A DNA stretch of 64,000 bases, taken from assembly GCA_044892525.1 (NCBI GenBank), contig CM097888.1, positions 49,104,001 to 49,168,000 of the forward strand, read 5' to 3'. The first letter of the stretch is position 1, and every line of letters begins with the position of its first letter. The DNA comes from Schmidtea polychroa. Its lineage: Eukaryota. The notes under the pieces were generated by a model. That model was not told the DNA's origin. It was given only the letters and a program-made list of their open reading frames with translations, and searched no databases. Below, piece by piece: positions 1 through 64,000 of the stretch. Position numbers and translations under genes: made by a program.

Positions 1-830
1 TTGATTGCACTTATTCTTCCACTATTTTACTTCTATCATTGTATATTCTTTTATTATTTTTTCCATTCTCTAGATATCCGGGAAACCAAATACTGCTCCT
101 GATGAACTCTTTTCAATTGTGCTTTGAAATTTAAAGTTTGAATAGTAGCATTTAAAGTAAACTCAATTTTAGGTAACACTTCAATCCAACCTCTAATTCC
201 TCTTAATGATGTGTTGATAAAATTTCGTATTGTTCGAAATTGTCTTTCAATCAAACCATTAGTGTTATGAAAATAAGGACTAGAAAATTGTAGCTTTATA
301 TTGTGATTTTTTGCCAATTCTTTTATAAATTAGACTCAAATGTTTTTCCACAATCAACATGAATAACTCTCGGTGCCCCATATTTTAATATCCAGAATTT
401 CACAATAGTATGCGCTGTAGTTTTTTCGTCTTGCTTTGATACTGCTGTCAACAAACTGTATAGACTACACATATATATAATTCCCAAAAAATATTTCTTT
501 CCATGAATGTTTACCTGCAAAAGTCCACAAAAATCTATCGCTATAATCTCAAACGGTTCCATCACTTGTGTTTTTACAACTATTTCTTTTTTTTTATTGT
601 CAAGGTTTTCGTTTCTGACATATTTCACAACTTTGTATATATTGAGCCGTGATTGTATTTAATTTCACCATATCGTAATTAACTTTTATATAATCGATTA
701 CAATTTTACATCCAACGTGACACAGAATCAGTTTACATGACTCATAGATACGGATACCATATTTTTTATGTGCCAAACCAAAACGTATGGTAACCCTACT
801 CATAGATACTCATGTATATATTATAAGAAC
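1..830 (-). mobile_element. Decayed Ty3/Gypsy LTR-retrotransposon integrase (pol remnant may extend to ~1700)
   Basis: Three broken ORFs: Zn-binding '...CHVG...SCEICQK', core 'PFEIIAIDF...YGAPRVIHVDCG' and 'SSPYFHNTNGLIERQFRTI...W...L...EFTLN'. Confidence 0.85.
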
Positions 831-962
831 TTTTTTCAATTTTACCTCTGATTTCTTTTCAATAGACTATGTAATTATTAAAAATTTTTGACTATAAATC
901 AGTAAATATATCGATGGTTTTTTTTATATTCACGAATTTTCGGCATAGCCTTTTTCAAGTGA
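815..962 (+). repeat. Dispersed ~130-bp short element family; other copies at 4741-4910, 17283-17365, 22622-22760, 27935-27990 (-), 41393-41527 (-), 51339-51410
   Basis: Shared core 'actatgaatcagtaaatatatcgatgtttttt.atattcacgaattttcggcactgcctttttcaagtga'. Confidence 0.9.
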
Positions 963-1759
963 CGATGAGCAATGTTGAGGAATCCTTCAACCTCTGCATT
1001 TTCACATAGAGCTTTCAATGAGTCAAGAATGACATTTATAAATACCGCATCGATACTGTTCACCATTTGAAAGGAATTCTTGTGACTGACAGACAGACAA
1101 ATCTACTGTTTCTTGGTATATTTTTTGTTTCATGATATAGATATATTTTCATGAGGAATGGAGTGAAGTTAACTATTCAAATTAATAATAATTTATAAAG
1201 CAAAAAAATTATTAATCCCATAAAATTCGATTTGAAAATTCTTTTTCTTTTACAACAAAATGACCGGAAGTAGGTAAAAGGAAATTGTTGCGAAACATTA
1301 AGAGTCACTGGAGTAAAGGTTAATTGCCCTTCAAAGTTAATATTTCGTTTAATGTAATTTTCTAAAACAATTTTATATTTAAACATCTTTTATTTTAAAC
1401 AGATTTTAATCACTTTAATTCAATTTTCACAATGTTGAAACATGGGTTCTTTCATATTTGACCACCTTTGAGGGAATTATGTCGGCAAATTTAGATAAAT
1501 CATTGAAATATGTTTATAAACAATTATTATTAACATTTTTTCAACAATTAAAAGGGTTTTTGGATACCTAGAATGTACATATGTATATATGTCTTTTATT
1601 CAATTTGGTGAATGAATATTTTTAAAAATCATGTTTAAATGTTCTGTTATTCCTTTGAATAACCAACCGGAAACCATTTGTACTTTTTTTCTTCTAAATG
1701 TAGTGTTTTGTTTAAATAATTTTATAGTTGTTTAAATTATTACATTAAATTATATAATA

Positions 1760-1763
<4 letters not shown>

Positions 1764-1838
<75 letters not shown>
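1764..1838 (+). repeat. (AAT)n microsatellite; similar tracts at 5354-5439, 6639-6695, 35891-35955, 55845-55905
   Basis: Seen directly. Confidence 0.98.
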
Positions 1839-1839
<1 letters not shown>

Positions 1840-3133
1840 TATAATTGAAATAGAAAGGGCAGACATCAGTCCTTATCAATGAAATAGTCAACTGGCAGCA
1901 CAAACAACAATGGGAAACATTAAAGAAAATTTTCGACATAAAATATTCAATGTTAGCCAATTTTATTTATTAAATTTCCCAGCTTCGTGAAATATCTAAA
2001 TAATAATTTAATGATAGGAAATACTAAACATTTATCACATCAAATAAATTTCTATCGCGAATTTATATGTATTTAAATTTCTATAAATGTTCATAGAATA
2101 AAGTGCAAAATGTACATATTATTTTAAATTAATAATAATATAACAACAAATTTTTAAATTATTTTAAAAGCCTTCAAAGATAAAATAGCAGATATATTTT
2201 AATATGATAATAATGATATAGAGTTTACCAATATTAATTTAATTATTAGTTCAAATTTCATTCANNNNNNNNNNNNNNNNNNNNNNNNNNNNNNNNNNNN
2301 NNNNNNNNNNNNNNNNNNNNNNNNNNNNNNNNNNNNNNNNNNNNNNNNNNNNNNNNNNNNNNNNNNNNNNNNNNNNNNNNNNNNNNNNNNNNNNNNNNNN
2401 NNNNNNNNNNCTAGACAAAAACAATTATAGATTAACAAAATTAATACGGGTTTTTATTGATAATAAATCAAATAATTAATTTTAAAAAATTTACAATTTT
2501 TATAAATTTTTCATTTTCGTTTATCTTCATTTAAGACTATAGATCAATATTCTTATTGTTTTAACATTAGTAATTGATTTTAATTAATATTTCATACATT
2601 CTGACAAAGTTGATATAAATGTAATGATATTAATAAAGAACATTAATAAATAAAAAAAAATTTCATCAATATACATTTAAATATTTGAATTATTATAATA
2701 ATTTATTTTCAAAATTTAATAAAAAATCTATTAATATAAATTTATTAATGTAGACTGTAGACTCTTCATGTATATTGGTACATGATCCCTAAGACATCTA
2801 ATATTTAGAATATTGTCTAATTATTGTTCATTTATTATTGTTCAGTGATGCCTGATATTCATTTTGAATAAAAATAAACAACAACAAAAGTAATTAGTAT
2901 CAAATATGTTATATAAAATAATATTTGTATTAGTGTTGAAAATCTCTTGATTTTTTTCTCTCTGCTTAACTTTCAATGTCAGATTCAGTTCATCAAAAAT
3001 TATTAATCTTTTTATCTTTATTTTGTTCTATTATCTATTGTTTTATATTTCTCTTCAGTGTTCTACATATTTTATTAACAAAATCCTATTACTTATGCAT
3101 TATTTTAACCATAAAAAGTACGTATATTGATAG

Positions 3134-3357
3134 AAGACCCATTATGTTCAGATTTTCACTCAAAGGCAATAAAAGTTGAGAATTACATGAAATTTATTTC
3201 TACGTATTTGTAGAAATTGAATTAATTGCTCATTTCATTCTCATAGATAATATTAAAAGAAAACTCAGTGAAACTTAATTTTTATCCTAATTAGATGCAG
3301 TTCTCATCAAAACCAGAAATCGAAAGGAATACTTATCCCATTCCCTATTGAATACGA
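3134..3357 (+). CDS. Possible 5' exons (3134-3203, 3295-3357) of the Piccolo-like gene
   Basis: Both have AG/GT boundaries, are stop-free when joined, and end in phase 2, which fits the 5471 exon. No recognisable motif. Confidence 0.3.
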
Positions 3358-5352
3358 GTAAAAGTTTACTGGATAAATATCATTAATTTATTTGCCTTGT
3401 TTAGGAGTTTATATTCCATTCAGTTAATTGGATAATATTAGTAAAATTATCACATATTGCTTATTAGAAGCGTTATTTACTAGAACTTAAAAATGTAATT
3501 GTATATTTATTAAAGCAAATTTTGAGATTGAATTATTTTAGACATCTTCCTTTGTTAAAATAATATTTGATGCAATTTCTAATGGTAGACTAATTTTGAA
3601 TATATTTACTTTGGTCAAATTGTAAAGGTTTATTAGAAAGGTTTACTAATAGACAATAGTCATTTTTGATTGGTAGATTGATATCAGCCTCTTGTTAACT
3701 TATAAATGATAGAAATTTTATGACTATTCCTAAGATAGAAAAATACATAAAGTTGACATTTCATGAGTGTATATGAATGCATGAATTCTGTATCAATAAT
3801 CCATTATCCAATTGCACTTCATCTTCACCATTTCACTTTATGTTTACATTAATTTCATAATGATCATTGTCAACACTTCCATTTCTTGTTGTATTTGAAA
3901 AAAAATGTATGCTGATATTATTTTTGTTTATTAATAAATAATATAAATGCTCTTTGTTTAAACTATTCATGTATGTTTATTAGGTCTAATTTAGTTTCAT
4001 ACTGTTTGATAATATGCTTTTCCCTATTTTAATTCTGCTTCTATGTATTCTCAATCCACATAAAATTATCACATATTTTACAGGTCTGAGCATGGAAAAG
4101 GTAGAGAAACACTGATTGAAATCGCTGTTAACAATGACAAATTAATATTTCTAAATATAATATAGTTAAGTCTTTCCGTAAATTTAGACAATTTTACGAT
4201 ATTCATTAATTTCTCAATTAATAATATTTATAATAATAACTATTGCTTTATATTGAATAATATTTTATACAGTAAAACAATAAATTAATAGTAGTCTAAT
4301 CATTGAGAGATACGTTGCAGAGATAGAATTTATATAAATTAAGTAATTATTAAAATTCTTTGATTTTGCACTTTATCCGTTTTCGGAAAGGAGATGTATT
4401 CTTATTTCATTATTTTCTCAAGAGACTTTCATTTGAGTAAAATATTATAATTTATAATATTTTATTTGATGATTTTAGTATTTGTGTTACGAAATGACGA
4501 ACTCTATATTTTGAGTAATTAAAGCTAATATATCTGTCAACTACCCTCCTTTGCCTATTATATTTNNNNNNNNNNNNNNNNNNNNNNNNNNNNNNNNNNN
4601 NNNNNNNNNNNNNNNNNNNNNNNNNNNNNNNNNNNNNNNNNNNNNNNNNNNNNNNNNNNNNNNNNNNNNNNNNNNNNNNNNNNNNNNNNNNNNNNNNNNN
4701 NNNNNNNNNNNNNNNNNNNNNNNNNNNNNNNNNNNNNNNNATCTCTGATTTCTTTTAAATGGGCATTGTATCAAAAAAAATTGACAATGAATCATTAAAG
4801 ATATCGATGTTTTTTGACATTCACGAGTTTTCGGCACTGCCTTTTTTTCAAGTTTAAATGTCAAAAGACATCGATATCTTTACTAATTCATAGTCAATTT
4901 TTTTATAAATACAATTATTATTATTTGTTAAACAATTCAATGATAATTCAAGCTTTATGTTTTGAAGTATATATTTAATGAAATGAATGAATTTTCAACT
5001 ATAAAAAATAGTTCTTTTCAATTGTTAGAAAAAAGACTATTTTTATAGTTCAAAATTCTTTCATTTTATTAAATATATTATTCACAGCAAAAGGCTTAAA
5101 TTATCATTTAACTTTATTATTATTATTATTATTATTATATACATTATTTATAACAATAAAGTGATAATTTAAGTCTTTTGCTGCGAACAATGTATTTAAT
5201 GAAAATATTTTCGACTATAAGATTGACAAGGACTAGTTCTTTTCAATTGTTAGGAAAAAGACTATTTTTATACATTATTCGCAGCAAAATGCTTAAATTA
5301 TCACTTTATTGTTATAAATAATAAATGCTGCTACTAAGAAATCATCACTTTA

Positions 5353-5439
<87 letters not shown>

Positions 5440-5470
5440 CTTCTTCTTCTTTCATATGATTGAATTTTAG

Positions 5471-5675
5471 GGAAATTGAAAATGAGTTAAATTTTATTGA
5501 AGAAGCGGCAAGTTCAAGGAGTTCCAAACATTCTTTGACATTGGATGGAAACCATTGTTCAATATGTTCAAAGTCAATGATTCAAACCGACGCAACAGTA
5601 AATTTGGCATGTGTAAATTGTGGGAGAAAAGTTTGTAATGAATGTGGAATGTACAACAGTGATCCAGGATCAACG
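5471..5675 (+). CDS. Piccolo-like exon: Zn finger, first part (CSIC...CVNC...CNEC)
   Basis: ttttag| acceptor at 5470, |gtaatt donor at 5676; HCSICSKSMIQTDATVNLACVNCGRKVCNECG. Confidence 0.85.
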
Positions 5676-6637
5676 GTAATTCTTTTTGCAATTTATTTGA
5701 AAATCTTTTATTGATTTTCTCAAAATAAAAGAACTAATATTGCAATGCAAATTATGTCAATTTTCATTGTTGACCCTCTCTTTTGTATAAAAGAAATAAT
5801 AAAAAATTAAGTTAAAATAAAATGAAAGTGGAAATGGTATTATGAATGGCAAAAAAGAAAGAGACATGATTCGATGAATTTAATGAATTTTTTTAACTGT
5901 GACATTTTTTATATTTCTGAACTAGTTTGAATAAAAGTTCTTAATTAAAAGTTATTATTGTTGTCATTTTTATTTCATTATTCATATTCGCGAACATACG
6001 CATACTTACATACAGGCATCGCAGCATTCGCAAGATAGATTTTACCGATGACTTGAATGGGCTCGACAATTTCCTGTTATAACTCCTCCATAACATTAAC
6101 AAAATATTAACAAATCTTATACAAATTGGAAATAAATTGAAAATATATAAATAATGAAAAGGATTAAAGATTTTTATTCATTGTAAACGTTTAACAGTTC
6201 TCTTGATTTAGAAACCCACCGCCCAGCTAATAGTTAAAATAATTCCTGGTAAATAATCGGGAAATGGACACAAATTGGCATTTTGATACAGCATCTAGGA
6301 CAAAAATATTTATGGAAGCACTTCAAGATAGGGCATTTAACAATAATATTATCTGAATATTTTCAGTTGTTTATTTATTTGTAAACTTATATAATTAAAA
6401 TATCCATTTACGTCTGGGCAAAAGAAAAACTCCTTTTTAATTAATATAAATGTATTTATTGTTACAAAATATATTTTGAAATTTCTTTATTTCTTATTGA
6501 AAACTATCTTTGCGTCATGCATCAGTGACTATTGTTGGTTCAGTGGAATAGTGCCTTGGACTGCATATGTTTTCTCTATGGGTTCAGAAATAACGTTTTT
6601 AATTTATGATAATAAAGAAGAAGAATACTAATTATAA

Positions 6638-6695
<58 letters not shown>

Positions 6696-9600
6696 TTTTT
6701 TATGACTTTGTGATAATTATTAAGTCAATTAAAAATCCCATTTTAAATTTAATTATTTATTATTTTAACTATAAATTATATCTGTCTTTTGTGTTTAGTT
6801 CGCAGACTTGCTTTGTTCAATTTGCCAGAAGAAGCGTCACATAATTCTCAGTTCCGGTATGTGGTTTCATGGTCTGTGTCACGATCCATTTCCAAAGACG
6901 CTTTCAATACAAGATCTGCTTTTAGTAAATTTTTATCCTTTAATAATTTAAACTAATTTTCATTCAAAAAAAAGTTCAACTGGCATTTTCTGGTATTTAT
7001 TTGACAAACACAAAAAAAGACAAAATTTCAGTAAAAAGATAATACAACAACAATGTAAGNNNNNNNNNNNNNNNNNNNNNNNNNNNNNNNNNNNNNNNNN
7101 NNNNNNNNNNNNNNNNNNNNNNNNNNNNNNNNNNNNNNNNNNNNNNNNNNNNNNNNNNNNNNNNNNNNNNNNNNNNNNNNNNNNNNNNNNNNNNNACACC
7201 CTATTTGCAAACAATTCTTCTTCGGGTCCATTTCTTAAAGTTAGGTAATATTGGTAATAAAGGTAGAGAAATATTGAAAAATAAAAATAAAAAATTGATA
7301 CACCATATTCAATAAAAATTGAGGGTTTTTCTCTATGGTAAATATCGTGAAGTTTAAATTTCTAGCAAATAAATTGTTTCAGTCATGTAAAGAGATATAA
7401 GAATTAAATATAAAGGATACAACAATTATTTTTTAATTAAGAATTCATCAAGTTTTGTTTGCCTTTTTTTTTCTCTTGCACTTTTCTTACTTTCTCAATT
7501 AACTGCAATGAGTGAAGCTCTTCTTTAATTAATTCCTTGGTTTTAGCATAAATAACAAGTTTGAAATCATTTGCATTATTTTACAATTAGTTATAGGTTG
7601 AACTTTTTCATCTTTCTCTAGTCTCTCTTTTTCTAACTTATAATCCTTACTCTCATTTTCTTCATCATCTTGATCATCTAATATGGCATCGAAAATTTCA
7701 TTATCGTTAGGAATATTATAGGTTTCAACAACTTCGAAAACAACATCATTGGTGGTAAGTCTGATCATTTCAGTTGAGCCATTTATTTCCCTGATTTCAA
7801 CATCAACCTTTGTCAGCGCCTCATTAGGTCGATTTTCATTAAAAATCACACAATTGCTAGAACATTTTATCACTGTTTGGGTTTTAACAGATTCCAATGC
7901 ATTTATCATGATCTGAATCGCATTAATTATCGTATGATATTTAACAATATCAGAAAAAGGCCGCCTACAATCAATAATTTCCAATAGAGATAAAATCTGA
8001 TATCTTTAATTGGCATTAAAGTCTGATCGATCAATCCCAAAAGCATCCGATAATTCGAGGGACTAGAGATAGAATAATTTAACGAGTGTGCACGGACAAA
8101 CCACATATATAAAACTACATTAACCTCATTGTCTTTCGATAGTCTGCCTCCTTTTAATGAACCTGCTCTTTCAGCAATTGACATTATTTCCAACTGTTTG
8201 TCTTTCACCGCTTTCACCACTTGAACACATCCCTTAGACACATCAAAATATTTTGCCGTTTCTCTTAAACTTTTATTCCTTCGTATATATTATACAATCT
8301 TTATCTTCTCAAAATCCACAAACTGTCTTTTTATTCTTGTGGTGTTGTTGCGATTTTTCATTTTTATATGGGCTCATAAAAATTTAACTATCAAATAATT
8401 TTCATAATATTAAAACAACTTAATTGTTTTTAATATTTAATCTTTTAATAATATTATAAATACTAGGGGCTCCGCCCCTGTTCGCTTCGCTTCACCAACC
8501 CCGTTAGAACGTGGGGTTAATGTTAAAGTTAGTATCCAGAGTATTCTTGGACAGGAGTAAGATTCAGTAAGATTCAGTTACATAACTATGATAAAAGATA
8601 ATAGCATAAACCGTTTCAAAGTAATATAGAACTATAAGTACAAAAGAATAAATACATCATAAAAAAAAAAATAAATAAATAAATAAATAAAAATAAAATA
8701 AAAACAAAAAAAAGTAAAATTCGGATGGAGGGAACCCTTAGCTTTTTTATATAGAGAGAGATATTTCACTAATAAACCTCTAAATAGAATTTTAAAGATT
8801 ATAAAAAATATAAGATAGTTTTAAATAAGTATATTGATATTCTTTCAATTAAATTAATTAATAATTTTTATATAAATAAAATTGTGTACTTTAAAGCGAA
8901 GTACCTTAAAATTACCCCTTAAAATTACAAATGCGGCTCATTTCCTATTTTTATGTACTTTTATGAGAGGTGTACTTTTTAGTGGATGTACTTTATAAGG
9001 GGGTTTTGATGATCAAGATAACTGTATTTTTTTGTTAAATGATAAATTTTAATAAAAGTTTTAATATTATTCAAATTAATAAACTGTCCCCCTATAAAGA
9101 TTCTTTGTTTTAAAGTTTGTCTTTTTATACGACAATAAATATAAACATAATAATATTTGTTAAAAATACTAATTATTATAATAGTTAAAATATATAACAC
9201 CATTAAAACAAATTCTGACCAATTGCATTTGCGAATAAATTAAATAAATTTTATTTCTGTTTTATTAAACAAAGTCACAAGAAACGGAATTTTAATTTTA
9301 TCTTCCCCAACAAAATTTCACAAGAAGACAAAAAGTCGAAGGCAAAATAAATCTCCACCGGATACCAATGGACACGCAAATATTTATCAGGCATTATTTC
9401 ACAATATAATAAAAAAATTGGAACTCAACCGATTAAATGAAGTTCGGAAATCGCAGTGACACCCACAATAAATGCCCGATGAAAATATTTTTATTTGAAT
9501 TATTATTTGTTTTGTCGAATTGTTTCGTGGATAATTTATGCCTTGAGGCAGCCTTAATTGTAAAAATATGTGGCTTTGAACAATGAGAGGAAATTGAAAT

Positions 9601-12600
9601 TACATTGGGAAAAGTTATTAAATATTAATTTTTATATTTTCTTTAAATTATTTGTAGAAATTTGAATTTTTCTAATGAATTTCTACCTTTTTTGATCTTG
9701 AAAATCTTTATTTGTATTCTTTTAAATAAATAAATAATTAAATGAATAATAGAAAATCGCCAACTAAGTATATTAAAATATAACATTGCTATATGTTTCG
9801 ACCGTTTACCAGTCTTCTTCAGGCTAAGAATCGTACTAATAACAACTAAATGAAAATAAGAATATTCAAAGTGCCCAGTCTACAAGGATTTTGAATGTAT
9901 TTAAATAATTTAACTTTTATATTTATTATTTGGGATGATGTTATTGTTAAATTTTTTGTATGAAATTTATAATTTTTTTGTTTTATATTAATTTTAAAAA
10001 TATTTTTTAGTTTGATACAATTTGATTACTGTTAAATTATATGTCTACATAGCTAGATAATTCTCTTTGTCTTAGTTTATATATTAAAATTGAATATTGT
10101 TATTATGTATAGCTGTTACTGTATAGAAATCTGTTGAACTCAACCGAGTCACCTGTAGAAAATACTGTCTCGGGACAGTTGGGGTACTTGTTTGTAGGTT
10201 ATATAATTGAAAAAAATAACAATAACGAAATTGAATCACTTAATAAACTCTAATAAAAAGACACTTACAATCGTTGAAATAGTTCATAAATATAATAAAC
10301 GATCCAAATTCCAAATATACCAAGTGCGAATGTTTGTCTTCTTTCATTTTCTTTAATTTCTCTTACAAATTTCTTTTGAGGATTTACAACTTTATTCTTT
10401 TAGTTTTTCATTAACTTTTGTATTGGCTTCTTTTTAATTATTCAATTTTTAATATAGTAATATAGTAAATTATATAGTAAATTATCGATATATAGTTTTT
10501 ATTTTATTTTTCTACCCCGCACGTCACACGCAATCAAAAAATAGAAATGCATTACAAATGATAATCTTAAAATTAAAAAAATCATATAATACTACATTAA
10601 CGATTATTATTTGTTAATTGGTTTGAATATTCTTATTTTCATTTAGTTTTTATTAATATGATTCCTAGCCTGAAGAAGACTGTTAAACGGTCGAAATATA
10701 TAGCAATGTTATATTTTAATATACTTAGTTGGCGATTTTCTATTATAAAAAACTTTGCCTTCTTTCTTTGATTATTTATATAAATAAATATTAATATAAA
10801 TATTAATAATCTTTATCTTATCAAATTCCAACCAAAGACTAAGAAACGGTTAACTGAATATTTTTGGACGAAAATAAGATTTAGAAATCTTTACATGTAA
10901 ACATCCAATGTCTACCGAATGTCCAAGATATCAAAGACTGTCGGACATGATACATTTCTCATCAAAATATTTCATCGGATTTGTTCCTTGAAAGATACAC
11001 TGTTTATAAGTTTCAATTATTTTTTGCATTATTAACATTGACAATTAAGATTTAAAGTGTATTTTTTATTTTGTTTTTATCTTGAATATTATTAAAACGA
11101 ATTTCCACAAAATATTTTTTCAATATTTCATTATTCGTAAATTATATTCATACAGGAATTTTTAATACTTTTATTAAGACAATTAATTTAATTTAAATAA
11201 TTAAATTACTTATTTCTACTCCATATCTTCTTTCATGTGTTTGCCACATTACCTATATTCTGTATTTTTTTGTTTTAATTACATTGATAATCAAGATAAA
11301 AATTCAAAGTACTATACTATTTCAAATATATTAAAACAAATATGTATAAAATAAGTAATTGCACAAAATTATTTTTAAATCAATTTTTAATAATAAGTTA
11401 TTATTAATAATTTATTAATGTACTTATTTAACAGTAAGTTTACAAATTTCAATATTATAAATAAATCTTTTTGAAAATTATGTTGATTTTAGTTAAAGTT
11501 TTACATAATTTATTGAAAAATTAAAATTTTATAAATGAAATAGTTTTAAATATTAAAAACACTGATTAATAACATGTATTGAATGATTGTGTACTGTTGA
11601 AAATCTGCTGAGTGAATATTTCTGAAATTCGTCTTTGAAAAACTAACTTTGGCTTTAGAAATTTATATATCTCAATTAAGTATATATTTATATATCTCAA
11701 GTCCAGATGAAATACTTTCTCAATTAATGAAGAGACAACGACGAATTAATATTATATTGCAATATATCCTATGTAATATACATTTTTAATAATTAATAAT
11801 AAATTTGTTAATTATCTTAATATTTTTTTTCAACTTCTAACATTGCTCGATGAATTGCAATAATTAATGGTTTTGCCATCCCACAGGTTGTAATCGNNNN
11901 NNNNNNNNNNNNNNNNNNNNNNNNNNNNNNNNNNNNNNNNNNNNNNNNNNNNNNNNNNNNNNNNNNNNNNNNNNNNNNNNNNNNNNNNNNNNNNNNNNNN
12001 NNNNNNNNNNNNNNNNNNNNNNNNNNNNNNNNNNNNNNNNNNNNNNNNNNNNNNNNNNNNNNNNNNNNNNNNNNTATTTATTATAATTTAGCGCCGTAAG
12101 AAAATTAATACTGTTCATAATAAATTATGTTTTTTTATAAACCTACAAAACTACAATATTAAGGAGGCTGTAGTCAATATTAAAATCCCCCACATAAATT
12201 ATAGATTATCAAATATAAATTAGGGATAAAATATTTTCGTAAAACCTTTATTTTGGTTTTGTTATAGGAATTGTATGAGAATAAAAAAAACTAAAGAAAA
12301 TGGACGAAGAAATTCAAAATTTAATAACGTAATTGATTTCTTTCAAAAAGATATATATTGTAATATATCCTATGTAATATACATTGTTAATAATTAATAA
12401 TAAATTTGTTAATTATCTTAATATTTTTTTTTCAACTTCTAACATTGCTCAATGAATTGCAATAATTAATAGTTTTGCCTGACGTCCCTGATTACAGCCT
12501 GTGGGATGGCAAAGTTTGTAATGTTTATATTATTTTAATGTTAGACATCCGTAAACAAAATATTTTACACTATAATAAATAAATTGATAAATTTAATACG

Positions 12601-15600
12601 TAATCACTATTTCACTAGAAAATCAATAAATCTAATTGATTATTTAAAATATTTATTAAAAAGGAATTGCTTAATGAAAGAATATTTTAATAAATATTTA
12701 TGTTTCAATCCAGTATCTGTCAACAGAAATGAACACAATTAAATAAATCAATTTTATTTTCTCAATTAACTATTTGTTTAAATTAATGTTTGTTTCTTCG
12801 TGTGAAAAAAATCTTTCAAAATATCATATATGGAAATTTTTATTCTTTATCCAATCAAATGACTTTAATTTTTAATTGATTCAAATAAAATATTTTTTTT
12901 CTTTTTTACTCAGAAACATTATAGAAACAGGTTTTTTAAATATCAAAAATGTAAACAAATTAAATAAATCTAAATCTCTGTAAACAAGTGTGAAGATTTA
13001 AATTAAACTCTTATTATATATTGTATTTTGAAAAAACAGTGCTAAAAATTTTAAAAATTTTTAAAAATTCGGTCCAACAAGGAAATAAGAAAATATGAAA
13101 TAGAAAATAAATACAAATAATACACAAATTATACACAATGAGAAAAGAAATCACAACAAAATTCTCAATGTTGTTTTTAAGTTTTGTAAGCTTTATCACT
13201 AAATATCCTCAAAATGGAAGTCATAAATTGACGTCTTAGAAACGTGTTCAGTATTCAAAACATAAGTCACATTTTTCAATTTACTTACTGAATAAAAGAC
13301 TATTTAAAGACGTTCGAAATATTTATGATAAACTATGCTGTCTCACTATCTAAAATCGTTTCCCCTTATTGGTATTGGAGGGAATTAAGAGAGCCGAGCT
13401 TGCTCTAAGGGAAGTAGTGGAGCCTTGGGAAGCAAAAAAGGGGCCGTGAAGTGCTAATATTTTTTAACCTTATAAAATATTCTAAAATCCTTAAATACCT
13501 AAAAATGTGATGATGACAATTTGATCTATTGCCAACATTTGGAAGCACTCCATATCGATTTCAATTAGAATAGGAATTGATTGAAATGTCCGCAACGAAG
13601 AATTAAAATTCAAATTCAAGAGTTCTGATTACAAAATCAGATCTGCACATTTTATCCTGGACTATAGGCTGCTGTAAGAAAGTTGTTGATTGCATTTCCG
13701 TCATCATACATGGTAGAACGTGATTTTAGTGAAGTTGTAGGTCTTATGACTAAAAATTGAACCTACTGCAAATAGTTGACCGCGGAGATTTACGAATGCT
13801 GCTGACCAAAATAGAGCCAAATATAGAAAAAATGAATGGCAAACCACCAGGCTCATCCATCGCATTAGAAATTAATTTAATTTTACTTTGATTCATTTAT
13901 TAATCTAAATATAGTGTTATATTTTATTTTAAAATAATAAATGATAAATACAAATTATTTATAGACATAGTATGTAGTATAACAAAAATAATTTATAAAT
14001 CGTTTTATAAACTATACAAAATGTAGGTATTTCATATTTAGAGCCCAAAGAAATCAAAGATTGAAAGAACTGCTTCATATTCACAGTATGAGGAAATATT
14101 TGAAAGACCTAAAAAACATTCTGCAGGTGAAACAGCTCAAAAACGCACCAGTCTACCATGTAATAAACTCAAAAGCTTATCCTTTCATCATACTTCAACT
14201 CCGGAAATTAGTGAGTTCTATTAAATTAAAATTTTAATTCTTTTCCAAAGCGAATTTAGAAACAACGATCATGAAGAGAAAATAACTTCTATATTACTTA
14301 TTAAAATTAAAATTTTTAAAATACAGTTTAAAATATCATATTGAAGCTGGATTTGAAATAAAAATACCGCCCCCCTCTTTATATCTATTGATTTTTATTT
14401 GTTGAACGTAATTAAATTGATTTATTAATTATTTACAATTTTAAATTCTTTCGCTTTAGCTGAAAATTTAAACAACTGAGGCGTGGTAATTATTAATATT
14501 GATATAACTATTGGTCATAAATATAACTGCTTTACTTAATTTTAATATACAAATTTAACACCAATATTATCTGATCACACTTATAATATTTAAACTATAT
14601 TTTTTTAAATAGGAATTTTGAAACTTATTACAATGACAAAGTTGTTGACATGCATCCTGTGACTTATTCATTAACTAATTAAATAAAAAATGCAAAAATT
14701 CAATGAAACATCCTCAGTTGATAGAATTTTATTTGGTTAATTAATTTTATTATCTCCGATGGTTTTTTGTAATCCTTAAAACCTTTCATTACAATATAAA
14801 GTTCAAGGTCTTCAGACTCTGCTGTCAACTTATATAAATACACTTATTACACTTATATAAATAATTGATCTTGTTGGACAATTCAGCGTACGAATTTGTA
14901 ACCGCAAGTATGTTAAGACAATGGTCCTCAGCCTGTAGTCTTTCTCGAGAAAATTAAGCATTTGAAAGTTTTAGGCGAGCCAAAGATAGCTTTTATTTTG
15001 AAAATATCAGCAACAATATGTAAAAGAAAACCAATAATATTACACTTACACTGCTTAATACAACTACTTATCTACTACAAATTAAATACAATCCAAGACA
15101 AACAAAACTTAATGATTAATGTGAAGACTGACAGTACATGTTTTCGGTGAGTTTATTGTACTCTGGTATATAAGGTGTTACAGCAAAAGTCAAAAACTTT
15201 GATAATAAGTGAGAAGGAATTTATGTGATGAAATCACAATCCCTTACAATTAGCATTCAATCAGCAAAGAATTTATTGAGATTTTTAATTAAATCACAAC
15301 TAGTACATCATTATTGTTTCCGTATAGTTTATGACATAGATTATGATGGCAGACTGATGATAAGAGTAATTTCCTTGAAATATGTTTATTTTTGTTTAAC
15401 TTTTTAGTGTTTATATATGTTTATATATATATTTAAACTATTTTATTTTCAAAAAATTTAAATACACAAGCCACGGGCAAAGAGTTGTGCACTGCTGAGT
15501 TTAGGTATAAAATACATCCTACATAATATTTTTAAATTCTCTCTTTATTTTCTTAACGATTTTATCATTTCCTTCAAGCTTTTCCAATCATACTTTTATT

Positions 15601-18600
15601 CAATGGTAAAAGTTCAAAGTTTTCTTTCATCAATAACTTTTTATTAAGGTTTACCTTTCTAAAGATAAATCACTTTGTTGAACAGTCCATTTGCACATCC
15701 TCTCACAATAATTTCAGAAAGATTGTTTTATCAATCCAGGTAGCGTCTTTAGAAGCAAAATAAGATGGTAGTCGTCATTAGTGAGTGTTGATTCAAACAA
15801 ACATGCTTCCGTTGTGAAAGGCAAAGCTGTAGAATTTGATGATCTATGAAAGTAGACTTCCAGCTTAGTTGCACTAAATATGCTATTTGGTAACCACCAT
15901 AATTATTACATTATATTTCATCATATATAACAAATAACTTGATGTTTATATACAAAAAGATCCCCTGAAATACACAATTTCAAGGGGATTTATTCTTCTA
16001 GAAATGTTTGAATTTAAATCTGTCGAAATTGTTTATAATGGTTTTTTTATTAAATTTATTAAATTTTAATTTTAAAAATAAATTTTAAATTTATTAAACT
16101 TATTTTAAATAGATATTTTTATTAAAAAAAATTTTTAATTCTTAAATTATTTTATTGTTTTGAATATTTTTTAATACGTTTGAAAAGAAATATATTTCAC
16201 AAGTATATATTAAATTTCAAGAGATTGAAATGAAATTTTTAAAAATAATTGGCTAATATATTTTTAAAAATTATTTTTTTTTTCAGAATATATAATTAAC
16301 AAGCTTTTTGAAAATAAATTTAGCATAAAACATAAAATGAAATTTAGTAAGGAAAATTCATTCAGATATTTATATCTGTTGTTAAAACAAAGAAATATTG
16401 CAAACCAAATATTTATTACACGTTTTAAGATCCTCTATGCCCTTAATACTCAAGAATCGAGAAATTACAGAATGTATTTTTTTGTAAAAATTAGGAGAAA
16501 TGTCGTTTTGAAATGATAAAATTGAATGTGCTCAGGTAAAATAATTCAATGCTTTGTATTAAGGTCTGAAGAAATACATATATCGAGGTTTGAAAGAGTA
16601 CCTCGGTGATTTTAAATCCATATGCGCGTTGCTATTATTATTAAATGACCAATTTTCATCAACAACTCAAGCAAATTATCCACATTTTTACTGAATTTGC
16701 AAAAGTAGATGATAAAGACTATAAAGACCATAGAGAACAATAAATTAGTTTTTTCCCCACATTTCTCTAATACTTAAATTCAAAAGTACTTTCGGGATTT
16801 TATCCATTTTATAATGATCATACTTGCATTAGATAAACAATATTACTAGTATTATTAATATTAATAGTACTATAACATTAAAAAAGGCAGTATGGAAAAT
16901 TTGTGTTTAATGGGAGAAAATGATGATCTATAGTTAAAAAACTAAATGAAGATAAATTAAATTCTAAAGTGAAAACATTTCAAATGCGAACTAAAAGATA
17001 TATAATTGTACAGAAAATATCAGATACATAAATGNNNNNNNNNNNNNNNNNNNNNNNNNNNNNNNNNNNNNNNNNNNNNNNNNNNNNNNNNNNNNNNNNN
17101 NNNNNNNNNNNNNNNNNNNNNNNNNNNNNNNNNNNNNNNNNNNNNNNNNNNNNNNNNNNNNNNNNNNNNNNNNNNNNNNNNNNNNNNNNNNNNNNNNNNN
17201 NNNNNNNNNNNNNNNNNNNNNNNNNNNNNNNNNNNNNNNNNNNNNNNNNNNNNNNNNNNNNNNNATAGACATTGATTATTAAAAAATAAATTGACTATGA
17301 ATCACTAAAGATATCGATGTTTATTTTTATATTCACGAATTTTCAACACAGCCTTTTTCAAGTGATTTACTCCTTACTTTAATATTTGTAAGGAGTCAAA
17401 ATTAAAATGTTAAATTAAAAATATTTCATTATTAAATTTTGTAAAATTAAAAGTGAAACTTAAATTATTTGAAATATATTAGAATTAAAATGGTTTAAAA
17501 TTAAAATGAATATGAACAGGTGTCCTCAGGATAGAACGCCTCAAAATATTTTATTCTTTATGAATCTTATGAAGCACTGACGACTGAAATTATGAATAAT
17601 AACTATTTGTTATTGAAATCATTAATGTCATCAACGGGATTGTAATTAATTAATTAATTATTTTGTATTTTTCTAGCGAACTCACGTATATTTTTAATCA
17701 TTATTCAACTTTTTGTTTACTGGCGAAAAATATTGATTTATGGATTTTTCAAATTTCTGCACTTAAATTTTGTTTTCAAATTTTGTGCTCTCAGAATTCA
17801 ATAAGCATTTGATTTTCTCATAATTTTTCGTGGCCAAAGTTTAAATTAAATCCAAGCCAATCGTATTATTTTATTAATAATTTAAACAAAAAAAATAATT
17901 ATTTTCCTAAATTTAAAAACCATAAATATTTTATGCGATCATGTGTTAAATTTTACGTTACAGTTTAATATTTCTATCACAATTTTTCAAATAATTATAA
18001 AAAATCTTTTCTTTATAGAAATGGTGACATTTGAGAAAATTTGTTGTAATCCGTCTTAATGTTATAAAATTTTGACATAAAATTTGTATTAAATCGTAGT
18101 AATAGTTAATAAATAAACAAATGTTACAAAATCGTAATAATAATAATTTTTGTTTTAATTATTGAGTTATATGTATGAAAAAGATAAGATAAATGATCGT
18201 TAAAAATTATAATTTAATTTAAACAAATTGTTTTTTTAAAATTATATTTAGACAGATTTTTATAAAACAAGTTAAATATTAATACAGTTATTAGAAATTA
18301 TTTGAATGATATTTTATCGAAAATATGAGCTGTATATGTATCATTTATTCAACGAGAATGTATCCAAATATATTTTCTAGAATATAATATTTAGGGTAAA
18401 AATATAATTTTTAATACATTAAAATCGATATTTTCTTTGAGTTTCTAGTTTATTTATAAATTTTTTTTAAAACAAGTATGCATAATTGTTGAGAAAAAAA
18501 GTATTTAATAAATTAAAACTAAAAAATTGACAAATTACTGTAATACAATATTTTTTAATTGAAAAAATTCGTTTGTTATTGGAGATGAAAAATTATAAAT

Positions 18601-21600
18601 ATTGTGAATGAAANNNNNNNNNNNNNNNNNNNNNNNNNNNNNNNNNNNNNNNNNNNNNNNNNNNNNNNNNNNNNNNNNNNNNNNNNNNNNNNNNNNNNNN
18701 NNNNNNNNNNNNNNNNNNNNNNNNNNNNNNNNNNNNNNNNNNNNNNNNNNNNNNNNNNNNNNNNNNNNNNNNNNNNNNNNNNNNNNNNNNNNNNNNNNNN
18801 NNNNNNNNNNNNNNNNNNNNNNNNNNNNNNNNNNNNNNNNNNNNNNNNNNNNNNNNNNNNNNNNNNNNNNNNNNNNNNNNNNNNNNNNNNNNNNNNNNNN
18901 NNNNNNNNNNNNNNNTCCAGCGCACTTTCAAGGTCATGGAATATCAAGATCAAATATAGACCAATCGAATCATTTATTTTTTAAATTAACATTTTATTTA
19001 ATTACTTCTTTTTAATTTTTCTTTTTAATTTTATTAATTAATTATTTTATGATGTTATATTTTAATTACTTACTTTATTTAATTTTTAATTTATTACATT
19101 TAATTAATTTATTAGTTTATTAATATTTTATTNNNNNNNNNNNNNNNNNNNNNNNNNNNNNNNNNNNNNNNNNNNNNNNNNNNNNNNNNNNNNNNNNNNN
19201 NNNNNNNNNNNNNNNNNNNNNNNNNNNNNNNNNNNNNNNNNNNNNNNNNNNNNNNNNNNNNNNNNNNNNNNNNNNNNNNNNNNNNNNTATATTTTAATTA
19301 CTTACTTTAGTTAATTTTTAATTTATTACATTTAATTAATTTATTAGTTTATTAATATTTTATTNNNNNNNNNNNNNNNNNNNNNNNNNNNNNNNNNNNN
19401 NNNNNNNNNNNNNNNNNNNNNNNNNNNNNNNNNNNNNNNNNNNNNNNNNNNNNNNNNNNNNNNNNNNNNNNNNNNNNNNNNNNNNNNNNNNNNNNNNNNN
19501 NNNNNNNNNNNNNNNNNNNNNNNNNNNNNNNNNNNNNNNNNNNNNNNNNNNNNNNNNNNNNNNTTTTATTATGTTTTTATTTTAGTTACTTACTTTAGTT
19601 AATTTTTAATTTATTACATTTAATTAATTAATTAGTTTATTAATATTTTATTTTAATTACTAACGTTATTTAATTATTATTATTATTATTATTTATTTAT
19701 TATTATTATTATTATTATTTATTTATAATTATTATTATTTTTTTATTATTTTTTTTTTATCACTAACTCCCTCCCAAATCGGTGGTAATTCTGTTATTGA
19801 CTGTAAAACATCCATTGATGTAGCCATATCATAAGGAAAAATGGTTTTACAAGTCATCATCTGCGATTCGAAAACATCTGAGGTCAGTGGAAGACATGGT
19901 AAATTTTTTGATAAATTTGCCAAGCTGCTATTTAAAAATTGTAAAGAATCAATGAATCTAATTCTTCTGCCTTTCGATGTCGCTGTAAGTGTGAGAAACT
20001 TTTCTGTTGATTGAGGAATAACATTTAAATTCCAATCAGGGAATTTTCCAATTGCATATTTTAATATATGATGAATGTCATATCCACGAAGATTATGAAA
20101 TACAACAGGTAAAGACGGATTGATTCTTCTAGTCAAGTTGCAATCTTGACATGCTGCTCCGAGATATTGACCAGTAAAATGATCATGATCTCGAACAGGT
20201 ATATTGATAATCTTTTTACAAAGGTAGCAATGTGTTTGAGTCGTGAATTCTTCCTGCTGTTCCCAAGTGAGTTCCATCATTTCCTTTGATCCATTAGTTT
20301 TATACCACGGATAAACTATGTCTGTAGCTATATCATCCAATGCTTGTATAAACTGAATGATACAGTTTTTCCCAACAAATGTTTCATTTCGGATCGGACA
20401 ACCTTGATGAAGAAGCACAAATTCAGATGCAATCGGCTCATGTTTTTGGAAGTGCTTGTCATCTAGAGGTAATATTGATTCAAAGTCCGCGTAGACAACA
20501 AACTGCTGTTTTATAGTTTTACTCCAGTCTTCAAATTCGATATATTTATTCTCTGGCATTGAGTATAGAGTCGTCCGCTCCACATTCTTCCTACAAAGAC
20601 CTATATGTCTTTCAAAAGCAGGACGTTTTTGAAACCCATGAAGACACGTATGACACCAATGTGATTGGATTCTGACTCCTTCTACTTTATCTCTGTAATT
20701 CAGCAGTCGATCGAGATTGGTTACAGCCAAAAAATGATAATTTAATTCTAAAATTTAGTTAATATTTTTAATGATTAAAAGAAATATTACCTTCTTCAAT
20801 CAATAAGAGATATATCTGAGATCCCGTCGAAGTACTTCTATATACCAAGTCAACGAACGGATTCTTGAAAATATCATTAGTTTTTTGTTTAATTGGATCT
20901 TTATTATATTTGAGAACATTGATCGCTAGATTTGGATTCATTGCTTCAAATTGGCAAATGTTAACCAACTTCATCGGAAACTAATCTGATTTCCATTTTA
21001 AGTCTTAAAAACAAAATTCAATGATTTATGACATTTATAAATATATATATTACCACTTAAGTTATATTTTGTTGTTCTTTCTCTATCCCGACGTATGTCA
21101 TCATAATGTAATACGGCCAGTATGCTATATAAAAAGCAGAATTGATCATTATTTTGAACATTAACTAAAGCCTGACAGTTTTTCAGGTAATTTGGCGTTT
21201 TAATGTAACTTGAACCTAAGTAAATATCTTGATTTATATATATATAATAATGTAAATAAACTTACCAGATACATGTATTATGTCTGATAATTTAGTTAAA
21301 ATCATAGTAACTTCTAATATTTTATGAATTCTCCACCCACTACTTTGTTGAGTGTATTTCTCCAACTTTTCTTTTAATTTTTCAATTCCATCATTAATAA
21401 ATGAAGATGACATTGTAATTGCTTTATTCGACAAACACCATTTTTTAATTTCACCATCCTCTTTGATAAACTCTGCACAAAGTCCAAATTGGATTTTTAC
21501 TGTACCCATTCGTTGAATATGATCTTCTATTTCTTTGATGAGACAATCTGGAACAACAATGTCAGGAGAATTAATTGCAGATACATCGCTTGTCAATTCA

Positions 21601-24600
21601 ACACGAGAACCATTTAAGTCAGACTCCCGGCGTGGACACAATTGTATGTTAGAGTAAGTAATTAAAATATAACATCATAAAATAATTAATTAATAAAATT
21701 AAAAAGAAAAAAAAAATAAATAGAAGTAATTAAATTAAATTTAAATTAAAAAATAAATAAATTAATTAAAAAAAAAATAAAAATAAAATAAAAATAAAAA
21801 TAAATAATAATAAAGCGTAAGTAATTAAAATAAAATATTAATAAACTAATAAATTAATTAAATGTAATAAATTAAAAATTAAATAAAGTAAGTAATTAAA
21901 ATATAACATCATAAAATAATTAATTAATAAAATTAAAAAGAAAAATTAAAAAGAAGTAATTAAATAAAATGTTAATTTAAAAAATAAATGATTCGATTGG
22001 TCTATATTTGATCTTGATATTCCATGACCTTGAAAGTGCGCTGGAGTCCTTACTACATACTACTTAATAATAATAATAATTTTCTTATACCTGTCGATTT
22101 TTTATAACTTTCTGTAAAAGCTTTTACTACTCAATAGATCTATATCAAACAATATTCAAGTATTATATCCTTCTACAGTGGTGGACATAGGTTTAACGGC
22201 ACCTATTTCAAATTAGAAATTTATTAAATAGCAATTAGCAATCAATTTAAAAGTTAATAAGCATATTGGAGCAGTTATCAGTTCTTATTATGTAATCCTT
22301 TAGCCTTGATGACAGCATCAATCCTTGTTAGCATAGAATCCACTAGACTACATCAATTAGCAGGAGTAATTTCTGTTGACTAAACCTCCTGTATTTTCAG
22401 TTTTAAATCAGACGCAGATGATAACTTCTTAGCTTAAACTTTATTTTACAATTGTGTCCAGCAATTTTCAATTGGGTTAGATTTAGAGATGATCAAACCC
22501 AGCATTCCATTCACAGGAATATAGTGTTCAATGAGCCACTTTTTCACAACCTTTGCTGAGTGGAATGAAGCTGTCATGAAGCAGATGGGTGACAGATGAT
22601 GACAAACTACTCTTACATAATTAACTTTTTTTCAATTTTCACCTCTGATTTCGTTTCAATTGACATTAAAAAGCTTGGCTATGAATCAGTAAATAAATCC
22701 AAAAAACATCGATATATTTACTGATTCATAGTCAGGCTTTGTAATAAATACAATAATTAACATCATAAATATATCAATATGTAATGTCAATGTCAATCAC
22801 ATGCGTAACTTCGTTTATTACATTCAGCTGAATTGCTTTAATGTGATTATATTATATGCAGAAAGAAATATAAATATTAAATCATTTATTGCTTCTTTAT
22901 TTAGATTTAGTATCTGCAAATGATGAGGACCTAACAGAAAGTGAAAGAAACAACGAATCATATCAACAACAAATAACACCAGAATACCAAGAAGTTAAAA
23001 ATCGCTATTTGCAAGACTCTACTTTCGGTAAATCTAAATCTCGACGTCATAATTTACAAAATTCTCTTTTCGATAACAAATCACAACCTCCTTCAGAATC
23101 GGCCAACTCTCGAGAAACTGCTTCATACAGCATGCAATACCAAAGGTATCCCAATTATCTTAACTTTACAGATCATGAACGAGATGGGTCTCAGTACAAC
23201 GACTATCAAACCGAAGACGATTATAATTTTCCTTTAGTTGACGACATTATCAATTCCAGCCAATCATCTGAAGAGGAATACGCAACCTATGAAAAGAATT
23301 CACAATTTAATGACAACGAAAATCATTTTAATCAAAACTCAGATTTCCCATTATTAGAAGAAATTCTCGATGATCAAGGTTCTCCTCCTAACAATACCAG
23401 AGAAACCGAATTAGAGAATAAAGATGCTGATTTTCACACTTATCCGAATTCCACATTTAAACCCGATTATAATTACAACAAACAGGCTGAAATTTCTGTT
23501 AATTATGACAATTTTGATAGGCATAATACTTTGATGGCCTACTATGACCAGTGTGACAGTCAATTTGAAGATTATTTTTATTCAGAAGAAGAGTTTCGTG
23601 CAATTGAAAACTTTCAGATCTACAACAATGAACTCATCCGTCGGAGCATCAATGAAGAAAATTATTTTAATAGAGCAATTGAGCAATCCGACACCGATAG
23701 TGACATAGCTAAATTTGCTGCTACTATAGCCAACGATACAGCTCATTTAACCTATCAGACTTTCAATTATGATGAAGAGCTTTCAAATGCTTATCAAACC
23801 ACTTCGGACTTTCAAAACCCAGAGCAGAATAATGCCATAACTGATCAAAATTCAATGTTATCTCTTAATCCTACACCGGCCTTATTAAGCACAGAACAAT
23901 ATATTTTTCAAAAATCTGTTTTATCCCCTATTCAGGATCTTTCTCCAAATTCATCCAGAGCGGAAGNNNNNNNNNNNNNNNNNNNNNNNNNNNNNNNNNN
24001 NNNNNNNNNNNNNNNNNNNNNNNNNNNNNNNNNNNNNNNNNNNNNNNNNNNNNNNNNNNNNNNNNNNNNNNNNNNNNNNNNNNNNNNNNNNNNNNNNNNN
24101 NNNNNNNNNNNNNNNNNNNNTGTTTCCTCTAAAAGAGAACTTATAAAATGTGATCATGACTCAGATGAAGAATGTCCATGGTGCTATCGTGATTCTTCGA
24201 GTAATGCTTCAAAGGATAATAATTTTTCCTCCTCCATATCATCTTCTCCATTGTCTTCTAAATCTTCTTCCAATTCTTCGTTGTCGTCTAATGAAACTGT
24301 AAATCATAAATCGAAATCACAACTAAAACGATGTCAAAACTATGAGAACATTAGCGGCCTGTCAGAGTCTGCCAGTGCTGACACTCTTGAAGACAATAAT
24401 TCGATTCAAGAAATGATAACCGACGATAATTCTGAACAACCAGTTCAAAGTAACAAACCGAATGAGCTTAAAAAGGTATTTTGTTTATATTATTAATTTA
24501 AATTATTTTTTATGCTACTTACAAATCTCAGTAGATAATATATGTATAAATTAGACATGAATGTTATATTAACTATTTTATTAAATGTGACATGTTGGTG

Positions 24601-27600
24601 GGGACGGATAGAAAAGCCTTTGGATTCGGTTTTAAATGGGATTGCATTTATTTGTACTGATGAAAATCCAATAGCCTCAAAACTAGACAGTCATTAGATA
24701 TTGCATTGAATTGTACTGGTAATACAGTTGAGTTATAATTCTGTTTATAATAAAACACTATATTTACTAGATGTTATTATTTTTAAATTAATATTAAATT
24801 ATTTATAATTTTAAATTAAATGTCTAATAAAATTGAAAAAATGGAGATTACCAATTTCAATTTTTGATCGACAGTTTTTAATCAGAATTGTGTAAAAGTA
24901 ATTTAAACAAATAAATGAGATTTGGATCTCTAGTTTACGTTACTTCGGTTTTAGAATATTCGTCTATTGAAGCTCTTGAATCAACTGGAAATCATACTCG
25001 TTCAGAATCATTTTAATACATATACAATTAGTCATTCCTAACAATTCTGTACTGAATTCTCCTCTTTTATACTCAACAATCAATTTTTGGTTTATTGTAA
25101 AAGTTCACTCATCCGACAGCCAATTGTTTTAATATAAAATTTATTTTATAAAATAAAAATATTTTTTCATTTTTATATGTCTTTCTCTTTCAAAGTAAGA
25201 CTACCAAGTTAGGAAAATTCCATCTAAATAATGCAACTTCCTTTGAATCTTCTATAGTATTTTCTTAATTTCTTTGAAAGTAAGTTCTGGTGTTATGATT
25301 GACATAATTTCTTTAGTATTTCTGATTGTCGCTGAAATTCAAATATTGCAAAGCCAAATTTTAAGATTTTCAAGTGTGACATTTATACTGTCTTAAACGT
25401 CTTTTTAATTTCTTACATTTTATTTAAATATTATTAACCTGTAATTTTATGGTCCTGGTCAGTAACTTAAATGTAGAACAATTTCCTGATCTGTCTATAT
25501 CAGTATTTCTCAACCACCGGTCTGCAACTCTAATCTGACCGGTCCGAGAAACCCTTAAAAATATAAATACAGACTAATGACACATTTTTGAGTAATATTT
25601 GAGTAACTGTTAAAATTTAATTGTAAAAAAATCAACCATAAAAACATGGTTTTGGAAACTCTATATCTCACTCTCCTAATTTCAACATATTTTAGATATA
25701 ATTACGGTAATTGATAAGAATATATATTGAAATAAAGGAATAACACTAGATTTGACATATCAATATAATTTTTATTTAACCCACTTTCCGTGATCAGATA
25801 ATCTGAAATTTTGATAGCATGCAGTGTTCTCAGCAATAAATATACTTGCAAAATTTCAGCTCAATCGGATCACGGAAAGCAGGTTAATTTGACCTCACAA
25901 TATTTGCGTGGCACATACAAACATACAAACATCAGCGAAGTTAATATAGAGAGTAAATATATTTACTGTTCAATGTCATTTATAGTTGAAAAAACTTTAG
26001 GAAAATATTTTTTAATATAATTTTATCTTTTTTGTAGAAACTTACAATATTTTAATTTATTACATTTAAACGAAATATTTTTTATTTTATTTTTACAGTG
26101 TTGAGTAATTGTAAAAATTTTGTTTCAAATTTCGTTTTATTATTTTATGTTAATATATTCAAGAAAAATAATTAATTGTAAAAATAGTTTACAATATCAA
26201 ATATTAAATAGTAAAAAATAAAAAAGTAATCTTTATATAAATAAAAATGAAATTTTAATATATTAAATTTGAATTTAAATAATTATTATAATAAACAAGA
26301 CACATTTCAAAAAATTTTTTAAAACTAATTTCAAGTTGCGATTTTATCTTAAATTTTTGATTGAAAATCAGAAACTCTTAAAATTTGACAACTGAAAATA
26401 GATAAGAATCCGTTTCTCTCTATTTATTTACAATTATTATATTGACAATTGAAATTTATTTTTATTTAATTTTAACATTTCGCACTATAATTAACCATAA
26501 ATCATTTGATATGCATTGAATTTTTCTAATTTTCTTAAAATGTATTTTTATTTAAAAAAAATTTAAATAGTAAAGTTTTCGTATGGGACACTTTTAAGGT
26601 ATTTAGAGATTTTGTGACATACGAAGACCTTTTAATAAGGCCGTTAAAATATTTATAAGGCCATTTTGTAGGCTTGCGCTACATTGAATGAAAACCTTTT
26701 GTGACAACCCCACTTTTAAAAAGAGCGTATTTATGAATCTATTTTAAAACTATTCGTATATTGTAATACAATTTAAGAGCAATTTATATCAAAATAAACA
26801 AAAATACTAGACAGAAAATGTATAAAAATAATAAACGAAACTTAAACAAATAAATTACATGATAAGACTTTGCTGCTAAAATCTTTTCAATTCAAAAATA
26901 GTTTGGAGTCAGGCTTTATGTGTAACTTTTTGATTTCCTATCATGGTAACGCACTCTAAATATCCGTGTGCATTAGGTCGGTCATTCAAAATGATCGTAA
27001 CAGCGCTTTGACTCTACTCATTTTTATTAGCTAATACACCCGTTTGCAATGAATAAACGAGTCTATAATGTTAAAAGAAATCAATAAGTTTATATTATAT
27101 AAACACACAAACTTATCTGTGTGTTGAATTTTAGGATTGCAATGAATAAACTTATTTAATATACAAAGTTTTTTGTGTGACAGAAAATGTTTTTCAATAT
27201 TGATTTTTCTAGAAAGATTCCGTCTTGAAGTATATGGTCACGTTTTAAGGGTTTATAATGTATTTTATAAATTTTAATAAATTGATTATGAATTTGTTTA
27301 TAACCAAGTTTTAATTTGTACGTATTTAACGTATGTAATATAACCCTGGTAAATAAACACAAAACTGATACTTTTTATTTTTGTTCTCCTCTTTGCTTTG
27401 CTTGATGACCTCTCTCTCAATGTTTAAACTATTTTTATATCATTAGTAAGATAATCTAAGTCATTTGGGACAGAAACACTTGAATCGTGGGAAAATATCT
27501 GATTTTTTTCCTACTTTTTTCTTTCCACTTTGAGCAAAATTTATGTTACTGGAGATTTTTAATGATAAATTAGCGCTATAAATTTTGAATTTCTGTGTGT

Positions 27601-30600
27601 AGGTTTAAAAATACACTGCTCTGGTCTTTGCTTAATTTCATTTATTTTTATTTTGACTAAAAATTCAATCCCGATTTCTGTTAGATAGAAAAAGTAATTT
27701 TTGATATAGAGTCATAATAAGTTTCGGATGACAAATTTGAGAGTTAAAAAATATAGAAATGCAAAAACTAATTAAAAAAAATTTATAATTAAAATAATAT
27801 ATAATTAAATTTTTACAACATTTATAAAACATTAAAATTTTATTAAAAAGAACTTTTTTCAACCATTGATTTCTTTTCAATTGATATTGTATTTATTAAA
27901 AAATATATATCAAAATAAATAATATCAAATATATATATCAAAAAAACATCGATATACTTACTGATTCATAGTGAAGCTTTTTAATTAATAAAAAATAATT
28001 TTAAATAAAAATAAACTTATTATTATATTGAATGATTGTGGAATTCTGAAAATCCGAAAATTTCGTTATAAGATTTTGTTTATTGTAAATAAATATTATC
28101 ATATTGAATTAATAAAAGCTTTTTTATCAGACACCGAAAATAATTTTTGTATATAAATATTTCTATTTTAATTAAATGCATTAGTTAGAGGGAAGCATGT
28201 ATGTTTATAATACTTTCTATGTTATTTCTATGTTTATTATATGTAAATTTTGGATAACCTCAATATTGTTTATAGCAATTATGTTATTATCATTACAAGG
28301 GTAAAAATACAAGAGTAAGGTATTTATTTCATAGATTGCATGTGGATTGCATTTATATTGCAATTTCTTTGTTATACTAACATTTATGGTGGTTTCTACG
28401 GATGATTTTTGCATTAATCAAGAGTTAGAGTTTTCTATGATAATTTGCATATGTGAGGAATCTTATCAGTGGAAATTGATTCTAAAAACACTAAAATAGT
28501 AAATTATGCGACAATATATTGGGTAAATTAACACATTTAGTAATAGTTTCTGATAAATATTGTTGATAATGATAAGAATGGTTGAAATTTTTGATAAAGT
28601 AGTGAAAATAAAATGAAAGTAATAAAAATATTGATGTCGAAGTAAAGTAATGATGAATAAAGTATTGAATGTGGTTGATGTGCCGGTAAAGAAGATAATG
28701 GATAGTTTAAACCAGTGGTTCTTAATCTGGAGTACGTGAAAACATTTTTGGGAGTGCAAGTGAAGTCTTTAAATTTTTAATAGAAACTATCACCTGTGAG
28801 AAACGTCTATTTTTGAAACTTACAAAGTATTGTCATAAGTAAATGGACATCCCATAAAATAGAAAAAATGCTTTAAATCATTAGTAACATCACATTACAA
28901 GAACTATAATATAGTTAAAATACAAAATTTACATACCCCTATTGACAGGGATCCTATATTGTGTCAATTTCGTAATTCAGGAAAATCCAGTGTCAACCCT
29001 TGTAGTGGGCGACCAAATTCATCGGAGCGTACTCTACGGTCTGTGCCACGAAGTGATGAGTCTGATCACCGTACAACAGTTTCTCAAATTACAAAAGAAG
29101 CTGCTATATCTGCGTTTAATGCACGGCGTTATTTGAAGAGGATGGGATACAATGGCAGAGCTGCAAGACGAAAGCCACTTTTGAAATAATGAAAATTCAA
29201 AAGCAAGAAATCCTCGAATTAAAATTTGGAAAATGGGTTAGATGTAAAGTAGATGATGGGAAAGATTATGGCGAGAACGGATTCGTCAGAATATGTTCAA
29301 AAAGGGTCGAAATGCAAGAAAACGTACAAAAACAAAAAAGAGTTAATTAATTAATTATTTAAGAAAATCCCGAGTTAAGTAAACAGAACGAAAAGTAAAT
29401 AAAGTGGATTCTGGATAAACATTATTATGACAACATGAAAACGGGAAAAAGAATATTGCAAGGAAAACACACGATGAGATTATTAATTTTTTCTTTCGAA
29501 GGAGAAAAGATGAATAAGATCGCGAGGCAAAGCTTGTCAATGGAGACAATCTAGTCGAAACGTTATTAATCAAGGCGATTATTTCAATTATATAAGGGAG
29601 TTCAAATTCATAAACAATTGGCATTTTGCCTGAAGTAGGGACGAAGAAATCTACAGTAAGATTAAAGGAAAAATTAAAGTCAGAAAATAGAATTAACTTA
29701 AGTCAAAGGAGTAAAAAAAAGAGGTGATTGTTGTTGCAGAACGTGCATAACCAAAGCGGTTACAGTGAGACTATGGATTGCAATATCGATAATCGATAAA
29801 TCGATAAACCGATTATTCGGACAAAAATATCATTTTAAAATTATCGATAAATCCTCTAAATATTATCGATAATTCGATAAATAAACCAACACACATTTTT
29901 CAATTTCTGAAAAAGTTTTTCAAAATTTTCTATAGTTTAATTTTTCAAAATTAAAAATTTCAACAGTATGCAACAGTAGGCTTTGTTTTTACAATTAAAC
30001 TGTGAAATTTAATGGTTACTACTAGTAACTTACTAGAATATTTTTAAAAAATTGAAATTGTTTGTTTGTAAAATTGTTAAATTTGAACTTCTACATTTTG
30101 CGAGACTTATTCAATAGTCAGAATAGGCATTTGATTGCGATATTCGGAGTTTTATAAATTGTAGATTATACGAATTTGATAACAAATATACTTCAAGTGT
30201 TGTTTGTTTAAGTGTTTTTACAGAACACGTGGAGTCAGAAACTTTGAGCACTTACACATGATATAACGAAAAGGCAAATGAAGTGTAAAACTATTGACTA
30301 GATAACAGCAAAATAGAGATGATATTGATGATGTTTGATAAAAAGAAAGAGTGAATATAAAAATATAATGTTTAATGATAAATTAACAAAGCAATAGGAA
30401 TAAGCGATGAAAATGGTGGTCATTTTGGAGATTTTTCCTCTTTGTGCCTTACTGTCTTTACATATAATTTAGCCTCGCTCAATTATTTTATGAATAAATA
30501 TAAAGCAATAAAGTTATTATACTTTACCTCCGGCAGAAAATGTGGAGTTCAATAAGAAAAAAATGTTGGAAATTTTTTTTGTTTATATTTCCAAATGTTT

Positions 30601-33600
30601 GTTAGGCAATTAATAAATAAATGGCGCTCAAATAGTTTGACACACATAAAAAATTAAGTGACAGCCTTGTTGAATTGAAGTTTCAAATCAATGCAACTTT
30701 ATTTGTATTATTCTTTGTTTTACTAGATATCTGTAACTATTTCATAATTAATTACAATTTTAAATGTATATCATATTTTTGAACGGAAGGAATATATTAG
30801 ATAATGAAATATGAATATGTAATAATAATAAATAATAAAAAATTTGTCCATGTCATATTTATTGTCTATTATTTATGTTTTATTGGCAACTGAAATGGCA
30901 TTGCGCCAAATTATTGTGTCAATTTCATAATGAATTTTTGTTTATCTAAACTGACTAGTCAAATTTATTTCATAATAATTTTCTCTCTGTATTTCATATT
31001 ATCTCTGGATTATGATTATTATATTTGATATTAGGATTTGTTTAAATCTGTCAAACAAATTGAGGGGAAATTCACTTTAAATTATAGTGTCAAATTGAGA
31101 CTGATGAAATATGTTTTCCCAGTCTCGAATGTCTACTCGTTGTAGAATCGAGTCACAGGAAATCATGAAAATTTGTTTACTTACGTTTGAGTTATAAACA
31201 ATAAATAAATACAATAAGAATATTTTGGATGTTACTAATTTTTTTATTTTTACTCCCAATTTCGATTTGGACTCTCACGATTGCGGATGAATGCTTTTTC
31301 CTGTCAGTTTACTTGGTTCCGTAATTCATATGTATTGTTTAATTCGGATTAGCACTAATTTGTTGCAAACAATTCCCTATGAATCGTACAATTTGGTGTC
31401 CTGGTTCTCTGTTTAGTGCCTTCTCTCGACCATACCATTTTTCTGTAAATCCCATCCGTTTTATTTCTCTTTGTTATCTTCTCCCTCATAATAACTGACG
31501 AACTTGTCACTCACATGAGTGGTTGTCGTTGGCATAAATTCCGCGTTCAGAGATTAATGAAGTAGGCAATAAATTTAGGATTTTTTATTTTATAAATTTG
31601 AATTTGACTAACTTGATTCAGTTTAGTGAGTAGATAATAAATATACTCTGAAGTTAAATTAAAACAAAAATTTATGTCTCTCAAGATACTANNNNNNNNN
31701 NNNNNNNNNNNNNNNNNNNNNNNNNNNNNNNNNNNNNNNNNNNNNNNNNNNNNNNNNNNNNNNNNNNNNNNNNNNNNNNNNNNNNNNNNNNNNNNNNNNN
31801 NNNNNNNNNNNNNNNNNNNNNNNNNNNNNNNNNNNNNNNNNNNNNNNNNNNNNNNNNNNNNNNNNNNNNNNNNNNNNNNNNNNNNNNNNNNNNNNNNNNN
31901 NNNNNNNNNNNNNNNNNNNNNNNNNNNNNNNNNNNNNNNNNNNNNNNNNNNNNNNNNNNNNNNNNNNNNNNNNNNNNNCGTCATAGGCTAGATATCTTAA
32001 GAGGTTATTGTTTTGTCAAAAGCCTTTTTTAATGCAATTTGTCTCCTTTTGATCTCCTTTTCTTGAATAATTTATTTTCTTTATTTTCATTTCTAGTTAC
32101 ACTTTAAATAATTGAAAGTAGTTTCAACTTGAATATAATGAAAATAAAATATTTATTATTTATTTTTCTCTTGATCTCAAGTAAAAAGAAATTTAACTGA
32201 TCCTTAAAGACAATATAATAGACAATATGCATAATTTTTGTATTTTAATTCTGATCTCCCGAAATTACAGACATATTCATTAATACATTTCAATGACATT
32301 TCTAAATTGAATCGGAAATTTATGAATAATTAATCTCCATCATTGTGTCAAGCCTGGGAAACCAATTTATTGAAACATAGAATAATTCTCTGAATACTTT
32401 AGAGCCTCAGCCTATCAAGGCAACAGTCTGTGGATGTTCTCGCTGCAGAATCAAACGACCATGCAGAGAATACGGACATAAAACCTACAGACTACCCAGA
32501 CGAATTCACAACCGACACAGAAAACTCTCTCCACAGCAAAACAATTATATATCCAGTGCCTTTGACTGATTCTCAACACACAGTTGGGAAAATCCAACAA
32601 AACAAGTATTATAATAATAATTCATTTTTTTTCAGAATTGATCACTTGAAATTCTCTGTTTTACAGGAAATACAATGAGGAGAAAAATTGCTATTCATCA
32701 TATGTCCACACTGAAACAATAACATCCCAATGTTGTGAGCAGACGCACTATCCTTCATCCTTAACTCTCATTGGTAAGCATGCGTCAACTGAAAGAAATC
32801 CAGCTCTCTGCAATAAAATCTCTGATACCAGAGAAGCAAAATTTCCCAGTTCTATATCAAAAATAGTAAATGAACAATCCAACGAACAAACAGCTCATAC
32901 AACAACTGTTTCAACATCAACACCAAATAAAGTCTCGTCAGAAAAATTCACTGCCTACACTAGCTACAGTCGCGCTGCAAAAAACTCTCTACTTAATAAA
33001 CTATGTATACAATTGCAGGTTCCAACTCACATTAAAAATAGAAAGTCACTCATCAATGAAGAAATTCTTCTCGTCACTCAAATTAAAAGACAACATTTGA
33101 AAGATTTCGTTCAGATTCAAAATGTGGAATTACAGCTGAATCATTTACGTAATATCGAAAAACAGCAAATGACAGAAATCCAAGACAAAATGGCAGAAAT
33201 ACAAAACGCGAAATCCGGTTTGTCGTATCCTCGTTTGTCGAAATCTCGTTACGTTCCAAATTACGTCTCTAATACTGATAATAGTTATTATTACTACGCT
33301 CCCCAACGAAATCATTATCGCTATCCCTATCCTCAATATTACTATCAAAATCCGTATCCTTATCGGCAAGATCAAGTTTACAAATGCGATCCGAATTTTG
33401 ACGATCAGAGATCAACATATTCCATTCACTCCTCTCCACAATGCCTTAGTTATGGGGGTTCTTATCCGCGAGAAATGAAATATAATCCTTACTACTACAT
33501 TGATCCTCCGGTGACATCCTCAAGAAACTTTTCCCGGTCTACCGATCAAATAGCGATGCATAATTTCCCTAATTATCCAATGGAAATGTCACACTCCGAT

Positions 33601-35889
33601 CAAGGTCTATTTAATATGACGTATAATTATCCATATAAAATGAATGATCGCTTTGCCTTTAACATTGATATAGAATTGATGCAAAAAGAACAACGAGTAC
33701 TGGAATTGGAAAGAGAAATCGAATTGAGAAAACGACAAATTGAAGAAACAATACGCTACCAAGAGGAATTGTTACAACTAGCCGAGCTAAATAACGTCAA
33801 CGTAAATGAATACAAAAACAATTACGTCCAGAATAACAATCAGCCAATCATGGATTACGATGTCGTCAATGAATATTACGTCAACGAGAAATCTCAATCA
33901 AGGCAATATTCGGATGAATTAATAAATCCGTATTATCCATATGACGATCTGCCTCCAAATCATCAACAATTCGCTAGTTATTACGACAATCTTTACCAAC
34001 AAAATGAGCCTAGAGATAGCATTTGTTATGCGGAGCCAGTATTCCAACAGGATCCCTATTATTCACAGCAATATCTCCAAAATGTGGAGGGGTCAAATAT
34101 CTACGGAAAACATCAGGAGACCAGCACTGGAAATATGTTCGACCAACAACAGCCGAGATATTCATCTAAATCGTATACAACAGAAAAAAGACCCCCGGGT
34201 AACTCATCAGCCCATGACCAAATTGATTACATCATACAAATGGATAAAGATAATGATAAATCTCATAATATTTCTAACAACAACAACAGCAATAACAATA
34301 ATAATAATAATAACAATAATAATAAGATCGCTTATAAACAAGTGCGACCATTGTCCGGTGAATATGAAAATGTGGCACCTTTAGGTCAGTTTTGTTTTAA
34401 TTTTTATTTCAAAAAATTTATTTTTANNNNNNNNNNNNNNNNNNNNNNNNNNNNNNNNNNNNNNNNNNNNNNNNNNNNNNNNNNNNNNNNNNNNNNNNNN
34501 NNNNNNNNNNNNNNNNNNNNNNNNNNNNNNNNNNNNNNNNNNNNNNNNNNNNNNNNNNNNNNNNNTCAAACTATTGTTGAATTGTGTACAGATCTTGTTT
34601 ATCAATTTACATGTAATGAGTGCAACACCACATACACTAGAGAGACTTCTCGTCATTTTTGTACCCTAGTTTTTGAACATTAACCAATAATAGTGAGCGC
34701 AATAATCCCTATTTGAGTATAATAAGTATGATTTTAGAATAATTATTGGGAAAGTTTAATATGTAAAGCGTTGTTGATAAAAAATCATTAGAATAATGTG
34801 GAAAATACTGTGAACACTTGTGCTTTGAATGTCTTTTAAAATGTGTCGGTGGTAAATTGTGATTATTTGGATTGTTGTTGTTTTTAAATGTATATTTTTT
34901 AATATAATTTTTTAATAATAAATCAAATTAATTATATTATAAATTAAATTAAAAATTAAATTAAATTTATTAATTTTAATTTTCCTTTTCACCCACTTGA
35001 AAATGCAAATAAAAGAAATTATTTATTAATTTTAAAAAGTCAGAAATTTACCAAAAAATATATTTATGTTATCAATGATTTATGTAAGTTGTCTGATCTG
35101 CAATATTTATATTTGGGAGTTATTATTTATTTATTTTTTAGCTCATTGGTTATTCATTTCTATTTGACAAATGAAGTGATTAAAACAATCAATTCATTCC
35201 TTTAAATTTGGAGAAATTTATTTCTCTTGACTGTCTGAGTTCTTTTTTTATTAAATTATTTTTATCCGAGTAATATTTAAATAAAAATTCAAGGTCAATT
35301 TGAAATTTTATGAAATACTTCTTCATAATTAAGTGAAAAAGAGCCGTTTTAAACAAACAAAATTTTTCATTTCTTTTAAAAATGAAAATAAAAAGATCTA
35401 GCTCTTGGTAATTGGTTTTTATAGCCTAACGTTTCTATAGGAGACTAGTTCTTTTTATATAGGTGTTTTAATTTTTGATTTTTGCTTTCTTTTTTTATGT
35501 CTTTATAGATCACTATAATGTCTAAGTTTTCTTATTTCATTTTGTAATTTCTTTATTGCGAAGGAGTAAATATTAATTCCAAAGACAAACTCAGGTGGCG
35601 CTTATAATTCTTGTGGGGTGAAATGTTTCTACAAACGAACTCGTATATATTGGCAGATTAGGAGCGAGTTCTTGCACCATTTTGCTACCCACTGCATTGC
35701 GGATGGTATGATGTGATTCAATTAGGATTAATGTTCATATCTCTACAGTATCTAATAATTTTAATATTTTATTCATGTTAGAAGTTGAAATAGCATCATT
35801 TCATGAGATTGAGCAATCGGTCTTTTTGAAATTTATGCGTTTTTCAAAGAAATGAATAATTCGAAAGTGACTTCTTGAATGGATTCTCC

Positions 35890-35959
<70 letters not shown>

Positions 35960-38900
35960 TCATTCTAATCAAATCAATTATATATTTATAAAACCAATTA
36001 TTTTTCAGTTTTACGTAGATTTATATTATTGTTACAAAATTAAAATGATTCAAAATCTTTTTCGCCATTTCATAAATAAATAAAAACTCTGACAAATTAA
36101 TATTTAAATTCTATTTATAAATTTAATTTATGAACAAAATTTTCATTTGAAATATTAATTTTACAAACATGAAATTTATTGTTCACAATCGATTTGATTT
36201 CATCGTGTCCTTGTGCAATTGTTTTAAATAATTACATATTGTTGTTTCCAAGGTTACGTAAATTTTCATTTATTTGTGATAAGAAAATAATTCTCGTTTA
36301 AACTCAAATGAAATAGATTATTGTTGCATTTTTTTTTCATTGAAATAATGAAATAATTTCTGTCATTATTTGCATTATAAATGCGTTTAGGCGCGTTCGA
36401 GAATAAATTATTTGCATTGAAAGATTTTATTGCCACATAATTCAATCCGATATTTTATTAGGCTCATTTTTCAATTAGAATGAGAAATGAATTTTTTGTT
36501 GAGATTTCACTCGGCTTTGGGATTTCTCTTAGTCATTGCCATTGAAAAAAAATTTTTTCAAATAAATTTTCTTGCGCAAAAATCTTGTCTAAGTAACAAA
36601 AAATCATCTTTGTGTATGTTTGTTTGTCTGAGGCTAAAAAAATTTTTGAATGGTGAGATTAGACAGTGACCTTGTTAGGGTGTTTGTCGCCGGAGGGTAA
36701 GAGTCATGTTTTGCCCCTTTCCTAACTCGGAAAGCTATCATTTTATCAAATTAGGTAAAAGTTATTCAATCAAACAATATCTGGATCATTCATTTGGACG
36801 AACAATCATCATTATCTTTCAGTAATTTACTGCGAAGGCATACCAGATTATATTACAATGATGCGATAGTACATAAAAAAACAGAACATTAAAACAACCC
36901 ATGTTCCAAATACCGCAATACCAAAATATTCAAACCGACCTGCAAAAATTATATGCAAATAATATAAAGCAGAAAAATAAAATTAAATATATACTACTCA
37001 CAACAACTCCATAATAAAAAAAATTCAACCAGTAATTCTCGACCTGTTCTGGCTTGTCGCACTGTAAATTAATCTTAGAAATTTCGCAGCACATCTGGAA
37101 GGACGTAAAAAAATTTACGGAATAAGTTTTGTCTAATGTAATTCTTATTTATTTTTCATTGTTGTCCCCCTCCCTTCGTAGGAAAAGAAGCGGAAAAATC
37201 TATAGTAAAGCATTTACTATAGAGATAAGAATTCAAAAAAAGGAAATTGATGAAAATAATAGAAAAGTAGGATTTCGTATAGATTTGTATTATCCCTAGC
37301 AATTTTAAATATTTTATAAACTCCTCACGGTACTCACTGCATAAAACTCAACATAAATATAGATATACCATACTCTATCAATAACACCAATTTAACACCT
37401 TCATTGCTATTATATTAAAATTTATTAATTAAAATTAGTATATTAAAATTTTCACAATTGTTGGGCATTTATGAAAGTCGGTATCAATATCTGACTCCTC
37501 GGTGTCCTTAGTTAAGTAAATCGAACAACCCAATACAATAACTTGTATTCATAATCACCACAATTTTATTTATTTACCAAATTTGATACCACAATTTCAC
37601 TTTCAATGACACTTATTTCTACACAATTGTCAATAACACTTTTAGTCTGGCGTAAGGATAAGTTTTCCAACGAGAGATATCCCTTTCTGTTACGCTAAGA
37701 CTCAACTTGATTTGGTTATTAAGGAGTTTAAAAATCGCTTAAAAATTACTTTTGAATTCTTCAAGCTTCTTTTATCGACCAAATGTCAATTCTGTTGTCT
37801 TGCCTGCTCTTTTATACTCGTCCTGTAATTAAATTCTTTTCTAATCAAATTAAATTTGTCATTTTTGGGCATCTCTCTCGCCAGGCTTCTCCATGCTAAT
37901 CTAATTTGTTTTCAATTGGAAGTTTTCAGATATTCGAGCAATTCATTCATTTTTATGGTAATTTTGCCCAATTATTTAATTTACAGTCGGGTTTTCCATT
38001 AGATAATTAATTTAAATTTTTGTTTGACATCCGTACATACCAGTTTCCCCCGGGAAATATTTATTTTAATTCTTTTTAGATTTTTTATTAATATATTTGT
38101 ACTTTAATTATTATTGTGAATTTGATGATTTTTATTTTTGTGTCTATTACATCAAACCCGAACACAATTTAAATTAAATATAACTAAATATATTTGTTTA
38201 TATAATTCATTTCTTATTTCGTTTTCTTTTTAAATAAAAATTCAACATGCCTAGCAAGATTACTGAAGTTATCGCTTAGTTAAATCAACAGAAGAAAATT
38301 TACCAAACAAGTTCAATACGATACGGAAATCAGGGAAGCAGAGAAAAATAGTTTTTTAAATAGATATTTTTATAAAATTGTTTTACTTTACAGCTAAAAT
38401 CAAAATATGTCTCAAGTGTATTGTTGTTGCTAAACTGTAACAAATAACAAAATTTCTTTTTTCATGGGCCTTTGTTGGATAAATAAACGGTTATTGTACT
38501 AAATTTTATTTACACTTATTGCAATAATTATCTGATTCTTTAAAAAAATGAGAAATGAAATGTTTACATAATATGTAGGGCCTGAAACATGCACATGTAA
38601 TTTTATTTAATTTTACTAAGTTCTTTTAATTATTTAAATTAAAATTACATATGCATTATTGAATAAATAAACAAAAATTATGTTGTTTAAATATTATCAT
38701 TATCTGACACTTTATTTGCAAAACTAAAAAAATGTACTCAAATTCTTAAAATGTAACAATTTGTGGAACATGGAACCGCTTTACCTCTTTATTAAACATA
38801 ATCGCATATCAATCCTTTAGTTCTTCATATATTTCTGTACTATCACTATTCAAAGTTCACCTAATGGAAAATTTCAGATCGCATTTCAAATTTAAAAAGC

Positions 38901-40742
38901 AAAATAAAATGTATTCAAAACTCTGGAACCGCTTCACCTCAATATCAAATATACATTACAAAGAATAAATTTTGGAAAGCTGATGATGTTATCTTGGATT
39001 ACAGAACGTCCAGTCAATGGATTTGTCAAGAAAAAATCAATAATTACGCTCAATAAAAATTATTGGAGTTTATCCGTGGCAATTGAATATTCAAACAACC
39101 CGAAAATAGGAGAGTCATTTTCAAGGAAATGTATTGTGAAACAAAATCTCCAAAACGACAATTACATTTGGTTCAAAGATCATCCAATAGAAATGAAAAC
39201 GTCGGTCCTGCTCAAATCTACTAGATTTGCTTATGAAGAGATTGACTAAATCATTAATGATGAATATATTTTACCTTTTAGTTTTATGTTACTACATAAT
39301 GTAAAATTGCAATCACAAATGTGTTTTATTTGCAAAGTATTTATGATGATTCCAAAAATTTGAGATACGCTACTTATAAAGTTACCATATATTATTGGTA
39401 AACATAAAATAAAAATAAGATTTATCGAAATAGAATGCAAAAATATTATATTATTTATTAAACCCAGTCTCTGATTGTGGGTATTTATGTCTATATATAG
39501 ACTTTTTGTTCTATTTATTATGTAATTTAATACATTTAGTAACAAGTTTATTATCACGTCATTCAAATGTTTGACATCACCACCTTCTATAAGCTCCATT
39601 CCATAAGCACATTTGCCCGCATTTCTTTGTTTTTACTTGAGCCATGCCATGTATAAAGGTTAGGCATATTATATGAATTTGCACTATTCTAAAAAAAATG
39701 TGATATCTGAAGAATAATAATTTATTATTCAATAATAATACATTATCGATTAAATTATTTATAATTGAAAAATAAATTTTTAAATATATTTCATAACTAT
39801 TTAAATTTAAATTAAATTTTAAAATATTTAAATAATAATTTTATAATTTATTTAATAAATCCATAATATCTCAAATTTTTATATCTGATAATGTTACTTC
39901 CTAATAATGAAATCATTGCTATGTTTATTTCATTATTAATCAAATTAATCAATAATTTTACTTTGGCTACTGTTTGACTATCAATTATCTTTTTATTTTA
40001 ATAATATTATAATTATTTCACCTGAAAATAAAAGGAAAAATTTATTTCCTGTAGATTCTGACAGTGTTGAAAATGATATGAAACAGGAATCTTCTCTGGC
40101 ATCAATTAAGCTTAATCAAAAAGTATGTCCGTATTTTACAGTAAAATATATTTATCGGTGCATCAGAAAATAGAAATTGTGAAACCTAATAAGAATTACA
40201 ATTTTCCAACCAAACGACTTTTATTAATGAGAGACTCGAAAGAGAAAAATTTGAGAGGTAAGCAGGAATTGCTATTATTATGATTATTATTTTATATAAA
40301 TATTTTATGTTCTATTTATTTTATTAGCGACTAGAATAAATTAAAATGCAATTAAATGACGGTTTGAACTGAAGTTCTTTTTTTTCTATACTAATAAACA
40401 GTACAAGAATTTTCGTAGGAAAGTTGATAGGAACCTCAATGATACTTTGGCAATGATAAGGACGCGTTCCAACCTGAAAATAAAAGGGAAATTTTATATC
40501 AGGATAATATTGAGATTACCATAATATTCGAATTAACGGACGCTGAAGGAACTTTTGGTGTATTTAAATGTGGGTGGGAGGCTTTTTTGAAATTGGACAA
40601 GTTGTCAAAAATAAATGTTGAAGCATAACAAATCCCAGCTTTCCATTTACGACGTAGAAAGTAGAAAATGGAGTTTCACAAAATGTGATAATATTGTCAA
40701 TATGTGGGGGATGTGATTGTTATATTGTGAGATCCTTAAAAA

Positions 40743-40812
<70 letters not shown>

Positions 40813-42745
40813 CAATATTGCATATGCTTTACTTCAAAATTAAAACATTTCATCAATCAAATATGTATGTTATCCTGAAAAATTAGGGAATTTGAAATGA
40901 TAAAATTATTCGTTTTTCCTGCAATTTTTCTTATTGTCAAACTAATTATGAATAAATTACAAAGGAAATGGAGTGGGAATGAGAATAATTGGTGGCCAAT
41001 TATGTTCAGACGGGCATTTGGGGGCATTCGTCGAGCAGATATTTCAAGGAAGTGTTGCCGACCGACTTCAAGATCAAANNNNNNNNNNNNNNNNNNNNNN
41101 NNNNNNNNNNNNNNNNNNNNNNNNNNNNNNNNNNNNNNNNNNNNNNNNNNNNNNNNNNNNNNNNNNNNNNNNNNNNNNNNNNNNNNNNNNNNNNNNNNNN
41201 NNNNNNNNNNNNNNNNNNNNNNNNAGGCGATGAACTTATTGAATGGAATGGAGTATCTTTGGTTGGTAAAACCTTTGAAGAGGTGAGGTCAATTTTGAAA
41301 AATGATTCTGATGAAATTGAGTTTTTAGTGAGGGTGTAAGTACTTTATTTATTTATTTTTTTATTATCATTATTGTTATTATATATATATATCACTTGAA
41401 AAAGGCAGTGCCGAAAATTCGTGAGTATCAAAAAAACATCGATATATTTAAGCTTTTTAATAAATAAAATGTCAATGGAAAAGAAATCAGTGGTGAAATT
41501 TGAAAAAAGTTCTTATAATATATATTTCATTTTAGTTATCAATTATTATATTATTTTCATATCACAAGAAGACCCCTACATATATCAGCTGAAATTCATC
41601 TGTCCTTCGTTTATATGAACTATCCGATTATTTGCTAATAAATTTGTGGAATAAATACAAATTAAAAGTTATATCAATGTTCAAGTAAATGTGAAATTAT
41701 TAAATAATTAATTTGTAAAATAAATTGAAAGCTGTTTTCAATATATTTATTTTCCTAGATAATCTTTTAAAACTGAAATAATGAAATTTGTTTAAATATG
41801 ATAATTAATAAATTCAAATTGTTATATTAAAAATATAGTTATATAATTATTTTCGTCAATTATTATGGACCTAGCTATTATTTGTCATAAATTTATGTTA
41901 GATTTACCATTATTAAAAAGAAATAATTAATATTCGATACATGCGCATATACTTATTAGTGACAGCAGTCAGATCAACGGGACGACATTGAAAATAAATA
42001 ATAAATACATCCGAATTTATNNNNNNNNNNNNNNNNNNNNNNNNNNNNNNNNNNNNNNNNNNNNNNNNNNNNNNNNNNNNNNNNNNNNNNNNNNNNNNNN
42101 NNNNNNNNNNNNNNNNNNNNNNNNNNNNNNNNNNNNNNNNNNNNNNNNNNNNNNNNNNNNNNNNNNNNNNNNNNNNNNNNNNNNNNNNTTCAATTTAGAA
42201 ATGCTCTATAAAACAAAAAATGAAAACGAAAGTTGAAGATTTAAAATAAAATGTTTAAAAAGAAAAAATTAAAGTTTTATAATATTATTTATATATATAT
42301 TATAAGAACTTCCTTCGATTTTCGATATATGTATGTGTTACAGTTAAAGTATACATTTCAGTCAGTACATACACTATTTAGTTGATGTATGCATCCACTT
42401 GTTGTTTCAGTGAAGGTATATTCTATTTTTTCACTCTTAATAATATTGTTTTCAATTTTCATCGATTTGGTATTTGTTTTCCTTAGTTTTTGTACCTTTC
42501 TAAGAACATTTTCAGTCACAAATTTCTTTTCTGTTATTTGATCATACTTCATTCCATAACAAGGTAAGTCGTTTTTGATACCTACTTTTAGGTATTAGTC
42601 AACGCTCTTGACCCATGTTGTTTTTTTAATTTTGTTTAAATGTATTATAAATCGTTTCCCTTCTCATAATAAAGTTAAATTATAGCTATCTCCTAATTCT
42701 AGAATTTTTAACTAAATAGTCCTCAACAATCAGTAAATGATATAT

Positions 42746-42780
<35 letters not shown>

Positions 42781-45700
42781 TTTGTATGAATTTTATGAAT
42801 ATTTTCCTTCTGAAATTAACTTATTCTATTGACGTCTTTTTTGGCTTTATAATTAATTATTTAAGCATTTTTACTGACTTTAATAAACCAGGTAATTATT
42901 AATTAATAAATTTAACTATTTCTTAGTTTAATAAAACAAAAAAAATCAAAAATTTTGTTTAAAAGACAAGTTTAAAAATAAAAGCTATTTTTGTAGATAC
43001 TCAAAGATAAAAAAATATTTTCATAGGAAATATTTATTTTGTAGTTTTCTTCCATCTCTTTTACAGGCAGATCAAACTATGAAAATTTCTTTCAAATATC
43101 GTGACTTAATTTTATCAGATAAAACCGTTGATAATTAATTTGTTTTGATTAAAGCTGAAACTTTCAATTTAAAATATAGATAAAATAACGTTAATTTCAA
43201 CAAAGTATTTTTTTAATTAGTATTATTATTAGACTAAAAATTCTTGTAAGGAATTTTAGATTTTAATTATTAAATTTTCAGATAGGTTTTATCCAGTGAT
43301 GACCACTTTTTATGTATAGTTGGGTTATTAAATAGTTTCAGCGAGAAAGCAATTATTTCTGACTGCAAGTGTACTTTCTGAAAACAATAAGACTCAACAC
43401 ATTAATGATTATTGTTAACGAAGAAATAACAAATATTCAAATAACAATAGACACAATTATATTACAATTATATCATAAATTCATCCACCCCATGAGAGAC
43501 CGCCTCGAACTAATTTATCTTTTCAATTTCTTTATGCTTCCGAAATATGGATTTAATTAAATATTTGCATTTCAAATATTTTTAATTTTAAAGAATAAAG
43601 TCAACAAATTGTATGAATTAATTTTAAAATGAATACATGTATAATTCAATGTAATACGTCATTTCCAAATTGAATCTGCTATATGCAAATAATAACTGAG
43701 TCATATTTGTGAGAAATAGTCTAGATAGGAATGCTGGAAAATAAATTAGATGAGAGTTGAAGAGCTTGTTTAATTATATCAGGTTGAATCTAATCATGTG
43801 TGTGTGTTTAATTATTCATGTGTTTTTGATTTCATGCTACAAATATGTGTATGTGTACATGCATTGATCACTGTTCACATTGTTTGGCCTATAATAGATT
43901 CAATTTGAACATATTATATAGTAAAATAAATAACTACACTTTATAACTGAAATATTACTTAGATATATATTTTTCTTATACCAGTAACACAACTGCTTTA
44001 TTCTTACAAGGAAATATTAAATTTAAATAACTTTTGGAAAAACTTCCAAACTGAGTTTTGACGAAAATTTCTTTCTGTTTCTCTTATTATAATGAAATCT
44101 TAGTTTTGTCTCTGGCAAATCAGAAACAAATATCCAATTGAAAAACTAGTCATTATTCATTGCAATAATTTTAGGGGCCCAGTGCCAAAATCAAACGATA
44201 CATCGAAAAGTAGTTCAGAAATTCCAGATGAAATTCAAGTGAAAAATCTATCATCAACATTTGAAAACATGAATGTAAAAGAAACTGCCAATCCAACCCA
44301 ATTGTCAAGTGAGTTGAGCTACTTTCAAATAATTCAATTGTAATTCAACTGGTGATGTTCAGTGAAAAAGGATAGTACGTACAAAACCGACGAAAACATC
44401 CCTCATACGTCCTTTAGTGACACACCGTCTCAGAGAAGGACTCAGTCAATAAAGCGACAACGTGCTCAAGAATACGAAATGAAAACATCGACAACGACGA
44501 CGACTCAAAATACTCAAAAGTCTCCTATGAAAAAGTCTTCAATTAGTTAGTTGATTGTGAATGATTTACAATAATTATGATGAGAATTTTATTTGTTTTA
44601 AATTTGTTTGTTTTAATTAACTGATAAGCTCAGCTCTGGGTAGAAGGAAAGACAAATTCAAACAAAAACGTCATTTCACCATTAAATTTCGGTGTAGTTA
44701 TAGATTACACAACAAATTGGATTTTTAATAGATTTTAATTTATTATAATAATAATAATAATTATTATTATTATTATTAAAATTAAGAATTATTTATTTTT
44801 ATCATATATAATATCACAGCGAACTTTGGATAAACATTTTTATTGTAAATTTTCCTTTCCCGTTTTATTTTCAGAAAAATTTAAATATTGTTGCAATAAA
44901 CAAAGGGGAAAATATTTGAAAAGCTAATAAATATTTAACAATATTTTTATTTGAGATTCGATTTGCATGTAAAGTTTCATAAAATCATTGACAGTATTTT
45001 AATGTTTCTTTTAATTGCATTAATAATTATTATAACATTAATAAATTAACTTTGTTTGTTGTAAGTCACAAATATGTTGAAGTGATTGTAATTTATTTTG
45101 TATATATTATGTTTNNNNNNNNNNNNNNNNNNNNNNNNNNNNNNNNNNNNNNNNNNNNNNNNNNNNNNNNNNNNNNNNNNNNNNNNNNNNNNNNNNNNNN
45201 NNNNNNNNNNNNNNNNNNNNNNNNNNNNNNNNNNNNNNNNNNNNNNNNNNNNNNNNNNNNNNNNNNNNNNNNNNNNNNNNNNNNNNNNNNNNNNNNNNNN
45301 NNNNNNNNNNNNNNNNNNNNNNNNNNNNNNNNNNNNNNNNNNNNNNNNNNNNNNNNNNNNNNNNNNNNNNTAACTATGAAATAATAACTATGAAATAACT
45401 ATTTGAATTAAAGATCTTAAAGGCCTTTCATAAGCTATCTTGAAAGAAATAAATCTAAATTTTTTTCTGTTTCAGTAGAACCAAGAGGAAAATGTAATCT
45501 ATTATCAATGTGTCATAAAAATCAGGTCTTTTTTTCATATTGAATGCTAAAAGAAAATTCAAACAACAAATTTGATTAAAATTTAAACAAAAAATAATTT
45601 CTCAATGTTACTATTATGTCATTTATATTTATATAGAAATTATAATTTAAAATGTGGTTAATAATTATAATAAATAAATTAAAAATTTAAATTTTTCGTT

Positions 45701-48700
45701 ATAATAAATAAATTCTTTATAACTATAATTTTATTATAATATAGAAATTTATAATATTGAAAAAAAATTATAATATTCATTAATAATATTATTAACAATC
45801 ACTATTTAATAATGGAAATTATGGTAAACTAAAATTTTCATTGTTTTAATATTTATATACAAACAACTATTTTGTTTTTTATTTTCTGTATTGTTTTAAT
45901 CATCAATTGCATGTTGTAACTATTGTTTTAATTTCAAGTGTTTATGTCTTCATTTTTGCATGCATTATTAGGGCAAACTGATAGTTATTTATTCACAAAA
46001 TATTCCATAAAAATAAATTATATAAAATATATTTTTCATCTTGTGGTTGGGGTTGATTGCAATTCATGAAGCATATCATTGAGGTTTTACCACTGTACTA
46101 TACTGGTGAAATTTTCTCGGTTTTTGTTCATTTTTGAAAGCGAAAACCTAAGCATGACCTATTGTATGACCAATTTTTTTGATAATAATTTATTCATTTT
46201 ATTATGAACTGTATTTTAGTTGAACCGTCTCATGCTGAATTAGATTGTGGTTCACCGTCAGCTTCAAGGCGCATATCGTCAGTCAATCCAGAGTCAACTG
46301 TCAAACAGAGGCAGCCGTCAAAAGATATGGGTAATGTCAACACAAATGAATTGGAAAAGGATGAAGTTGATAATGTAAATCTTTTTCATTTGTCGTAAAT
46401 ATTACCAATTATTAGAATAGAGTGATTCCATTATATATTTTTGATAACCACCAATTTGTTTTATCAGAAAGCTAAACCGATAACTTTATTAGGCAATTGA
46501 AAATGGCTATCCAAAGATTTATTTATTTAATAACACCTATTAATAACTGAAGAATCCATGAATATATATTCCATTTTTGTTTTAATTCAGTGCCAAGAAA
46601 TATTAAGGAGACATGTAATGTGACACAAAAATATTGAGTTTATCAGGTAAAATACAGCATTTGTCAACTGAATCTGATATAAGCAAATTATTTGTATGTC
46701 ACATACAGGTTATGTTTTTGTGACTTTATTTTGATTGGTGAGGATTGAACTTTGATAAAACTAGTTTATAATATTTTTAAAAAGTCAATAAATTATAATT
46801 TAAGATACATACAAACTCACCTGTGTGCTAAAAATTCATTAGCAATTACACCTGCTAACTTATTATAGGATTCCAGAAAGGGTAGAAAAATTATTGAAAC
46901 AAACAAACACGGTGATGGCAATTTCTTTAATAAATCAAATATGCAAAAATACACCACCTAAAAAAGATACTATAAATTTTAAGAAAATAATTGTTAAAAT
47001 TATAGTTAAAGAATCATTTAAACCATTTTAAAAAAATTTTACAAAATCTTCGATAAAACAGTAATTTATGGGCAATTGGGTTTATAAATTAAATTTTTAA
47101 ATTTTGATATTTATTTAATTATTTAATAAATTTAAAAATTAAAAATAACTTACATTTTTTTAAAAATAAGCTTGCCATTAAAATCCCAAAAATAATTTAA
47201 ACGGTGAAATTTACATAATTTCTTATAAAATCTTAATTTGTAATTTTATTTTTTTTTCACAGTAAAATTAATATTATAATTTAAGAAAATATATAAATTT
47301 CAGCATTTTGGTCTACTGGCTTCCATATTTAGTGGGTGAATTATTAATGAAATTATTCATTTTTAAATCAAAATTAAGAAAATAGTTGTTTTAACAATAC
47401 AAATAAAATATTTTTTTAAAAAAATCGTCACTAAATTTCATAAATAGGTAAATGAAAACCAAAATGAACAAAAATCTAACTCAAATATTTGTTCATTATT
47501 TTTGTAATTGGTTATCAAATAAATATTTGCGAACAGAGATTTTATAACTTGTTCAAAGAAAATCTAAAAAAAGTGAAAAATTGAAACTAGTTGATGAAAA
47601 AAAAACATTACCCCGTTTTTTTAATATAATTATTACAAATTTTAAAAATTGATTAAAACTAAATTATGTTGTATATTGAAAATTTCAAATAAAGTTTTAC
47701 CATAAAATGATATTTAAAAAAATTAAAAAAAAACAAAGACCAAAAAGGTTTTCTCGACTAATATATTTGTACTTTTTGATATTTTGGAATTATTAATGTA
47801 TTGTTTATAAATATTTACAAGTTATTTAAATAGTTGTTTTAATTAACTAATTATAATTTTAATACTCAAATTCAATTTAATTCAAATGTCTTAAATTATA
47901 AATGATATAAAAATAGTTTTAGTTATATTTTATTTTTTGCAATTATTTATTTTTATAATTGTTGCTAAATCTTTTAAAATTAAATAAATTTCTTTAAATT
48001 TCACTGTTGAGATTATTTCAATTGAAACAATTAATCAAATATTTTTCTTTAAAGGATAAATCGCAAAATCAGTCTGAAAAAATCCTCGGAGAAATCCAAG
48101 TAAATCCAATTGAAATTCTATATATTTGACATGTTGTACAAATTAGCTAATAATAAGTTTCGACGACTATGACCAGAGTTTGACAATTCATGTTGCCAAA
48201 GCAAAAAATATGTTGCCCATGGATTTGAATGGCTTAGCTGATCCTTTTGTCAAAGTACGATTGCATCCAGACCCCACCGAAGAGTACGTTTGATTAATTT
48301 TTTTTCTAAATATCAATAAACTATTGTAAAATAAATACAATACGAAAATTTTTGATTAAACTAAAATAGAAATGTTAAAAAAATATTCAATTTAAACAAT
48401 ATTAAAATTTTCAAATTGATAATTACACTACTGGACATTTTATGTAGGACTTGATTTAAACAAAAAAAATAATATTAAAAAATGCTTATGGTTGTATGAA
48501 ATTTTATCTAAATAAAAAAGAGAGAGACATTCTTAATTTTAAAAAATAAATAAAGCCTTTATTACATTCAATTTTAAAAGATTATAGTTTTTTATAAAAG
48601 AAGCTAAATGAGAAGATGTATAGCTTAACTCTTCGGGTGTAGGTGCTACAGATTTTATACTTCACAACAGATTACAATTGGTGATGATGTAACAGTTTGT

Positions 48701-51700
48701 GCTTTCGAATAATTAAATATCATAAATTTATAAAGCTTTGTTTCTATCACCGAGTGACCTACGAAGATGATCTAAATAGTGAATGTTTTGTCTTGTCTTT
48801 GATTTAAACAAAAAATACCAATGTTGAAGCTTATTTCATCTGCATTTTTATTTACACTAAAAATCAAAGCGAAACAACTATTTAATTTTGACTGGTAACA
48901 CTCTATTTTCTTAATTGAGAGTGACGAAGAATCGTCGGAATGAATATGCTTGATTATTATGCTAATTGTAATAGTGTTGTATCCAGGTTGCCAAATTTGG
49001 AAAATGGAAGGTGGGAAAAAAACAAAACAAGCATAGTGTTATATGGTGATATTTATAAAGATCGACCGGACTACGAAAGAGAAGTGACTAAATTAGTCTT
49101 TGTCATTGTCTTTTTCCTCCTTTTCCCCCTTTTCTCCCATTTCCCATTTCCCATTTCCCACCTTTCTTTCATTTCCCCTTTGCCCCTCTTTTCCACAATT
49201 GATATTGTTATGTTGAAGAGGATGGAGATATTTTTGTTTGATTAAAGTGAAATTAGTGATAGTTGACAAATGTCCTCCATAAAATATGGTTGGAACCCGA
49301 ATAATGGACGAGGAAACGAGGATTTGGATTTTAATTGATAACCCTTCTCTTTTTAAATACTCGAAATCCAAGGAAGGTCAAAGCAATTGTATTTATTTTA
49401 ATTTATAATATGACAATAAATATACTGTTGTGGTCTTAGATTTTGGTCATTTTGTCTTGAAAAATTATTTATTGGAAAACTTTAATCAAGAAAATGCCCC
49501 CTATGCCCCCTCCCTTAGGTACGTCCCTGGGAAAACTTATTAGCCTTTTATTAAAACACAAATAAAATAGCGTTAATTTTTGAGATTTGGAAATTATCAT
49601 TTCTTTATATTATAGTTCGGACTTTAACCGGCAAACCAGATATATGTCCAATACACTCTCACCAGAATGGCAGCAAACCGTTGTTTTTATGAATATATTA
49701 AAACGGTCTTTGAGGAAACGGGTACTGGATATATCAGTCTGGGATTTTGACCGACTAAAATCAAACGATTTCATGGGGCAAACATTAATTGGTTTAGCAA
49801 GTAAACCTTTTTATTAATCGTTTTGGTGTCTTTATATCCTAACCGTTAGACAAACAAATACTTGATGGGAAACCTCACTGGTATAAGCTGACGGACATGA
49901 AGGAAGTAGATATTCCAGGGTTACGTCAACCAGCTCATAGAAAAATTGAGAGTAAGACAAGTGGAAAGGTAGGCAGATGTTAACAACAATTATACAGTTT
50001 TCGTTCTTTAACACGTGATACAAAAATTAATTTAATTATTCAATTATTTTAATTGGTGAAATTAAATAAAAATTAATTAAATTCTGCAAATAATGACATT
50101 TGACATGTAACATTTTACTTTTTCACTGATTTCAAGTATAAACTCAAATCATATTTTGACAGTGATCCTATATTTGAGTTACTTAGTATCTAGTAGAAGA
50201 AAGTGTGATATGGTCACAATGGCCGCAGGGCGTTCAAGGTATATATCGGTATATTGTAATAGTAATACATGGACAAATTGGTAAAATTTTCATCTTATTT
50301 TCCCTCTTATTGCCATAATACAGTGGCCTAAAACTCTATTAATGGCAATAAATGATCACGTGGGGTACATAGGGTTTTATGAAACATTATTGTGGGATGA
50401 TGTGGATGATAAATTATAACGTAATTTGAAATTTCTTCAACCTATAGTTGTTGGTACTTTGTTTTAGTTGAGGAGCTTTCCTTTCATTAAAAAATTTAAA
50501 AGTTACAAACAATTCCAACACTAAAACATTTAGAAGAAATTAGTTGTACTCTTTCAAAGAGAATCGCGGATGCCTATTACAAATGTTGGGGGATTCACGA
50601 ATTAAGTCTGAGTGGAAATATGAGTGTCGAAAAGACTTCTAAGTATAAAGTCAACTCTCTACTTTTGTGAAAATTAGTTTGCCGGAATATCATTTACAAT
50701 TTTAAGATCTTAAGTTACTGTAATCTACCAGAGAGTTTATTTATGGAGGAATTCAATGTGGAAAAAAAATTTTATTGCAAGAAAATTTATTTAAAAATCA
50801 ATAATAAAATAAACTAAAATGATTAAAAAACAAAAATATTAAAATTTTAACTTTACATCATTTATTATTAATTGATTTTATTTGTTTTAATTGAATCATT
50901 TAGAATAAAACGAGCAGTAAATCATCAAAAGAAATAAAAAGTAAGATGTGCGTCTTAAATAACATTTTTTGTATTTTAGCAATTGTTAGCAGATTTATGT
51001 TCATTTTATGATGCATTTTGCTGAATAGATCTTTTGTCAATTTTATCATTAAATAATATAAAAAAAGAAAAAAATTTTTTTTTGCATGATAATAATTTTT
51101 TTTAAATAAAATATATTTGATTTAATAAGGACATTCATTCATAAAGTTGATACATTTACATTGATTTGTGAAAAACAAATTACTACTTGCTTCACTTANN
51201 NNNNNNNNNNNNNNNNNNNNNNNNNNNNNNNNNNNNNNNNNNNNNNNNNNNNNNNNNNNNNNNNNNNNNNNNNNNNNNNNNNNNNNNNNNNNNNNNNNNN
51301 NNNNNNNNNNNNNNNNNNNNNNNNNNNNNNNNNNNNNNGCTTCACTATGAATCAGTAAATATATCGATGTTTTTGATATTCACAAATTTTTACACTGCCA
51401 TTTTCAAGAGAATTTGATANNNNNNNNNNNNNNNNNNNNNNNNNNNNNNNNNNNNNNNNNNNNNNNNNNNNNNNNNNNNNNNNNNNNNNNNNNNNNNNNN
51501 NNNNNNNNNNNNNNNNNNNNNNNNNNNNNNNNNNNNNNNNNNNNNNNNNNNNNNNNNGTTCGGTCGCTTCATCTGACGTCGTTGAGCCATTGTTTAATTT
51601 TCTTTAAAATGATTTTTTTGAAGCAAAACCCAAGTTCATTCTTTTAATTTCGGGCTTATCAAAATGGAAAACTCCTTAATATTAACAAAGTATAAAATAT

Positions 51701-52427
51701 GATGATTTTTAAACAACGCTATGCTAATGAAATATGATTTTGTCTTCATTTATTTTCTGCATATTGTCTTTTAGAAATAAATATAATTCAGAAAATATAT
51801 TTTTAATATTTTAAATTAAATTCTAAAATATCAAACAAATCTTTGATTATTTATAATTCACAAAAATGTTTACAATTTTTTGTATAAATGTTTTTTCCTT
51901 TTAACTTAAAAGAAAAATCCATTAAAATAAGTAATTAATATTTTATTAGAATTTTATTAAAATTTATTATGTAAATTAATACAAACGGAAGTAATATGAG
52001 CATTTTGTAAAATGAAATTCTTAATATTTCAGTAAATCTTTGAATTCAAGATGGGTTCTACATAATCATATTTGCATTTTATTTTTATTTATTTTTAATA
52101 ATATTTAATTATTTATCCCTGTCCTCAAAAATAGCTGTTCATAGTGATTTGGTAAGGAAACCCTAGCCTAATCCTCTACGTTTGATTTGTCGAAAGGGAT
52201 GCTACTTAGGCTTGTGAATTAGTTTGGCGGGAAAAATAAAATTATCAAAGGATTTTTCCATAATTGATTACTGCAGCGTTCTTTCCAAATATTTCTTGGT
52301 TGTATTTTGTTGTTTAGCCAAATATCGACTGGAAATCAATGCAATATTGACATAGAAAAATAAAATAATTCCCAAAATTCCTGTTTTAAATATATATTAC
52401 ATTCTAAAATTTTCTCCACCATCTTAA

Positions 52428-52501
<74 letters not shown>

Positions 52502-55500
52502 TAAAATATATATAAACTGAAAAAAATGAAAAAGATTTTCCGAAATCCATCTGAAATGATGATTACTAATCTCGGATTAATTCAAAAACTATTGAAATAT
52601 CTTTTAAACAATTTTTTTCATAATTTCTATTTTTAAAAGATTTGATTTCTTTTTAAATATTATTTTGAAAAATATATTTTGAAAATAAAATATTTATTTT
52701 AAAAATGTATCAGCTTTATTGGACTAAAAACAATTAGAATTTCATTAAATGTCAGTAAATTTGTATTTGTTTTATCAAATTGAAAAATGTTTGTTGATAA
52801 TTTGTATTCATATATTAATTAGGATCAAAATCACAGCAAAGAAAGTAGTGAAAATGGTAAGCATGAATGCTTTTCCTCTGTGTTAGAGATGTGAAAGCAT
52901 TTCATTGGATTTTTTTATAAATGTGCAGAATCCTCACTGTTTTGTAGGTCCCAACCTTTATCAAGTTCACATTCTCTCCGTATTTTGAAGTTGTTAAGCA
53001 CATGTTTTTTATAAATTAAAATCGTGTAGTTTGATTCAATACTATTCATTTATTAATACTAATTTATTTTTTAAATTTATATTTTTTTTAATTTATATTT
53101 GTTTTTTTTGTGGTTTGTTTTTGTTTTTGAAGTGAAAATCTATAAATAATTTCAATGCATGAATAGGTTCATTCTAGCGAGCAAATAGAATGACATGTTA
53201 ATGAAATAATATTTAGATAGAATACTTATAAAAAGTATTTTTAATTATTTTAAATGATTTTTTAATTTTTTAAAATTTTTTTTTATTTGTATTTTAGGTA
53301 AATAATTATGTGGTATTTTTTTCTAATGATTAGAAACATAATTTTTAATTAAAATTAAGTATTATTAAAAATTAATGAAATTTATATAATAAAATAATTA
53401 ATTAAAAATAAATTAAATTAATCAAATAATCACTAAACAAAAAAAATGTTTAAATATATTTTTTTAAATCAATTTTGAAAAATATACACCTTACAGTTCA
53501 TAGAATAATTTAACACTTGGAAATTTTTTAGTGGTCCCATACAATATTTACTATAAAATTGCGATTTTTCTTTCAGATAGTTGTCTGTTAAATATGATTT
53601 AAAGTAAAAATTATGTTATAATGAAGTTACTCCTACTGCTTACATATCTAAAAATTATTTCTGTAGTGCTTACTGGTTTCATGCAATAACCATAGTGGCA
53701 GCGGTGTATTGCCAAATTCGTAACAAAGGGTTCGCAGTTAGTATGTACCCTTATGCCATATCGGTCACCGCCACAGTCGCTCAAATTACGATTAGGCGAT
53801 CTGGCGTCTGGGCCCACGAAGCTCCTTCAGCGGAGTTTCGAGTCCAACCGCCAAGGCAATTTTAAGTGTTTGAAGTCAAATAGAGCAAGTTTTTATATTT
53901 CTTTTTTGTTTCTTAAGAAGTCTTTAGAATAGTCTTTTAGTACATAAACAAATAAGCAACAAATAAGCAAAATTAAATTAAATTAAATATATTCATCTAT
54001 CCTTGAAATCCTGTGGGGCTTACTTTCAAATATATTTTCCATACTCAGAAAACGAAAATGGTCTAAGAAAAATAATTTAAAATAAACATAATAGTAATAC
54101 TTAATAGTTTTATTAATTGTATCATAATCCTCATTGTTAATTAAAACTAATAAATATAAAAATTTAATAATTAAAAACATACTTTGCACGATTTGGGGCC
54201 TTTCTTTATTCGCTCATCTCCAAGTATTGCGAGCTTACTAACTCCTCAATTATGGAATTGTTAAAATCCCTAATTGCTTCTATCAAATCAAGTCAAAATT
54301 ATGTAATTGAAACTGATAAAAGTATTTGCAATTAAAGTGAATAAATTATATTTAGTTTTATTTTGCTGTTGTTATAATTATAACCTAATTCAACATTTTG
54401 GTTTAAAATTTATGCAAATTATTCAGGAATTTCTAAATTGGAAAGTGTTTTCTTTCAAATGGAAAATCACTTTGACAATGCAAATAATATAATCTAACAA
54501 ATACCAATAAAATATTTCATTTTCACCATCGATCGAAAATAGAAGTTGTTCTTGGCACAGCCAATCAATTTTGGTCTTTGTATGAAATATGTTTTAGATT
54601 AATTTGATTGGTTAATGAATTTTATAAAGTTGATTTAAATATAGAAATTTGTTAGGTTGAATCTTTTGGTATTTCTTAAACCGCTAGGATACATTTTGCA
54701 ACCAGGTTTATATGAAGAATAAAAGTTGTGTTCAGTTTACCAATGTTCATAGTATTTACTTGAAATTTCTTCAACACGTTGACGGACACTCGAAGCGAGT
54801 AAAGTTAAAAAATTAATACTCCATGTTTTGAACTTTTTAGAGCAATGTGACGTTTCTCTTCTTCCTTTTTTGTAGCATTGTTTACATCTCTGAAAATACG
54901 ATTTTCGCTGATAATAGCAGATGATATAGCAGCATTGTCTGAAAATGTCCTTTTCATTTTCGACGGGTGTTGCAGTGATGTTACATTGTAAACTTGGCGT
55001 TGACGGTTATAGCCGCAAGTTTCCGTCAACGTGTTAATATACATTTATGAAATCGAATGATTTCATGAGTTTCAATGATATTTTGACTATATACTGTTAA
55101 GATTTGGAATTTTTTAAGTTTGAATTTTGTTGGAACATAAATTATGGATATATTACGGATATGGACATGTAAGTCATTATTATACTTGATGGATAGATTT
55201 AATGAAGAAACAATGCTTTTTATGATTTTGAAGGATGTGAATAGAACTGGATATTTTTCCCATTTGTCTCGTGGTTCTGATTGTGTGTCACTAATAAATG
55301 TGTGTGTATGCATCGGGAAGTGTACACATTTGTCTGCTTATAACAAATTTATTTATTTTTACCGCAAATTTTTATTTTTGAATTATTTTATTGGTGGAAA
55401 TTGATATATTGTTTGGTACATATGATTTGAAAATCGAGGACAATTTAAACAAAACCACATTTTGAAGTAATGTAAAAAAAATTAAATTGTTTATGCAAAT

Positions 55501-55843
55501 AAATATTAATATAAATAATTGCAATTATTAAGATAAATACATAATATAAAAAGAAAATATAAAATTCATTAAATAAAATCGAACAGAAATTATAAAATGC
55601 AACAAAATTTTTAATCTGAATTTTTTTTAATTTCCTCTTTAAAAAAATAACCGACATTGTTTGTAAAATCCTTATTATTTTATCATTTATTAATAGAAAA
55701 TTTTGAATAAAAGGCAGCACTTTTGTTTAATTAGAATTCGCATCAAAATCGGCTTTTTATTTTATTCATTAAACTAACTAATTATTATTTAATTATTTTT
55801 CAATTTAAAAAAAATTAATTTGCAAATTTTTCATTTTCTAATT

Positions 55844-55909
<66 letters not shown>

Positions 55910-58900
55910 AATAATATTAATATTATTAATTTTTAGAATATTATAAATAAGTATTCATTATAATGTCTTAAAAATCCTAAATGTAATAAATTTGTGAAAT
56001 TGTATTTTTAAAATTCTTTAAAAGATATTCGATTTGTCTTTCTTTATCCCAATTTTCTGCAAATTAAATTGTAAATTATTTTTATAAAATTATTTATTAA
56101 TTCGAGTTTTAATTAACTTTTCAGATTCCAGAGATGAAGCTGTCAATCTGTCAAATATTTCCTATATCAGTAATCCTAGCTCAGATTTTCCTCCCCCATT
56201 GCCAAATTCTAATCACATTAATCCTAATCCAAGTCAACTTCCAGATATAAAAATTAGCAAGACAGTAGAGCACTCAAGTCCCGTTAACAAACCAAGCAAT
56301 TTGAAGCCAAGTAATATTATTCTTATTGAAATATTTTGAAACGTTTGATAAATCTCAAAAAAACCCACCTTTGTATGTCCCTAAATATCATTGATATAAT
56401 TTTTTACCAAAAGTAGAGATGTCATTGGTCCATTTAAAGAAAATTACGTTGTTAACTGTATTTGAAAAAGATTCAAAAAGGGTCTACCTGATAAATTAAT
56501 TGTTTTTAAAATAACAATTCCGCCTGTTTGGGACAATAGCGGTGATCCTTTTTGACAAAAGGGTCAAAATTAAGTTTAATTTTTTTAATCAACCAATGAG
56601 TTAATTACTATGTGAATTGTAATAAAAGGGAAACCTATGCATATCAATCTAATTTTCTTTAGAGTAAGAATGTAATAACAATTTTATAATGAATAAAACA
56701 AACAAAAAAAATTTTAAAAATAATATTGAAAAAAAATAATATAACAAATTCTTTATTCATTTTCTTTGTTGTAAGATATTATTTTAATTATATATTAATT
56801 AGTTAAGATACTACCCGGAGAGTACCATACACCCGGAGAGTACCATACACCCGGAGAGTACCATACACCCGGAGAGTACCATACACCCGGAGAGGCCCAT
56901 ACACCCGGAGAGTACCATACACCCGGAGAGGCCCATACACTCAAGACTCCAGGCATACTTCGTAATACGCGAGATTTTAAACATACTTAAAATTTAGAAT
57001 GAGACGTGAATGACACTTTGGTATTTATAATTTCTATAAAACAATACGTTTGGGCCTCTCCCGGTAATATCTTAACTATTCATTTTTCATTACTAAAGGG
57101 CTAGTATTTAATTGAGCTTAATATAATAAAGCTTTAGCATTAATTTATTTAAATAAAAAAATCATAATAAATTTAAAGTCCTGTTAATGTTACGAATATT
57201 ATTATTCCAAATCTGATTTTGTTTTTCTATATTTTTAAAATTGCTGTAATATTCTTAAAAATTAAAATCATTAGTTTTGGAAACTATTACAGTTGAATAT
57301 TGATCCATTGCTATTTTTTAAATGACTTTTTCATGAATAGCTTTTCTATTAGTATCCAAAGAAACATAATTATATCTTGTATTCCAATGATTTCTTAATT
57401 CATCAAAGCCTGATTTTTCATCAAGGTTGAAAAATTTAATTATAAATATTATCTCGATCACATTTATTCAATTCAAAGAAAATAAAAAGATTTGAGTTTC
57501 CATGTATAGATCTTCTTGGTAAATTAAAATAATTTTGTGATAGATTGTTTTGCTAAAAATTATTAAATTATTAAAATCATTTAATTTAATATTCTAGACG
57601 TTTACTCATTTTTATAATAAAAAATGAGTAGTTAAGATACTACCCGGAGATGGCCATATGTATTGTTTTTTACAAATTACAAATACCGAAGTGTCATTTA
57701 CATCTCATTCTAAATTTTAAGTATGTTTACAATCTCGCGTATTAGGAAACATGTCTCGAGACTTCCAAATGTATATGTTTTTAAATCTGTATGTTTACAA
57801 TCTCGGAATCTGCCTATTTTTCAATTTCACGTATTAGGAAACATATCTGGAGTCTCAAATGTATGAGCCTCTCCGGGTAGTATCTTAACTACTATAATAA
57901 ACTGTTTTGTTTTTTACAAAATTTATAAAATAGTAACATGGAATAGTCATGTTGGTCACTGAAGAATCCTCAGGTCATACGCTCGTCGTCCCTTGTTAAA
58001 GGTTTTTAGTTTTGTATCTTGTGCGGATTTTTGGGATTTTCATTTAGTTTCATTTTATTGTAAGTTACTCCTGAATTTAAAAGAATAAATTACGCTCACC
58101 ATATAATTGTTAAAAATTAATATTAACCAATGAAAATTAATCAAGCTGAAAAATTAGAAACAAAATATAACCGATATGAAAATATATTTTATTTATCTCA
58201 CCGACATTTACAAAGGGACTTAAAAGAATCAAGAACGACTTTTGAAACCTTGCAAGAACTTGACAGTCAAAGAAATGAATGGACGCAACCCTGTCAAAAA
58301 TGTGATACCGGGATTATAGCATTTACATTTATTATATAAATTTTAAATATTTTAAAAATTCTCCACCAATATTATTTTATCCAATCTCTAAAACGCTGAT
58401 TTATAAACTATAAATAAATATTTTAAAAATTAATTACAAATTAATTTATTATTTCAGTCAGAAACACTCCTCGTCAGATATCCCCAGAGAAAATAAACAA
58501 TTTGACCAGGTTAGTCAAACTTCACTCTGAAAAATTCATTTTATTTTCAATTTCGGATATCATATAAATTATTCTCGGAAAATTATTTATGGTTACAATT
58601 TTTATAAAAATGTTTTTCATTCTAATTTTTTCTTGATTAAATTTACTATTTTCATGGAGAAATTATTATTATTTTTACTTTATATTAATTTCGCTGATGT
58701 TTGTATATTTGTATGTACCACGCAAATTTTGTGAGGACAAATTAACCTGCTTTCCGTAATCGGATTGTGCTGAAATTTTGCAAGAATATTCGTTGTCGAG
58801 AACACTGCTGCTCTCAAAATTTCAGATCGATCTGATCACGGAAAGTGGGTTAATTTAAAAAAATATTGATATATCAAATCTAGTGTTATTTTATTATTTC

Positions 58901-61900
58901 AATATAAATTCTTATCTATTCATTAACTTCGGATTAAAGAGATAACGTAATTATATTTAAAATATGTTGAAATGAAGTTGAAATTATTTAATCGATTGAG
59001 TATGCTTCGGGTTTTCCTCGTCGCTTGGGTTTCTCATTGACTCGGGCTTCAGATTAGCGATTAATTAATTTTTAATTAATTTGATTTTACGATATAACTT
59101 TTTCTGGGGACCCCTTGCTAAATTTTTACTATTATTTCTGGAGTCGTCTCCAAATTTGACGTGAATAATGGCCAGATTTTATGATTGATGGACTGCATTT
59201 TAGTTTACCATAAAACTATAACCTGATTTTAACTACGATGATTGGATTGAAGAAAATTGCGATTTTATTGCTGAGAATTCAAAGGTTCTTGAAAATGAAG
59301 AATGATGGGATTGGTTTTGGCCGCAGAATGACCACAAGTTTCTAAATGTATTCATGAAATAAAAGAGAAAGCTTTTATTCGATATCTATGACTAAAATTT
59401 ATAAGCAGTGGTAAAATTTCTTCGTATGGCAAAATTTATGCAATTGCACTTAAAGAAAAATGGTGTTTAACAGTGGTGCATCGTGAAACTAGGCTAAAAC
59501 TGTGTTCAATTTGAATCCTTGGGGCTCGAAATCCTTTGGATCCTTTGGATGCTCCAAAAGAAGTATCTAGGTGTTCTATTCGAAAGGGAAAAAATCAGTT
59601 TTCAAAAGAAAAAAATTATAATTATATATAATTATATAATTCCTAGGTGTTATGTTCGGGATAAGACTGTAACAAACACAGTTATTATTAGGGCGACCCA
59701 AAAGTTGCAAAAAAAAGTTGCAAAAGTTGCAATAAAAGCTGACTATAAAATAATATTAAATTTTTTATTATTTACTACAAAATATAAATATAAAATCATT
59801 AAAGTAGAATTTCTTTGTAAACGGGAAAACAAGCAAAAATTCTTGATAATTCTTTGGTCTAATGTTTCGGATCAAATTGTTTTTATTCATCAACTGAATT
59901 GAAATAGCAGATAAAGTAATACGGAATATTATTTCCGTTATAATTCCTGTCCTCTCTTAACATTCTTTTCAGCATTGAAAAGCTCCTTTCCACGTCAATT
60001 GACGTTGGCTGGCAATTTTTTAACTGAGAATATGTTGCTGGCGAAATTTTGTCGTTAGACAACTCCAAAATGTTGTTTAAGTCGTTTTTAAACATTCTTT
60101 CCTGAATATAAGATCTCAAATTACAAGGGTCCTCTTTGAAGTCGAATTCATTTATTCTTTTAAATGTACTTTCAATTCAATGTTTTGAATCTTCAAGCTC
60201 ATCAGCCAATACAACTAACCCCCTGTAACAATTAAATATTTCTTCCAACTCTTTTGTTATCGTTTCTTTAAAAATAGCCGTTTTCGCATTTTCGATCAAT
60301 ATTCCCTTTTGAGTTATTTCCTTGAAATGTAATTTTATTTCTGGCAGTATTTTAGAATAAATTAATGCAGCGCCAAGCCAACTTGACCATCGTGTTACAA
60401 TAACATCTGGAATATTGCCTGCCTTAGAAAGAATTCTTTTATTTTCTTTATTTTTTGCCGTTATTGACTTAATCGCAGAAATCATATTATCAGCATCTTT
60501 GTAGTGAATTTTTAACCGCATTGCACAATCATGAATTAGGTGCGCAATACATTTAATTGAGAAAAGGTTTGGATGCACGATTTTTAAATGATCGGCTGCT
60601 TTTCGCATGTAGCTAGCATCGTCGCTTAATAACAGCAAAAATTGTTTACTTTCAATTTCAAGAATATCAAATGTTTCATTTATAATGTTGACTACAATTT
60701 GGTGGGTTATCGGAGCTTTCAGGTGTATTAAATTGGCCGCGTAAACAACTTTAGGAGATTCGATTGTTCCTATTAATACCATGGCGTATTTTTCTAAGTT
60801 GATTGAAGTTTCATCCACAACAAGAAATATTTCTTTGTTTTTGACATAATCTTTCAATTTATTCAAAACTGCTGGGTATGTATTTTGAATAATGTATCTT
60901 CGCATACTCGATTCAGATGGAAGTGGATAGGTCATGAAATTAAAGAGCCTTTTGAGACTATTATTTCGTAGTTTGTGAAGCGGCAGGTCGATTGATATTA
61001 ACGCGGTTGTTAATATTTCAAGAAATTCGCTCTTCTTCACGCTTATAAAGTCTTGTTTAGCGGGTTCTTCGCTATTTAATTGGGATAATAAGGTGGAATG
61101 CTTAAGACTTCTTCGGTGTTTTTCAATCGTATATTTTCTTTTGTGGTCAACTGTTTTAGAACACAGATTGCAGTACAACTGATCGTTTGGGGCCATTACA
61201 AACTCCTTATTGTATAATGCACAGTATTTTCTAATGTTCGAATTATTTTTCATGGTAAAAAAAATTAAAAATCTATATATGAATATATAATTTTTAAATC
61301 AAAAAATTTCCAAAAAAAGTCAAAAGTTGCAAAAGTTGCAAAAAGTTGCAAAAAGTTGCAATGGGTTGCCCTAGTTATTATATCATTTTTAATTTGAATA
61401 TGCTATAAGCAGAAAATTTGAACATTGCTCGACATATGAATGCATTTCATTAGTTATTGTTATCTAGTAAGTAGTAGTAATTATTTTCGTTCGTTCACTT
61501 TTGATTTGTTTTTTTTTCTTAGAATATGATCTGGATTTATAGATCGATTCTTTTTCCTATTTAACATTCGTTTTTGGCAGTATTTGATGCACAAAAACAG
61601 GCAACGAATATAAAACACAAAATAATCGAAAGTATGCTAATGTGATTAAGGAAAATCACTTAGTCGACTTAAAAACGGTTTTATTTTATTTAAAATTTGA
61701 AAGATTCCTAATAATAAATTAGTAACTAAATACGTTTTTATTTAAAATAATTTACAAATGTATATTAATTAACCTTACTTTGTTACTCAGGGCCGATACA
61801 GCTGATAGTAAATCGAGTAATTCATCTTCAGTAACAACCGACTTCCTTAGTGAAGAGCAGCGTGAAATAGTCAGAAAATGGCTTGGTCCAGGTCAATTGC

Positions 61901-61936
61901 TGATGTTAAGTTATACTCAGAGAGTTGATAAAGTTG
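5471..61936 (+). CDS. Pclo: Multi-exon gene for a Piccolo/Fife/Clarinet-like presynaptic active-zone scaffold (Zn finger - long disordered/coiled-coil region - PDZ - C2A - pre-C2B motif). Incomplete at both ends.
   Basis: About 21 GT-AG exons join in consistent phase. PDZ 'FPTKRLLLMRDSKEKNLRGNGVGMRIIGG...EWNGVSLVGKTFEEV' and C2A 'EWQQTVVFMNI...LDISVWDFDRLKSNDFMGQ' resemble Piccolo more than RIM as I recall those sequences. Orthology is untested, so the symbol is a family-level label. Confidence 0.85.
6799..6924 (+). CDS. Piccolo-like exon: Zn finger, second part
   Basis: tttag|TTC GCA..., phase 0/0. FADLLCSICQKKRHIILSSGMWFHG supplies the last CxxC and the SGxWF motif of RIM/Piccolo/rabphilin-type Zn fingers. 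Not in the ORF track. Confidence 0.85.
7529..8361 (-). mobile_element. Decayed, internally deleted Tigger/pogo transposase
   Basis: N-terminal HTH 'KSLRETAKYFDVSKGCV', CENP-B-like 'VLYMWFVRAHSLNYSIS' and a C-terminal DDE_1-like 'INAIQIMINALESVKTQTVIKC' with acidic tail; stops and frameshift; no TIRs found. Confidence 0.7.
8463..8761 (-). mobile_element. Complete 299-bp non-autonomous Helitron
   Basis: On the minus strand: host A|TCTCTCTCTATATA (5' TC) ... GGGGC-GGA-GCCCC hairpin running into terminal CTAG|T host; inserted in an AT dinucleotide with no TSD. Confidence 0.85.
9746..10746. repeat. 125-bp inverted repeat pair (9746-9870 / 10622-10746, 6 mismatches) enclosing 751 bp
   Basis: Direct manual alignment of the left copy with the reverse complement of the right copy. 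Confidence 0.95.
10670..10696 (+). ncRNA. Hammerhead-ribozyme-like core (second copy at 9796-9822 on minus); possibly degenerate
   Basis: CTGAAGA-A-GACTG-ttaaa-CGGTC-GAAA has both conserved boxes around a 5-bp helix II; helices I and III could not be assigned cleanly by eye. Confidence 0.4.
11755..12510 (+). repeat. ~125-bp direct duplication (11755-11878 / 12356-12478) flanking an N run
   Basis: Near-identical 'atatatcctatgtaatatacat...gaattgcaataattaat.gttttgcc' in both places. Confidence 0.9.
13500..13866 (+). mobile_element. Decayed hAT (Buster/Charlie-type) transposase C-terminus
   Basis: Broken frames give 'YPGL*AAVRKLLIAFPSSYMVERDFSEV...DRGDLRMLLTKIEPNIEK...HQAHPSH*'. Confidence 0.85.
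14042..14210 (+). CDS. Piccolo-like exon (linker); alternative in-frame acceptor at 14087
   Basis: tttag|AGC CCA or tcacag|TAT GAG (both phase 0); donor A|gtgagt (phase 1) fits the next exon; YEEIFERPKKHSAGETAQKRTSLP. Confidence 0.65.
18916..22064 (-). mobile_element. Non-autonomous mini-Polinton/Maverick with long TIRs (left terminus hidden in the N run)
   Basis: 18916-19015 is the reverse complement of ~21945-22044; the right end reads 5'-AGTAGTATGTAGT on minus (AGT-type Polinton terminus); both TIRs hold the same AT-rich tandem array; interior is a pPolB fragment. Confidence 0.85.
19735..21641 (-). pseudogene. Polinton-type protein-primed DNA polymerase B, N-terminal half; four exons (21641-21266, 21215-21054, 21003-20791, 20747-19735); one internal TAG; truncated at both ends
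   Basis: Spliced product shows SSGWRIHKI, GSSYIKTP...VNVQNNDQFCFLYSILA, FPMK...FEAMNPNLAINV, YHFLAVTNLDRLL, FVVYADFES (ExoI), VRDHDHFTGQYLGAACQDCNL, VFHNLRGYD (ExoII), FIDSLQFLNSSLANL, KTIFPYD. Confidence 0.88.
22176..22620 (-). mobile_element. Tc1-family transposon 3' remnant with terminus
   Basis: 'HSAKVVKKWL...SNPIENCW...SLVDSMLTRIDAVIKAKG'; end TA|CAGTGG at 22174-22181. Confidence 0.85.
22905..24475 (+). CDS. Piccolo-like giant exon 1 (acidic, Ser/Asn/Tyr-rich, disordered); contains a 154-nt N run
   Basis: ORF 22889..24496; ttag|AT phase-1 acceptor, AAG|gtattt phase-0 donor; frame is the same on both sides of the N run. Confidence 0.8.
24950..25360 (-). mobile_element. Possible highly decayed non-LTR retrotransposon RT remnant
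   Basis: 'ITPELTFKEIKKIL*KIQRKLHYLDGI' resembles the LINE pre-RT 'EI...I..L...K.PG.DGI' segment; little else recognisable. Confidence 0.3.
25506..25560 (+). mobile_element. hAT-like MITE terminus fragment
   Basis: CAGTATTTCTCAACC start followed by ACCGG...ACCGGTCCG motifs; a similar CAGTGGTTCTTAATCT end occurs near 28715; partner ends not found. Confidence 0.4.
25679..25952 (-). mobile_element. Helitron-derived (DINE-1/Lep1-like) element, copy 1, truncated
   Basis: Minus 5' TCTCTATATT, (TGTT/TGTA)n microsatellite, internal 31-bp inverted repeat; homologous to 58678-58972. Confidence 0.7.
28940..29330 (+). mobile_element. Tc1-family transposase N-terminal remnant
   Basis: 'CSGRPNSSERTLRSVPRSDESDHRTTVSQI...RRYLKRMGYNGRAARRKPLLK*'. 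Confidence 0.8.
29771..29885 (+). mobile_element. DNA-transposon terminus with clustered ATCGATA subterminal repeats (hAT-like)
   Basis: TATGGATTGCAAT followed by several ATCGATA(A) motifs; other end not found. Confidence 0.45.
31260..31545 (-). mobile_element. Possible Gypsy integrase C-terminal remnant
   Basis: Broken frames such as 'EKWYGRE...LNNTYELRNQV'; weak resemblance only. Confidence 0.3.
32403..32605 (+). CDS. Piccolo-like exon (linker)
   Basis: ctttag|AGC phase 0; AA|gtatta phase 2; a 61-nt intron follows; overlaps ORF 32430..32678. Confidence 0.75.
32667..34384 (+). CDS. Piccolo-like giant exon 2 (coiled coils plus Tyr/Gln/Asn/Pro-rich region)
   Basis: ttacag|G phase 2; the frame is open from 32668 into ORF 33013; donor TTAG|gtcagt; heptad-like EQRVLELEREIELRKRQIEETIRYQEE. 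Confidence 0.8.
34566..34790 (+). mobile_element. Penelope-like element GIY-YIG endonuclease remnant
   Basis: 'DLVYQFTCNECNTTYTRETSRHFCTLVFEH' matches the PLE pattern VYKxxCxxCxxxYIGETxRxLxxRxxEH; downstream 'ALLIKN'. Confidence 0.75.
37459..38036. mobile_element. Possible solo LTR
   Basis: GC-richer non-coding block with TG...CA ends; no TSD found. Confidence 0.2.
40055..40257 (+). CDS. Piccolo-like exons 40055-40122 and 40167-40257 (44-nt intron); start of PDZ
   Basis: gtag|AT, AAA|gtatgt, catcag|AAA, AGAG|gtaagc; KNYNFPTKRLLLMRDSKEKNLRG. Confidence 0.85.
40749..40810 (+). repeat. (AT)n microsatellite; another at 52431-52500
   Basis: Seen directly. Confidence 0.98.
40965..41335 (+). CDS. 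Piccolo-like PDZ exons (40965 to N run; 41227-41335); an intron probably lies within the N run
   Basis: GNGVGMRIIGGQLCSDGHLGAFVEQIFQGSVADRLQDQ ... GDELIEWNGVSLVGKTFEEVRSILKNDSDEIEFLVRV; donor GT|gtaagt. Confidence 0.9.
44175..44545 (+). CDS. Piccolo-like linker exons 44175-44308 and 44363-44545 (54-nt intron)
   Basis: tttag|G phase 2, A|gtgagt, ttcag|TG, A|gttagt; all phases compatible; overlaps ORF 44362..44550. Confidence 0.75.
46220..46374 (+). CDS. Piccolo-like linker exon
   Basis: ttttag|TT phase 1, AAT|gtaaat phase 0; ORF 46204..46398. Confidence 0.75.
48055..48283 (+). CDS. Piccolo-like C2A exons 48055-48099 and 48147-48283 (47-nt intron)
   Basis: KILGEIQ|LIISFDDYDQSLTIHVAKAKNMLPMDLNGLADPFVKVRLHPDPTE; C2 motif DxNGxADPFVKV; not in the ORF track. 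Confidence 0.92.
49616..49968 (+). CDS. Piccolo-like C2A exons 49616-49800 and 49850-49968 (49-nt intron)
   Basis: SDFNRQTRYMSNTLSPEWQQTVVFMNILKRSLRKRVLDISVWDFDRLKSNDFMGQTLIGLA|NKQILDGKPHWYKL. Confidence 0.92.
50904..50940 (+). CDS. Candidate 37-nt micro-exon (phase 0 to 1), NKTSSKSSKEIK
   Basis: catttag|AAT...AAAA|gtaaga. Confidence 0.5.
52823..52856 (+). CDS. Candidate 34-nt micro-exon (phase 0 to 1), DQNHSKESSEN
   Basis: taattag|GAT...AATG|gtaagc. Confidence 0.55.
56125..56310 (+). CDS. Piccolo-like Pro/Ser/Asn-rich linker exon
   Basis: ttttcag|AT phase 1; A|gtaata phase 1; DSRDEAVNLSNISYISNPSSDFPPPLPNSN. Confidence 0.75.
56802..57076 (+). mobile_element. TA-flanked MITE, copy A, containing 7 x 18-bp tandem repeat (56814-56939)
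   Basis: TIR GTTAAGATACTACCCGGAGAG / CTCTCCCGGTAATATCTTAAC; TA on both sides; unit CCCGGAGAG(TA/GC)CCATACA. Confidence 0.85.
57631..57889 (-). mobile_element. TA-flanked MITE, copy B, inverted relative to copy A
   Basis: Same TIRs; interior is the reverse complement of copy A with a different internal duplication. Confidence 0.85.
58458..58509 (+). CDS. Piccolo-like small linker exon
   Basis: atttcag|TC phase 1, AG|gttagt phase 2; IRNTPRQISPEKINNLTR; bridges the phases of its neighbours. Confidence 0.7.
58678..59060 (+). mobile_element. Helitron-derived (DINE-1/Lep1-like) element, copy 2
   Basis: Reverse-complement match to 25679-25952 over ~270 bp plus a GC-richer 3' tail. Confidence 0.7.
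59689..61373 (-). mobile_element. Full-length 1,685-bp hAT transposon with perfect 8-bp TSD GTTATTAT
   Basis: TIR TAGGGCGACCCA / TGGGTTGCCCTA; AAAAGTTGC subterminal repeats at both ends; TSD at 59681-59688 and 61374-61381. Confidence 0.95.
59883..61253 (-). pseudogene. Compact hAT transposase (CGGBP1-like BED Zn finger, RNase H fold, dimerisation motif); one in-frame TGA at 60177-60179
   Basis: YCNLC...EKH...KH Zn finger; VVDET, LLSDDASYM, CIAHLIH, TRWSSW, PTSIDVERSFS; the two track ORFs share a frame, separated by the stop and 19 open codons. Confidence 0.9.
61791..61936 (+). CDS. Piccolo-like exon carrying the pre-C2B motif
   Basis: actcag|G phase 2; WLGPGQLL resembles the RIM/Piccolo 'GLGPAQLV' motif preceding C2B; donor G|gtaagt. 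Confidence 0.75.
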
Positions 61937-63414
61937 GTAAGTATTTATTTCAATGGAAAGATACATGGTATTTTGAGGTCCAAGTTTTGAGGATATGTTT
62001 AAAATGCTTAAAATATTTTTACAAATTCATTTTGTGAGTTAGAAAAAATTTCAATAAGTTACTAAAATGCTATATAGAAGATAAAAACCAGTCACTATTT
62101 TCTATTTTATTGTAATATATAATAAGTAATTTTCAATAATTTATTTCAAATTTACTTTTTCTTTCAAAGTTTGAAAATAAATATTAACTGCCAGTTTAAA
62201 TTTCAATAAATTTCATATTTCGTCAAAATTTTATTTCATAAAATTGTTATGGNNNNNNNNNNNNNNNNNNNNNNNNNNNNNNNNNNNNNNNNNNNNNNNN
62301 NNNNNNNNNNNNNNNNNNNNNNNNNNNNNNNNNNNNNNNNNNNNNNNNNNNNNNNNNNNNNNNNNNNNNNNNNNNNNNNNNNNNNNNNNNNNNNNNNNNN
62401 NNNNNNNNNNNNNNNNNNNNNNNNNNNNNNNNNNNNNNNNNNNNNNNNNNNNNNNNNNNNNNNNNNNNNNNNNNNNNNNNNNNNNNNNNNNNNNNNNNNN
62501 NNNNNNNNNNNNNNNNNNNNNNNNNNNNNNNNNNNNNNNNNNNNNNNNNNNNNNNNNNNNNNNNNNNNNNNNNNNNNNNNNNNNNNNNNNNNNNNNNNNN
62601 NNNNNNNNNNNNNNNNNNNNNNNNNNNNNNNNNNNNNNNNNNNNNNNNNNNNNNNNNNNNNNNNNNNNNNNNNNNNNNNNNNNNNNNNNNNNNNNNNNNN
62701 NNNTAGACAGCTATTTGTTTAACCTTCTCCCTGAGTACAGGAATGTAAACACCCTCATATTACTATAAGCATAAATAAAAAATTGTCTAATGGCAAAATT
62801 CCCAAAGTTTACTTAGACAAGTTTTTTGTTAAATTTTTCACACACAAATTGAAAAATATTTTATTGAATTTTAATAAAATGGTGAAAAGTGAATTTAGGA
62901 TGCGCTTAAATGTGAACATTTATTCTCCATATAAAATTAATTTTTCAAATCAACTGCGTTATTAATTTATTATTATTTTTATTATTATTTAGATGTATTT
63001 ATTTATTATTTAAATTCATGCTTATTATTTATTATTATATTATTATATTATTATTTTTATTATTTTTTATTTATTATTTAAATTCATGTTGCCTGAAATA
63101 TGTGTATTCTCTTTGGAATTATGTACGAATCTTGTATGTATATTTGTACACGAAGAGAAGGTTAATGTACATATTATCCATATTACTCTTAAACACTATA
63201 ATAAATGCGGAATAAATTGTTAATTATTGCGCAAATAGAATGAATAGAAATGATTAATTAGAGTATATTTTTGTTTGATAATGTATGAAATAGATTATTG
63301 AGTTTGTTTGAAATATATGCCGTTGTCTCTATAAAAGTGCAAAAACTGTCAATCTCATGAGAGTAAATATTGGCGTTACGTTACATTTCAATGTTTCCTA
63401 ATCGTTTGAACTTA

Positions 63415-63460
63415 AATATACCAATCCTTCGAATTACGCGGTACCCGTTTTACGCGGTCA
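63415..63460 (+). mobile_element. Possible Tigger/pogo-type TIR fragment
   Basis: CTTCGAATTACGCGGTACCCGTTTTACGCGG. Confidence 0.3.
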
Positions 63461-63659
63461 TAAAAGATAATATTTTTTAATGAAATCAAACATATTTGGT
63501 GGCAAGTGTCTCTCAAATGTGTATATTGCATAAGATTACTCACATTTCAACGGCCAGGCGTTTGTAACCCACTCCATTACGCGTGTAGTGCGTCAAATAT
63601 TGTGTTGTGTAGTGCACGTGTTTCACTCAAGATTTTTTATACATAAAAATTGGTTACAG

Positions 63660-63930
63660 ACTATTTAATAAGACAAGAAGAAGAGCACGCTGCTGGAAAA
63701 TATTCAAGAGACAGTTTTTGGAAACAAATTGAAGGAAGCGTTGATCGAAAGAATTGCTGAGAGAAGAACTGTATTTGCAGTACTTGGATTGCGGTGATAC
63801 GTCGGAAGTTGAAAGTTTACCGGAAATTTGCCAAGTAAAACAAAGTTATTGACCATTTTTCTAAGAATTTTGCAGTCTTTGTTAGCACAGGAAACTAAAA
63901 ATGATGATGATTTGGAAGCACAACCGTAAA
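63660..63930 (+). mobile_element. Possible decayed hAT transposase fragment
   Basis: 'LLENIQETVFGNKLKEALIERIAERRTVF' resembles a hAT insertion-domain segment; stops present. Confidence 0.4.
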
Positions 63931-64000
63931 CTTTTAATCCACAAAATCTTTCACTAAAAGACATTAAATTTAGATATCAATATGAGTTAAAAGTTAAGCA

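Follow-up and report, generated by a model that had tools for sequence, protein, structure and literature searches.

Can the DNA polymerase gene (pPolB) of a Polinton carry spliceosomal introns and, if so, what kind of element carries such a gene? The question is raised by a stretch of 64,000 nt from Schmidtea polychroa (contig CM097888.1, positions 49,104,001 to 49,168,000; referred to here as the window), in which minus-strand reading frames of a pPolB gene are separated by three short AT-rich segments. According to the original prediction, these are introns gained in this lineage, their removal restores one whole pPolB frame with a single TAG, and they imply nuclear expression or an early step of domestication. 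In the available part of PMC8097293, introns were not observed in intact Polintons, although only intronless elements were counted as intact there.

The frames lie in a broken element whose termini were mapped in the genome (locus L001, the window copy) and which includes the following features:

18897..22064, no strand assigned: doubly deleted palindromic pPolB element, 3,168 bp, with both termini and one gene fragment
18897..19761, plus strand: left AT-rich terminal arm with an AGTAGT-type Polinton end
19735..19761, minus strand: frame running on by chance into the terminal arm as far as the TAA at 19737-19735
19762..20747, minus strand: 5′ third of the last exon, with the vOTU end, an endonuclease-VII-like stretch and exonuclease I and II motifs
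20748..20790, minus strand: intron i3, 43 nt, GT-AG, phase 1, the junction found joined in run X1
20791..21003, minus strand: exon 5, 213 nt, vOTU domain, with a premature stop in the window copy
20981..20983, minus strand: premature TAG, exon 5 codon 7, present only in the window copy and its segmental duplicate
21004..21053, minus strand: intron i2, 50 nt (39-103 nt in other arms), GT-AG, phase 1
21054..21215, minus strand: exon 4, 162 nt, start of the vOTU domain
21216..21265, minus strand: intron i1, 50 nt, GT-AG, phase 1, in the linker between the terminal-protein and vOTU domains
21266..21655, minus strand: 3′ part of family exon 3, putative terminal-protein (little-finger/PAD-like) domain, assigned from a homologue's model
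21656..22064, minus strand: right AT-rich terminal arm with an AGTAGT-type end, abutting the deleted 5′ end of the gene
22065..22070, plus strand: 6-bp target-site duplication TAATAA, with six identical bases preceding the left end

The inverted arms (18916-19132 and 21829-22045) are 100% complementary, and a second locus (L002) is a segmental duplicate of the window copy with 98.7% identity and common flanks. Taken alone, the TAATAA duplication is weak because it lies inside a (TAA)n run. The remaining last-exon piece matches Pfam PF03175 (E 1.8e-07) and PF02945 (E 6.1e-05). The frame is not whole, as had been claimed, but incomplete: it has no ATG because the 5′ end is deleted at about 21655, and the polymerase half of the last exon is also deleted. 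Homology stops at 19762, where the frame enters the AT-rich arm, and the PolA, PolB and PolC motifs are therefore missing. The single TAG is the premature stop at 20983-20981. The double deletion, the internal TAG and the loss of the polymerase motifs make the window copy a dead pseudogene fragment.

The three segments themselves lie exactly where they had been placed (21265-21216, 21053-21004 and 20790-20748; 50, 50 and 43 nt) and are indeed all in phase 1. Their ends are GTAAGT..TTACTTAG for i1, GTAATA..TTTTTAAG for i2 and GTAATA..AATTTTAG for i3, and their GC content is 12-14% versus 31-37% in the exons. The restoration of a conserved alignment on their removal is clear for i1 and i3, where the gap at the junction corresponds precisely to the single split codon in 36/39 and 37/41 uninterrupted homologues, respectively. 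At i2 it is limited to the closest homologues: the fit is exact in 3/29, and 26/29 have two extra residues. Since the closest relatives fit this junction exactly, the donor at 21053 is favoured over that at 21056. The three window introns are real and are likely to be spliced by the host. Their similarity in size to host introns (44-61 nt) is loosely supported by five unverified candidates of 45-65 nt from a crude scan outside the element, which recovered only one of three known introns. The acceptor of i3 is preceded by ACTAA, a candidate branch-point motif.

The carrier, missed by the original prediction, is not an ordinary Polinton but a polymerase-only giant palindrome. One exon 22-mer has 694 matches in the genome, 347 per strand. 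Among the first 100 of these, 56 are in divergent pairs, none in convergent pairs and 44 unpaired; the unpaired matches inspected are truncated or interrupted and several adjoin genes of other Polinton families. All ten pairs fetched are palindromes, with an arm identity of 99.2-99.97%. The palindromes span 10.6-14.6 kb and are made of two near-identical arms with one pPolB each, so that inverted repeats cover nearly the whole element. Exact 6-bp target duplications flank 9/9 elements with both ends. The same backbone is shared by two unrelated pPolB lineages with 54% identity (P and Q palindromes). Inside 10 P and 4 Q palindromes there was no match to integrase, capsid, ATPase or protease, while positive controls matched multi-gene elements, and no other ORF of at least 110 aa with the look of coding sequence was found inside the arms. 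The last-exon frame of 870 aa matches PF03175 (E 1.6e-30) and includes the catalytic motifs. Of 65 arms, 50 were scored intact, a value inflated because the arms were drawn from the best matches. Polinton ends start with AG, and the ends of another family (A) match those of the palindromes for the first five bases only. A Polinton-end-like motif at the palindrome centre has 249 matches, mostly in close pairs.

The family gene has not three introns, as noted in the window copy, but six (i0, iA, iB, i1, i2 and i3), all of them phase 1 and GT-AG. Among 80 arms examined for splice sites and exon lengths, splice sites are kept in 65/66, 67/67, 67/67, 71/71, 72/74 and 77/77 of the arms covering each intron, and the inner exons are of 228, 57, 444, 162 and 213 nt. 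The first intron splits the start codon between A and TG in 66/66 arms, and the alignment of exon 1 begins at residue 2 of P0009 and P0015. Off-frame length changes were found in 61/277 intron versus 4/281 exon observations (53 elements), and the N/S ratio is 0.19 for exon variants common to at least three elements and 0.69 for singletons. Because common variants are mostly synonymous and exon lengths fixed, the gene was under selection during the spread of the family. The claim of spliceosomal-type introns in a Polinton-type pPolB is upheld, in a gene under purifying selection. A genome search with a homologue piece spanning three junctions revealed no intronless copy of the family among 150 matches (43-47%), which come from other families or are of unresolved origin. 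The best 2 of 15 intron pairs have a similarity reached by 5/300 shuffles, which is not significant after 15 tests; the introns could be copies of one mobile sequence that have diverged with age.

Joined junctions in sequencing contigs were obtained for i3 only, in a run (X1) guessed to be RNA, none of the 15 runs being recorded as such. In two X1 contigs, the match to the DNA breaks off at the i3 borders and is followed by 15 and 13 letters from the exon on the other side. Among the matches listed, i3 is the sole joined junction and the other five introns were not seen spliced; the control for this form in DNA runs is incomplete, being based on the matches listed for joints and loose ends, and a DNA-like run crowded the joint table. 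Contigs of X1-X3, all runs only guessed to be RNA, pass unspliced through i0, iA or iB.

We consider, with a probability of about 0.75, that the window includes a dead fragment of a high-copy, host-spliced, polymerase-only palindromic Polinton satellite which is integrated by a helper and whose introns are old in its clade. The pPolB gene with its six short introns would be transcribed by host RNA polymerase II. In keeping with the predicted nuclear expression, two CCAAT boxes, a TATA box and, past the stop codon, an AATAAA can be read from the sequence of full arms. The introns would then be removed by the host spliceosome. The resulting protein, with a terminal protein, vOTU, exonuclease and polymerase, would copy the element from its ends, and the palindromes are probably inserted by a candidate helper, the integrase that multi-gene Polintons of this genome encode. 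We lean slightly towards a step in which the displaced strand forms a near-perfect hairpin by folding back on itself, and copying of this hairpin would make the arms identical. Of the private substitutions, 52 are carried by both arms and 16 by a single arm. Arm identity could also result from post-insertion conversion or from polishing of the assembly.

It is possible, but unlikely, that the introns are real and the palindromes passive, that is, deletion derivatives of Polintons with overgrown repeats which are copied and inserted by a helper and whose arms are converted after insertion. Such passivity would suit the inserted copies in which both arms have a disabling change (a stop in L061/L062, a frameshift in L025/L026 and a stop in L096), as well as the window copy, which retains its two ends with a matching 6-bp flank yet lacks a working gene. 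It is difficult to reconcile with fixed exon lengths, with the low ratio of common exon variants (0.19, mostly synonymous) and with two unrelated pPolB lineages on one backbone. A more ambitious version of the satellite, in which the palindromes would copy themselves through a fold-back hairpin, polymerase swapping and a borrowed integrase, and the phase-1 rule would provide separate terminal protein and polymerase by alternative splicing, is in our opinion doubtful.

The model of the closest homologue includes a little-finger/PAD-like domain (Z 8.4, rmsd 2.5, 91 aligned) and, C-terminal to it, an OTU fold (Z 7.2, rmsd 3.3, 98 aligned); with Foldseek, no match reached E 0.001. This predicted order resembles the Polinton pPolB layout described in the accessible text of PMC11161782 (terminal protein, vOTU, exonuclease and palm), where introns or splicing are nowhere mentioned; unlike that layout, the N-terminal domains of the palindrome family are spread over five short exons. 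Both exonuclease and polymerase motifs are in the last exon. Intron i1 maps near residue 234 of the homologue, in the stretch that separates the little-finger-like domain (119-226) from the OTU fold (239-370). This position is one reason to ask whether phase-locked introns might act as a control device, retention of i1 or symmetric exon skipping yielding a free terminal protein or a protease-less polymerase. Translation into i1 halts within 10 codons in the window copy, but an early stop is expected by chance in an AT-rich intron. Adenovirus, whose E2B unit has a three-codon leader exon, offers a parallel in producing terminal protein and polymerase from one spliced unit. All 16 distinct intron sites placed are in phase 1; the leader introns of relatives were assigned manually, some of them at odds with a blind scan, and the phase-0 and phase-2 calls of a blind intron walker, which missed family P, were replaced by hand. 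However, i2 and i3 would fall inside the vOTU fold, phase 1 extends to the integrase intron, the closest relatives (L191-L193) function with none of these introns and no isoform was seen in the contigs examined; we regard such control as quite unlikely. The search for introns in other core genes, also proposed originally, was positive for integrase, in two sister families (C and E). The uniform phase 1 is real and its cause unexplained. Base composition fails to explain the bias, and our leading guess is that phase 1 spread as symmetric exon-intron units were duplicated and swapped, and that selection kept it.

Gain of the introns in this lineage is not supported, since metagenome loci have introns at matching codons: L199 and L205 have phase-1 introns of 43-48 nt at the i1 and i3 codons, and L213/L194 and L216 have an intron at the iA place. 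Metagenomic relatives thus have introns at three family sites, in one case in a multi-gene Polinton. A first metagenome scan with the last-exon protein as query had given no match, and a virus scan gave 12 distant loci (25-33%). That all introns are recent gains of the palindrome family alone would agree with i0, iB and i2 being seen only there, with i2 being absent at 19/19 measurable metagenome loci and with the nearest relatives in a quick tree being uninterrupted. The intron-bearing loci are in another subclade, and recent gain would therefore need exact parallel gain three times, which makes it improbable. Both trees are quick, midpoint-drawn and based on the last exon only, and no order of gains and losses is claimed. 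Judged from these comparisons, the introns appear to be neither a private gain nor a sign of domestication. They would represent an old and patchy trait of this clade of Polintons, with gains and losses along several branches or transfer through recombination. Domestication of the gene by the host, to which the host-like promoter and introns might point, is highly improbable given the broken window copy and hundreds of young dispersed insertions with target duplications. Equally improbable are decay insertions or assembly errors that are never spliced, as the unspliced contigs of X1-X3 might suggest: the segments are present in every covering arm, keep GT and AG despite length change and recur in independent metagenome records.

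Linear plasmids with pPolB are polymerase replicons with inverted ends, and snap-back defective viral genomes are mirror-image and helper-dependent. The palindromes resemble the former as polymerase-only replicons with inverted ends and the latter as mirror-image genomes that would depend on a helper but, unlike both, occur in the assembly as hundreds of nuclear integrated copies with target duplications. [quoted passage not shown] An AG start of the ends is a further feature in common with Polintons. The palindromes differ in being without integrase, capsid, ATPase and protease, in the six introns of pPolB (compared with PMC8097293) and in repeats of 4.4-6.6 kb rather than the 100-1,500 bp given in those two sources; since the repeats contain the gene, pPolB is present twice. 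Like the E2B unit of adenovirus, which belongs to a related virus lineage, they would make a protein-primed polymerase from nuclear Pol II mRNA that is spliced, but adenovirus splices long leaders onto separate genes whereas the palindromes have host-sized introns of 41-52 nt in one fused coding sequence (PMC7851563, in part). Spliceosomal introns inside Polinton-type elements have precedents, at least in the portions of the sources available, in dinoflagellate Polinton-like elements with introners, which are recent transposon-made introns (PMC12166617), and in nematode Mavericks with intron-bearing captured host genes beside intronless core genes (10.1101/2022.07.12.499685). In contrast to these, the palindrome introns appear old and mutually dissimilar and occupy conserved sites in core genes. 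We found no published description of a six-intron pPolB or of such palindromic elements, Repbase and Dfam being outside the search.

Annotation takes each Polinton core gene to be a single ORF, so that a spliced one is recorded as truncated or degraded. If spliced pPolB and integrase genes are common to a whole clade, both active elements and the N-terminal region with the terminal protein go unnoticed at present. The introns point to nuclear expression of these elements and, with phase 1 at every placed site, form a compact system in which to study how introns are gained and lost. Arms that are alike at private sites offer a direct test of fold-back replication, a model for Polintons that has rested on analogy.

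Three introns interrupt the pPolB fragment of the window (pPolB being the protein-primed DNA polymerase B of Polinton/Maverick elements), as the original prediction had proposed. They are real: all are GT-AG introns of 12–14% GC, each following codon base 1.

Features of the window copy
18897–22064: element holding the fragment, 3,168 bp, AGTAGT-type ends
21265–21216, minus strand: intron i1, 50 nt
21053–21004, minus strand: intron i2, 50 nt
20983–20981, minus strand: internal TAG
20790–20748, minus strand: intron i3, 43 nt

The interrupted frame is only part of a gene. It carries an internal TAG and has no start codon, homology stops at 19762, beyond which lies AT-rich terminal DNA up to a TAA, the match to PF03175 is weak, and three polymerase motifs present in full arms are missing. 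The TAATAA duplication of the element sits within a TAA run. The locus is a dead fragment and the suggested domestication is not supported. Other transposon remnants occur at 60177–61298 (−), 323–658 (−) and 28863–29189 (+) (DUF659, rve integrase and Tc3-type HTH, all under curated cut-offs). Two long low-complexity frames with zero Pfam matches, at 22874–24496 (+) and 32650–34683 (+), are possibly large host exons.

The finding is broader than first proposed. The fragment is a deleted member of a family of palindromic elements, family P, in which each mirror half (arm) carries one pPolB. Searches of the 781-Mb genome gave 40 scored DNA matches (96–100%) and 123 protein matches (97–100%), many of the latter with an open 870-aa last frame; matches often formed minus-plus pairs with 4–9 kb between them. 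Exact matches to a single exon 22-mer number 694, with 347 on each strand, and among the first 100 of these 56 form 28 divergent pairs, none is in a convergent pair and 44 are without a partner. All ten fetched pairs are palindromes with arms of 4.4–6.6 kb, 99.2–99.97% identical, each with one outward-pointing pPolB. Nine keep both ends and measure 10.6–14.6 kb with exact 6-bp duplications. Integrase, capsid, ATPase and protease queries gave zero matches inside the fetched palindromes. Among 36 seemingly unpaired loci viewed, some have a partner arm, the remainder are truncated or interrupted, several adjoin genes of other Polinton families and none is an intact multi-gene element around a family P pPolB. 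One palindrome with a 6-bp duplication (L099+L067+L068+L100) has as its target a gene of a multi-gene Polinton (family A), and arms at L065, L087, L101 and L118 adjoin family A or B genes.

Six introns (i0, iA, iB, i1, i2 and i3 in gene order) are present in full arms, which also carry two CCAAT boxes, a TATA box and an AATAAA past the stop. All six introns are in phase 1, separated by exons of 228, 57, 444, 162 and 213 nt. The first splits the start codon (A|TG) in 66/66 arms, and the exon 1 alignment with two homologues starts at homologue residue 2. In 80 arms, counting those that cover each intron, splice sites are intact in 65/66, 67/67, 67/67, 71/71, 72/74 and 77/77; i2 varies from 39 to 103 nt. 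Across 53 elements, off-frame length changes affect 61/277 intron observations versus 4/281 exon observations, and the N/S ratio of exon variants is 0.19 for those common to at least three elements and 0.69 for singletons. Intact arms number 50/65, an overstatement since they were sampled from best hits.

Junctions were aligned with the 60 of 120 listed homologues of at least 1,090 aa. The gap is a single split codon in 36/39 at i1 and 37/41 at i3; at i2 this holds for 3/29, the other 26 having two residues more, and the junction fits exactly in the closest relatives. A model of the first 370 residues of the closest homologue (mean pLDDT 86) predicts a little-finger/PAD-like domain (119–226) and an OTU fold (239–370); fold matches are middling alone (Z 7–8), and many independent entries agree for both. 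The available text of PMC11161782 describes the same layout. Placed on this model, i2 and i3 interrupt the OTU fold, i1 separates that fold from the little-finger/PAD-like domain, and iA and iB map to a linker of low confidence.

Of 87 metagenome and virus loci, 24 permitted a junction test. L199 and L205 have phase-1 GT-AG introns of 43–48 nt at the i1 and i3 sites. Among measurable loci, introns occur at i1 in 2/14, at i3 in 2/21 and at i2 in 0/19, and since records may share a source, lineages rather than samples were counted. L213 and L216 each have three introns, all in phase 1, with the first at the iA place; L194, nearly identical to L213, encodes integrase, A32-type ATPase and capsid-like proteins. 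L191–L193, the loci nearest to family P, have an uninterrupted pPolB, with a TATA-like box upstream in L191 and L193. Carriers of i1 and i3 do not group as one clade in quick trees, implying repeated loss, recombination or parallel gain, in no claimed order. Upstream of pPolB in L202 (150–520), exon-plus-intron units appear by eye to be tandemly repeated. A TBP-family protein (PF00352) is encoded in multi-gene Polintons of the searched genome and at a metagenome locus (L186:3508–3975; L194:10321–10779).

Within the searched genome, family A has one leader intron. In families C and D the long frame starts at a matching acceptor; that of family E has the same start. Family B carries an in-frame ATG. 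A 43-nt phase-1 GT-AG intron interrupts the integrase gene of families C and E (L183+L184, about 10,450–10,490; L179+L180). Like the exon that follows it, this intron starts with GTAAA; it is absent from family D, family A and L194. The integrase intron shares phase 1 with all 22 pPolB introns placed by hand in seven lineages. For 16 distinct sites, given local base context, the chance is about 1 in 10 million assuming independence, which the sites do not have; for seven homology-fixed sites it is 0.0004–0.0015. A blind scan disagreed with some hand-placed leader introns.

In the available text of earlier reports, intact vertebrate Mavericks showed no introns (PMC8097293), the core genes of nematode Mavericks are called intronless, with introns found in cargo only (10.1101/2022.07.12.499685), none were found in endogenous virophages (PMC8547959) and dinoflagellate elements carry introners (PMC12166617). 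The portions available of PMC8502044, PMC11296320, PMC12220804, PMC6431247, PMC8532177, PMC7851563 and 10.64898/2026.07.28.741278 hold nothing on spliced core genes. Our literature search, over partial texts and with Repbase/Dfam outside its scope, found no description of a spliced Polinton pPolB or of polymerase-only palindromes.

In sequencing run X1, only guessed to be RNA, one contig ends at the last base before i3 followed by 15 letters of the next exon, and a second begins at the i3 end with 13 letters of the previous exon ahead. Among the joints listed these two are a spliced i3 junction, a joined form that a DNA-like run could also carry. Contigs of X1–X3, all guessed to be RNA, also cross i0, iA or iB unspliced, and X1 covers DNA upstream.

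Within an element the two arms have a median difference of 0 across about 1.8 kb, compared with 1–3.5% from other copies. Private substitutions are shared by both arms in 52 cases and confined to one arm in 16. This pattern fits copying of the element through a fold-back hairpin, an existing model, but it could also come from conversion after insertion or from polishing.

A second polymerase-only palindrome family, Q (L171–L178), was seen in 4/4 fetched cases. Its pPolB, with three leader introns, all in phase 1, is 54% identical to that of family P and groups with multi-gene Polintons; the two families share DNA at 86–93% over about 1.6 kb of the centre and promoter side. They place unrelated polymerases in one backbone, an arrangement recalling the polymerase exchange of nematode Polintons described in the available part of 10.1101/2023.08.22.554363. 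Centres of both (L061–L080, L171–L178) are non-palindromic, 0.3–2.5 kb long and flanked by inward-facing AGTAGAGTAG motifs that look like Polinton ends. At least two different interiors lie between these motifs.

Family P has a spliceable gene under selection, carried in palindromes with duplications and missing an integrase. The gene would be transcribed by Pol II, its introns removed by host splicing, and the elements would have integrated in trans. The family P element is not an autonomous Polinton, and it works like a Polinton replicon.
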